In this document: in pieces, positions 1 through 64,000 of the stretch
How positions within the stretch are numbered: the first letter of the stretch is position 1
Layout of the letters: every line of letters starts with the position of its first letter
NCBI GenBank assembly: GCA_002245135.1
Contig: NGBS01000311.1
Location: 1 to 64,000 of the forward strand
DNA from: Proteromonas lacertae
Taxonomy: Eukaryota
Reading direction: 5' to 3'
DNA length: 64,000 nucleotides
Position numbers and translations under genes: made by a program
The notes under the pieces: model-generated
Told to the model about the DNA's origin: nothing
What the model saw: the letters and a program-made list of their open reading frames with translations, nothing else
Databases searched by the model: none

Positions 1-1516
1 TCAGCATATTTCACAGATGCTCAAAGAAGAGCAACAATAGAAGCTGGAACATTAGCAGGATTAAATGTATTAAGAGTAATAAACGAGCCACTGCTGCTGC
101 CATCGCTTATGGTTATTAATAACAAGAAAGAGAATAGAACAATCTTAGTGTATGATTTTGGTGGTGGTACTTTTGATGTTTCAATTATTAAAGTAGTAGG
201 TAATGAAGTAACAGTTCTTGCTACAGATGGAAACGACCATTTGGGTGGTGAAGATATAACAAACAGATTGGTAGAATTCTTCTGCCATGAGATTGGAATT
301 GATATTGAATCAAAATCACAGTTAATACAAGAATAAAAGCAGCTTGTGATAATGCAAAATATTGCTAAGTTCAACAAATGATAGTGATATATTTGTTGAT
401 GTTGAAGATGATACAAAAAGTTTAACAGTCTCAAGAGCTAAATTGGATGATATATGTAAAGATTTGTATAATAAACAATCGAAATTGTTGAAAGAGCATT
501 ACAAAGTAAAAGCATATCAAAGAAAGATATTGATGATGTTGTATTAGTTGGTGGAAGTAGTAGAATTCCAATGATAGAAGAATTATTAAGAAAATGCTTT
601 CCAGGTAAGAATATAAATAAAGATATAAATCCAGATGAAGCTGTAGCAACAGGTGCAGCATTATTAGCAGCTGATTTAATAAAAGGAACATATGAACATA
701 GCTTTAGTAATGGAGCAAAAGCGATTGTTGATATAAAAAATGATGAGATATTAGGGACAATTACAAATATAAAACCACCAAAAGATGAAATTAATGAAGA
801 AATGAATGGAACAATCACTGTAAAAAATGGTAGTATGAAATATTCATCCAATGGTGATAGAATCACAACAAAAAGAACATTTAAAAGTAATAAATCAACA
901 ATAAATGAAAGATTACCATCTCCAATACCATTATCAATTGTTGAAGAAGAATATCAATTGAATTTACAGAATCATTTACAGCAACTACATCAAAAAGCAC
1001 GTTTAAATGTGAGAAATCAGTATTGCAGCAACCACCACCACCTCCTCCTCATTCTTCAGATCAAACAATACCATTAGTTACAGAAGATAAACATCAATCT
1101 GAGACATTAACAGTTACTGGCTTTAAAGAACCTATTAAACCTGCTACATCTGCAACATTAGTAGTTAAAGATGTATTGTCACATTCAATTGGTGTTAATA
1201 TGCATGGTGATATGTTAAGTGTGATTTTAGAAAAAAATCTCAGTATTCCTTGTAAAAAGGAGAAAAGTAATTATAGACCATCTCGTGATGGACAAAGTAA
1301 AATGGTATTAAAGCTTCTAGAAGGTGAAGATCCTGTTGCTTCTCATAATAAAATCATTAGAACTTATACTATTGACGGTTTACCTACAGATAAAAAATGG
1401 AGTGATTTTAATTTCACATATACGATGAACCTCAATGAAAATGGTATATTGACATCTCTTATAAAGAAGCTTCAAACCTTGTTCCTGAAGGAACATTAGC
1501 GGTAGATAACATATAA
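1..1516 (+). CDS. Divergent Hsp70-family protein, 5'-partial, several apparent single-base indels
   Basis: Motifs across frames: AGLNVLRVINEP(T)AAA, VYDFGGGTFDVS, DGNDHLGGED, VVLVGGSSRIP, INPDEAVATGAA; Pro-rich insert; SBD-like VKDVLSHSIG...LEGE...NENGIL. Frame breaks fall in short A/T runs. Confidence 0.8.
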
Positions 1517-1609
1517 TATGTAACTTAATATTGCTTTTATGTTTTAATGATAAAAAAACATCAAAAAATAAGATATAGGCTTGATTCCTAAGAATTCAAA
1601 CTAATTTAA

Positions 1610-2446
1610 ATGCCTTTAAAATTAAAGCAAATAGAGATTACTAATTTAGATATTTCGTATTTTATTTATTGGATAAGCATTTATTTTACTAGATTTGATG
1701 CTCAGATAGACGAAAAGCTCTTTATTACACTATTTCAAGAATTATTAAATCAAACACTCTATTTAAACCAACAAATATCATTGTATTTGTTATTTTGTTA
1801 TAATATAGACCAGTTGTAGAAATAAGTCCTTATATTGAGAATTTAAAGCTATCTGATGTAGGTGTAAAGTATTATATTCCATATAACTCTAATCTTCAAC
1901 AGAAAGTTAAGACATGGAGGTTTAAAGAATGCTTCAAGGTTTAGTGAGGATTTACAGAAATTAGGTGATTTCCTTTCAAAATTTTCATTTCCTACCAATA
2001 TTCGAGAAGGTTTAATTATAATAGGAGGAAATATTATGTATCCATACTCCTTTATTCATATTATTGATTTACCTTGTGATTGTCACAAAGATAAACCAAT
2101 TACAGATAGTGTATCATTTATTAAATATTTATTATATAATATAATAGATAAGATCAGCTTGTGTAAGGAAGTCAATTAGAGAATATATAACTCAAAGTTC
2201 TACTCTGTTCACAAAAAAAGTAAAACCAATTCACATATTACTATTAGGTGAGAGGAATAAAATATACCCAGGATTCTTGCCAAAACCGTTATTTTCGATA
2301 AAGAAAATAAATATGAAAAAATAAAACTATTATTAAACATGCATTGTAGTAATACAGAAGGTAATATGGCGAATTCTATAGAAAATAGTGATTATATTTG
2401 GTATGAATGTGTTGTAAAACCAAAAGGTTTTAAGGATGAGATATAA
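1610..2446 (+). CDS. p31comet/MAD2L1-binding-protein-like HORMA protein (multi-exon)
   Basis: Spliced product contains LFQELLNQTLYLNQQISLP (resembles the p31comet ELLKxxxYQRQQLPLP segment) and ends SDYIWYECVVKPKGFKDEI* (resembles DYIWFQAPVTFKGF). Introns include 1657-1692; indels near the 3' end. Confidence 0.55.
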
Positions 2447-2578
2447 GTGTGTATGTATATAAGTATATCTAGTTATTTTATGATTATATGAATGTTTTTT
2501 GTTCTGTTCCAAATTTTAATAAATGTATATTCGTTTCATTTGATAAAAACTTGATTTGAGAAAGATATTTTTTCTAAA

Positions 2579-4401
2579 ATGTCTGATGAAATCTATTGTC
2601 CAGTTAGTTCATTATATTCACCACAAATGTATCACAAATCTTGATCTATTTTCAAAATAGCATGGGTTATCTCAACATGAAAGGTGATAAAATCAAAAAA
2701 GTGGACTCAGATGTATATAGTATTCAAGAATAGCATTTTGTACTATTACAATAATAATACTGCCAAAGAACCAAAAGGTATTATTGGCTTAGATGATGCA
2801 TCTATTGGAGTATTTGCATTTAAAATAATATAATAATAGGCTTCAGGGACAGTCGAAGGTCGTGATCATGTTTTTGAAGTCATAACTCGAACAGGAAGAG
2901 GATTCTATTTCCAGCCACAGAGTGCAGCTGAACAGAATGAGTGGGTTCGTGGCATTGAATAACCAATCTTATACTGCAATTAATAGGCAAGTAGAGGAGT
3001 TAGACAACGGATTAAAACAATTAGCTTTAGATCAAGCCATGACAGCTGAGCAAAGTATGAAAGACAAAGAGCATATCAAAACATTGGAGAATTCATTATC
3101 AGCTTACAAAAATGCAGCTCCTGTCATACGTATTGTTGAATTACAAAAGATATTTATGAAAAGAGTGATGATAAGATCATTTCACGCTTGGTTAAACAAT
3201 GTTGATGTAATAACAACCAATAAAATAATAGATGAAATAAATGAAGAACATCAACAACAACAGAATGAATTACAATCGGAGATACAGAATAAAGTGGAAG
3301 AAATGCAAAAATTGAATGAAAATCATAAATCAGAATTAGATGAAATGGAAAAATCTTTTAATAGTTTTAAACAAGAAATGGAAGATAAACAAAAAGAAGA
3401 AATAAATCAATTGGAGTTGAAGTATAAAATGCAAATAGAAGAAGAGAAGATAAGCTCAAAACAAAGTATATTTCATTATTAATATTGTTTTATTTAGAAT
3501 TAAATGAGATGGGATTAATATTATTGAATAGAATGGCATTATCTATAAAATCAAAACAACTAGTTAGATATTTTGAAAAATGGAATTTTATCACTCACAT
3601 TCCAAGATATCATGTAGAAATATCAAACTGAAAGAATGTGTTACTTCAATAGAAAATCTATATAAAGAGAAATTGAATGAAATAATAAAGAATAGAGATG
3701 AGATAATAGATTCAGTGATAAATTCATATGATGAAACTATAGATGAAGTATATATTATTATTATTATTAATTTTTTATTATATTATATTATAGTTAAAAA
3801 AACACTGTGAAATATCAATTCAGACAGCATTAGCATCAACTAATGCAGCAAAGCAATTACTAAAGACTTCTGATAATAATAATAATAATAACGCTGATTG
3901 TATTTCTTTAGACAAGATTAATGAAGAATTAATAAAAATAAATGAATATTATAATAATCATAATCCCAATAATATTCCAATAGATCAATTGTATGAACAA
4001 ATTCATGTATATTTATTATAATATATATATATATATATAGACATTGGAGAATGAGATTAAGAGATTGTCTAATACTGTTGAAGAGAAAGATCAAAATATA
4101 AACCAATCAAAGATTAATGAAATCGATAATAAAAAGGATGAAGAAATAATGAATCTAAAAGTATTTATTTATTTATTATTATTATTATTATAAAAATAGA
4201 ATGAATTAAATAAAATAAAAACTGAAGATCATGTGAATGAATCATTAAAGAAAGAATTGGAACAAATGAAACAGAAATTTGATGAAATGGTGAATGATTC
4301 AGTAGAAATTAGAAAGAAATTAGAAACAGTATTAATATGTAATAGTGATTTTATTGTTATAGGCTGAGAATAAACTCAAATTAGTTGAAAATCCACAATA
4401 A
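2579..4401 (+). CDS. PH-domain plus coiled-coil protein (multi-exon)
   Basis: GYLNMKGDKIKKW...ILYYY...KEPKGIIGL...HVFEVIT...FYFQ...EQNEWVRGI is a PH domain, followed by a long E/K/Q-rich coiled coil (ORF 2922-3482) with several short GT-AG introns. Confidence 0.75.
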
Positions 4402-4483
4402 ATGTATTATTTAATTAAATTGTTTATGATATATTCATGAATAAACACATATATGTAAAAATAAAAGCATATCTCAATAGTAA

Positions 4484-5664
4484 TTACTCAATTTTCAACT
4501 TCCAACTCAATTTTTCTCCAAATTTAATAGGAACTACAACAGAATCACCAAATTCATATTCTTTCGGTATTCTACAATATATTATTAAACAAATATACAA
4601 TTCTTCCTCTTTCTCTAATATTACTTTTCCTCCATTTCTTGGAAAGCCATAAAATCAGCTCCATTCTCACTATTCATTAATATTATTACATTTAACATCA
4701 AATGATGTATATATATATATTAATACCAAGCAAATTTCTTAAAATTCTCAATACAACCAGCTTCTTCAAATGCCATCATATATAATTCTAATGCATGTGG
4801 CATAGTGAAACAACCTGCACATCCTGAAGGACACTCCTTCTTTCCTTTAGGATGTGGAGCACTATCTGTCCCTAAGAAGAATTTATTACTTCCACTTCTA
4901 ATTGCTTGAAGTAATGCCTATATGTATAATAATAACTATACTTGTCGATGTTTTTCTTTCTTTAAAATAGGTAAACAATAATAATGAGGTTTAACTCCAC
5001 CAACTAACAATGAATTTCTATTAAATAATAAATGTTGAGGAGTAATAGTAGCAGCAACGTTAGGACCAGTGGACATTATAAAATCTACAGCATTTTTGGT
5101 TGTTATATGTTCCATGACTATTTTAAGTTTTGGATGGTCTTGGATTAAAGGAATTAATATTTGTTTTATGAATTCTTTTTCTCTATCGAAGATATCAATT
5201 GAAGGATCTGGTATTTCACTGTGAATACAAAGAGGCATTGATAATTCACTCATTTTTTGTAATGCTGGATATACTTTCTTTATATCTGTTACACCACTAG
5301 CTGAGTTGGTTGTTGCTCCCAGCTGGATAATACTTACAAGCAAAAACTTGTCCACTTTCTTTGGCTTTTACTATTTCTTTCTGGCGATGTTGTGTCTGTT
5401 AAATATAATGTCATTAGGAATTGAGTATTGGTTTTTGGATTACAAGCTTTTAATATTCTCTTTTGATAATCTAAAGCCATTTCAGTTGTTGTAATTGGTG
5501 GAATAAGGTTGGGCATTACCAATACTCTACCATAAACTAAAGGAATCTTTGAACGAGAGATCTATGTTTGTTAAAATTGAAAAATCATACTCCATGTTAC
5601 TTCCATCACGAAGATGCAAATGAAAGTCATCTGGTATTGGTATCTCAACTACTTTATTAAACAT
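4484..5664 (-). CDS. pyrC: Dihydroorotase, type II (PyrC/URA4-like)
   Basis: PDDFHLHLRDG, VMPNLIPP, LMTLYLTD, YPAGATTNS, IVMEHITT, TPQHL, YCLPILK, FLGTDSAPH. Introns plus 2-3 apparent indels around 5320-5530. Confidence 0.92.
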
Positions 5665-5733
5665 TGCAACAAATCTTTCAAGCTTTTGCATGTAACGGAT
5701 ATTGTTTTTAGAATAAATCTGTTTTTTTAAAAT

Positions 5734-6957
5734 ATGGAGACAACTGATGCACCTCAGATCATAGAACATATCAATCAATCTGTAAATTTCACACCTTATG
5801 ATACTAAATGGATTCCATGCTCTGCTAAGTTTGTTGCACTTGGTATTAAGCCAAGAGGTACTGGAGCAATTAATATTTATGAATTACAAAAAGGTGAAGC
5901 AAAATGTATAAAAGAGGTATATTAATTTGTATTATGAGTGTAGATTGAAAGACCAAATGGTATAAAATGTGGAACTTTTGATGCTTCCTCTCTTGAAGAT
6001 CGTTATTTAGCAACTGGAGATTATAAAGGTTATTTAAGCATATAGTATAGACAAAATCATGTTTTCTAATATATCTAGTGATCTTGATAATCCAGAAGTA
6101 CCAGTATTCAATCAAAAAGGTCATTCTACAATAATTAATGCAATAGATGGATGTTCAGGCTCAAATATCGGATGTGGTGCTCCAGAAATAGCTACTGCTT
6201 CCAGGGATGGATGTGTTAAGATATGGGACCAACGTGTAAATGAACCAGTAGTATCCTTAGAACCAAAGAAAGCTGAGAAAATGCCAGATCCTTGGACTAT
6301 AGCCTTTGGTAACTCCTATAATGATCATGAAAGATGTATAGCGTGTGGTTATGATAATGGTGATGTAAAATTATATGATTTATATATGAATAAAGTACGT
6401 TGGGAGACAAATGTAGGAAATGGTGTGGTTAATCTCCAATTTGATAGAAAAGATATTGAAATGAATAAAATGGTTGTTACAACGTTAGAATCAAAGTTCC
6501 GTGTTTATGATATGAGAACGCAACATAAAACTGAAGGATTTGCGTATTTATCACAAAAGGTATAGATTATATGTTTTATATTATTACTATTTATAATAAT
6601 ATATAGGCACATAAGAGCACTATATGGTTAGCAAGACATTTACCACAAAATCGAGATCTATTTGTGACATGTGGAGGAAATGGAGGAATTAATATATATA
6701 AATAGTATAATATATTATATATTGACTATTATATATATATATATAATAGTTCTTATCCTGGACAAAGACAAATAAAAGATGTTGAAGGTGGATTAAGAGG
6801 AGTGATTGGAAGTGTTGAGTTATTGAATAGTCGTGTATATTCTACTCAACCGATAGTTTCGTTTGATTGGAGTAGTGATAAAGAAGGATTGGCGTGTGCT
6901 GCGATATTAGATCAAACTATTAGAGTTTTTATTGTAACGAAGTTAAATAAATATTAA
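5734..6957 (+). CDS. WDR92: WD-repeat protein 92 / DNAAF10 (axonemal dynein assembly factor)
   Basis: PQIIEH...[53 protein letters not shown]-terminal [15 protein letters not shown]; 4 short introns. Confidence 0.9.
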
Positions 6958-7058
6958 TTCATTTTGAATATTGTTGTTGTTGTTGTTGTTGTGAATAAGA
7001 GTTATTATATAAAGAAATTTAAGAGGTGTAAAATATACAAAAAAAGTGGTTTACAGAA

Positions 7059-10000
7059 ATGAAATGTCATAATAATAAAGATTTGCTTGACAGGAAGCTG
7101 TTGGGCGTTCATTTTAATAGGTCAGGAATATCTGTGGGAGTAGAAAAAGGAGGAATTAGTAAAATTGAGCTAGTAGATTTAAATAATGGCGGCAATAATA
7201 GGGTCTATCCCCTATGTGCTTTATACTATGGGAAAAAAGAATGGAAGTATGGTACTGCTGCTAAAGATGTTCGTTTTATGTACGGTGTGTTTGTTAATGA
7301 TATATTTAATTTTATTGGTAAAGAATATACAGAAATACCGTATCCAGAATCTTATGACAATGAAATTAAGAGAAATGAAGAAAATTCAGTATCTTTTATT
7401 ATAAACGAAAGAAAAAAGAGTGAAACTGTCAACAATATTTTTAAAAAACTTATGCAACGCTGTATTAACGAGTTAAAAGAACACACGCAATTGGAAGAAA
7501 TTAGTTATGTATTAACTATACCGCCTTATTTTACAAGGATACAGACACAAATTATAAAAGATACAATGTTAGAATATGAATTGAAACTAGTTAACGCAAT
7601 ATTTGATCCAATTGCTTCTGTTTTCGTACATGTGCAAGATAATTATTTATATTCAACAAAAAATTATATTGTTATTGACTTAGATGAGTATTCATTTACT
7701 GGTTCAGTTGTCACAGTTAAAGATGGAAATATATCATTAAATTATTATATTAGAGATGATGATTTAGGTTATACACATTTAGAAAATAACTTTATAACAA
7801 GTATATATGATAAATTGAGTGAAAAATATGAAATAAACAACAAAAAACAACAAAAATATAAAACAGATTTAGAGAATATTTTTCACAGCATTAGTTGCTG
7901 TGTTAATTACAATCCAAATATGGATGATTTAGATGTTAATATAGAAAAAAGTTATGTGGTAGAATTATGGCAATCCTTAACGAAAAAAATACACAAAAGA
8001 ATACATGAATTGTCTGATTTTATAAATGATAATGAACTTAAATATCCAGATATTGTTCTTAGTGGAAGTGGATGTCAATTTGCATTGTTTAGAGAATGTT
8101 TTTCCTACATATTTCATACGTATAATATACTAGATAATGGAACAAATTTATCAGAAATTGTTGTAAATGGTGCTACATTACTTGCCAATGATAGTAGAGG
8201 ATATACAATTGATTCTATGTCTTTTATTGATGATATGTCTTTTGGTATAGATTTAGGTAGTAAGTATTCTATATGTTCATGTTTTAAAGATGGTTTTAAT
8301 GTATTTACTAAAAAGTTTACAAGTTTTATTGATAGTACATATCAGCCAGCTACTCAATATATTAACAGTGAAGAGGATCTAATAAAGATAGATAAAGACT
8401 TACTGAGAAAAATGAAGAATAATATTTGTTTAAATGCAAAATATATTACAACTGATCTTCCTACTGTTTTTACAATCCCACTGTGTTATTCTGTTAATCA
8501 GAAATATGATTTGAAAAAAGAAGCTGAAGAAGGTGGATATAAGGTGTTATCTTTAGTGTATTCTTCATTTGCAGCTGTTATATATTCCATTTATTGTAAA
8601 CTCATATCAAAATGTAATTGCAAAATGCTTGTATTTAATTATGGAAAAAATGATAATGAAATGTGTATAATCAATAAAGAAGGTAAAAGAATTGAATTAA
8701 ATACTGATATGAATCTAACAATAGATGGTTATACTTATTCAGATATATCTAAACTGTTTAAAGAATATCTATCAAATGATGAAGAAATATATGACGAAAA
8801 CAAGAAGATAATGTTTAATGATGTAGTTAAAAAATAAATAAAAATGTAAATAATACACATGAAATAGTGGATTATATATTAGTTGTTGGAGATTTAGAAA
8901 ACTTTCCAATGTTGAAAGATAATATAGAATCTGTATTTTCAAAGAAATCAATTATTTATTTATCATCAGATTATATTTCAGTTGGTGCTTCAATTTATGC
9001 AAATCAATTATTAACAAATACAGATACTTTTGAAATAATTGATTATTCTGAATATGATGATTTATCATTTGGAATTGATTTAGGAACAACTTATAGTGCT
9101 GCATGTTTTACAAGAGATAATAAAAATTGGGAAATGATTGATAATCAAACATCATCATCTTTCCCATCATCTATATTATTTGTGAAGAATAAAAATAATG
9201 TCAAATATTTTGTAGAGAAATCTTCATTTACACCAAAAGATTATCCTGTATATGATAGTAAAAGATTCATTGGTAAAAGTTACAATGAATTGAATGAATA
9301 TGAAGATAGTAGGTATTTGTTCAAATTGATTGAAAATAATAAAAAAGTATATTATGATATAGAATTCAACAATTCTCAATTACTATTGTCTCCTGAAGAT
9401 GTTTCAGCAACTATCTTGAAACATTTAAAACAAAAATCTATAAAAAGAATAAAAACAGCAATACAACCAAATACAGTAATTCCTTGTGTTATAACTACTC
9501 CAGCATTATTCACTTACAGACAAAGATATGAAACTAAAAGAGCTGCTCAAAAGGCTGGATTGAATGTATTATCGATAATAAATGAGCCGACAGCAGCAGC
9601 AATTGCATATTTAAATGATGATGATTCTATTAAAGATCAAATATGCAAGATAATAGTATATGATTTTGGTGGAGGTACTTTTGATGTAAGTATAGTTGAA
9701 AAGAACTATAGAAACTTGAGAGTTATTTGTAGTGATGGAGATGATCATTTAGGCGGAGAAGATATTACAAATAGATTAGTAGAATATATATCAGCAGATG
9801 TAAAAAGTAAATTTGGTTTAACAGATATAGAAAAAAATTTGAAAAAAAGAATAATTGGAGAATGTGAAACAGTTAAAAAAGACTTGAGTAAGGCTGCTAA
9901 AATTGATATTTCATTGGAATATAAGGATAAAACTTACAAAAAGACAATATCAAGAGATGAATTAGATGAAATGTGTAGAGATATTTATAACAAGACTATT

Positions 10001-10588
10001 ACAATAATAAAGAGATGTATAAAGAATAATTACATTAACAAAGCAGATATTAAATATATCCTATTTTGTGGTGGTTCATCAAGAATTCCATGCATAAAGG
10101 AAAGAATTGAAAAAGAATTTGAAAGTATGAAGGTAATGAATAATATTCATTGTAAAGAAGCAGTAGCTAGAGGAGCAGCAATATATGCAAATATACTTAG
10201 AGGAAAACAAAGAAATTTTGTTAAAGTTGCTGATATTTTAAATCATTCACTATATTATGAATATAGTGGTAATAAAGGTAAATTATTTAGAATGTTTGAA
10301 AAAAATGCTATATTGGATGAATGTCATATTCGTATATCAATTATGACTGAAGATATTGGTTATGCTTGGATTAAAATATATGAAAAAAAGAATGGTAGAA
10401 AAGAAATGATTAACAGGTTTGATATATCGAGTGATTATAGAAGAAATGTGAAAGTATATTTTGATGTAAATAGTGATGGAGTATTAGCAGTAAGTTATAT
10501 TTTGAATGGAGCTGAGTTCGGCGGGGACAGGGACAAAAAGGACATGTCCGGGACATGTCCGGGACAAGAGTATGATAAAGGACAGTAA
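7059..10588 (+). CDS. Large intronless protein with three tandem Hsp70 ATPase-like modules and a truncated substrate-binding domain
   Basis: ORFs 7059-8837 and 8867-10588 join if one A is added to the A6 run at ~8829-8834. Module starts LGVHFNRSG, FGIDLGSKYS, FGIDLGTTYS; only the third keeps INEPTAAA, DFGGGTFD and GGSSRIP. The C-terminus is supplied by the hAT insertion (original stop 11612-11614). Confidence 0.8.
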
Positions 10589-11571
10589 TTTGTCCCTTTT
10601 GTAAACATTTGATATTACCTTTTTGTAATATAAATAAATTATGTGATTTTTTTGTTTATTAAAACATTTATAAGAAAAAAGATAATTAATAATAACATTG
10701 ATAATCTTCACTTTGCTCATCATCTTCTTTACTTATTACTTCCACATTAGTAATTTCTATATTTTCATCTTCATCACTTCCTACATTTTGTTCTTATTCT
10801 CTCTTATTTCTCTCAACTAATTCATACTTTAATCTCATAATGTTATTAATAGTATCTAAGTTTAATCTGTTTCTCCTGTATGAATGTATTACTCTTTCGA
10901 TGGAGAAAATTCTCTCAATAAAAGAGCTTGAACATTAAACATGGTATTGTTGATATAATATCATAGATTTTCTTTAAATCTCTAAAGTATATTCCATATG
11001 TTGTAAAGCATATATTGGTTGAAATACTTTCGCGAAAAATGGAAGAAGGTAAATAATATATGATATTAAAAATGCAAGAACTCGAGTTAATCAAGCATTT
11101 TTTCTTTTTTCTACTTTTTATTTGTATTTAATCCAGGCATATTTTATAGTACAAATTAGTGCAATGATAAGCATGTATCATGTGAAGTTCTGTTATGTGA
11201 TGAGTGTTTGTAAATGGGGATATTCTTCATTAAACTATACAGAGTTATCTAAGTGGTATAAGTGGGTTAAATATTATTCATAGATATAGCAAATATGGCT
11301 TAAATGGATTTTCAAAAGATATTATTTAGGATATACAAAAATGACTTGAGTATAGTATGTAATACTTAATATTAAGCTTATTTAATGTTATTGCAGAATA
11401 TTTTTATTAAAAAAACAGAAACTTAAACTCAAAAATATAGGACAAAAAAGGACGTGTTAAACTACACGTCCCGGGACAAAGAGGACATGTGTAATCAACG
11501 AGAAGTTTTCGTGTATGAAAAGGACAAGGGACGGGACAAAACACAAAAGGACGTCCCGTTGCCGAACTCAG
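10512..11571. mobile_element. Non-autonomous hAT-superfamily DNA transposon (1060 bp)
   Basis: Perfect 11-bp TIRs CTGAGTTCGGC (10512-10522) / GCCGAACTCAG (11561-11571); perfect 8-bp TSD GAATGGAG (10504-10511 and 11572-11579); clustered subterminal GGGACA/GGACA/TGTCC motifs at both ends; internal transposase remnant. Confidence 0.93.
10794..11040 (-). pseudogene. hAT transposase C-terminal dimerisation-domain remnant
   Basis: Minus strand reads FTTYGIYFRDLKKIYDIISTIPC, a 7-nt frameshifting insert, then SSSFIERIFSIERVIHSYRRNRLNLDTINNIMRLKY, matching the hAT PxSSxxxERxFS...RNRL pattern. Confidence 0.8.
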
Positions 11572-11702
11572 GAATGGAGTAAAGAGAAGTATGGAATATA
11601 AGTTTGAAATTTGATTTTTATCTATTATTATTTTTAATTCTTTCTATAAAACAAACAAATTTAATATCACAAAAGAATAATTTACATCAATAATACAACT
11701 AA

Positions 11703-14409
11703 CTAATTTTCACAAGTAGAATATTGATAAAAACATCCAAAATCAGGAAATTCATCACCTTCTTTAACTACATATTCTTCTTGAACAAGTAAAGGATCAG
11801 TTTTAATATCAGGAATCTTATCTTCACTCATATATAATGAAAAATATCTACAATCTTCTTTAGTAGTTAATGATGGAATATATGGAGGTGTTTTTTCTTT
11901 CCTTAAATACAAATTCCAATCAATTCCATTAAAAAATGGATGATCTTTAATCTCTTTAACATTCCCTCTCACACCTAATCTTCTAGAAGGATCTTTCTGT
12001 AATAATTTTCTAGCTAAATCCTTTGCAATTGGTGACATTCCGTGTATTTCAGGTATAATTGACGTTTTTACTATGTTTCGTAATGTATCATGATGAGTTT
12101 TACCTATAAATGGATGTTCTCCAGTGATCATTTCACACATCATGATACCTAAACACCACCAATCTATTTGATAACTATGACCTTTTCTAAGTAATACTTC
12201 AGGCTATTTAATTATATATATATATATATATATATACAGCCATATATTGTTCAGTCCCACAGAATGAATGTGTAGAAAAATCAGTTGTATCTGAATCTTT
12301 AAACCATCTTGACAATCCAAAATCAATTATTTTGATATGACCATCTTTGTTGATTAATACATTCTCTGGTTTTAAATCTCTCTATAAATAATAATAATAA
12401 TAATAATAATAATATATATAATACATATATAATGTTATGCGAATGAATGTATTCTAAAGCCAATATAATTTCGACTAAATAAAACCTTGCTCTAGATTCA
12501 GAAAACACTCCATATTTTGATAAATGTAAAAACATATCTCCACCCTATTATATAATACACAATAATACACATTAAATACTTGTACTAACTCCATAACAAT
12601 ATACAATGCAGGTGTACTTTGAAATGTACATTTCAAACTAACAATAAATGGATGTCTTAAAGTTGATAATAATTTCTTTTCTTGTTTTGTTCGAAGGATT
12701 TGTCTTTTCTTTCTGATATATTCTTTAGAGATTACTTTCATTGCGTAATATTTGTGATTCAATTTACATTGTACCATAAACACTCTGCCAAAACCACCTC
12801 TACCAATTTCTTTCCTTATATTAAAGTCTTTTAAACTGATATTACCATCTTTTATGAATTCTAAAGAAGGGAATTTTAATTCATCTTTATTGGTGTTAGT
12901 ATTCTTTGGATTTTTAGTTGGTGAAATAACAGCGAAGCAATATAACGACGGTGGTATAATTAACTACAATAAAAAATAAAAAATAAAAAATAATATACTT
13001 TTAAATGACTATATTTTTTTGGCATCCACTTTTTGAATGAACCAATCATATTCACTTGAGAGATTAAAGTAATACGACAACTCTAAAGTTACAATAACAA
13101 ATAAATATAATTATATATATATATATATACATTATCACCAATTTCTTCAAACAAATATCCATGCAATAATATTTCTCCTCTAATATACTGTTTAATGATT
13201 GGAGTATCAATTTGTTCAACGGAAATAAAATAATGACAAAATTTATCTCTTCCAATACAAAACTTATCCTATAAAATATAATAATAATAATAATATATAA
13301 TAATATATAATATATAATACTTCTAAAACACTCAAATCTCTCCCTGTAGTTCCTAATCCTTTATTTTTACACCATAAATACATCAATTGTACACTACTCA
13401 TTCCTATACTATTATCATTGGTTTTATCATTACTATCTTTGGCTATACAAATAATAATAATAAAAATATAAAAATTAAGAAAAAAAAGAAGAATAAAAAA
13501 AAAAAATAAAAAAATATTGATATAATACATTTACTTTCATTATATGATAATGCACTTGGTCCTTTTATTCTTTGTATTGTATAATAACCTTCAATCCAAG
13601 GCATCCATTCTTTATAATTCGAAGGATTATCAAATGACTTTAATAGATTTGCTAATGATATTGGAACCACTGTTATGTATTTATAACAACTATAGTCTCC
13701 TTGTTTTAAAGTTCTATACACATTATGCTATTACAGAAAAAAATGAAATACATATATATATATATTTATACTTGAGTTTGACCATCTGAATATTCTTTAT
13801 GTTTTATCCATTTCGTATTATCACTTGATAATTCTGCATATATATTACCCCTGAGTCTATTGAAGACACTCTATCAATTAATTAAATCTATTAATTTACC
13901 ATGTATTCTGAATTATCTTTATTCTCAAATGAGTTATATAGATCTTCTACTAGTGGTATATTCAATACCAAACTATTCAATACAGTGTGAGAATTGAATC
14001 TCCATTTTGATATGATATCCTTTGTTAAAGGGTAATCTGATAAATGTCTTTCATCTTGATCGCAGAAAAATCTATAAAGTATTCTTTTATCCTATTTATT
14101 ACATTAAAACAATGAAATTTATACTTTAAATTGCATTGTGTTTTGTACAGGTAAAATTATGTGTTTCTTTATTAATAATTCACCTAATATTACACCTTCT
14201 TCACGACATTTAATTATTTCTTTTTCAAGAAGAATATCAATTGCATCAGAAGCAAAAAAAGAATTTCTTACTATTTTAAGAGGGATCTCATGATCGGAAA
14301 TATCACAGCAATGACGTATTATATGAATCACTAAATTTAGCCTCTTCTCTTCTGGATCTGTGTGTTTGATATCATCAGGATTATCCAGTTGAGGAGGTTT
14401 ATTTGACAT
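11703..14409 (-). CDS. DEP-START-AGC Ser/Thr kinase (multi-exon)
   Basis: DEP-like: [13 protein letters not shown]...[17 protein letters not shown]...FKDKEYFYRF. START-like: YKEWMPWI...LMYLWCK...GRDLSVL...[14 protein letters not shown]...[11 protein letters not shown]. Kinase: [46 protein letters not shown] tail HPFFNGIDW...PPYIP...FPDF. Confidence 0.85.
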
Positions 14410-14889
14410 AATATATTTATTGAATGATTGAAAAAATGATTTGCTAAGCAATAATGCTTAACGATTATAATATTTTGATAAAAACTAAAAAAGGATAATA
14501 AGCGGGATATATGATTTGGGATACTTTAAATATATATTTTCATCTTCATAATTTTGAAAAAATATATTATCAAACCTTATATATTCATGTAGCTTTTTCT
14601 TCGTAAGTAATCTTTCTCTTAAAAACACCTCATCGCCATCAATCTATCTGATACATACTATTAACTACATATAAAGAAATAATATTTCATTTAGTCATAA
14701 TATCAAAACAAAAATAATAAATAAATAATAATAGTTTGAATTTCGGTTTGAGACTTTAAAATTTTAAAATCGAAATCTTTCTCTAAAACACTTATCTTTG
14801 CTATTTATAAATAATCAACCATAAAATCATTAACTTCATTTTTTAATCGATCAATAAAATCATTCTCTAGTTTTAGTTTGTCAAATCTA

Positions 14890-16012
14890 ATGTCAGCAAG
14901 TATAGCAGAACGTGAATGTGATTTATATGAAGTATATTAACTATCTTATATATATTTAGACTATGCCAGAACATCCTGATACAGTGCGTTGTACTTGTTG
15001 TAATCATCGATGTATTATTCAACCAAATGACCATGGCAAATGTGATGTAAGATATAATAAAGATGGTAAATTGTATTTAGCTCTTTATGGCTATCCTTGT
15101 GCTTTACATATCGATCCAGTTGAGAAGAAGCCTTTGCATCATTTTCTACCAAGTACAACCATATATTCAGTTGGTACAGTAGGTTGTAACTTCAAATGCA
15201 CATTTTGTCAGAATTGGGATATTTCTCAAGCTGTATTCCAAAAAGAACAAGAAATAAAAGAATCTTCTAAGGCATCAAGTAGTGATATTGAAGATTTAGT
15301 AGATTCAATCCATCGTTTAGGAAGAGCAACAAATCCTGAGTATGTAGTAACAAGTGCATTAGAAAAAGGATGTAGTAGTATTGCATTTACCTATAACGAA
15401 CCAACAATATGGGCAGAATATAGTCACGACATAGGAACATTAGCGATGAAGAATAATATAAAGTGTGTCTATGTTTCGAATGGTTTTATGACAGAAGAAC
15501 ATATAAAATATATGAAACCATATGTAAAAGCCATTAATATCGATTTAAAAGCATGGAATCCCAAATTTTATCGTCAATTATGTGCAGCGAATGTAGAATC
15601 AGTTAAAAAGAGTATAGCAATCTGTCATAGAGAAGGTATATGGGTAGAAGTAACCACATTAATAATACCTGATTCAAACGATTCAGATGAAGAATTAACA
15701 AATATTGCTAATTATTTGGTGTCTATATCACCAGCTATACCTTGGCATATATCAGCCTTTCATCCTGATTTTAAAATGACAGACAAAACAAGAACTCCAA
15801 TACAGACATTAGAAAGAGCTTATAATATTGGTAAAAAAGCGGGATTGAAATTTATTTACGTTGGTAATGTTGTGGCTGGTGAAAAAGAGAATACTTTTTG
15901 CCCAAAATGTAGTGCTTTGTTAATTGAGAGATCTGGATATAGAATAAGAGTAATGAAAGGTTTTAAAGGTGTTTGTAAATGTGGAGAAGTAATTGAAGGA
16001 GTTTGGGAATAA
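14890..16012 (+). CDS. AmmeMemoRadiSam-system-type radical SAM enzyme
   Basis: Exon 1 14890-14931, 28-nt GT-AG intron 14932-14959. DPVEKKPLHHFLP, GCNFKCTFCQNWDISQ (CxxxCxxC), IAFTYNEPT, VSNGF, NIDLK, WVEVTTLIIP, PWHISAFHPDFKM, YVGNV, C-terminal CPKC...CKC. Confidence 0.88.
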
Positions 16013-16849
16013 ATAAAATTAATAAATTAATCTCTAAATCATTATTAATCTGTTTCTTTTTAATATATAAGTGTGTTATATTTATATAATTCTTTTGATA
16101 ATAATATCATTCAAATTCATAAATACTTAACCTATTATTATCAAATGATTAACGCAAATCCTTTTAAACCAATTGGATTGACTATATCATAGAATCTACT
16201 TCATTATCACTTTTTCTTTAATCTAAAAAAAAATAATAAAACATAGATAGTTGATTATTCTTTGATAATAATGAGAATAATACATCATCTACAAATGAAT
16301 TTAAGCAAAAACATATTTTTAAGCTTGAACATTAACAAGCTCAAAAAATTCAAAATAGAATCCATTGTGTTGTATAGATAGTTATAGATTAATATTATAA
16401 ATTCAAGACTGTGATGGAATTAAAAACGAAAAACTACACTTTTAGAAAGATTTAAAGGCCATTTATGTATGTATTATGCTGTAATATGATAATAAATTAT
16501 GGATCAGATGTATGTGCGTATTATAAAGATAATATAATAGTTTCATAGATAAATTATAATATTTTAAAGGATGTAGAATGTGTTAGGAATAGAAAAATAG
16601 TCGAAACAAAATGAAATATATAATAGTACAGTGTAAAATGATTATTGGAATAGATAAAAGAAATTATATTAATTTAGCTAATTCTGTTAGAAATACTAGT
16701 TGAATAGTATAATACGATTTATATTATTATATCTTATTAGATAATCTTTAATACAATAAATATACAAATACACAAATACTAGTGTATAATGTACAAAAAC
16801 AATAAATAAACTCGTCATTACAATCGTTTTTGAATCGTCATAGAAGTTT

Positions 16850-19800
16850 ATGATAACTCTCACATTCATTATTATTTGTATATTATTATATTATATTCTT
16901 ATAGGTTTATGCTTGCCATATTCAAGCGCTGTAGATTCTTTCAGTTATGAAAATTCAAAACCAGATTATGTAGTTGGAATTGAAATTCTTCCTAATCATC
17001 CAAACACCACTGTTGAGGGAGGAATATACTCGATTTCACCATCGCTCAGTAAGGGTTTAGCCTTAGATTATGATACAGGAGTAATTAGTGGTACTCCAGT
17101 AGAGCAATACTATACCACTTATATTGTCGTGTTAATGTCATTAACTGGTACAATAATGCAAGCCACTATTGAAATGAATAGTATATTATTTACATTAATT
17201 CTATAGTTTGGGATGTACCAACTACTTTAACATGTGGATTAGTTAAATTAACGATATTTCAAGATTATACAGATTCATTCCAGTGTAAAAGCGATAAAAA
17301 GGTAAAAAATTGGTCAATCAATTTCAATCCTTCTGGTTCATATCCTATTTCTATAACTAATGATGGAATTGTAAAACTGAATAAATTACCACCGCCGGAT
17401 AGTCCAATAACGTATATATATATATATGATGTTTAATAATAATAATAGATTAACAGTAAATGGAGAAAATCCAGCTGGAAAAAGTACTACTTCTACTTCA
17501 ATAATAATCTCAAAATTATCCACAGAAATCAAATATGGATTGAATATGAATGTAGATGATGTAAATAGTTTTACATGTGGTAATGATTACTCAATTAAGA
17601 CAATATATAATAATAAAAAGACTGTAATAGACAATTTAGATGGATTAGATGGAGAAGATGCTTATTCAGTGTGGGATACTAAATTAGATGGATTTTTATC
17701 AAGTCATAATGTATTATATTGGAATTATACAATGGAAGGATTGATATATGCTCCAGAAGAAGGTATTTACTCATTTCACAAGAATTCTGATTATACAACT
17801 TACAAAGTTTATATTGATGGAGAATTAAGCAATCTAAAAGAAATAGGTTATAGTTATAATTACTATTGGAGTTATTATTATAGTTATTGTAGTGCATGGG
17901 AATATTCAAATGACAAAATAGATGTTAATTTAACTACTGGATATCATCCAATCAAAATAGTTGGTCATTATTCGTTAAAAGAACAATTATGTGAAGATTA
18001 TTATTACTGTTATACACTCACAAGGAATAGTACTTATAAATTTTTGTTAAAATGGGAAATTCCTGGTAAAACAGAAGAAGAATCAATTAGTTTTTATCAA
18101 TTAGCTTCATATAATGTTGTTTCATATTTGATATTTGATAGTCAATATTATACAATGCCTTTAAATTCTTATTTTGAGATTCCATTCAAAATTGAAAGAG
18201 GAATAGCAAATGAATGTATAACAGGAGATGATAGAATAACAGTTGATCTTACAAACCATATATTAAAAGGACAAATCAATGTTGAAGGAAAGATACAATT
18301 AACAGTACAATGTTCAACAGATACTTCCACAACTAATATGGTATTTGTATTTGTTGATATAGTAAATAAATATGTTAAAGGAATAGTTGCTTATTATCTT
18401 AAATCTGATCATTTTGATAATAGTTGTAATAATCCTTATACTACTTCAACTGAAGGTGTTAAAACTGAGATTATTCGATTAGAAGATGAGATAAATGAAG
18501 AATATAATCCAATTCAATCTATTTGGGATGGTTTAACTCCAAATTTTGCAAGTGAATTTGGAGTAAATTGGGAAGGATATTTAAAGATAGAAACAGCTGG
18601 AAAATACGTATTCAATTTAACATCAGTTCAAGGATCATGGTTATCTATAGATTTTATTGAGATAATCAATCATAAAGGGATTCATGATTGGAGTTCTAAA
18701 ACAGGTAACATAATACTTGAGTGAAGGATATCACTTCATAAGAGTGAATTATATGAAGAATATTGGAGGCAAGTGGAATAAAACTATCCTATAAGAATGA
18801 GTTAGATTCTGAATATAAAGAGTTTAACGGTGTTTTATATTTTGTTCCAAGAGGAGATTTTGAATATCGAGTTAGTTATGCAGTTTATATAGTGAATAAT
18901 CGAATATCTGACAATATTCCTTATACTGAAGGAAATAAAGTAATAAGTGAATGTGTATCAAAACCTAGTTTACCTCCTGGATTAGAACTATCTGGTTGTA
19001 CAATTCGAGGAACACCAACAACAGTTCAAGATGTAACATCGTATGTGATAAGTGGCAAATTAGAAGATGGTTCAACAGTAAACACAACCATTCAAATGAA
19101 AGTGATAGGAGATACAAAACCACAAGGATTGCATTTAATAGATTTAGACAATAATGGAACAAAAATAACTGTATTGAATCTATTTATTGGAAATGAAAGT
19201 CATTTATTAATAACTATTGACAGTGGTGTAGTGATTTACTATAAATTACCAGTTATTCCTGATGGATTTACATATGATGAATTTACTGGAAGTATAACAG
19301 TTATTGCAACAGAATACATAACAAATTATGAATTAGAAATTCGAGCCTATTATTCAAATACTGAATTTGTAAGTACGAAAGTAATAACAAATGTAATAAA
19401 TGGATGTTCTGGTGAATATAAACCTCATTTTGTGAAAGTAGTTGATACAAGAAATCCAAGAGCCAGAGTTTCATGTAAATATGAATATGATAATGAAACA
19501 ATAATAATTGAATATGTAATTCCAGCAGGACCACTTCCATTATACTTTCCAGTTTTATGTTTAATTCCTGGAGATTACAAATTTTTTGCTTCTGATTATG
19601 AAACAGGAAGAGGAACATTTTTCCTTGAATTTTATACTGATGGAAAGATTGCTGATAGAAAAGAATTACAATATTATGCACTTAAAATATTTGATATAAA
19701 CACTATTCCAAAATCTCCAACTATAGAATATTCTAAAAATACAAGAGAAGAATATTTTTTGAATGAAGATATAAAAATCAAGCCAAAAATTCATTTACTA

Positions 19801-22800
19801 GATAAATGTGAAATATCACCAGAATTACCTTCATATTTGCATTTCAATACAACAAATTGTATTATAACTGGTAAAGTAACTAAAGCATCATCAAAACAAC
19901 TATATAGAGTAATTGGAACAAACGAAAATGGTTTATCAACAAGGTTATTGAATTTAACATTTTATGACAAATCAATGACTGAAGTATGTTCAAAACAAGG
20001 AAAAATTATTATTAATATTCATGTTAATGGAAGTGATGGTTCATCTCCAGTGGAATGGACATTTAGTCTTTTTAAATCATCTGATATGGATAATGAAAAT
20101 AAAAGTTCATTGATTGAATTAAATGGAGAAGATGAACAATGGGAAGAAGGTTATATCTATAAATATGATTATTGTTTATCAAATGATGAATATACAGCAG
20201 TTTATAGAACAAGTTCTACATATTATGGTTATGATAATGGTTTTATTGATGTATTAGTTGATGGAATTCCAGTGGATAGAACATCATTAGGTTATGAGAT
20301 AATGAAAATGGAAAAGAGTTTCTGTTCATCTCAAGATTATAATTATAGCACTCTTTGGGAAAATTCAATTCAATATGAAGATGGTTGGGATAATCCAACT
20401 ACTCAACATTCAACATGGTCAAAATCTAAATTATCAGAAATAAACAAAGTATCTGGAAATGTGATTTATATAAGAAAGATAGACACATTTAGTGATTTAG
20501 ATAAATACAATGGATTTGCTTTAAAAGTGAGTTATATAAGTGGAATAATAATAAAAGTGAATGGAAAAGAAATCTTTCGAAATAATTTACCAAATGGTGA
20601 AATATCTCCATCAACAATGGCAAATAATCGATATGATGGTTTAACTGATGAGGTATTTATTCTTCCAATTCCTTGGTTAGAAGAAAATCTAGTTGAAATC
20701 TCAATCGAATTACACAAATTCAATGGAGAAACCAATTTCCCTGAAATAAGTTCATCTTTATTAAGAATAATTGGAAGTGAACAAGATTGTTTAATTCTTA
20801 ACAAATATACTAAAAGAGTTACTGAAACAAATACAAAAAATACATATTTACATGTTGTATATGGTTTTGATGAAAATCCAAAATCAGAATGGTATAATAT
20901 TGAACCATTACCTGGTTGGGCAATAATGAGATATAAAGATCATTATCATACATATTTCAATCAGTTTAGTATTAATGCATATTCTTCATATAATTCTGGT
21001 CCAAAAGACTTCACAGTTGAAGGATTATATAATTCAAAATGGAATTTGATTGGTAATTATACTGGTATAACTTACTCAGATAATTTGAAGAGAGTATTTA
21101 CAAACTATAGTACATCTGTTATGTATTCAGCAATTAGATTCAATATAACAAAAACTACAAGTTCATCAGGTTATATTGATGTGTATGATATAAATTTCCA
21201 TTTATGTCCAATCAGATATTGTAAAGCAATAGAAGATATACCAGAAACTGTAACTGGAACAGAAATAACAATTGGATGTAAAACATCTGGAGTTTCAGGA
21301 AATCGAACATTTTATTGTAATAATGATAAATCTTGGAATGAAATTGAAAATACTTGTAATGAATCTCCAGTTTTAATGTATAAAGAATCATCTTATACAT
21401 TCAAAGCAGGTAGTTTTTATGAAAATGTTAGATTATTCACAGTTTCAGGAAAAGATATATTCTATTCAATGACAAGTGAAGTAAGTGGTATGAGAATAGA
21501 TAATTCAACTGGTTTAATATCTGGTCAACCATATATTGAACAATCTTCTAAACCAGTTTATTTCAAAGCCAGTAATCCATATTCAGGTGGTGATGGTTTA
21601 ACAATTGATATACCAATAACTATATTACCTTCGAATATTCCAATTAGAATCTGGAGTAATGAATCAGTGATATTAGATGCTGGTAAAGAATATAAAGATT
21701 TAAAAATATTATATGTGATAGGTGAAAATATTGAATATAAAGTAGATAAATTACCAAAAGGATTGAGCTTAGATAAAAGTAGTGGTATAATAAAAGATAT
21801 GACAATAGAAGAAACTTCAATGAGAAGTAAATTTACTGCTTCAAATAAAGTTGATTATGTTGATATGACAATTGAACTGAATGTGACATTACCAATCAAA
21901 CCAAATAATATAAAATATGAAAAAGAAGTAACAATGATATTTGGGGTGAGTTATAAAGATCTACAACCTTACCAATGTTTAGCTAAAACAATCTTATATT
22001 CAATTGAACCAACATTACCAGATGGATTGAAATTCGATGAAAATAGTGGAATAATAAGTGGAAAAGTGAATACTGAACCACCAAGTAGTAAATCATATAC
22101 ATTCAAATGTTACAATGAAAATGGTGAAATATCTAATCCAATCACAATAAATGTCGAAGAATCTGTTGAACCAGTAATAATTACACATTTTGACAGTATA
22201 ACAATTGAAGGTGGAAAAGAATATGAAGAAATAAAGTTGGGTAGAGTGACAGGAAAGAATTTAGTTTATTCAATAATACCTAATCTTCCATCCTCTACAT
22301 TGAAATTTGATTCATCTAGTGGAAGAATAAGTGGATATATAACAAGTAGTTTTAATTCAGTAAATACCACAATCTTAATAAGTGGAAGTGGAAAACAAGT
22401 TTCATTTACATTCATGTTAATATCATCAATTCCAACTAATCCTGTTATTATTCCATCAAGTAAAGTGCCAAGTATAAAATTCAAATTTGGTGAAGCTATA
22501 AAATCAATTTATTTATTTATTGCAGTTGGAACAAATCTTGAAATTTCAGTAAATCCTGAATTACCTAAAGGCTTATCATTAGATTCAAAATCTGGAGAAA
22601 TGTATGGATTACCATCAGAATATGCAGAAAAAACAAAATATACATTTACAATTCGAAATCCTCCATCCGTTCAAATTCAAACTGTAGAAGTGGAAATAGA
22701 ATTTGAAGCAATATATTGTGAATCTGATTCTGGATTTCCAAGAACTCCAGCTGAGAAAGGAGGAAAAGAAGTATCAATAAAATGTGGAGGAGCAGATAGT

Positions 22801-23061
22801 GGAATGAAGAGAAGAAAATGTTTATTAACAGATGAGAATAAAGGTGTTTGGGGTAAGATTGATGAAAGTGAATGTGAAACAAGTAGTGGAGCAATAGCTG
22901 GAATAGCAGTAGGATCAGTAGCAGCTGGTTTAATTGTGATATTAGTGGTAGTATTCTGTTTATTAAGAACAGGAATATTTAGAAAAAGAGCAAGATCTCA
23001 ATCTTCATTAAAAAGAATATCAATATCAGAAAAACAGAATCCAGATGGTATAAGGATGTAA
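16850..23061 (+). CDS. Very large type I membrane protein with putative-Ig repeats, two PA14-like domains and discoidin-like regions
   Basis: N-terminal hydrophobic signal; repeated PxLPxGLxxDxxxGxIxGxP units; PA14-like EGLIYAPEEGIYSF and FGVNWEGYLKIETAGKYVF; TM GAIAGIAVGSVAAGLIVILVVVFCLL plus basic tail. Three short 5' introns; two apparent +1 indels at ~18713-18762. Confidence 0.8.
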
Positions 23062-23363
23062 GTGGAATGACTAATGAATAACCCATCTTATAATTATTAT
23101 TAAAAATGTGTTTTGTTAAATTATTTATTTTATTAAATACAAATAACATTTAGATAGAGAAATAAACAAAAATATATTAAAATATTTATTCGTTCATATT
23201 TGAGTTGTATGAATAGTTATGACCCAAAGGTTGGTTACTATCCTTAAATTTTAAATTATTCTTCATTTAAGCGAATGAATTTAATACAAAGTAGTAATAA
23301 CACCTTAATCATTTTAGGGTGATAAATGAAGATCTATAAAAAACAATCACAAATAAAAAGTAA

Positions 23364-25915
23364 TTATTTAGAACAGCAACATAGTATTGCACATAGTATA
23401 GTTATAAGTACAACCAGTACAATACAACCTAAAATATTCCCTTTTATTACATCTTCTATGAATGATATGTAACTATCATCAGGATTGCATTCTTTTCCAA
23501 TAGAAAATGTTGTAGGAGAATTAACTCCACCTTTTCTGCTTATTGTGAATATTACATCAATTGTTACATATCCTTGTCTTCTACATTTGAAATTCAAAAT
23601 TAATGTTTTTGTATTTCCTGTTAATTCAGTTCCATTAAATATTGATCCGCTTAGTTTCACTTCACATATTTTTTTATTACTTACTTTAATTTTTGGTTTT
23701 ACTATTATTTCTAATTTAGTTTTTCTACTTCCTTATATTAAAAAAAAGGAATTAAAATAGAAACAAAATTTATAGAAAATATAAATAAAAAAGATATAAC
23801 AAAATAATATTCTGCAGTATTATGTGAAGAATCAATTAATTTTTCATAATCACGAGTAACATAGCCATTATCAATCACATCACCTGTTATACTACATTCA
23901 TGATTGCTTTTATAACTATTGTAATAATAGTAGAAACTTTGAAAAAATAGAGTTAAAACAACTAGAGAAAAATATAAAAAGTAAAAAAATGATATATCAT
24001 ATCCTGTTCTTACAGAATATGAATATATAATCTCTTTACATATCTTCAGCCAACTAAATGCAAATGAGGTATCTTCAACTAATATCTCTATCATTATACC
24101 ATATTCACCTTCTGCTATACATTTGTATTTCACTTCCATAATTATTTTACCACTTTCCTTGTTTATTGTAATTTTATCTTCATCTTCATATCCAACAAGA
24201 CTTATTTCAGCAAAAAACTCACTTAACTTTGAAGCATCACTAAACACTTTTGGATAATTAATTACTAGTTTTCTATCTTCTTCATTTTCTATGTAAAATT
24301 TTGAAGTTAATTCAGCCCAATGTACTTTTACTAAATCACTTCCTGGTAAATAGACTGCAGAAGTTTTACCTTTTTTAACAACATAAGTGTTTGAAGATGT
24401 TGATGTATAAATACTGGGTGTTATTGTGATTGGATATTCATTAGATGAAATGGAACATTCTTTATTGTATTCAAATATGAATTTTGGTAAAGATGTTACA
24501 TTTTTATTATTTGTATAGAGAATATCAAATGAGGCTTTTACATGGTTTATACCTTTTTCTTTGCATTGATGACAAATAATAAACTTTATTGATTCTTTTT
24601 CATCCCATATATCCTTTATGTCTTCTCCTATACTAATTAATCCTAACGATTTACTCAAGATCGAAATGTCAATTCCTTCTCCTTCTACTGTTGGGTATGT
24701 AATATTTATCATTCCATTTTCACTCTATATATATAATTTTATATCATTAATATACAATAAAATGAAGAACCAAACATTGTTGATTTCTTCCAATTGCAAC
24801 TGTATTGTGATTATTTCCAGAATATGCAGAGTTAACAACACCACCACTAATAATTACATGCTGAGATACTATATTACTATCATCTACTAATACATTAAAA
24901 CCTGGAATTGGCGGAGTTTTATAATCTTTAATAAATGAAAAATGTAATTCAATATATTTATAATTGTAGTAGCAAAATATATTGACTTTATATCTCTTTG
25001 ATTCTCCTGAGAAGATTATTTTTATTGATGTAGAACTATCATCTAATCTAATATTATTATCATAATCTTCCTCTAGATTACAATGCCTTATATTAGGTGA
25101 AATTTTACCACTTGGTATAATGTATGTGATTGGACCAACATTGTCTACATATAAATTATCGTTAAATGGATTAAAATTAGGATTTATAAATCCTTGATTG
25201 CTTATTAATTTATCATCAGCTTTTTCATTCTATGTATTTTTATATAATATCATTTATTTATACTATATATAGATTAACACCTTTCATCGTATTATTACAT
25301 AGTTTTGTAAAGTAGATATCAAAATTTATACTGTTATCATTTTTAATTCTAATTGATATTGATACTTTCACATTTGCCTTACCTATTTTATAACACCCAA
25401 AATGAATTTTAAAATCACCATCAAATACATCTTCTGATTCATAATCTATTATTGTATTACTTGCAAATGGCAAAACAACATCATTTACAGTTTTTGAACC
25501 AATAGAATATGGTAGTGCGGTTATATTTACTGTAAAAATGAATGAAGGAATTGTAAATTTTTTAATATCTGATATTCAAAATGATATATAGGCTTTAGAT
25601 ACCTTGGAAATTCATAAAAACATTTCATATAATCTGATTTATCTCCCACTATATTGTTCTTAATATAAGGGTGGTTAAAATGGCTTTTTAGAGATTAATT
25701 AAGAAGTATACTTTACAATAACTCCATTTTTTACTATATCATGTTTTCTGTTTACTTTACAATGCATATTCATTTTTGTAGAAGCCTATGTGGCACTATT
25801 AGAACAGAATATTTACTAAATCATGTATAAAAGTTTTTAATGATCTAGCTAAAACCATGAGATGAATATTAAGTAGAAATAAAGTCAGGATAGCTTTAAA
25901 ACAAGATTTAATCAT
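23364..25915 (-). CDS. Multi-exon surface/membrane protein with repeated Cys-bounded beta-rich modules
   Basis: Signal-like start MIKSCFKAILTLFLLNIHLMVLA; modules ending FDIYFTKLC, FEYNKEC, FSWLKIC, FSIGKEC; C-terminal TM ILGCIVLVVLITILCAILCCC. 3' end uncertain. Confidence 0.65.
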
Positions 25916-26551
25916 TACAAAAATTGTTTAAACATTGTTTAAACATTTATATTTCTTATTTTAGAGAGATATTTCTTTATTACTACATAGTTCAATCCTA
26001 TTAAATACATTTATCATATTTTTATGTAGAATTACCAACGCTAAAGTGTAAATTTCACAATACTTGACTAATATTTGTATTTAAATGATAGCATGGAATA
26101 AAAAGGATAGTAACACACATTTCGTTCATTCAATACTTTTAATACCAACAACACAGCATATAATCTCGTTTTTAACTATTCAACTACTGGTTAGTAAGAA
26201 TAAACATAAATATGAATTGCGACACACTTCATAAATTATATAAATATCACTTTAAAGAATAAATATAAACAATACATTCTTTAAAAAGAAAATTAAAAAA
26301 TGTGGGTATGTTTTCAGAATCTTCTAAAAATGTCCTATAAAACTTACGTCAATATATCTAGACGATAATATTGAAAAGTTATAACAAAAACTCAGAAAAA
26401 AATATGTAGTATAACACATTCATTAATTATTATGCCCAAGTTGGAAAAAATTACTTTCTATTTAGATAAAAAGGATATTGATGTTTATATGAAAACAGAT
26501 AATATATTAAACACACACACAAAACATTCAATATATAATGCAATTATTAAT

Positions 26552-29500
26552 CTATCCTTTACGACGACTTAGCCTCCAAGAATCTGCTGCATGGAATTTA
26601 TCATAGAGAGGTTCTAATTTCAGTTCTTTTCTTCTTCTCTTCAGTTCTTCTTCACTGCACTGTTTATAAAAATTAGGTGCTTGTTTAACCAACCACTGTG
26701 GTTTTATTTCCATAATATTCTTCATGTATTCTCTTGATGTCAAGGTAATTTCATGATATAATACCCATTCAGGAGCTCTCTGGAATAATGAACTAGATGG
26801 ATGAATGTAAATTGGTGCTTTATCTGTTAATCTTTCATAACCATCGTGAGAACTATTTCTTTTACCTACATTCTTAAAATAACCACCAACTAGACATTCT
26901 TGGATTTTACTATTATCTCTACAACTAATTACATCTAAATGATATTGATCCAAAATCTTCATCAACTGTTTTCTAGTTTCTTTCGCTCTTTGCAAATGTC
27001 GAGCATTCAAATAATTTTTTGTACACCATTGTGACGATTCTCCATTCTTTTCCCATTCTCTATAAACACATAATAATGTAAAATGATCACCTTCAGGCAT
27101 CATAAACTGTTTATGGCAATTATCAGCTTGTTCCTGTTTATCTCTTGGTCTATAAAACACATTTTCACCTGCTAACAGAGACACAATTGTTAAAATTTCA
27201 TCACTACATCCTTCTTCAGCTGATTTTATCAATACTTTTGACAGTGATGGATCTACTGGGAATTGTGCCATTTGTCTACCAAGAGGAGTAATAAATCCAT
27301 CTTTATCTAACGCATTTAATTCCCACAAGTGTTGTAAAGCTGATATTAATGTCTGCCTTGGTGGAGGATCCATAAATTCAAAGTTAATAATATCATGAAT
27401 ACCCATTGCTTTTAATTGTAATGCAACTGTACCAAGATTGGCTCTTTGTATTTCAGGAATTGTATTTGATAACATCTCATTCTTAAAAGCTGATTCTGTA
27501 TAGAGTCTAAAACACTTACCTGGACCTGTACGACCTGCTCTTCCAGCCCTTTGCTTGGCCGAAGCTTGAGAGATTGGAACTGGAATAAGACTATCCATTC
27601 CAGTCTTTGGATTGTATGCTTTTTGTTTACAAAATCCAGGATCTATTACATAATAAATTCCATCAATGGTTAAAGAAGCTTCTGCTATATTAGTGGCTAT
27701 AACACACTTTCTTTTACCTTTTGGTGTTGGTTGGAATACTTGTTCCTGTAATTCTGGCGGTAATGCTGCATATATTGGAATAATAATTAATTCAGGTAAT
27801 TCATCTTTAAACTCTTTCATTCTTTTATCTAATATTTCACAAGCTGTATCAATCTCTTCTTTACCTGTTAAAAACAATAAAATATCTCCAGCTGGTTCTG
27901 AAGTATGAATTCTAAAAACAGTATTGATAGAAGCGGTTAAATAATCTTCAACTGGTTCTTCAACATAACTAACATCCACATGAAATGTTCTACCAGGAAT
28001 AGTAAAAATTGCACATTTATCAAAATATATTGAAAACTTATTCGCATCTAAAGTAGCAGAAGTGACAATAATTCTTAAGTCTTTTCTTCGTTTAGATAAC
28101 TGTTTTACTAATGAGAATAATACATCTGTATTGATAGTTCTTTCATGAGCTTCATCCAAGATAATTACACTATATCTCTTCAAATCATGATCCATTAAAT
28201 ACTCTCTTAATAACATACCATCTGTCATATATTTAATTATTGTCTCTCTACTAGATCTATCATCAAATCGAATAGTATAACCAACTTCTTTACCTAATTT
28301 ACATCCAAATTCTTCACTTACTCTTTTAGCGACGCTTGTGGCTGCTACTCTTCGAGGTTGAGTACAGCCTATACAGCCATGACCAGTAAAACCAGCATTA
28401 TGTAAATATTGAGTCATTTGAGTTGTTTTACCACTTCCTGTTTCTCCAATAACTACTAATATTTGATTAGCTTTGACTGCTTCAATAAATGCATCTTTTA
28501 GTTTATAAATTGGTAAATCTTTTCTTGATTCTTCTATTGTCTTTTTCTTCTGTAATTGAGGTATATATTTTCTTACTGGAGCTCTAAATACTTGATCAGC
28601 TGTCATCATCTCTTCATCTTCATCATCTAACACTTCTTTTCCTTCTTTTCTTGCTTTCTGAGCTTCTCTTAATTGCTTTCTTTTCTTTGCTAAAGCTGAT
28701 TGATTTGTAGCTGCTCGTTGTAATGTTCCATCTGGATTCTTAACAATTCTAATTGGAGATAATTCAATACTTTTTGAGGTTTGGCCTGTTAAGAATACTG
28801 GTTCAGTATCGTTTAATTGTACATCAAATTCCGTTTCTTCTTCTGGTACTTCCAAGTCTAAACCACCTTCATCTGGATCATAATCAGGTAAATCTTCAAT
28901 TTTCATTGCTCCAGAAGCAATTAGTTGTTTATATTCGAATAATTCATAATCTGTCAATTTCTTCTTTGGCTTTGATTTTGAGATTGGTTTTCTGTTATTA
29001 TTTTGATTTATATTTGATTTATTATTATTATTGTTATTATTATCATTATAATTACGTTTTGGAGCAGATGGATTGTATAATTCTGATCGATCTTCAGTGT
29101 TTCTTTTATTTCTACTTCTACTTCTGCTTCTGCTTTTAGTTCTTTTATTTTCATTTTCACTATCACTATTATTGTGATGATGATGATGATGGTGATGGTG
29201 GTGGTGATGATGTTTCGATTTTGAACGATCTGAGCTAGATGAATGATTTCTAGAATCTTTACGATTCTTATTTGCATTTCTTGGTGGTGATGGATTGGAA
29301 TATTCTTTTATTTTATTTGATTTGGAAGAAGTAGAAGATAATGCTAGATTCTGTTTTGAATTTGGGTTTAGCATTTTTTGGATTATTCCAACTAAATTTT
29401 CACAAAATGCAACAGTAAAACCACATTGAGGATCTAATTCCATCAATTTATTGTATAATTTATCTGCATCATAGTTGTTTTCTTTGGTAAGCTCAATTAA

Positions 29501-29643
29501 AAACTATTCAAATAATAATAAATACAATAAATATATAAAAATACTTCTGCCAAGTCTTGGTCGGATGGTATATGATGATTTTCCAATTCTTTGCATAATA
29601 TAGAAATAAGTGAAAGTTTTTGTAATTCTGCTAAAGCTTCCAT
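26552..29643 (-). CDS. PRP22: Pre-mRNA splicing DEAH helicase Prp22/DHX8
   Basis: GETGSGKTTQ, TQPRRVAA, DEAH, SAT, QRAGRAGR; Prp22-type KQLIASG, PIRIVKNPDGTLQRAA and C-terminal LEPLYDKF...WRLSRR; 41-nt intron 29504-29544. Confidence 0.95.
29174..29212 (-). repeat. CAY codon run encoding 13 consecutive His in the Prp22 N-terminus
   Basis: gtg/atg triplet run on the plus strand; ORF track shows H13. Confidence 0.9.
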
Positions 29644-29737
29644 TAATGAAATAAACAAAAATGAAAAATATTTTCAAACACCCTTTTCATTATTTTGAAA
29701 CACCAATTTAGTATTTTTTTAAAATTAAAATATTTGT

Positions 29738-30334
29738 ATGGCTGCATACTTAGAACAAAAAACTCTAGAAGAATTGGAGAAAGGAAGAAGTGGAAAGATA
29801 AAAAATCTTAATAAATTATTCAAAGTAGTTCAAGAGCTGGTAGATTCTTCACAGATGAAGGAAGAAAAGATCACACGGCTTAGAAAGAATTTACAAAAAT
29901 CTTTATCAGAACTGAATACTCTTATGAAACAAAAGGAGCAACTTATAAAAGCTAAATCACAAAAGACTGATGGCTTGGACAGTTCACCTGTGATAGTTCC
30001 TGTAGAACCCAAATCTATACCTGTAACAAGTGGAATTAAGTCTCCTCCAGTTGAAATTAGTGATATGCCAATTACTTTAACAACTAATATAACAAACAGG
30101 GTGTCAAAAGTGTCAGTAACATCCTCTAAATCCTCTAAAGCTGTTATAAATCTAAAATCTTGTAGTAAATGTAATAGTAAGTTTTCAATTCAGAAAATAA
30201 AAATAGTATGTACAAAATGTAAGAAACCATACTGTTCAGAGTGTTGGAAGAAAGTAATAGCTGAAAATAAAGGTAAGAACACAGCTAGTAAGGTCTGTGG
30301 AATATGCCAAGCAAAAAAAGATAAAATGTTGTAA
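29738..30334 (+). CDS. Coiled-coil protein with C-terminal FYVE-like zinc finger
   Basis: CSKC...F...CTKCKKPYCSEC...KVCGIC (8 Cys, FYVE-like spacing) but no R(R/K)HHCR motif. Confidence 0.7.
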   Translation: MAAYLEQKTLEELEKGRSGKIKNLNKLFKVVQELVDSSQMKEEKITRLRKNLQKSLSELNTLMKQKEQLIKAKSQKTDGLDSSPVIVPVEPKSIPVTSGIKSPPVEISDMPITLTTNITNRVSKVSVTSSKSSKAVINLKSCSKCNSKFSIQKIKIVCTKCKKPYCSECWKKVIAENKGKNTASKVCGICQAKKDKML

Positions 30335-30362
30335 ATAAAAATTCAATAAATATAGTTTACTG

Positions 30363-30814
30363 TTATTTATTTATATAACCCTTTTTGTTTGCTCTCTTTT
30401 GTCTCTCTCATCATTTGTATGAATATATCAAATTCCATAATACCTGCCATTAATTGCCCAAACTGTGATTCTTTACTGTTAATATCAGCTCGATTAGTCT
30501 ATTATTCAATAATACTGGTTTATACTTTAGAAATAATCTCGTAAAATTGTTGAACTGATGATCCTTTTGATTCAATAAAAGCAGTTACTTTATCTTCAAA
30601 CACTTTTTGATACTCTTCATGCAATTTGGAATATCTTTTTAATAACACAAATAAATATACTGGAATTTGTTTTCATCAGTTTTTAAGTCAATACCATCAC
30701 AATTCTTAACAGCCCAATCTTCCAATGTATTAAAAAGCTCGTCATCTTCAAAGAAGTATTTTTCAACCTAAAATAACATCAATCTAACAATACCTCTGCT
30801 ACAATATCACTCAT
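30363..30814 (-). CDS. BART-domain protein (ARL2BP/CFAP36-like), 4 exons
   Basis: Spliced product MSDIVAEVEKYFF...DENKFQYSKLHEEYQKVFEDKVTAFIESKGSSVQQFYE...MEFDIFIQMM, matching the BART ENxxxYxxxHxxY...FxxFxxMM pattern. Missed by the ORF track. Confidence 0.8.
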
Positions 30815-30847
30815 TTTCAAAAATAAAAATAAAGATTTCAAGCCAAG

Positions 30848-30855
30848 TGTCAAGC
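30848..30855. promoter_or_regulatory. Candidate core-promoter motif TGWCAAGC in a 62-bp divergent intergenic region
   Basis: TGTCAAGC here; the same motif or its reverse complement lies 20-70 nt upstream of ATGs at 36941, 39621, 58122 and 60532. Confidence 0.5.
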
Positions 30856-30876
30856 TTAGTTATTGAATTTTGTGGA

Positions 30877-31324
30877 ATGTGCACTCGTGGCGTTTGGCAA
30901 TTAGAAAAATTAGTTTTCAGATATTGTGAACATGGCGGTAGTAGTCAAGGGATGAGGTATTTGTTATGTTATATTTTCTTTTTAGGGAATGGATGCGTTC
31001 TAATCTAAAAGAATTTGCGCAACAAAATCCACAAATTAGATGTGAAGCAATGAAATTGCCAAACAGACATCCTATCATTATAGCTAAATATAGTAAAAAT
31101 TCTATATATTTATGTGAATAGAACAAGGTGATCCAGTCCAAACATGTGTGAAGAACATGCAACCTGATGAAATTACAGAACATGTTATGAGATTAAGAAA
31201 TCAAGCTAGAGGTATATCTGGATCATTTAGCCAACAAATTTATACACAAAAAGCAAGTATTCAAGGATTATGGAGAGATGATATGATAATAAATCCTCCT
31301 CAAGTTGAAGAAATTCAACTATAA
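30877..31324 (+). CDS. MRPL43: Mitochondrial ribosomal protein mL43, 3 exons
   Basis: MCTRGVWQLEKLVFRYCEHGGSSQGMR...FAQQNPQ...NRHPIIIAKY...VKNM...LRNQ...SIQGLW. Missed by the ORF track. Confidence 0.88.
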
Positions 31325-31519
31325 TTGCTAATTTTTTCTGAATATTTATATGAAATTTCATAGATTTTTTTGTATAATCCATTTTAATCATAAATGAGCA
31401 TCTATATAGCGAGTAAAATGAAAATGAATTTTATTGGCGGGAAAGTATTAATTCAAACGCAAATCAAGCTTTTTTGAATTTGAATTTGAAGATCAAATAT
31501 TTCATTGAATTCGTTGAAA

Positions 31520-33635
31520 ATGAGCTTAGAAATATTTCAGAAATTTTATGATAGCACTAATCTCATAATTGACCAACTTTCAATCTTGAAAGCAAACCAT
31601 TGTGAAGATTCAGCTGAAAGTATATCATACAATTTACTATACTCTATTAACATCTATAGAAGAGCAAAGAGCATGCCTTGGTGCAATAAAGAAAATATGT
31701 GAAGACGTTCATGCACAAAGAGAGGAATGTATCATTCACTTCGACACAATATGTGCAGAAGCACTAACATTACCCATTAATAAAGGTATTGAATGTATTT
31801 AATATTATTATAGAGCTATTTGAGTCAATTAAAACTCTAGAATCAGTCCGTAAGTTTCTATTTGATAAATTAAAGAAGTATTCATTCCATATATATTATT
31901 CTTTAGCTCTTCATTCAATAATTTCAATGATTCCAACCTAATCAAAGTCGAAAATGCGATTATAATGAAATGTTCAAAATCTGTTGAATCAATCACACCT
32001 TCCACCTCAACAACGACATCAAAACCAATAAAACCAACAATAGAAGAAGAAAAACAACAACAACCAACATTATATAGTACATTTAAGAATGAACATATTG
32101 AACTATCTCCTATTCAAGAAATATCATCAACTGACAGTAATAATACATCATCATCACCTGTATTATTATCTACCCAACAACCACAACAACAGCAACAGAA
32201 GGAGGAGGAAGAGGAGAATAATAATAATGAAGAAGATGATGATGTTGGAGGATTATCACCAATATTAAAATCAGAGAATGAAGTGAATGAAATAGATGCA
32301 GAAAGTGAATTCTTATTAATAGATAATGATAACGACAAAGTATCTATACCAATAATAGAAGCAGCAGAACAATCAAGTGCAACTACAGTAATAGAATCAA
32401 ATATACCACCACCACCACCTGAACGTGAAGATGATAATGAGATGAATGTATTACCACCACCACAACAACAACAACAACGTATTAAAGTCCCAATACAATT
32501 CAACTCTCCTGATAATAGAGATTGTAATAAACCAATGAAAATCATTCACAAATCATCACCTTCTCCTTTAAGACAGTTTAAACCAAAAATAATGTCAGCT
32601 GAATTACAAAGAATGTATGAAATAATAAATAATAATAATAATATTGATCCGTTACAAAGATATGAAGTAGCTACATTAGATACATCTTCCATATTAGATT
32701 CATCATCGCCACTTATTAACCAAGCTAATAATAATAATAATTCATCAATATTAGTGAATGAATCTAATAATATTAATAATGATGATAATATAGTGAATAT
32801 ATCATCATCAACTACTACTACATCTAATAATGAAGATTCATTAACTAAATCATTCTTACAATATAGTAAAAATGAATTACAGGAAGAAGAACACAATAGT
32901 CCTGATAGTTCATTTGATAATGATGTTACACCATCACGTCAATTATTATTCAATGAAAGTCCATCTAAATCCAATATATCTATTGATTATAATAACATAA
33001 CTGTTAATGATGTTGAAAAGATCAATAATATTGGAGAATCCATTCATCAAAGTGAAGAATATATGAAATATATTCATAATCTCACTAAAGACATAAATAA
33101 AGAAAATAAAACTCCAATTAAAGACAAAAGACATTTATTAAAAAAGAGATCCTTTACACCACAACCAACTGTATTTCATCCTACTACTATTACTCCAAAG
33201 AAAGAAGTTAAATCTGCAGAAAGATCTAGAAGTTTAAGAAAAACTGAATCTCCAATCAAATCCCCTAATAAAACAAAGAAATTTTCACCAACGAAAACAT
33301 TATTTCAATCTCCAAGACCACATCCTAGTTTTATATCACCTGATAAAACAAAGACTCAACAACAGAAAAGAAGAGAATGTCAAGATCTTATTAAAGAGAT
33401 TAATAATCAATTAGAAGTGTGGGAACAAAAAGTACCACGAGATTTACTAGCTCAAAAGTGGATTAAGTCAGTGATGAAAAGAATGGAGGAGTTTAAAGAG
33501 GATATTAGTATTCCTAGAGGATTTTTGACTCAAATGAGAGATTTGACTGATAGATTGACAATTAAGAAGGTTAAAATACCTACAACACCAAATAATAATA
33601 AGAAATTATCGAAAATTACTGAAGTTAGTGCTTAG
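31520..33635 (+). CDS. Hypothetical low-complexity S/N/P/Q-rich protein with many SP/TP sites
   Basis: Short 5' exons with GT-AG introns then a 556-aa ORF; no recognisable domain. Confidence 0.6.
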
Positions 33636-33733
33636 AATATATATTATCCATATTTTTAATATAAACTCTGTTGATTATTGTGATTTTGAAAAAAATAAAC
33701 AAAAATACAGTCTGTTATAAACATTCAACATAT

Positions 33734-34928
33734 TCATTTAAAAAGATAATCTGATTTTTCTTCTTGGATCCATCATTTGGTTGATAGCTTTACCAACAAC
33801 ATTCAAATTAAAATCAATCACTCCTTTCTTTCTAAAATTATCTTCTTGTATCACAGCTACTATCGATAGTTGTTGTGTAATTTGATAAACATACAATATC
33901 TGTTCTTTATAAATTGCACTTTTTATCTTAACAATAGCTTGTGATAATTCTTTATTATCTTTTGCTACAAAATCAGCTTCATGAATAAATTGGAATAATT
34001 GTGAAGCAAAATGAAGGAATGTTTTATCTACAGGACTACCATCAGTAGCTAATACTAATTTAGTATGAATATCATATAATAAAGCTCTTTCAATATTTGA
34101 ATTCTATAAAAAATAAAAATAAAATTATAAAAATATTTATTAAAAAAAAAGATAATAATACTGTTATTAAAGAGTTTAATAATTGTTCTAAAAATGGAAT
34201 TTCTTTTCCTTTCTTATGCACAATTGAACTCATCACTTCCCACAATGAATAATCATATATTGATGTTAAATGAACTGTTACTGGTATTGATATATTATTC
34301 TCTTTTAATCGCTGTGATACTGTTGAATGTAGTAATCTTTGAACTTCCATTCTATTTGGATCATCTTTATCATTGTCTACTTGGTGTAATAGTATATCCA
34401 ATGTGAGACTTTTATTGTATTTATAAGCTGTATGTAGAAGTGAAAATAAGTAATCTATTGCTTCATCTTTTTCAGCACTCTATTACATATATGATGAAAA
34501 ATAGAATTATTTTATACATTTACATCTATCACATAAACTATAGAATTGTGTGCTCTGAAGAATTTTTGTGCATCTTTGGCATTTCTGTCGAATTGCTTTG
34601 GATCGTAGTTACCAGGTATTTCACATACAGGAAAATGTAATAATGGACATTGAGAAAAGAAATAAGGTTCAATCGTTGTCGTAGACTCTTCAAAACAGTT
34701 TCATAAGCGATTTTGCCATAGAACAATACTTTTTGAATACTTGTTTTACCTGCTCTTAAAGGTCCAGCAAATAATAATCCAGGTCGTTTTTGTGCTTCAC
34801 TATAAACACAACATAAGAGAAACTAACTAAATACAAGTTTACTGGATAAGCAGAATCAGTATCAGTGTCTACAAATAATAATCGTAACAAAATATACCAG
34901 AAATAATTCGCTCGTATACGTCAGCCAT
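33734..34928 (-). CDS. Rag GTPase RagC/D (Gtr2)-like
   Basis: GPLRAGKTSIQKVLF, EST, EIPG, IVYVID, HQVD, HLTSIYDYSLWEVMSSIV, ATDGSPVD, RKGVIDFN; 4 introns and one apparent indel. Confidence 0.85.
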
Positions 34929-34988
34929 CAGAAATTAACAAAAATGACAAGAAAGCTTGAGTAATGTCAAATTTGAAAGAAGAAAAAA

Positions 34989-35268
34989 ATGAAAACTATC
35001 TTCTATTTGTTAGGTGGTATTGGAATCGGAGCAATATATGGATTATATTATGAGTATAGAGATGATCCACTTCAAGCAAAGTTCTTCTGTGATACTCCTT
35101 ATCAAGTTAATAGTTTAGTATAGATTTTTCATTATAAATTATAGTATGAATCTTATAAACGAAAGAGAGATCTTGTAAGAAAATATTTTCCTCAAAAAGT
35201 ATTTTTATTATTTAATTCTGTTAATTTAGAATACTAAACCACAAACACCAGTAGATGTAGATGATTGA
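34989..35268 (+). CDS. Small (~72 aa) single-TM hypothetical protein, 3 exons
   Basis: MKTIFYLLGGIGIGAIYGLYYEYRDDPLQAKFFCDTPYQVN...RDLVRKYFPQKNTKPQTPVDVDD*; two canonical short introns give an open frame. Confidence 0.6.
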
Positions 35269-35564
35269 GCATAGTTTAGTCGTTTTTATTTATATAGATG
35301 TAATTTTATGTATGGGATAGAATTATACAGATTTTAATCATCATAATTAGTGTATATTACTCCTAAAATCCTAAAGTGTAGCACGTATATAGACGTTTTA
35401 GTTTAGTTTCATGTCTGAATATCTTACAGTGTGGGACAATATTCGGATTTATTCATAATAAAAATGACCAATCAAAACTGTTTTAAAAATACATCAATTT
35501 TCGTTAATTATTTAAAAGATCAAGAAGTTTAAACAATTTTAATATAATTTTATATAGATTTATC

Positions 35565-36765
35565 ATGCCTTCTGAAAGCAAAGAGGATATAGTCAGACCT
35601 GGTTTTCATCGTTTTGAAGTACCAACTACAGTTTTTGAAGTACCAACTAGATATGAATTGATAAAACAAATCGGTATTATTGATATTATTATATCTTTGC
35701 AGGAAGCGGTGCATATGGTGTTGTTGTATCTGTTAAAGATAAAGAGACAGGAGAGAAGTTAGCTATTAAAAAAATACCTAATGCTTTTGAAGATTTAGTT
35801 GATGCAAAAAGAATCTTTAGAGAAATTCGTTTATTAAGACATTTCAACCACGACAATATTTTAGACATTAGAGATCTCATTGTTCCACCATCTATTCATG
35901 ATTTCAACGATATATACATAGTAAACGAATTATTGGAAACTGATTTACATCGTGTGATTTACTCAAAGCAACATCTAACTGATGAACATATTCAATACTT
36001 CATGTATCAAGCATTAAGAGGTTTAAAATGCATTCACTCCGCCAATGTTATTCATCGAGATTTAAAACCAAGTAACTTGCTAGTAAATAGTGACTGTGCC
36101 TTGAAGATCTGTGATTTTGGTTTGGCTCGTGGAATAATGCAAGACAATGATCCCAAACCAACAGGTGAATTAACTGAATACGTCGTTACAAGATGGTATA
36201 GAGCTCCAGAGATCATGTTAGCCTGTAGAAAATATGAGAAAGCAATTGATATATGGGCATTAGGATGTATATTTGCTGAATTATTAGGAAGAAAACCACT
36301 TTTCCCAGGTGATAACTATATACACCAATTGAAATTGATTGTTGATTTATTAGGCAATCCAATTGAAGAAGATACTAAATTTATTACCAGTGAAAAAGCA
36401 TTGAAGTTTATAAATGGTTTACCGAAAAAAGCAGCAACTAATTTTCAAGCAATGTTCCCAAAGCTAATCCATTGGCTATTGATTTATTAACGAAGATGTT
36501 AACCTTCAATCCATCTAAGAGATACACTGTTATTGATTGTTTGAACCATCCTTATATGGCAAGCTTACATAGCGAAGAAGATGAACCAACATGTGATTCA
36601 AAATTCTATTTTGAATATGAAGGATTTAATTTGAATAGAGAATTGTTACAATGGTGTATTTATAATGAGGTTAAAGTGTTTCATAAAGATTTGCCTGATT
36701 ATCCAAAACCAGAAGGTGGTGAATCAAAAGAAGAAGAAAAAATATCTGATGATCATCTTGGTTAA
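35565..36765 (+). CDS. Mitogen-activated protein kinase (TEY type)
   Basis: [40 protein letters not shown]; intron 35674-35702; one apparent deletion at ~36460. Confidence 0.95.
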
Positions 36766-36991
36766 AAATTAAAGGATTGTAGGATGAGGAAAAAAAAGAT
36801 GAAAATTGTTTTAATTATGAAAGAAAAATACTTTTATTATATTGTATTTAAAAATAAAAAAAAGTTTTTAATATTGTTATATTGTTTTTGTTATTATTGA
36901 TGAATATAGATGAGTTTTATTATTTATTGTCGTTTTATAAGCTTGACAAAAGTTTGATTTTTAGTAATTTATAAAACTGTTTTTTGATGAA

Positions 36992-37651
36992 ATGGATGAT
37001 GATTTCTTTAAAACAGAAAGAAATTTTAATTATCCAGAATATGAAGAAGAAGTATATTGAAATATGTGATAATATTAATAGTCAAAATCAAATTATCACA
37101 CTCCAACTCGATCTCCACAACATACACTCACATCATCATGTTCAGTATATTTTTAATAATCTTATAATTGCATTAGTTACCTTCAATAAATAGACCAACA
37201 CCAAATACTTCAAAAAAGAAAAAAAGTAAATCAACAAAATTCCTAGATTCACAACTTTCGCCTAGTAGTCCAGGATGTATTAATTATTAAACTCTATTGA
37301 TAGTTCATTTACCATCAGCAAATACATCACCAATAATAAGTCCAGCAAAATCACCTCACAAACATGTAGTACCAGAAGTAACACCACTAACACCAGTAAA
37401 ATCTCCAATCATTAGTCCAAGAACTGAAGAATTATATAAAGAGGCATTAGATAGTAAAAAAACATTTGATGAAAAAAGAGAACTATTAGGCAGAGATAAG
37501 AAAGAAACTGCAAGAATCAATGAGAGAAGAAAGTAGAGCAATTCATGAAAGAATTAAAGAAAGAGAGTTGGAAGCTGAAGAATTACAGCTATCTAAATCT
37601 AGAGCTTTAGCTAGAGGTAATCCGCTTATGAAGAAAGTGAAATCTCATTAG
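36992..37651 (+). CDS. Small hypothetical SP-rich/coiled-coil protein (multi-exon)
   Basis: MDDDFFKTERNF... joined through three short GT-AG introns to ORF 37297-37536; one apparent indel. Confidence 0.55.
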
Positions 37652-37832
37652 AATAACTCAAAATGTTCGTATAATTTGACTGTAAATATTTAAATTATTT
37701 TCTTAATATATCATATTGTTCTATTTATCCAATACTATACATAATTAAAATATTTATAAAATAAAGTAAATTAAAAATCCTAAATGATTTAATAAATACC
37801 TACTTAACTATATTCAAATAATAATAATGATT

Positions 37833-39418
37833 CTAAAAATCATCCTGCTGTTGTTTTTTCTTCTTGCTCAATTTCTTCTGCTCTTTCTTATAATAATAAC
37901 TAGCAAATTTATCAGAAACAGGACAAGAACCAACTCTAGCTTCTTCTCTCTTTGCATCTTCAATTTTATATTGTTCTTGTAGTAATTTCTGGTGGAATAT
38001 AAACTCATTTCCAAATAACTCGCCTCTCTCACTATTCTTAAATACTCCCGTGTATTTATCTTCAGTTTTATCTCCAATAGTGTCTAATGGAATATCATAT
38101 TGTGGATCTGGTTGTGGTTTTTCATTCATATATCTACTATCATGTTGTTTATAAGATGGTAATGGTAAAAACTTTGGTGTACTACTGTTAAATGGTAATT
38201 CTTTCTTTGTGTAATTTTCTTCTAATTTACGATATTTCTCTATATAAAGAGGATCTAGTTTTTGTGGTTCATAATGATAATTTCTTGGTTCACGATGTGG
38301 TTTACTATTTAAACAAATAATAATAATAATATAAATATACGGTGGTTCTGGTGGTGGAGTCTTAACTTTCTTCACTTTCTTTGGTTTACTTTCCAACAGT
38401 TTACCAACTGGTGTTTTACTGGAAATATGAATTACTGGATGTTCACCTGTTATTGGATTAACTAATGATTTTGAAGCATGTTTATTCAACAATAATCTTG
38501 ATGATAATAATTCAGAACTTCTTCTGGAAGTATCTCTACTTGATTTTCTTGAACCACTTTGAGGTGTATTGATATAAGCATCAGAATGAGTTCTTCTATA
38601 ATTTTCTAAGTGTTTTTTATTATTAGCAATCATATCATGTGGGAAATCGGATTTAATATAATACCCAGGACCTACATTCTCAGGTACAGATGGTTTCATC
38701 ACAGGGAACATTGCTGTATTTTCAAATTTATAAGTTGGAATTGTTGCAAATCTATTGGATGTTTTTATTAATCCTGGACTTCGTGGTGATGTTGGAAAGA
38801 TAGCTTGATATCCATGATCTAAACCTCTTGGACTAGTTAAATCATAGGCTGGATAATGTATTGTTATTCCTGGTACATATTCTGGAAATAAATCAGTTTT
38901 TGATTTGTCTGAACCATAATCCATTTTGGCTGGACATGTTTTTATTTCTGGCTTTTTAACATCATAAGGTGTTGGGAAGTTCATTTGATCTTCTGTTGGT
39001 TGGAAAGGATCTTTACGTGGTGGTACTGTGAAACCATAAGATAAACGATCTGGATTACTTACATGTGTTTTTAATTCTTCTGGGTAAGGATATCTATTTG
39101 GACCTCTTAATCTGACTAATTCATCTTTTTCATCTGGAAACCTCTCCACTGTTGATCTTACTACACTATTTCCTAGTTTCTGCTGATAAAAATAGGTAGA
39201 TGCATCAGGATGATCAATATTAAGCTATTAATAATATAAATAATATCTTTATTGTTCATACAATTCTTGGATCGATAAATCCATCAGGTGGAGGCAACCG
39301 ATGCTGAAATATAAAATGAACAATATACAGTATGATGTATTGATTTTGGTCTACTCGAAGTCACGTACTGCACTGTGCCAGATGTAGTAACAGTTGAATA
39401 GGGTGATGCTACACTCAT
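37833..39418 (-). CDS. Pro-rich protein with PGxY (SHIPPO/ODF3-like) motifs
   Basis: VPENVGPGYY, PQPDPQYDI, GPNRYPYP, LPFNSSTPKF, GVFKNSERG; in-frame intron 38305-38340; two 5' introns. Confidence 0.55.
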
Positions 39419-39651
39419 ATTTTCAATAACGTTATTTTTATGAACAAACCTCATTCAAATAATTTCATAATAGATTTTAATTTATCTTCATAGCTCATCG
39501 TTGGTTTGTACATCTACAATATTAAACTATTAAATGCAAATAGCGCAAATTAACATAGGCATTTAGAAATAATTGAGTTATTCTCTATTCATTATCTACA
39601 CTAAGAAATGGCATTATTTATGTCAAGCCAAATTTATTGAAAATTGTAATT

Positions 39652-40585
39652 ATGGCTGAAGAAGGGGAATCAAAGAGGGTACCTGCATTTGGCGATTTTG
39701 TTGGAGTATTTTTGCATTTTATCTATGTTTGTACTAGAGAGTCAGAGATATAAGAGAGGAATTTGTAAATGGCTTTACTTTTGAGCATTTAAAGCAATTA
39801 TCACAAAATTTTAGTTTCAAACACATGTATAATTTATGATAATGAAATAATTTAGTTTTGAATTTGACCATGAAATACCAAGTCCATTCCTAGGTCAACC
39901 TCCATCTCATGAAAGTGGTTATACACTGTCAGCAACTTTAATTGATAGAACATATATGATTTCTAGTCATATTACTTCTTCTAAAACAATACAAGCCTTA
40001 CTTGCATATGTACCAAATCAAACATGGTTAATTCGAACTCAACTTATGATGCCAAATCCAAACACATTACAAACGGTATTTATTCCACAATATAATGGTT
40101 ATGATTTCTCAGTTTCTTCCAAAATAATATCTAATGGATCTTTTTATTTCGATTATAACCAAAGAATAACAGATAAATTGACTATGGGTGGTGAATTCAG
40201 CTATGGACAGGGAATGAGTAGTATAGTATTTGCTGGTCAATATAAATGGAATAAAGGTAAATCTTATATTGCTCCAATCTATGATGTTCCCTCAAAAACA
40301 TTAAATTTAATATATAGTAGAGAATTAGCCAAAAAATTACGTTTAGCTGCTAATTTAGAAATAGGACAGGATCAAACGAAGAGTTATTATTCAAAGATGG
40401 GATTAAGTGCAAGATGTAAGTTTAAGAACGCAATGTTTGAAATTTTTGGTGATTCAAGTGGAACAATTCAAATATCAACAGATAACTATGTTACATATAA
40501 AGATATGTTAATTTTACAAGCATTTTTCAACCCATTTAGGAATGTTTTTAAACTTGGAATAACTTATAAAAGCGATATTTTCTAA
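39652..40585 (+). CDS. Tom40-like mitochondrial outer-membrane beta-barrel
   Basis: Spliced N-terminus ...FVNGFTFEHLKQLSQNFSFKH...SGYTLSA; YNQRITDKLTMGGEF; DSSGTI; terminal beta-signal-like FKLGITY. Confidence 0.65.
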
Positions 40586-40714
40586 AAGAAATAAAATAGT
40601 TCGTAGATATTTTATTATATTATTATTGTTATTATTGTAATTCTTTTATTTATAATTTCTTTTAAAAAACTTACACATACATTTTTCATCAATTATATTA
40701 ATAAATTTAAAAAA

Positions 40715-42445
40715 TTATTTCTTTCCTTTCTTTGCAATTGATTTCTTTGGACTTTTCCCTCCTTTTCCTTTCTTCTTTGGATCTTCTTCATCTTCAACAG
40801 GTTCTACAGGTATAGTAATATCAATATATTGTAATGTAATAGTATAATTAATTTTAGGTTCTCTTTTATGAGCTGTAACTTCACCTGTATTTTCATCTTC
40901 AATTTTTTCTTCATATTCAATTGGAATAATCAATTCACCTTTCACAATAACAGGTTCATCTTTAATATCTAATATTTGATTACATGGAATGTATAATTTA
41001 GTCATTATTGTTGGATCTGGTGGTGGTTCTTTTGGTACTTCTGGTTCAGTTTCTGGTTCTTTTTCTTCTTTACCAGCTTTACTTTTCTTTGATTTTGCTG
41101 GTGTTTTTGGTTTAGCTGTTTTTGATTTCTTCAATTGTGCTTGAATTGCTGCCAATTCTTCAGGAGTTGGTGGAGGTGGCAATATTTGACATAATTCACA
41201 CAGCATTCCTTCATTTAAAATTACATTCTTTAGAAAATTAGTACAAGCAAATTCATGTTGATATTTAAAATTGAAATTAAATGATGGTTGGTTTTGTATA
41301 TAAGGAGTAATACCATTCAATGAGTCATCAAATGTAAATTTTACAGCATAATGTGGAATAATTGGAGGAGGTTGTTCTTCTTCCTCTTGTGTAGGAGTTT
41401 TTGAATTTTTACCTTTTTTGGGGGTGGTTTTTTAGCTTTCTTCTTTTTCTTTGGATCTTCTTCAATGAAATAAGGACCAGGAAGTTCTACAGCATCTTGA
41501 AATTCTATTGATATTTGTAATTGCATGTTTGGATTAATTTCTAAATTTCTGATAGGATCATCTTCTAAATATCTTACATCATCTAAGAATTCTAAGTTTG
41601 GTAATTCTTTTAATATTCTGGTTGTATAAAATGGAATATAACAGCAAGGGTTTCCCATCAAATTCAACGATCTTAGTGGTAATGATTTCAATAGTTCTAA
41701 TACACTTGCTAAGTCTTCTAATTTATTATAACTTATATCTAATGATAGTAAATTTGGGAATATTTGTATTATATCTTCAAGGCAATTTGTTGTACAAACA
41801 TTTATTCCAATTCCGAGATGGATTAAGTGTTGATAATTTCCTTCAAATTGATCGATTTCATTTCCAAAGGCATATAGGACATTTAATGATTGAGGTAAAT
41901 TACAGATTTTGTGGATTTTATTTTCGGATATATTTAATGAAAAGAGATTTGACATTTTTGATATTTCTTGATCAATTTCTGTTATTTTACGATGACTAAA
42001 GTCGATTGTTTTGAAAAAATCTAATATATATTGTCTTGTTAAATCTGGTATATCATCTACGGTAGCTGCTCTATTTGGATATATTAAAGAGAGTAAATCA
42101 TTCAATTCTTCAGACCAAACTGATAGATCTGATTTGATTCCTTGTTTCCTATTATGCATTTATATATACACAATGATTTAAATACTTTTCAAACTTCTCA
42201 ATATCTCTAGAAAGTGCAATTCTTTCAGTAAACTCTGTAAAACGATCATATGGAAATCCTTCTTCATCTAAAGCATTTCTTAATTCCTATAGTTGATATA
42301 ACAATATAATATATACGACAGTCTTGCCATTTGAGAAATCTGTAACTATATTCACACCTAAAATAATAAATGGATGGATATATATCATACCACAATTATT
42401 GAGTAATTTCCAAAATATATCTGATGCTCTAATCCTCTTTTGCAT
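40715..42445 (-). CDS. LRRC43-like leucine-rich repeat protein
   Basis: SDS22-type LRRs (LNISENKI, LYAFGNEI, HLGIGIN, LDISYNKL, LNLMGNP...LEFLDD) followed by K/P-rich C2-like C-terminus; 5' introns and an apparent indel at ~41410. Confidence 0.65.
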
Positions 42446-42485
42446 AAAAAACGTTTATTTTTATTTAAAAAAATTGATCCGTTTT

Positions 42486-44268
42486 ATGATGATGATTTTA
42501 AATCGATTAAATAATAGAGTGAGACAATTTACAAAAAGGCAATTTTTTACTAATACTAAAAATGGACTTATCGTGCCAGGCAAAAAGAAGATTAGACCTG
42601 TAAGGACTTTAGATTCATTTGCTGGTTTAAGTGATTTATCAGACTTTGATCTTGAAACACAGGACGATTTACATGATATTTTGGATACAAAAGTGTCACC
42701 TCTTTTGGCTAGCGATTCGGGTCATTTGTTACACTACTTCAATGTATGTTTTTATCACTCATATATATTAGACTTTTATGAAGACTAGCCCCTTTCAAAA
42801 ACCTGCAAAAGCTAGAATAAATCAAATATTTGCTAATAATGACGTAGATATGAGTAAGATCAAAGCAATCGGTTTTGATTATGATTATACTCTCTGTCAT
42901 TATACCACAGAACTTCAAAAATACATTTATACAATGGCAAGAGAATTTTTGGTTGATGAACTTGGTTATCCTACTGTATTAAAAGGCCAAGCATATTCTA
43001 CTGATTTTCCAATCAGATCATTGATGTTTGATACAAAAACTGGACTTTTGTTTAAATTAGATTATCTACTAAACATTTCTATTAACTGTTGTTATAGAGG
43101 AAAAATACAAGTTCCGAAAGAAGAAATATTGGATATGTATAATGGCACTAGACATTTATCAGAAACATATATGAAACAAAATCTAAAATGTATGAATGAT
43201 CTGTTTTCATTGGCTAAAGCCTGTTTATTAGCTGATATAATAGGTCATTTTGAGAATGAAAGATTCAGTAATACAAACACTACTAATGGAGAATTCACTA
43301 ATTATGACCCATTGATGTTATATGAGGATGTATCTAAGGCCATTGATAAAGTACATATTTATGATTTACAAAAAGAGATAGCAGATCATATAGAAGAATA
43401 TATCACACCAAGCCCAAAGCTTGGTGATGTTTTGAAAAAATTTAAAGATAATAATAAGCAGTTGTTTTTATTAACAAATAGTCCATTGCCGAATATAGAA
43501 GTTGGATTGAGATATTTATTAGGTTTTAATTGGAAGGAATATTTTGATTATATCATCGTTAGTTCAAGAAAGCCAAATTTTTTCACAGATCATACTCCAT
43601 TCAGGCGAATGGACGAAATGGGAGTAGTTTATTGGGACAGAGTAGGAAAATTAGAGAAAAAAATAGTATATTCACACGGAAATTTTGAAGAATTAGCAAA
43701 AATGGCAGGTTGGGGTAGAAGAGGTAATAGAGTGTTATATTTTGGTGATAGTATTAGTGCAGACTTAGCAGAACCTACTAGACGCTATGGTATAACAACA
43801 GGTGCAATAATACGAGAATTGGAGGATGAAATATCAATTGAACAATCACAAGAATTCCTAAAGAAAGTGTGTGAATTAGAATCATTAGACGAATTGAAAA
43901 GAAGGATACAATATAAACCAACTTTATCACCTAGTGAAAATCAAGCTGTGAAGAAAATATCCAATGAAGCAAAAGCGATAAGAAAGTATTTAAGTGAAGT
44001 AAAAAATGAATATTTTGGATCACTTTTTAGAAGTGAAAATAATCCAACTTTGTTTGCTTTAGATACTTTAAGATATGCTGACCTTTATACAAGCAGGCTT
44101 GAGAATTTTGCAGATTATCCTTCTGAATGTAAATTTCATCCTGCTCATATGAGTTTACCTCATGAACCATTTGGACAGTTTTTATTTAAGTCTTATGCTG
44201 ATAAAGAAGATTATAAGAAAATAAAAACGAAAGATATTCCAGCTTTAGATGAAGATAATATATTTTAA
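42486..44268 (+). CDS. HAD-family 5'-nucleotidase (NT5C2/NT5DC-like), possible mitochondrial presequence
   Basis: IGFDYDYTL, FLLTNS, RKPNFF, VLYFGD, TGAIIRELEDE, FGSLFR, RYADLYTS; Arg-rich N-terminus; intron 42744-42771. Confidence 0.9.
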
Positions 44269-44466
44269 ACGAAAATATATTATTTTCTTCTTCTTCTTCT
44301 TCTTCTTCTTCTCACTCACTCACTCGATCTATTTATGTCAATAATGTTTCTCAATATATTTATACATGATGTGTATTTCTTTTTATTTTTTTATTTTGCA
44401 TTTTAAATTGTTTGTGTATGGAAAAAACGACTATATAAAATAGAACAATATGTAATAACATTAGAA

Positions 44467-45343
44467 TTATATTGACTTTGTAAATTCATTGAAGATAATC
44501 TGTGAGATTTCTTTCATATCTTTATTTGGATATACTATATACAAACATAATATATATTATATTATACATTTATTCCATGATATATGAGTGTTTTCAAGCT
44601 CTTTTGATAAAATTTCAACAATTTTATCAACATCACCACTAATTGACATTTGTTCATTTTCATTGTTGTTCATATAAATATTATTATTTATTTTAGTAAT
44701 TAACACTACAGGTAAATAATGAGAAACATCATTTTCAATTGATAATAAACAAACATAATCAATTTTGTTATTTTCTGACATAATAACTTTAAAAATGAAC
44801 TTTGAATCATCAACTGATTCTATATATGACTATTTAAATATATTATATAATCTATTAAATACTTCTAATGGATCAGATTCAATATTGTATTTAGAAAGAA
44901 GAGATTTGTATTGATCCATGTATTTCATAAAGAAAGGAGGCGTTGATAAATGCTCGGCAAAATATAATTTTGAATTAACAAGCAAGGAATAATAAGTAAA
45001 TATGAATATATTCTATGTGATTAATACTTATATAATAATACTTCACATAATGTATGATATTCCTTAATAAAAGCAGAATTCGATAGTGATTCATCATATA
45101 TTTGATACCACGACAAAATCGATTGCAGTTTAGTCTATGGTTATATAAAAATATTATACTCCATCTTCTTCATTCATTAAACTGAAAAATTCCATTAATT
45201 TTTTGCGATATATCACATGTTGATTCAGATACTGAAGTCTATGAAAAGATTATGAAATATATGTTACATACAAATATATTTTGTATATCTGATTTAAATG
45301 AATCAACAGATATTGGTTTCCATTCTATTTTTAGAGAATCCAT
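44467..45343 (-). CDS. Hypothetical protein (about 6 exons)
   Basis: MDSLKIEWKPIS... joined through canonical short introns to ORF 44557-44781; no family recognised. Confidence 0.55.
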
Positions 45344-45450
45344 AATTTCTTCTTATTGTTTTACATAAAAGATTATATGATTAATTTCTTTTAATTCACA
45401 CACACACACAAAATGTACAAAAAATAATTAATGCATCTTACAAACACAGT

Positions 45451-45871
45451 TTACAATAATAATTTTTCGATTGAATTCTTTAAATCATCAATTTGTTTTA
45501 CTAATGGTGAACCTTCTTGTGTAATTACAGAACATGCAATTACAGGACGAGATACTCCACAAGCACGTCCTAAAGCGACTTTTGATTCAACAAAAACGTA
45601 TGGAACATTTTTATCTTCACAAAGAAGGGGTAAATGGAGTAAAATTTCTAATGGCTCAGTATCAGCAGCCATTACAATAAATTGAGAAATACCTCTGTTC
45701 AATGTCTTTGTTGCCTCATTTGCACCTTTTCTTAATTGCTTGTAACGTACAGCTTGTTCAATGAATGTAATGATTGATGATGTTAAATCATGATCTGCTA
45801 AAGGATAAGCTTTTGGGTTGATTTCTTTCTATTTACAAAATAACAATAAACGAGATATAATATACACTCAT
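45451..45871 (-). CDS. SNU13: Snu13/15.5K (NHP2L1) K-turn-binding protein
   Basis: [14 protein letters not shown]...[52 protein letters not shown]...[11 protein letters not shown]; intron after codon 2. Confidence 0.96.
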
Positions 45872-45882
45872 AGTCGATGTAT

Positions 45883-45917
45883 TTCGCTCAATGCAGGAAG
45901 TGCAATATCACTGCGAA
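45883..45917 (-). promoter_or_regulatory. Kink-turn hairpin in the putative SNU13 5' UTR
   Basis: Minus strand UUCGC-AGU-GA-UAU-UGCA-CUUCC-UGCA-UU-GA-GCGAA: 5-bp C-stem, 3-nt bulge ending in U, tandem G.A/A.G, U.U, A-U, 4-bp stem and pentaloop; ends 11 nt before the AUG. Confidence 0.75.
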
Positions 45918-45977
45918 TGAAAAATGCAGAAATAGTTTGAGTGGGTTTGAATCTGTTTTTTTATTTAAATCTTATTT

Positions 45978-46251
45978 ATGCCTTTGCAACAATTACCCTC
46001 ACTTATTATTATAGGTGGCTGTGTATGCCTAACCGCGGTCACATGGAAACTAGCTGACAAAGCTTATTATGGAAGAGTATAGGTTTATTATGTTTATTTC
46101 GTAGAGAATGCCAGTTGGAGGAGATGAATATGATTACATGTTATGGCGACGAGATGAAAAATTATTAAGAGAAGAAAGAAATAGAATTAAAGCAGAAGTG
46201 AAGAGAATGAAGAAAGAGGCTAAAACAGCTAAAACAGAATTAATTAATTAA
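45978..46251 (+). CDS. NDUFA1: Complex I accessory subunit NDUFA1 (MWFE)-like, 2 exons
   Basis: MPLQQLPSLIIIGGCVCLTAVTWKLADKAYYGR|RMPVGGDEYDYMLWRRDEKL matches the LPxxIIGG...KAYxGR...GxDExD...RRD pattern of NDUFA1. Missed by the ORF track. Confidence 0.75.
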
Positions 46252-46477
46252 TTATTATAAATGTAAATTGTAGTTATATTCTTTGGTCTTAGGTGATTTT
46301 AAATATATGAATCACAGATTTAACTTTAAAAAAAACGTGCAACTGTTAGTATAGATTGATGATATACAATCAATATGTTTTAATCTGAGTATCAATCTTC
46401 TTTGGTGAAATATTTTAAATATAAAAAATCTATTCGTTTCTCAATTATTTTATATTGCTTTTTCTTTTGAATAAAAT

Positions 46478-47206
46478 ATGGAATGTGAATATACAGTATT
46501 TCTATTTGTCAAATACATACGAATAATAGTACTCAGCACAAGGAAATAGACATAAATTAAATCCTCTTGGATCTTTCACAACCAAGCAAAAACCTAGTCC
46601 ACCAGGTTGTCCACCTCTTAAACTACCTTATTTACCAGGTACGGCTATAGAGAATGATAAAAATTGGCGTTTATGTGAAGATGAACAACATTTGAGGTTT
46701 TATTACAACACAATTACTGGTAAAAGTCAGTATGCAAATCCATATCAAGTATTTTATAACGTTTTATTATTTAAATACATAGTATTTACCAGAACAATTG
46801 TTATTGGGTGATTATTCACTAGATGATGCTTCATTCGAGGTATTATGGTTGAAATTAGATGTACTAAACACATATTCAATTAAATTACATAATATAATAA
46901 GTGAAGCTTTATTATGCGATATACTTTTACAACATCATTTCTTAGTGATTGCTTCATCAACTCGTGATGATGAAATAAAGATGTATTATATATATTTATT
47001 ATGTTTTTATCCATAGATATGTTTATGCCAGATTTTGGAATGATATTACTTATTATTTTGCTGAATTGACCTTTAGATTAAAATCAGCTAATCTATTGAT
47101 AGTTTCAAAATGTCAAAATCCAATGTATATAAGAGATTTCATTGAGTTATTGCCTTTAGATGAATTGTCATATAGTAAAAAACCAATTTGTGAAATAAAA
47201 GGATGA
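46478..47206 (+). CDS. WW domain plus beta-adaptin appendage platform-like domain protein, 4 exons
   Basis: NWRLCEDEQHLRFYYNTITGKSQYANP (WW-like); LDDASFEVLW...HHFLVIASS...IKIYVYA...YYFAEL...SKC...FIELL resembles B2-adapt-app_C. Confidence 0.6.
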
Positions 47207-47370
47207 TTAGTAATGTGTTTTAAATTAATTTATCTATGTTTGCATTTAATTTGATATTTATTTTCAATTTTTCTCTGTTTAAAAATTAAAGTCGTTTCAT
47301 AATTATTTTTCTTAAATTGAAGTTTTTAAAGCTCTATAATATTCGTAGCTACTATTGTTTATTTAGAAAT

Positions 47371-48647
47371 ATGTCTGTTGAACCATTATCTAAGAAGAGA
47401 AAGCTTGATACAAAGTATTTTTCAAAAATGAAACACAAAGATGACTACGACTTAACTACATATGAATTTAAAGATGGTATGTTTAAAATTAATATATTCC
47501 GTTAGGTTGGAGATATGTTGTACCATATGAATTCACTTACAAAATCTTTTGTAAAGAAGTACTTATCTATTGTATTATTTCAATAGAGATGGTTTAATAA
47601 AACAATATTAGAAGTGTTTACAAGTGAATTCAAAAATTATTCAGAGAATTACTATAAAGCTGCTTTAAATGCTGGAATGGTTAAAGTAAATGATGAAATA
47701 GTTGAAAAAGATTATTTATTAAAGAATGGTGACTTTATGGTTCATACATGTCATAAACATGAACCACCATGTTTTAAATTTACCAATTCAAATCGTATTT
47801 GAAGATAATGATTATTTAATCATAAACAAACCTCCTTCCATTCCTTTACATCCATGTGGAGCATATAAATTCAATACAGTGTTGTATATATTAGCAAAAG
47901 AATATAATAAAAAGAATTTATTCACTGTTCATAGATTAGATAGATTAACAAGTGGTTTAATTATGATGTGTAAGAATAAAACAATGGCTTTTGAAATTGC
48001 TACTTTAATTCAGAATGAAAAAGTGAATAAAACATATCTGGCTCGTGTAGATGGTATTTTTCCAAAGAATGAAGAAGAATGGTTAAAGAATAATCCAGAT
48101 GAAATGTATATTAAGGAAATATGTCAAATGGGAAGGAAATACAGTAAAAATATCAATACCAACACAACCATTGTCCAAAAAAGAAGCAATATATGAATGT
48201 AATGAGAATGGAAAGAATACTGAAACAATATTTAAATATAAAAGTGATAATGGAAAAACATCTGTTGTTGAATGTATGCCTTTGACTGGAAGAACACATC
48301 AAATTAGATTGCATTTAGAATGGTTTAAGCATCCAATAGCAAATGATCCTCATTATAATCCAAAAATGAGAGTTTCAAGAACTAAAAAAACACATTTACC
48401 ATTTGAATTAGAAGATTTTAGTAGTATGACAAAAGGTGAAAAAGATTGGAATAAATTATGTCCTTTCTGTAAAGTGAAAAATGAAGGGAAAGATGAAATG
48501 GATGAAGCATTTACTGATATAGAATTATCGTGGAAATGTATATGGTTGCACGCATTACAATATGAGTATAAAGATCACTGGAGTTATAAAGTAGATGAAC
48601 CAGATTGGGCTAAACCTGATTTTGATGGTGTTATTAGATATACTTAG
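47371..48647 (+). CDS. RluA-family RNA pseudouridine synthase (RPUSD2/Pus9-like)
   Basis: S4-like region, HKHEPP, INKPPSIPLHPCG, VHRLDRLTSG, KTYLARV, PLTGRTHQIRLHL, PIANDPHY, IWLHALQY; two introns, two apparent indels. Confidence 0.92.
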
Positions 48648-48694
48648 AATAATTCATTTATTTCTTAGTGTTATTATATTATTTTTCTCTTTAT

Positions 48695-51600
48695 CTACAA
48701 CAACGAACCTATTTTTATGATTAAACAAACAATTTCAAAATATATCCCATTGAATAAAATATTACTGTATATTCCATAATTCATTCGATAATTCACTCTT
48801 TTCTTCTTCTGATATTCCATTACAATTTTATTATTCCAATTGTTTGAAAATGTCTTTAAAAATGATTTTAATTCTGTTTTATCTATATTCTGTTTTACTG
48901 TTATTGATAATTCATCTAATTCATCAAATATTTCTTTGTTTTCTATTATTAATCTCAATTCACTTTCATCTAATTCATTTCCTGATATATTTATCTTCTG
49001 CAAAGTCTCATATTCTTTTAATTTCTTTATTATCATTTTCAATCCTTTTTTACTCATTCCAACATCTATTAACATGTAAAAAATTATATTTATAAAATAC
49101 CTGAAAGATTTAGTGATATTGGATTATGCTTCTCATCTTTTACAATAAATATATCAATATGTTTACAGATTACCGTTATTCCTTCATTTCCAATCGGATT
49201 ATTATGAATTGAAATGTATTTTAGATATTTTGATAAAGAATCTATTAATTCTTTTAATCCTTTATAACTAATTCTATTATTGGATAAATCTAATTTATAA
49301 TAGTCGCTTTCATAAGATTCTTTATATTCATAATCAATCTGTTTAATAGTTGAAATGTGATTATCATCGATATTCATATCTATTTCATTATAAACAAAGA
49401 TAATATACTAGAGAAATCATAGTTTATATTTTCATATTCTCTTCTTTTCCTTTTAACACAATAATTCAAATAATATTCCAATTCTTCATTTGTCCAAGAT
49501 GAATTTTTCGTTTCTATAAATGAACATCTTTCTCTTTTTAATGATTCTGAACAAATTGATTTTAATCCATTCATTCTGATATTATTTCCATCTAGAATTA
49601 TTCTGTGACAAAATACAAATGATTTTATTTTATTTGTTAATAACATTACACTTTCATCATCTATTGATAAATTACTCAAATTCATAATGTTATGATCTAT
49701 CTTATATAATTTATTATTTAATTGTTTCAATCCATTATTACCAATTGGATTATCTATTCAACAAGTATATATTGAAATATATACTATGGATGTGAAATTC
49801 TTTAATATTATCATTTTCTTTTATATAATCCATCAGATATTTTATTCCAATAGAATCTATATTATTTTCACTTATATCAACTTTAATACTACAGTATTTT
49901 TTTATTTTATCTAATATATATCTTAATCCAACTGAAGATAATCCCATTTCTATTTAAAATAAAATTGCACTAATTATTATACTTGAACAATTTAATTTAT
50001 AATATCATTAAACCAATTATCATATATTAATAAACGCATATGTGAAGATAAAATTCTCATTCCTTCATCTCCTATTTCATTTCCATATAATTCAAGATGT
50101 TTTAGAATTGAAAGTGAAGATAAATTGTTAATCAGGGTTTCAACACATTTATGAGTAAGTTTATTATCTAAAATATAAAAAAATATCAAAAATACTACTC
50201 AGATCTAATTCACACACATCCTCAAACTCATTTGATCTTAATGTAATGAATGTTTTGAAAAAATTATCATCAATTTCTAAATTATTCAGATATATTCCTT
50301 TATCATAATCATTTTTTATACATTCAACTAATTTTGGAATTCTTTTATCAATCGCTAACTCTTTGCTTGTTATATCAATAAAAAATAATGTTTTTGAAAG
50401 AGGAAATTTGGAGAACAAAGTGTTTAATCCTTTCAAATGAATGTTTGTATTTCTCTGTATATTTATTCTCTCTATATTTGGATATTTATATAATTCTTCT
50501 GATAATAATAAATGTAAATGTGGAAGTAATAATTTGAATCCTTTTGGACCAATTGGATTAACTATTTCAAAATAATATATATTATAATAAGTATTAAATA
50601 CATCGAAGATCTACATATTTTAATTTCATATACTGGACTGATTTAATAAATGATTTAAGAAATTGAAAAGTAAGATTACACCTACATAGACGTAATTCTT
50701 TTACAGTTAAAAGTTGTGAAAAATATGATCCAAATAATGATTGACATTGGATTGGAATATACATTCCATTACTAATACCATCTAAATCAAATAAAGAGAT
50801 AATAATTATACATCTAAATTCAAGCTTTGTTGGATTGACTAGTTTCAACACTCTGAAAAAATAATTCATACCTTCTTCACAAAAACAAAAACAATCAGAA
50901 CCAAATTTGAATAATTCCATATACGAAAAATAATTATCAACATTAAATATTATCCTATCTAAATAGCAACTTTCTCCTTCTTCACATCTGTGATAAACGT
51001 GATATTTTAGTTTTTCTTTTATTGAATAATCTGTTTTATAAAATTGCATCAATAATAATAATGACAATATTCTTTCATTTGGATTATTGTTGTAGGATTC
51101 TATCAAAACATCTCGAATATCTTTCCATTTATCATTTTCAAGATAAAACTGTGATGGATATATTATTGGAAATATAACAATATTTTTATCACTTTTATAT
51201 AACACTTCTTTTCTTTCATCACATATCATCAATGAATCATTTTCATCTTTTAATACCTCATTCATTTTCGTCATTTCTTTTCTCAACTCTTTTAAACTCA
51301 ATCTATCTTCACTCTTCACTTTTAACATGCTTTCTATCATCTCTTTCATCACATCATCACATTCTATATCAAAACTGTATTTACATCTCATGATATTATT
51401 GATAGTTTTGTAAACATCATTATCTTCATTGAATGGTAATTTCTTGTTTATCATCTCATATAATATACAGCCAATTGACCAAACAGCACTTTTATCATTA
51501 CATTCTAATCCATTCAATTCTTCTGGGTTTTTGAAGCACATATCATACAATATCATTTCTTCTTCTTTTCTTAATTCATTCAAAAACAAATCACATAACT

Positions 51601-52076
51601 TTACATTGTTATTTTTATCATATACCACATTAGAACTCTTCAAATTACATACAACCACATCATATTCACTCAATATTATCAAAATATCACATAATGAACA
51701 TATCATATTACATATATCTTTTACAGAAAAGGATTTATTCTTTATCAACTCCTCCAAATCTCTGGAGTAATAGACTCTCTCTAACATTATCATATTATCC
51801 CCGATTATCTGTATTTCTGATGGAATTATATTTGACAAACTAATCTCACTCAACAAAATATGCTTTTCAAAACAAGTCATTATAATTGGACCTCTTACTT
51901 TCTCTATATTCATTATCTTCATTACATTATCATTATCTATCCTCTTTATACTTTCACATTCTCTTTATAGACTTCTATACCCTATGATTAATATCACATA
52001 TAACTCATACATTCAAATCAATATCATAAGCTCTTTTTAAACACTCAGCAACATCTTCAATTTTTGAAAATTTCAT
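48695..52076 (-). CDS. Kinase-like (probable pseudokinase) plus RI-type LRR protein, multi-exon
   Basis: Kinase C-lobe with VVCNLKSSNV (no HRD), DLF (no DFG), NPEE, AVWSIGCILYEM; then LxLxxNxIGxxG repeats. The true stop may be 48762 if one G is missing at ~48817. Confidence 0.75.
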
Positions 52077-52203
52077 ATTGAAATGTCAAACAAGAATCGA
52101 ACTTTTTCTTTTCTATTACACACACAATGAAATTATCCAATCAAAATAACACAATTAAAAATAATAACATAAATTAAATAAAATTTATACAAATTATCAT
52201 ATT

Positions 52204-55200
52204 TCAAACACTACTCATATCAGTTATCTGTTTTCTTTGCATTGATAACATCAAATAAGTCTCCAACATATCACTTATATGAATTGGTTTATGTGTCATT
52301 ACTCCATATTCATTTTTCTCGATTTTAAATGATAATTGATCATTACTTACTAAAGTACCTACATCTATTGTGAATATATCTTCAGTATAGCCATATCTAA
52401 TTATTTCATTCAATGAATATGACTTTAATATATCTTTAGAAGTCTGATCACAAATTGTGACACTGTTTGGAGATAATGCTAAATAACAATCTCTGGGTAA
52501 ATCTAATCGGTTTAATGGCTAAAAAAATAACAAAAGAAATTAAATACTCTAACAGGGAAAACAGTAAAACCAAAATAGGGGGATTTTTCTGCATATTCTA
52601 TAAAACCTCGTTTTGTATCAAATATATTGAAATTTAAACTTTCAAATAGACTAGCAACTCTACTGATATCATCTGTTTCAAATTCTACACTGGCCGGTAA
52701 AAAGTTCTTTAAAAATTCTCTATTCAAATAGATAATATAAAAAATAATATAATATACTCAATTATTGATTTATCTCTAATATATTTCCCTTCAGTTATTT
52801 CTCCATCATTTACTTCAGATAAATACTTAACTCTTAAAGCTAATGCTGCTAATGAAAGAAGATCATTTTTAGAAAATGGTTTTATTGAATAAGTAATATC
52901 ATGTTTACACTATTATTAATAAAATAATAATTATATATATATATACTTGTGTGTAAAGTAAATCTAATGCATTACCTTCAAATTGAATATCCAAATAAGC
53001 ATTTACTTTAAATACGAAATATTTTATTGGATTAACTCGATTATAACCAGGATCTTTAGCTTTTTCCATTTCAATTGAATGATAAGTGTTACACCATTCA
53101 GATAAGATACTTACTACTCTATCATCATTATTTACACTAACAAAATCTATTAATATTATATTTAAATATATACTAGCAAAATCGTCTGTTTGAAATATTG
53201 AATATCCTACTTTAAATTGTGGTCTTATTTTTAATATATTATTCATTGTCTCTTTTAATTCTTTTATTGTAGTAAATGAATCAATATTTATTAAATAGGA
53301 GGTATTGTTTAGTAAGAAAACTCTTACTATTAGTTTACTGTGATTCTATTAATAATAATAATAATAATAATATATATACTCTAACAGCTGAATATTCAAT
53401 ATTAGTAGGTATATCTAATCGATTATAAGATAAAGTTGCAGTTCTACTAAATCTATCTTTACAATCTTCAGCATATTTCTTTACATCTTCATTATTTGCA
53501 GAGACTATTGTATCACAGATATATGTAAATATATATGGCTTTAGTTCATCACTTGGACATAATGATCCACAGACAATTGAAAACATAGCCCACGTTCTAC
53601 ATAAACTATTCTCTTTTCTAATATATTATATATATAATAAAATATAGATATACTTTGAACAATTGTTATATGTCTGTTTACATAATTGGCAGTATAATTC
53701 ATCAGTTATTTTTGTATCATTTTTTAAACATTCACTAATAGTACGAGATACAATTTCATCTGAAGATAATTTACTATCAATATCACCAGAATATAATAAT
53801 ATATTCTTAAACAATCTTGTACATAATCTCATTGAAAACGAATTAACTTTTAATAAAGGTTGTTTAATACAAGTACTTTTCCAAGATAATACTTTATCAA
53901 TAGTTGCTGTTGATCTAAAAATACCAATTCTTGATAATATATAATTCGTCTGTGCATAGTCAGTAAGATAAGATTCAGGGTAATTTACATAATTCTTCTT
54001 TGTATTAATCTTCTTTTGTTGATCTAATATACATTTTATCACTTTTTCAGCTTCTGTTCTAATATAAGCGTATTTTGATATTTCTGAATCTCTCGTTTCA
54101 TCACTATCACGATGGTCTAAATTCTCTAATGCTGCTTCACTCATTGTACGATTGGCAATATCATCACCAAAATCATAAGCATCTGATTCACGATAATCGA
54201 TTGATTCAGTTTGACGTCTTTCACCTTCTTCACTTGCTATAGGAAATAAAATAATAGAAATATATATATACTATCTTGACTCCAACCATAATCTCTAGAT
54301 TGAGTCGGATTAAATCCATCTAATATTGTAGGATGACTCTGTGATATACTTCTCACTCTTTGACTATTTGTTACTGTATTGATTAAACCACTACTCAGAT
54401 TACTACTACCTGCACTTGCACTGCCTGATCTAAACCTACCAACATCATTACGATGAACAACATATGCTAAATCACCTTCTTCACCTTCAATACTTGTCCT
54501 TGGTAATGGCTTTAAATCATCAATTTCATCTTCATCAATACTGTCACCTGGTTTTATTGAATTATGAAGTGGTGATTGACGATAGGGTGGTAATAGTGAT
54601 CTTTGTAATGGTTCTTCATTGTATGATGATTTTAATGGATCTTTGAGTAATTCATTATCTTCATTGCTGCCACTTTCAGTTAATTGCGGAGGTAGTGGAA
54701 CTGGATCAATACTGCTTATACTTTCTATAAATATATAAATATAATTATTATTATTATTATTATTATACCTTTCATATCTTCACTTTCCTTATATACATGT
54801 TTCTGTTTTTCTTTCTTGTCTTCTTCACTTTCATCTTCTTCTCCTTTATCTTGACTTTCTTTATGCTTGTGCTTGTGTTTATCATTCTTTTCTTCTCCAC
54901 CACTATTATTCCCACTTTTCATTTCATTTCTATCTTCACTTTCCTTATGCTTGTGCTTATGTTTTTCTTTCTTCTCTCCTTCATTATTATCTTCACTTTT
55001 ATTCTCACCTCTGTCTTCACTTTCTTTATGCTTATGTTTGTGTTTTTCTTTCTTTTTATCTTCACCACTATTATCTTCACTTTCTTTATGTTTATGTTTG
55101 TGCTTTTCTTTCTTTTTATCTTCACCACTATTTTCTCCACTCTTTCCTTCATTTCTATCTTCACTTTCCTTATGCTTATGTTTATGTTTATCTTTTTTCT

Positions 55201-56394
55201 CTTCACCTTCTCCTTTATCCTCACTTTCTCTATGTTTGTCTTTACTTTTATGTTTTTCTTTCTTAACTTTTTCTTTCTTATCTTCACTCTCTCTATGTTC
55301 ATGTTTATGTTTTTCTTTCTTTTCTTCCTCTTCCTCTTTAGGTTTATTTTCTTCTTCTTTTGCTTTACCATTTGTAGGTGTAAAAGCATTTCCTTCTTCA
55401 TCAACAACATTCTCATCTTCCTCTTCCTCTTTCATTTCAGGTAGCAATTTATCAATTTCAATTTTATTCATTGTTGAAGTAGCTGTTGATGGTGGTGGAG
55501 GTGATTCTGATCTTATTCTCTTTCTATTAGATACATTTTCATTATTTAATATTATATCATTATGATCATTATTACTATCTTCTGAAGAATGACTGTTATC
55601 TGATTTAGTTCTTTCTTCAATATGAGTATCTGTTAAATCATCAGGAACTCCTTCCCTTTTCTTTGCATTTACACGTAATTCTGGTGGTAATAATTCTGGT
55701 GGTAAATCTAAAGGTGGTGGTATTCGATCATCGTCTTGTGGAGGTAGTAATTGTGGTTTTTCTTCTGGTTTTTCAGTTTCTCGAAGTGATAGGTTTGGGA
55801 TAGGATTTGACATTACTAGATATATAAATAAAAAATAAATATAATATACGATCTTTACGTTTAGGAGCATTATTTTGATTATATACAACTTCATCCGTTT
55901 CAGGAGTGTGAGGTTTGCCTCTCATATTTAAAGATACACCATGTTTTAAATTCAGTTGACTTTTTTCAAATACTCCACTAGTAGATGGATGCATTGTGGA
56001 TGTGAATCTATTTTCTACGTTTGAATTATCATGTAGTTTATCGTAACTAGAAGATCGACGAAAGGTTGTGGAATTAGTTGTGTTTGATCGAGGTAATGTT
56101 TGACCAGGTTTGTATCTCATTTCATAGCCTGACGAGTCTGAATTATCTTGACCATCCATTGACCCAAGTGAATACTCATTTAACGAATTTTTCTGATACT
56201 CTTGGAAGGAGGACGGATTTTCGTGTGAATGATGTACTGAGCCAACTGATTGATATCGTCGTTCTTTTGTTTTTGGATTGTAAAAGTATGGTTGATTAGA
56301 AGAAGCGTCTAACCTTTGCTCCCAATTATCATCATTGGATCTAGATCTTAATAATTATCATTACATACGATAATGATCCTGTCGGTGTACTCAT
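52204..56394 (-). CDS. MyTH4-FERM protein with long low-complexity N-terminus, no myosin motor seen
   Basis: LSWKSTCIKQPLL...LFKNILLYSGD...DELYCQLCKQT...RTWAMFSIVCGSLCPS (MyTH4); FLLNNTSYLINIDSFTT...LLYTQ...SPYFGFTVFPV...IIRYGY (FERM). Confidence 0.85.
54845..55330 (-). repeat. Imperfect coding tandem repeat, ~7 units of KKEKHKHKHKESED-like peptide
   Basis: Repeated ttcactttc(c/t)ttatg(c/t)ttatgtttg units on the plus strand, visible in ORF 54725-55894. Confidence 0.85.
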
Positions 56395-56476
56395 TTATAA
56401 CTAAAACACTTTTTTTAAAAGATTATAAAAATTTTGTTCGTTAAAAAAATTCATTTTAGATTGTAAACATCATCAA

Positions 56477-57050
56477 ATGCAGAGAAGGAAGGTAAATGTG
56501 AAGGACAAAAATAGTATCAGAAATAGATTGACAAGAAAATGTATGGAATAATGATTATATTGTGTAGTAAAAAAGGATGATTACCATAAAAAGGCACAAA
56601 TGGTTAGATCATACAAGAAAATGTTGGAAAAAGAAGAAATAAAGACTGATTACTTTGATAAAATCGTTTCATCAGAGAATATAAATCCTGAAGAGATTCA
56701 AAAGAAACCAGAAGTATTTAATAAAAATTTATAATTGTATTATAGAGATTTATCAAGGAGAAGAATAATGACAAACCTAAATTAGAGCATAAACCTGATC
56801 CTTTCTATAAAGCAAAATCTATTGCTCAAAGTATGAATTTTTTTGTTAATTTGTTTTAGAAAGACAAGAGGAGAAAGAAGAGAAAGAAAAACAGATAAAA
56901 GAGAATTTAGAAGTGAGAGATAAGAAAAGAAAAGTGAGAAAAGTAAAAGCAAAACAGTTAATGGCAAGGACTCGAAGAGGACAACCAATGATGAAGTATA
57001 TAGAGAAGGATTTATTAGAAAAACTCAAAAAACAAACAAAAGATGAATAA
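56477..57050 (+). CDS. Fyv7/TAP26 (CCDC59)-like rRNA-processing protein, 4 exons
   Basis: K/E-rich, KPDPFYKA, C-terminal ARTRRGQPMMKYIEKDLLEKL typical of the Fyv7/TAP26 domain. Missed by the ORF track. Confidence 0.75.
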
Positions 57051-57184
57051 ATTTTCAATTTTTCTCATAACTTATTTATATTTTCGTTTTATTTTATTTT
57101 AATGGTTTAATTATCCATTTCAAAAAAAACAGAATATAAAAAATATTAATAAAAAACATCTGATTTTTAAGAAAAAACATTTAC

Positions 57185-58101
57185 TTACTTCATTGGCTGA
57201 GATAATAAATTTAACAATAGAGAATCTGCATTTAAATAAACTCTGTTATTAGATTGAGCAACTAAAGTAGCAATTTCACGAGCAGCATCTAATCTTCTCA
57301 ATTCAATATATTCAGATCTATTTTTAGTTGGTAAACCTACTAATTCTGCAGATTTAGCTTCTCCTTCAGCTCTAATAATCATTTGTTTCTTCTCTTGTTG
57401 GGCTTTTACTACAATGTATCTAGCTCTTTCAGCTTCTTGTTGGGCAACTTGTTTCTTTTCTACAGCTGTTGTAAACTCTTGACTGAATGTTTGTGCCATG
57501 ATTGATACATCTTCTATATCAATATGGAAATCTCTAGCTCTTCTTGTGATAGATTCTCTTATTTCTTGTGTTACTTGGTCACGATTGGTTAATAACATAG
57601 ATGCATTATATTTAGCTATGACCTGCTTCATTTGTTCGTGAACAATTGAAGGAATAATTCTTTCATCGTAATCTTTTCCTAAATCACGGTAAATTTCTGG
57701 TAATTTTTGTACTTGTGGTCTCGATAATACTCTTAATTGGATTTTTACTACTTGTAAATCTATTTTTCAAAATATATCATTAAAAATGCAATATATACCG
57801 TTTGTACCACATTCTGAACCAATTTGTCTTGGTTTCGTTGTGACATCAAATATGTATGGTCTCTCAAGCCATGGTATACAGAAATGTGTGCCTTCTGCAA
57901 TAACTTCTGGTTTTAAACCCTTTAATCGACTATATATTAATGCACGATGACCAGCATTCACTATCATACAATAAAATGATGAAGATTAAGTGAAAAGAAT
58001 ATATAAATACCACTATAAAGTGAAGAATAGACCAAAAATCCACCTGCACCACAAGCTATAAGACCACCAAATAAGGCTCCGTTTAATTTTGGGATTTTCA
58101 T
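57185..58101 (-). CDS. PHB2: Prohibitin-2
   Basis: VNAGHRALIYSR, EGTHFCIPWLERP, DLQVV..LRVLSRP, DYDERIIPSI, AVEKKQVAQQEAERA, AEGEAKSA, NRVYLNADSLLL; two introns. Confidence 0.92.
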
Positions 58102-58217
58102 TTAGAAGAGTTTCAAGCAATTGACAAGCTGCATTTTCAAAATAGAATCTATTGCTTATTATTTTTTTCAATAGTATCCATACAATCTATTTTGACTCAG
58201 TCTATATTTTTTAAATA

Positions 58218-60371
58218 TGGATTCTAGCGATATAATATTCCTGGTTTTAATTTTTATAATAATAGCATTGATATTTGCCATAATAGTCTACTCCTGTCTT
58301 TCTACAAAGCAAAGTGACTCTTCTAAAAGTTCAGATCATCTTGTTGAAGACCATTCAAGGTCGTATTTATAAATTTATTTACGTTTATAGGTATGCTCGT
58401 ATTTCTGATAAATTATTAACTCCAATAATGGAAGGACAAGAAGATGAATCTAATGTTGAAGTGAAATCAGTATAATTTTATATCTAACAAATTATTTAAA
58501 ATATAGTATTTATCATGGCAACATATCTCATGTGTGATAAACGAAAAAAGTGCATTAGAGGATGTGTCAGGATTTATCAAGAGTGAAGATGGAATATTAG
58601 CTATAATTGGTCCACCAGGTTGTGGTAAAACGACATTACTTAAAATCCTTGGAGGAAGAATGTCAGTTCATCCTTACACTGGTCATGTATGTTTAGATGG
58701 TGAAGAATATACAGACAGAGAGATAAGAGTTCATATTGGTTATGTACCACGATTTGATTCATTTATTGAATATCAGACAATTAGAGAAATGTTGGAATTT
58801 ACAGCTAAAATGTCATTACCAGATTGGGTGTATATATTATTATTATGTATATAATAAATATAGTGGAAATACAGAAAGAGCTGGAAGAGTTGATACAGTA
58901 TTAGGTCAGTTAAACTTATTTAAAATACAAGTATAATAATAATAATAATTATATATTTATATTAATTATTTTAATGAATAGAATAAACTAATTAAAGATT
59001 TAGGTTCAACTGATCGTAGATTGCTCTCCATCGCCAATGCAATTGTTTCTAATCCAGCTGTATTAGTTATTGATGAACCAGTAAGAGATTTCGATGTAAA
59101 AACATCGCAACTAATCATGGATTCAATCAAACAACTCTCAAAATATGGTCAAATAGTCATTTGTACATTTCAACAACCTCGTTCTATAATCCTGCGACAA
59201 TGTGAACAAGTATTATTATTAGGACATACAGGACAAAGTGTGTATTTTGGTAAATTAGAAAATGCTGTAAGTTATTTCGATAATATTGGAATATATCGTC
59301 CTGATCAAATGAGTACTGGTGAATTTCTATTGGATATTGTGACAGATGCGGAACAAGCAGATCTTGCTGAGTATGCTAATAAGTATATAGAATCTGAGAA
59401 TTATCGTGAAATGGAGGAGAATATAATGGATGTACATAAACAAAGTGCTGAATTAGTAAAACATACACATGTATGGATTTCTATCCAACACGAAGCGTTT
59501 TATTTAATAAGAAGAAACATAAGGACAATATTAAGGAATAGAGGATTGTTTATATTTCATATATCTTTTTATTTAACTTTTATAATAGTATTTGTTTAAT
59601 TCGTTTTTTTTTTAAGCTTTAGGTTCTTTATTATTTGGAATAGTGGTTGGATTAATCTATTTACAATTAGATTATGAATATAAAGGGTTATATAATAGAA
59701 ATGGTTTGATTTATATAACAGCAGTATATAGTAATGTATGTGGTTTATCAGTATTAAGATGGAATTATGAAAGAGATTATACCTCCTTTGAACTAATAGG
59801 TGGTAAATATAGAACGAAAATATATTTCTTTACTTGGATACTGATTGATATTATTTTCCTAAGGATTTTACCATCGTTTTTATATTGTGTTCCAATGGTA
59901 TTATTATCAGGAATTGTTGATAAATCGAATGTAATTACCACTACATTTACTATATGGATGATTTTAGTGTTAATTACCATTACTACATCCACTTTATATA
60001 TGATTTTTGTAATTATATTCCAAGAAAAATATGCCTTTTTCTGTAGTGGATTTTTATTTTTTGTTATGATGTTTTTCACTCGATTTGTGTTTCAAGCACA
60101 TGGATTTCTGGGAATTATTTGTGATTTATCAATTGTTGAAGCAGGATTTCGTCTTTTAATGGATTCTGTGTTTGGGCAGGAAGCTGTGTATTATTTTAAC
60201 CCAAAAGGTATTGGGTTTGCTCATAAGATATTGAGTTCGGCGTGGTTAAAACAGTTTGAATATGGAGATACAACTTTTCATAAATTTAGAATTGAATTGC
60301 TAGTTGTTCAGAGTTTGGCACAAATATTGATAGGTATGGTATGTGTTAAGTTTAAATATGCTAAGAGTTAA
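58218..60371 (+). CDS. ABCG-type half transporter with degenerate signature motif (multi-exon)
   Basis: Walker A GPPGCGKTT, IGYV, Walker B VLVIDEP, signature LGSTDRR, TFQQPR; C-terminal ABC2 membrane domain; short N-terminal TM exon. Confidence 0.88.
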
Positions 60372-60609
60372 TAATAAATTAATAATAAATTAAAATATTC
60401 TTTCTATATATATCTTGCGTTTCTATTTTAATATTTTTGGATTTATCTATCAAAATAATACAATTATTATATAAAATAAACAAGATAATATAAATAGTTG
60501 ATGAGATATTTTTTTCAAAGTGAATAGCTTGGCTTGTCAGTTTTTCATCGTTTTTTATTTTTTAAAACAAAACAATCAATAGATTATAGATTTTTCAATA
60601 TAATAAATT

Positions 60610-62243
60610 ATGTTTCGTAAAAGTAAAGACCCTGACAGACAACCAATATCAGATGAAATATTCTCAACAAAAACACTTTATAACCATGAAGATCGAATAA
60701 ATGAACTAGAATCTACTGCTAGAAATAACAGAAAACAATTTTCTAAAATAGATGATGATTTCAAAGCTGTAGTAACACATCCACAATTTCAAGCTGGTTT
60801 ATTGCTTAAAGTATATTTCAAAACGTTTTATTTTTTTATATAATAAATAGGCTGATAAAACCACAGTTGAACATATGATGGAGAAACTATTAAAACGAAT
60901 TGAAGGGATGTTAGGAGATCGAGTAGGTCAAGATGAATGGAATAGCGCAATGAGTGGTAAAGCAGATGCTAAAGCTTTACAAGATCTACAAAGATCAGTT
61001 GCAGAATTAAAAGATTTAATGGATGCAAGAATAAAGCATGCCTTTGCAGATTTACTCTCAAAATATATGGCAGGAGCACCACAACTGTCTGAAGATGGTG
61101 AATTCAATTTTGGTGGAGATATTGATGAAAAATTGAAAAACAAAGCAGATCAATCAATTGTAGATGAATTACAACAACAGGTAAACGAATTAATGAATAA
61201 ATTTGGTGGAAGAAAATCCTCAATTACTGGAAACATGACTGGTGCTGAAGATGTGAGTGAATTATTAAATGCAATGAAATTAATGGAAAATCGAATGGAA
61301 GAGTTAAGTAATGGTGTTAGAGATTCAAAAGAAAGAGAAGAGATGTTTCTAGAAAGATGGAATGATTTAAAAGCACTCTGTGATGAATTACAAAAAGAAA
61401 ATAATAATTTAAGAGATCAAAATAGAAATTTAACAAAAAGATTAGAGAAATTAGAAAATAACATTAGTGGTGTAAGTGATGATGTTTCTAAAAGATTAAA
61501 AGATGCATTAGATGCTCTTCAAGCCAACGACGAGTTTCAAGATAAAACAGATGCAAAATTATCAAATCTACAACGTGAATTAAACAATCAAAGAAAATAT
61601 CAGAAAGATCAATTTGAATCAATTGATAATCGATTATCTGAATTGAAAAATGCTGTTAAACAATTAGAAGAGAATGAAAATACATTAGTTAAGCAATGTA
61701 ATGATGAATTTGGTAATATTAGAAACGAAGTTGGTGATTTACAAAGTCAAATAAATGACTTGAAAGATCCCTTAGAAACAGAAATCTGTAATTTGAAGAA
61801 TGAATGTAATACATTAATCGAAGAATTACAAAGACAACAAGCTCAACATAGACAAACATTGAATGATTATATTGCAATATTAGAAGAGAAAAAACAAAGT
61901 ACAATTAGTGATTATCAAAGTACCAATACTAGAAGTAGAGCTTTATTAACGAAGAAAGAATTAAGTCAAAGTCCAGCTGTATTAGTAGAGAATTTGAGAT
62001 TAAAACAAGATAATATGATTTTAAGAGCAAATATAAAGAATAGTAAGAAGAGTGGTTTGATATCTGATAATGATGATTTGTATTATACGAAAAGTACAAT
62101 TGCTTCAACTATAAGTAGTAATAACAGTTCCAGAAGAGGAAGTACTGCTCCACCAGCTGATTCTAGAAAGTATGTTATTATATATTATGAATTTTATGTA
62201 TAGAATTTCAACTCAACTTCCTAATATTACGTTAGGCTCATAG
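60610..62243 (+). CDS. Long coiled-coil protein, 3 exons
   Basis: ORFs 60610 and 60875 joined by an intron at ~60811-60850; heptad-rich; repeated KAD motifs. Confidence 0.7.
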
Positions 62244-62582
62244 ATTGATAATATTATAGTATTATGGTGTAATTAATATAAAATATATATAATTTATTAT
62301 GAATTTAAAAGAATATTATTCTATTACATCTTTATTCACATAATGACATATCTTATCACTAATAAAAATACTTTTACAACTATATGTCTGAATTGATGAA
62401 TAATCAGCTATTTACTTGGTTATATTTGTTTATTAGTAGTTAATTGTATACAGTACTAGCTTGGTGTTAAAAATGGTCCATTTCTATGTGTATAACACTA
62501 TTTACATAAATCAATTCTATGTAAAATCATCATTTAAATTTACATAATTTATTTTGCACATATTATTTTTCTTCTCTAACTC

Positions 62583-64000
62583 ATGGCTGAAATTTCTGTA
62601 ATCGTGTATCCATCAAAAGATGGGTATTATCACTTAAATCTTATACACTAGACATATATATGAATTAGTAGAAAAAGGTTTTGGTGATGTTCAATTTAAT
62701 GTTAAAGGAGTAGTAATTATAGGAAATAGACAATTTATATCAATCAAAAATGATATATTGAAAGCAAAGATTGAAACTCAAACCGTAGACTGTCCAATTG
62801 ATATTGATGGTGTTGAACCTAATGCATTTAAAGAATGTTTAAGGTTATTAGGTGGCGCAGAAGTAAAGATTAATGAAAATAATTGCATTGATTTACTTGT
62901 AGCATCGATAATTCTTGAAATACCTAAACTTAAAGAGAATGCTTCTAAGTATAATTGAGTATTTTTTCTAATTATTGTAGGTATATTATTAAGAATGTTA
63001 ATGAGAAAATTGTCACTCAATTCTTAAAGAACCTTGAAACAGCTACAACAGTTGCTGATGTTGAAATTAAAGTGATAGAGTTTTTAGTTCATCATGGTTA
63101 CATATATTTTGATAACTGTATAACCATTTTGATTTGATTTGATTCTATAGATCACTTATTTAAGTTATCAATATCAGAATTGTATTACATTTGTCAAATT
63201 GAGGATATGATAATTCCATCAGAGAAATATATGTTGGTTAGAATTATAGATTATTATAATCATTTTATAAAAAGCAAATCTGGTGAAGAAGGTGAAGAAT
63301 TTACAGAACATATAAAGAATATTATCCAATGCATAAACTATGGAGATGATTGTTTAAAAGAATTATACCATATAAAGTTATATGAAGAAAAAGATGAAAA
63401 ACTTGAGAGAGTGAATAGAGTTTACTTCAGTATAAATATATTCTATACATGTACTGAATAGATCCAAGTTCAAGCGAAGATTTAAACAAACATTTGATTG
63501 CTTTATATAATAGTGATAAGAGTTCTTTTCATTTATCTAATGAAATGAAAGAGGGATTAGAAAATATCCAACATCTTGTTGATTTTATTTCCCCAATTGT
63601 AACTGATAAAGAAACAAATGATAAAACATTCATAAATTGTTTGACAATCTTATTAGAATGTCATGTTGAAAATCCATTCAATTCCGAAAAAGATCGAATA
63701 GATTGTTTTACAAGACTTTTAGGTTTATATGATAAAGTTGTTGATAATCATAATTTGAAATATAGCGAGAATAATGTATTAGAATGTTTTTTACTATTTA
63801 CTATGAAGTGTATTATTAACATTTATTTATACATTTATAGATGCAGAAGCATTAAGAGATAAATTAGGAAGTAAAGAATTAGTAAAAATATTACAATATT
63901 ATAATGTATTAAAAGATAATGAAGCAGTTACAATGGTTGAAAGATTGAAACTAGTGTGTGATCCAAATGATTTTCAATGTTTAGGTGGATTATTAAATAT
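62583..64000 (+). CDS. BTB/POZ (BACK-like) domain protein, 3'-partial
   Basis: FGDVQFNVKG...IDIDGVEPNAFKECLRLL...INENNCIDLLVASIILEIPKLKENASKYI; multiple short introns. Confidence 0.75.

Follow-up and report, generated by a model that had tools for sequence, protein, structure and literature searches.

A predicted kink-turn in the SNU13 5' leader of Proteromonas lacertae, its recurrence before SNU13 in other eukaryotes and a possible role in autoregulation

The SNU13 locus

The window analysed here is a 64,000-nucleotide stretch of Proteromonas lacertae DNA (contig NGBS01000311.1). Its minus strand carries a SNU13 gene, which is separated from the probable start of a divergent gene by a gap of 197 nt housing both leaders and the promoter. 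The features of the locus are as follows.

45451..45828, minus strand: SNU13 exon 2, 125 codons plus stop, with matches to PF01248 and 1e7k_A
45829..45865, minus strand: probable intron of 37 nt, GT-AG, after codon 2
45866..45871, minus strand: coding part of SNU13 exon 1 (Met-Ser), AUG at 45871
45883..45917, minus strand: kink-turn hairpin of 35 nt in the predicted SNU13 5' leader, from the sequence and a descriptor match
45888..45891, minus strand: non-bulged strand of the kink-turn, 4n-1n, box-D-like
45908..45912, minus strand: 3-nt bulge AGU (45912-45910; L2 = G, L3 = U) followed by G1b and A2b, box-C-like
45913..45917, minus strand: 5' strand of the C-stem, pairing with 45887-45883; 5 bp, three of them G-C; -1b:-1n = C:G
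45915..45926, minus strand: possible, weak initiator-like element, resembling a presumed oomycete core promoter pattern
46069..46071, plus strand: probable start codon of the divergent neighbour, from its translation

The spliced SNU13 frame is 127 amino acids long and matches PF01248 with an E-value of 3.8e-27. Its best PDB match is the human 15.5K chain 1e7k_A (E 8.9e-58), and the residues equivalent to human E61 and K86, which are RNA contact residues according to PMC1874613, are retained (here and below, papers are cited for those portions of their text that were available). Judged from these matches, the gene encodes Snu13/15.5K, a kink-turn-binding protein of the L7Ae family with conserved RNA contacts. 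An earlier sequence-only reading of this DNA had placed an intron after codon 2. The predicted 37-nt GT-AG intron has a counterpart at the same position in Blastocystis and in a relative (P0001) whose Snu13 protein is 96% identical. The P0001 protein starts with a read-through of the intron at the equivalent place, so this close relative has the same gene structure. The P0001 annotation is an artefact, in which stops are called as glutamine and the frame continues across the intron and beyond the genuine stop.

Several observations concern the surroundings of the gene. The divergent neighbour, read from 46069 on the plus strand, appears to be multi-exon, with a weak WW-domain match in a downstream frame at 46530-46808. 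A neighbouring 5'-nucleotidase has its best named match in Blastocystis sp. (41%), followed by oomycetes, which makes a stramenopile the probable source. By eye, several long plus-strand frames at 475-10588 resemble divergent tandem HSP70-family domains, and an intronless plus-strand frame at 14963-16012 is like a bacterial-type radical SAM enzyme, possibly acquired by lateral transfer.

Positions 45926-45915 of the minus strand fit what we take to be the initiator pattern of oomycete core promoters, a pattern with six matches in 128 kb (both strands of the window), the other five all on the minus strand. The match is weakly suggestive of a transcription start at ∼45925 or 45918, which would be 1-8 nt above the hairpin.

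Anatomy of the leader hairpin

The hairpin described in the sequence-only reading was found again on the minus strand, with its pairing, bulge, GA steps, U.U and A-U pairs and loop as claimed. It has the standard components of a Snu13/15.5K-type kink-turn, namely a canonical stem, a 3-nt bulge, tandem G.A/A.G pairs and a non-canonical stem, and the purine at L2 and U at L3 are those of a Snu13-type bulge. The tandem pairs are formed by the GA at 45909-45908 opposite the GA at 45889-45888, the third pair (3b:3n, 45907/45890) is U.U and the fourth (4b:4n, 45906/45891) is A-U. An upper stem of 4 bp (45904-45901 with 45895-45892) carries a pentaloop at 45900-45896, and there is an unpaired extra U at 45905, absent from the earlier description. 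The terminal loop lies on the non-canonical stem, which gives a U4-like polarity; this topology, and a box C/D-like U.U pair with A-U replacing G-C, had also been noted and are seen in the sequence. The hairpin ends 11 nt before the SNU13 AUG, and A1n is 17 nt from it. The segment had further been called GC-rich for an intergenic gap. GC content is 46% in the hairpin and 37% over the 197-nt gap as a whole, but a different 40-nt block within that gap reaches 50%, which makes this argument weak.

Chance expectation and folding

The descriptor used throughout requires at least four Watson-Crick C-stem pairs, a bulge of the form N-purine-U, two GA steps 7-45 nt apart and a Watson-Crick fourth pair, and was fixed only after loci had been inspected by eye. 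It has seven matches in the 128 kb of the window; the C-stem at the SNU13 site contains three G-C pairs and those of the other six contain 0-2. When the 249-nt stretch upstream of SNU13 was shuffled, 2 of 2000 shuffles matched the descriptor, a post hoc figure.

As an isolated 37-nt fragment, the hairpin has a minimum free energy structure that contains both stems (-6.3 kcal/mol). Over 45872..45917 the minimum is a different fold (z = -0.13), in which the kink-turn hairpin is not favoured, and the C-stem probability is at most 0.07 once 10-60 nt of flank are included. These values were calculated with ViennaRNA, which scores neither tandem G.A pairs nor bound protein. With the G.A pairs thus ignored, the kink-compatible fold is penalised in all homologues, by 1.2-7.7 kcal/mol, and constrained folding did not separate real from spurious kink-turns. 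For transcripts starting at 45918-45925, the energy model places the kink-compatible fold 1.8-2.8 kcal/mol above the competing ensemble, and for starts at 45945 or further upstream it is disfavoured by more than 6 kcal/mol. Under the ion-folding rule of PMC6298567, the C:G at -1b:-1n favours folding and the U.U at 3b:3n falls outside the rule.

Recurrence before SNU13 in other eukaryotes

A metagenome search over 35 of 64 parts gave 338 confirmed SNU13 relatives, of which the best 80 were kept. Removal of 13 near-duplicates left 67 unique loci, 60 of them with at least 60 nt of upstream sequence. The descriptor matches the sense upstream region (up to 400 nt) in 16 of these 60 loci from the best 80 of 338. 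Across the same set it matches 1/60 upstream regions in antisense, 1/59 downstream regions on each strand, 1/67 coding regions and 0/43 regions further upstream, and shuffled upstream regions gave 0.45 ± 0.67 matches, with a maximum of 4 in 200 shuffles. Comparison of upstream with downstream matches gives a Fisher p of 1e-4, which is overstated because the carrier loci fall into tree groups and are not independent.

When the bulge letters were left free (any 3 nt), 17/60 loci matched, against 2.95 ± 1.55 in 60 shuffles, and 16 of the 17 have a purine-U bulge. Control descriptors with a 2-nt bulge (6/60), a 4-nt bulge (4/60), AG/AG (2/60) or GA/AG (6/60) stayed within the shuffle range. Thus, the signal depends on the combination of a 3-nt bulge and GA/GA, and the search itself does not impose the purine-U. 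A relaxed scan found two further sites, one with a 3-bp stem (L011) and one lying in a distant first exon (L078). Altogether, 25 of the 67 unique loci from the best 80 of 338 carry the motif in this forward form or in the reverse form described below; the other 42 have neither, some of them being truncated or having a distant first exon.

In a quick Snu13 tree, 11 of the 18 forward carriers fall in an animal group and four in a fungal group, with L018, L065 and L074 weakly placed; most deep forks are unresolved, so this is a rough placement only. Carrier names obtained through protein clusters include copepods, beetles and Malassezia. The sequence-only reading had implied an element particular to this lineage, which does not hold, as the same element is widespread among eukaryotic SNU13 leaders. 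The window hairpin is very probably one instance of it. No SNU13 relatives were found in viral contigs.

A side observation concerns two copepod-like SNU13 leaders, which appear to contain two nested kink-turns, clear at L015:1430-1471 and ambiguous at L011:1409-1450, possibly forming a two-site switch.

Comparative anatomy and covariation

The anatomy was compared over the 18 forward loci, from the best 80 of 338, together with the window (n = 19). L2-L3 is GU in all 19, although the U was required by the descriptor, and -1b:-1n is C:G in 17. At the third pair, A.C occurs in nine and U.U in six; the fourth is G-C in 11, C-G in seven and A-U in the window only. Boxes C and D (RUGAUGA and CUGA) would give U.U followed by G-C (consensus from PMC10557570), a combination found next to the G.A pairs in 0/19. 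The distance from kink to AUG varies from 9 to 67 nt across carriers, a range that includes the 17 nt of the window.

Since MAFFT mis-registered mixed alignments, a separate alignment was made for each of the three sets (A.C-type, U.U-type and reverse-polarity). The U.U set, including the window, shows double changes at 5/5 stem pairs with 30/30 cells paired, and the A.C set double changes at 3/5 stem pairs with 58/60 cells paired, counts that are partly circular in that the loci were chosen by pairing. Covariation in SNU13 leaders of related protists had been proposed as a check on the hairpin; compensatory stem changes are present among the carriers, and the Blastocystis leaders are without the motif.

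A covariance model built from 12 mostly animal leaders, with the window held out, finds the hairpin as its best, though weak, match in the window (14.2 bits, E 0.063), with an unrelated site scoring almost as high (13.4 bits). Among 68 loci this model recovered its 12 training sites and one chance site only, and with filters off it missed 6/6 held-out forward kink-turns. A second model, from five U.U-type leaders, missed the window, and in 41 other loci none of its matches had an E-value under 0.48.

A reverse-polarity form in budding-yeast-like fungi

A kink-turn of reverse polarity is present in seven fungal SNU13 loci (L034:1399-1453, L021, L027, L029, L031, L033 and L044), six of which could be named, as Geotrichum, Brettanomyces, Hanseniaspora, two Candida-type yeasts and Saccharomyces cerevisiae. 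Here the loop lies on a C-stem of two G-C pairs and ranges from 5 to more than 50 nt, the bulge is mostly AAG, and L3 is G, not U, in 6/7 loci. In this set 31/35 cells are paired and 3/5 pairs have double changes, and it stands out less against shuffles than the forward form; a descriptor derived from it matches 6/60 upstream and 0/59 downstream regions, against 0.76 in shuffles. The S. cerevisiae motif, at -90 to -36, is within the span of the published 170-nt 5' UTR (PMC1964767, Table 3), as placed from the sequence.

The Blastocystis comparison

Across species, then, the motif is conserved at SNU13 in forward (16/60) and reverse (seven loci) forms and is absent in Blastocystis, which supplies the closest, yet distant, named relatives of the window organism. 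Neither the forward and reverse descriptors nor inspection by eye revealed a kink-turn in the two Blastocystis SNU13 leaders, L057 and L068 (the L068 protein is 89% identical to a named Blastocystis Snu13), and a search for a hidden kink-turn, including one with the AUG as bulge, gave no register valid in both. Both loci share with the window the intron after codon 2. Lack of conservation of the GA/GA core in close relatives had been named as grounds for abandoning the hairpin. This applies in part, since the core is missing from Blastocystis, though these are only distant relatives. The two leaders, otherwise divergent, have in common an identical 16-nt block (L057:1417-1432 = L068:1418-1433) that ends ∼13 nt before the AUG. 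This block is similar to the non-bulged strand of the kink-turns in animals, and no partner strand was found in these leaders.

Proposed function and alternative explanations

We consider it somewhat probable, from the sequence and by analogy, that surplus Snu13 binds at the kink-turn in its own mRNA leader and thereby damps its own synthesis. The hairpin would lie inside the transcript of the window organism, probably near the cap. Without protein the kink would be marginal relative to competing folds, as the energy model predicts; Snu13 left over once U4, U3 and box C/D RNAs are supplied would lock it, and the resulting complex would lower initiation, most likely through interference with ribosome loading or scanning.

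The gene structures of the carriers bear on the output step. At least 14 carriers with at least 500 nt of upstream DNA have an ORF start uninterrupted by an intron (UTR introns being possible), and six contigs are transcript-like, starting 0-55 nt before the hairpin with no intron at the gene start. An intron lies within two codons of the AUG in four carriers (the window, L008, L019 and L078). Because many carriers are intronless at the gene start, an output through translation or mRNA fate is favoured over splicing. With the AUG also at variable distance, neither it nor a splice site is a constant neighbour of the kink-turn; impeded ribosome loading or scanning would be compatible with every case. 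The kink-turn and the autoregulation proposed in the sequence-only reading both gain independent support from the recurrence at eukaryotic SNU13 leaders, and the splicing branch of the proposal becomes less likely. Snu13 is mainly nuclear, so a purely cytoplasmic mechanism is uncertain. The missing U.U + G-C stem would suit Snu13 binding without assembly of a full snoRNP. Full snoRNP assembly reportedly obeys a stem II rule.

The main alternative, which we regard as unlikely, is that Snu13 acts on the same kink-turn in the nucleus, slowing removal of the codon-2 intron, causing retention or decay of the pre-mRNA in the manner of L30, or affecting export. There are precedents, in that L30 controls both splicing and translation (PMC3706390) and K-loops bound by 15.5K inhibit excision of their introns in cis (bioRxiv 10.64898/2026.08.03.742641), and the close spacing of hairpin, AUG and intron in the window, L008, L019 and L078 would suit it. 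However, an intron is missing from the ORF start of at least 14 carriers (again allowing for UTR introns), Blastocystis retains the intron and not the motif, and the 5' splice site of the window is outside the kink-turn and buried in the predicted folds with or without it. Less probable again is that the kink-turn serves another purpose, binding Snu13 or another L7Ae-family protein, for example to sense L30 or L7a, or to route the mRNA or the new protein to assembly factors. L7Ae-family proteins do cross-bind kink-turns (PMC4316175), and the G at L3 in 6/7 yeast loci is consistent with such a role; against this, all 19 forward motifs have the bulge preferred by Snu13, L30 favours a C or an A in the L3 position (PMC1874613), and the motif sits at the very gene that encodes the binding protein.

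It is also conceivable, though we think it very unlikely, that the window match is due to chance or is promoter DNA of the two divergent genes lying outside the transcript, even if the element is real elsewhere. The hairpin is not the minimum free energy fold in context, the window has seven descriptor matches, the motif is lost in Blastocystis and the window was missed by the U.U-type covariance model. Yet only 2 of 2000 upstream shuffles match, and the site has the most G-C-rich C-stem of the seven, on the right strand and at an AUG distance within the range of the carriers. The strand asymmetry and the compensatory pairing, moreover, point to an RNA rather than a DNA site.

If the leader kink-turn does feed back on Snu13 synthesis, it is probably, by analogy, the inherited eukaryotic counterpart of the autoregulation exerted by archaeal L7Ae through its leader. 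A fuller account, which is possible but which we offer tentatively, would see SNU13 leader kink-turns as a feedback loop that has been overlooked, that dates back to the last eukaryotic common ancestor and that descends from archaeal l7ae autoregulation, setting the pool of free Snu13 for the U4/U6.U5 spliceosome and the box C/D snoRNPs. Shine-Dalgarno occlusion would have been rewired to a cap-proximal block, the polarity flipped in budding yeasts, and the box C/D stem avoided, allowing Snu13 to bind with no full snoRNP being formed.

Both the spliceosome and the rRNA-modifying snoRNPs use Snu13/15.5K, and little has been described of the way its level is set. If this account is true, the kink-turn translational switch of synthetic biology would have a natural instance on a eukaryotic mRNA, in unbroken descent from the archaea. 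The conserved leader site makes a direct test possible in S. cerevisiae with few point mutations, and the window adds a probable stramenopile case that bears on the age of the element. Neither a kink-turn in the SNU13 leader nor Snu13 autoregulation was found described in the literature searched (mainly open literature, mostly at abstract level); the target lists of 15.5K RIP-PEN-seq and the supplements of the K-loop preprint may bear on this. Vertebrate SNU13 may have an autoregulatory exon; the literature search did not recover one.

Comparison with known systems

Snu13 binds kink-turns with a 3-nt bulge, its preference being for a purine at L2 together with a U that protrudes, and a selected RNA was bound at ∼35 nM (PMC1874613). 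Its natural sites in the U4 snRNA 5' stem-loop and the box C/D motifs share with the window hairpin the 3-nt purine-U bulge and the tandem G.A/A.G pairs, and the U.U third pair is as in box C/D. The window motif differs from them in its location in an mRNA leader, in having A-U for the G-C fourth pair and in lacking a guide between the boxes. A reading as a box C/D snoRNA was rejected on account of the A-U fourth pair, the mere 18-nt hairpin between the GA steps, the lack of a guide and the lack of an Rfam match. Within 45300-46600 Rfam gave only a chance snoRNA match (E 0.86), and none in 20 of the 80 loci; it has no family for a SNU13 leader element.

In yeast, the L30 element involves the 5' splice site region, whereas the SNU13 kink-turn lies wholly upstream of the splice site and is often found without an intron. 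The two cases are alike in that the transcript of an L7Ae-family protein carries a kink-turn in its 5' part, close to the AUG and the first intron (RPL30; PMC3706390, PMC5539422), and differ in the protein and in the bulge preference, C or A for L30 and U at SNU13. The autoregulation of NOP56 through snoRD86 (PMC8162545) and the intronic K-loops bound by 15.5K (bioRxiv 10.64898/2026.08.03.742641) likewise pair a C/D-type motif in pre-mRNA with control in cis, but those motifs are intronic and act on splicing. The main text of the K-loop preprint, in the portion available, contains no mention of SNU13 or UTRs.

A close parallel is in the archaea, where L7Ae represses its own translation via leader kink-turns, weak stem-loops that occur in either polarity and take up their fold when the protein binds (Daume et al. 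2017, PMC5539422; Huang, Ashraf and Lilley 2019, PMC6298567). There binding and repression have been demonstrated; for SNU13 they are predicted from sequence. The archaeal proteins occlude a Shine-Dalgarno sequence, and a capped eukaryotic mRNA would need another output step; the C:G at -1b:-1n, present in 17/19 forward SNU13 cases, occurs in none of six archaeal l7ae leaders. What the two have in common is the protein family, Snu13 being the functional homologue of L7Ae, and a kink-turn in the leader of the protein's own gene, with both polarities represented across species. The archaeal stem-loops are of low intrinsic stability, and the SNU13 hairpin, marginal in an energy model that ignores G.A pairs, may be so too.
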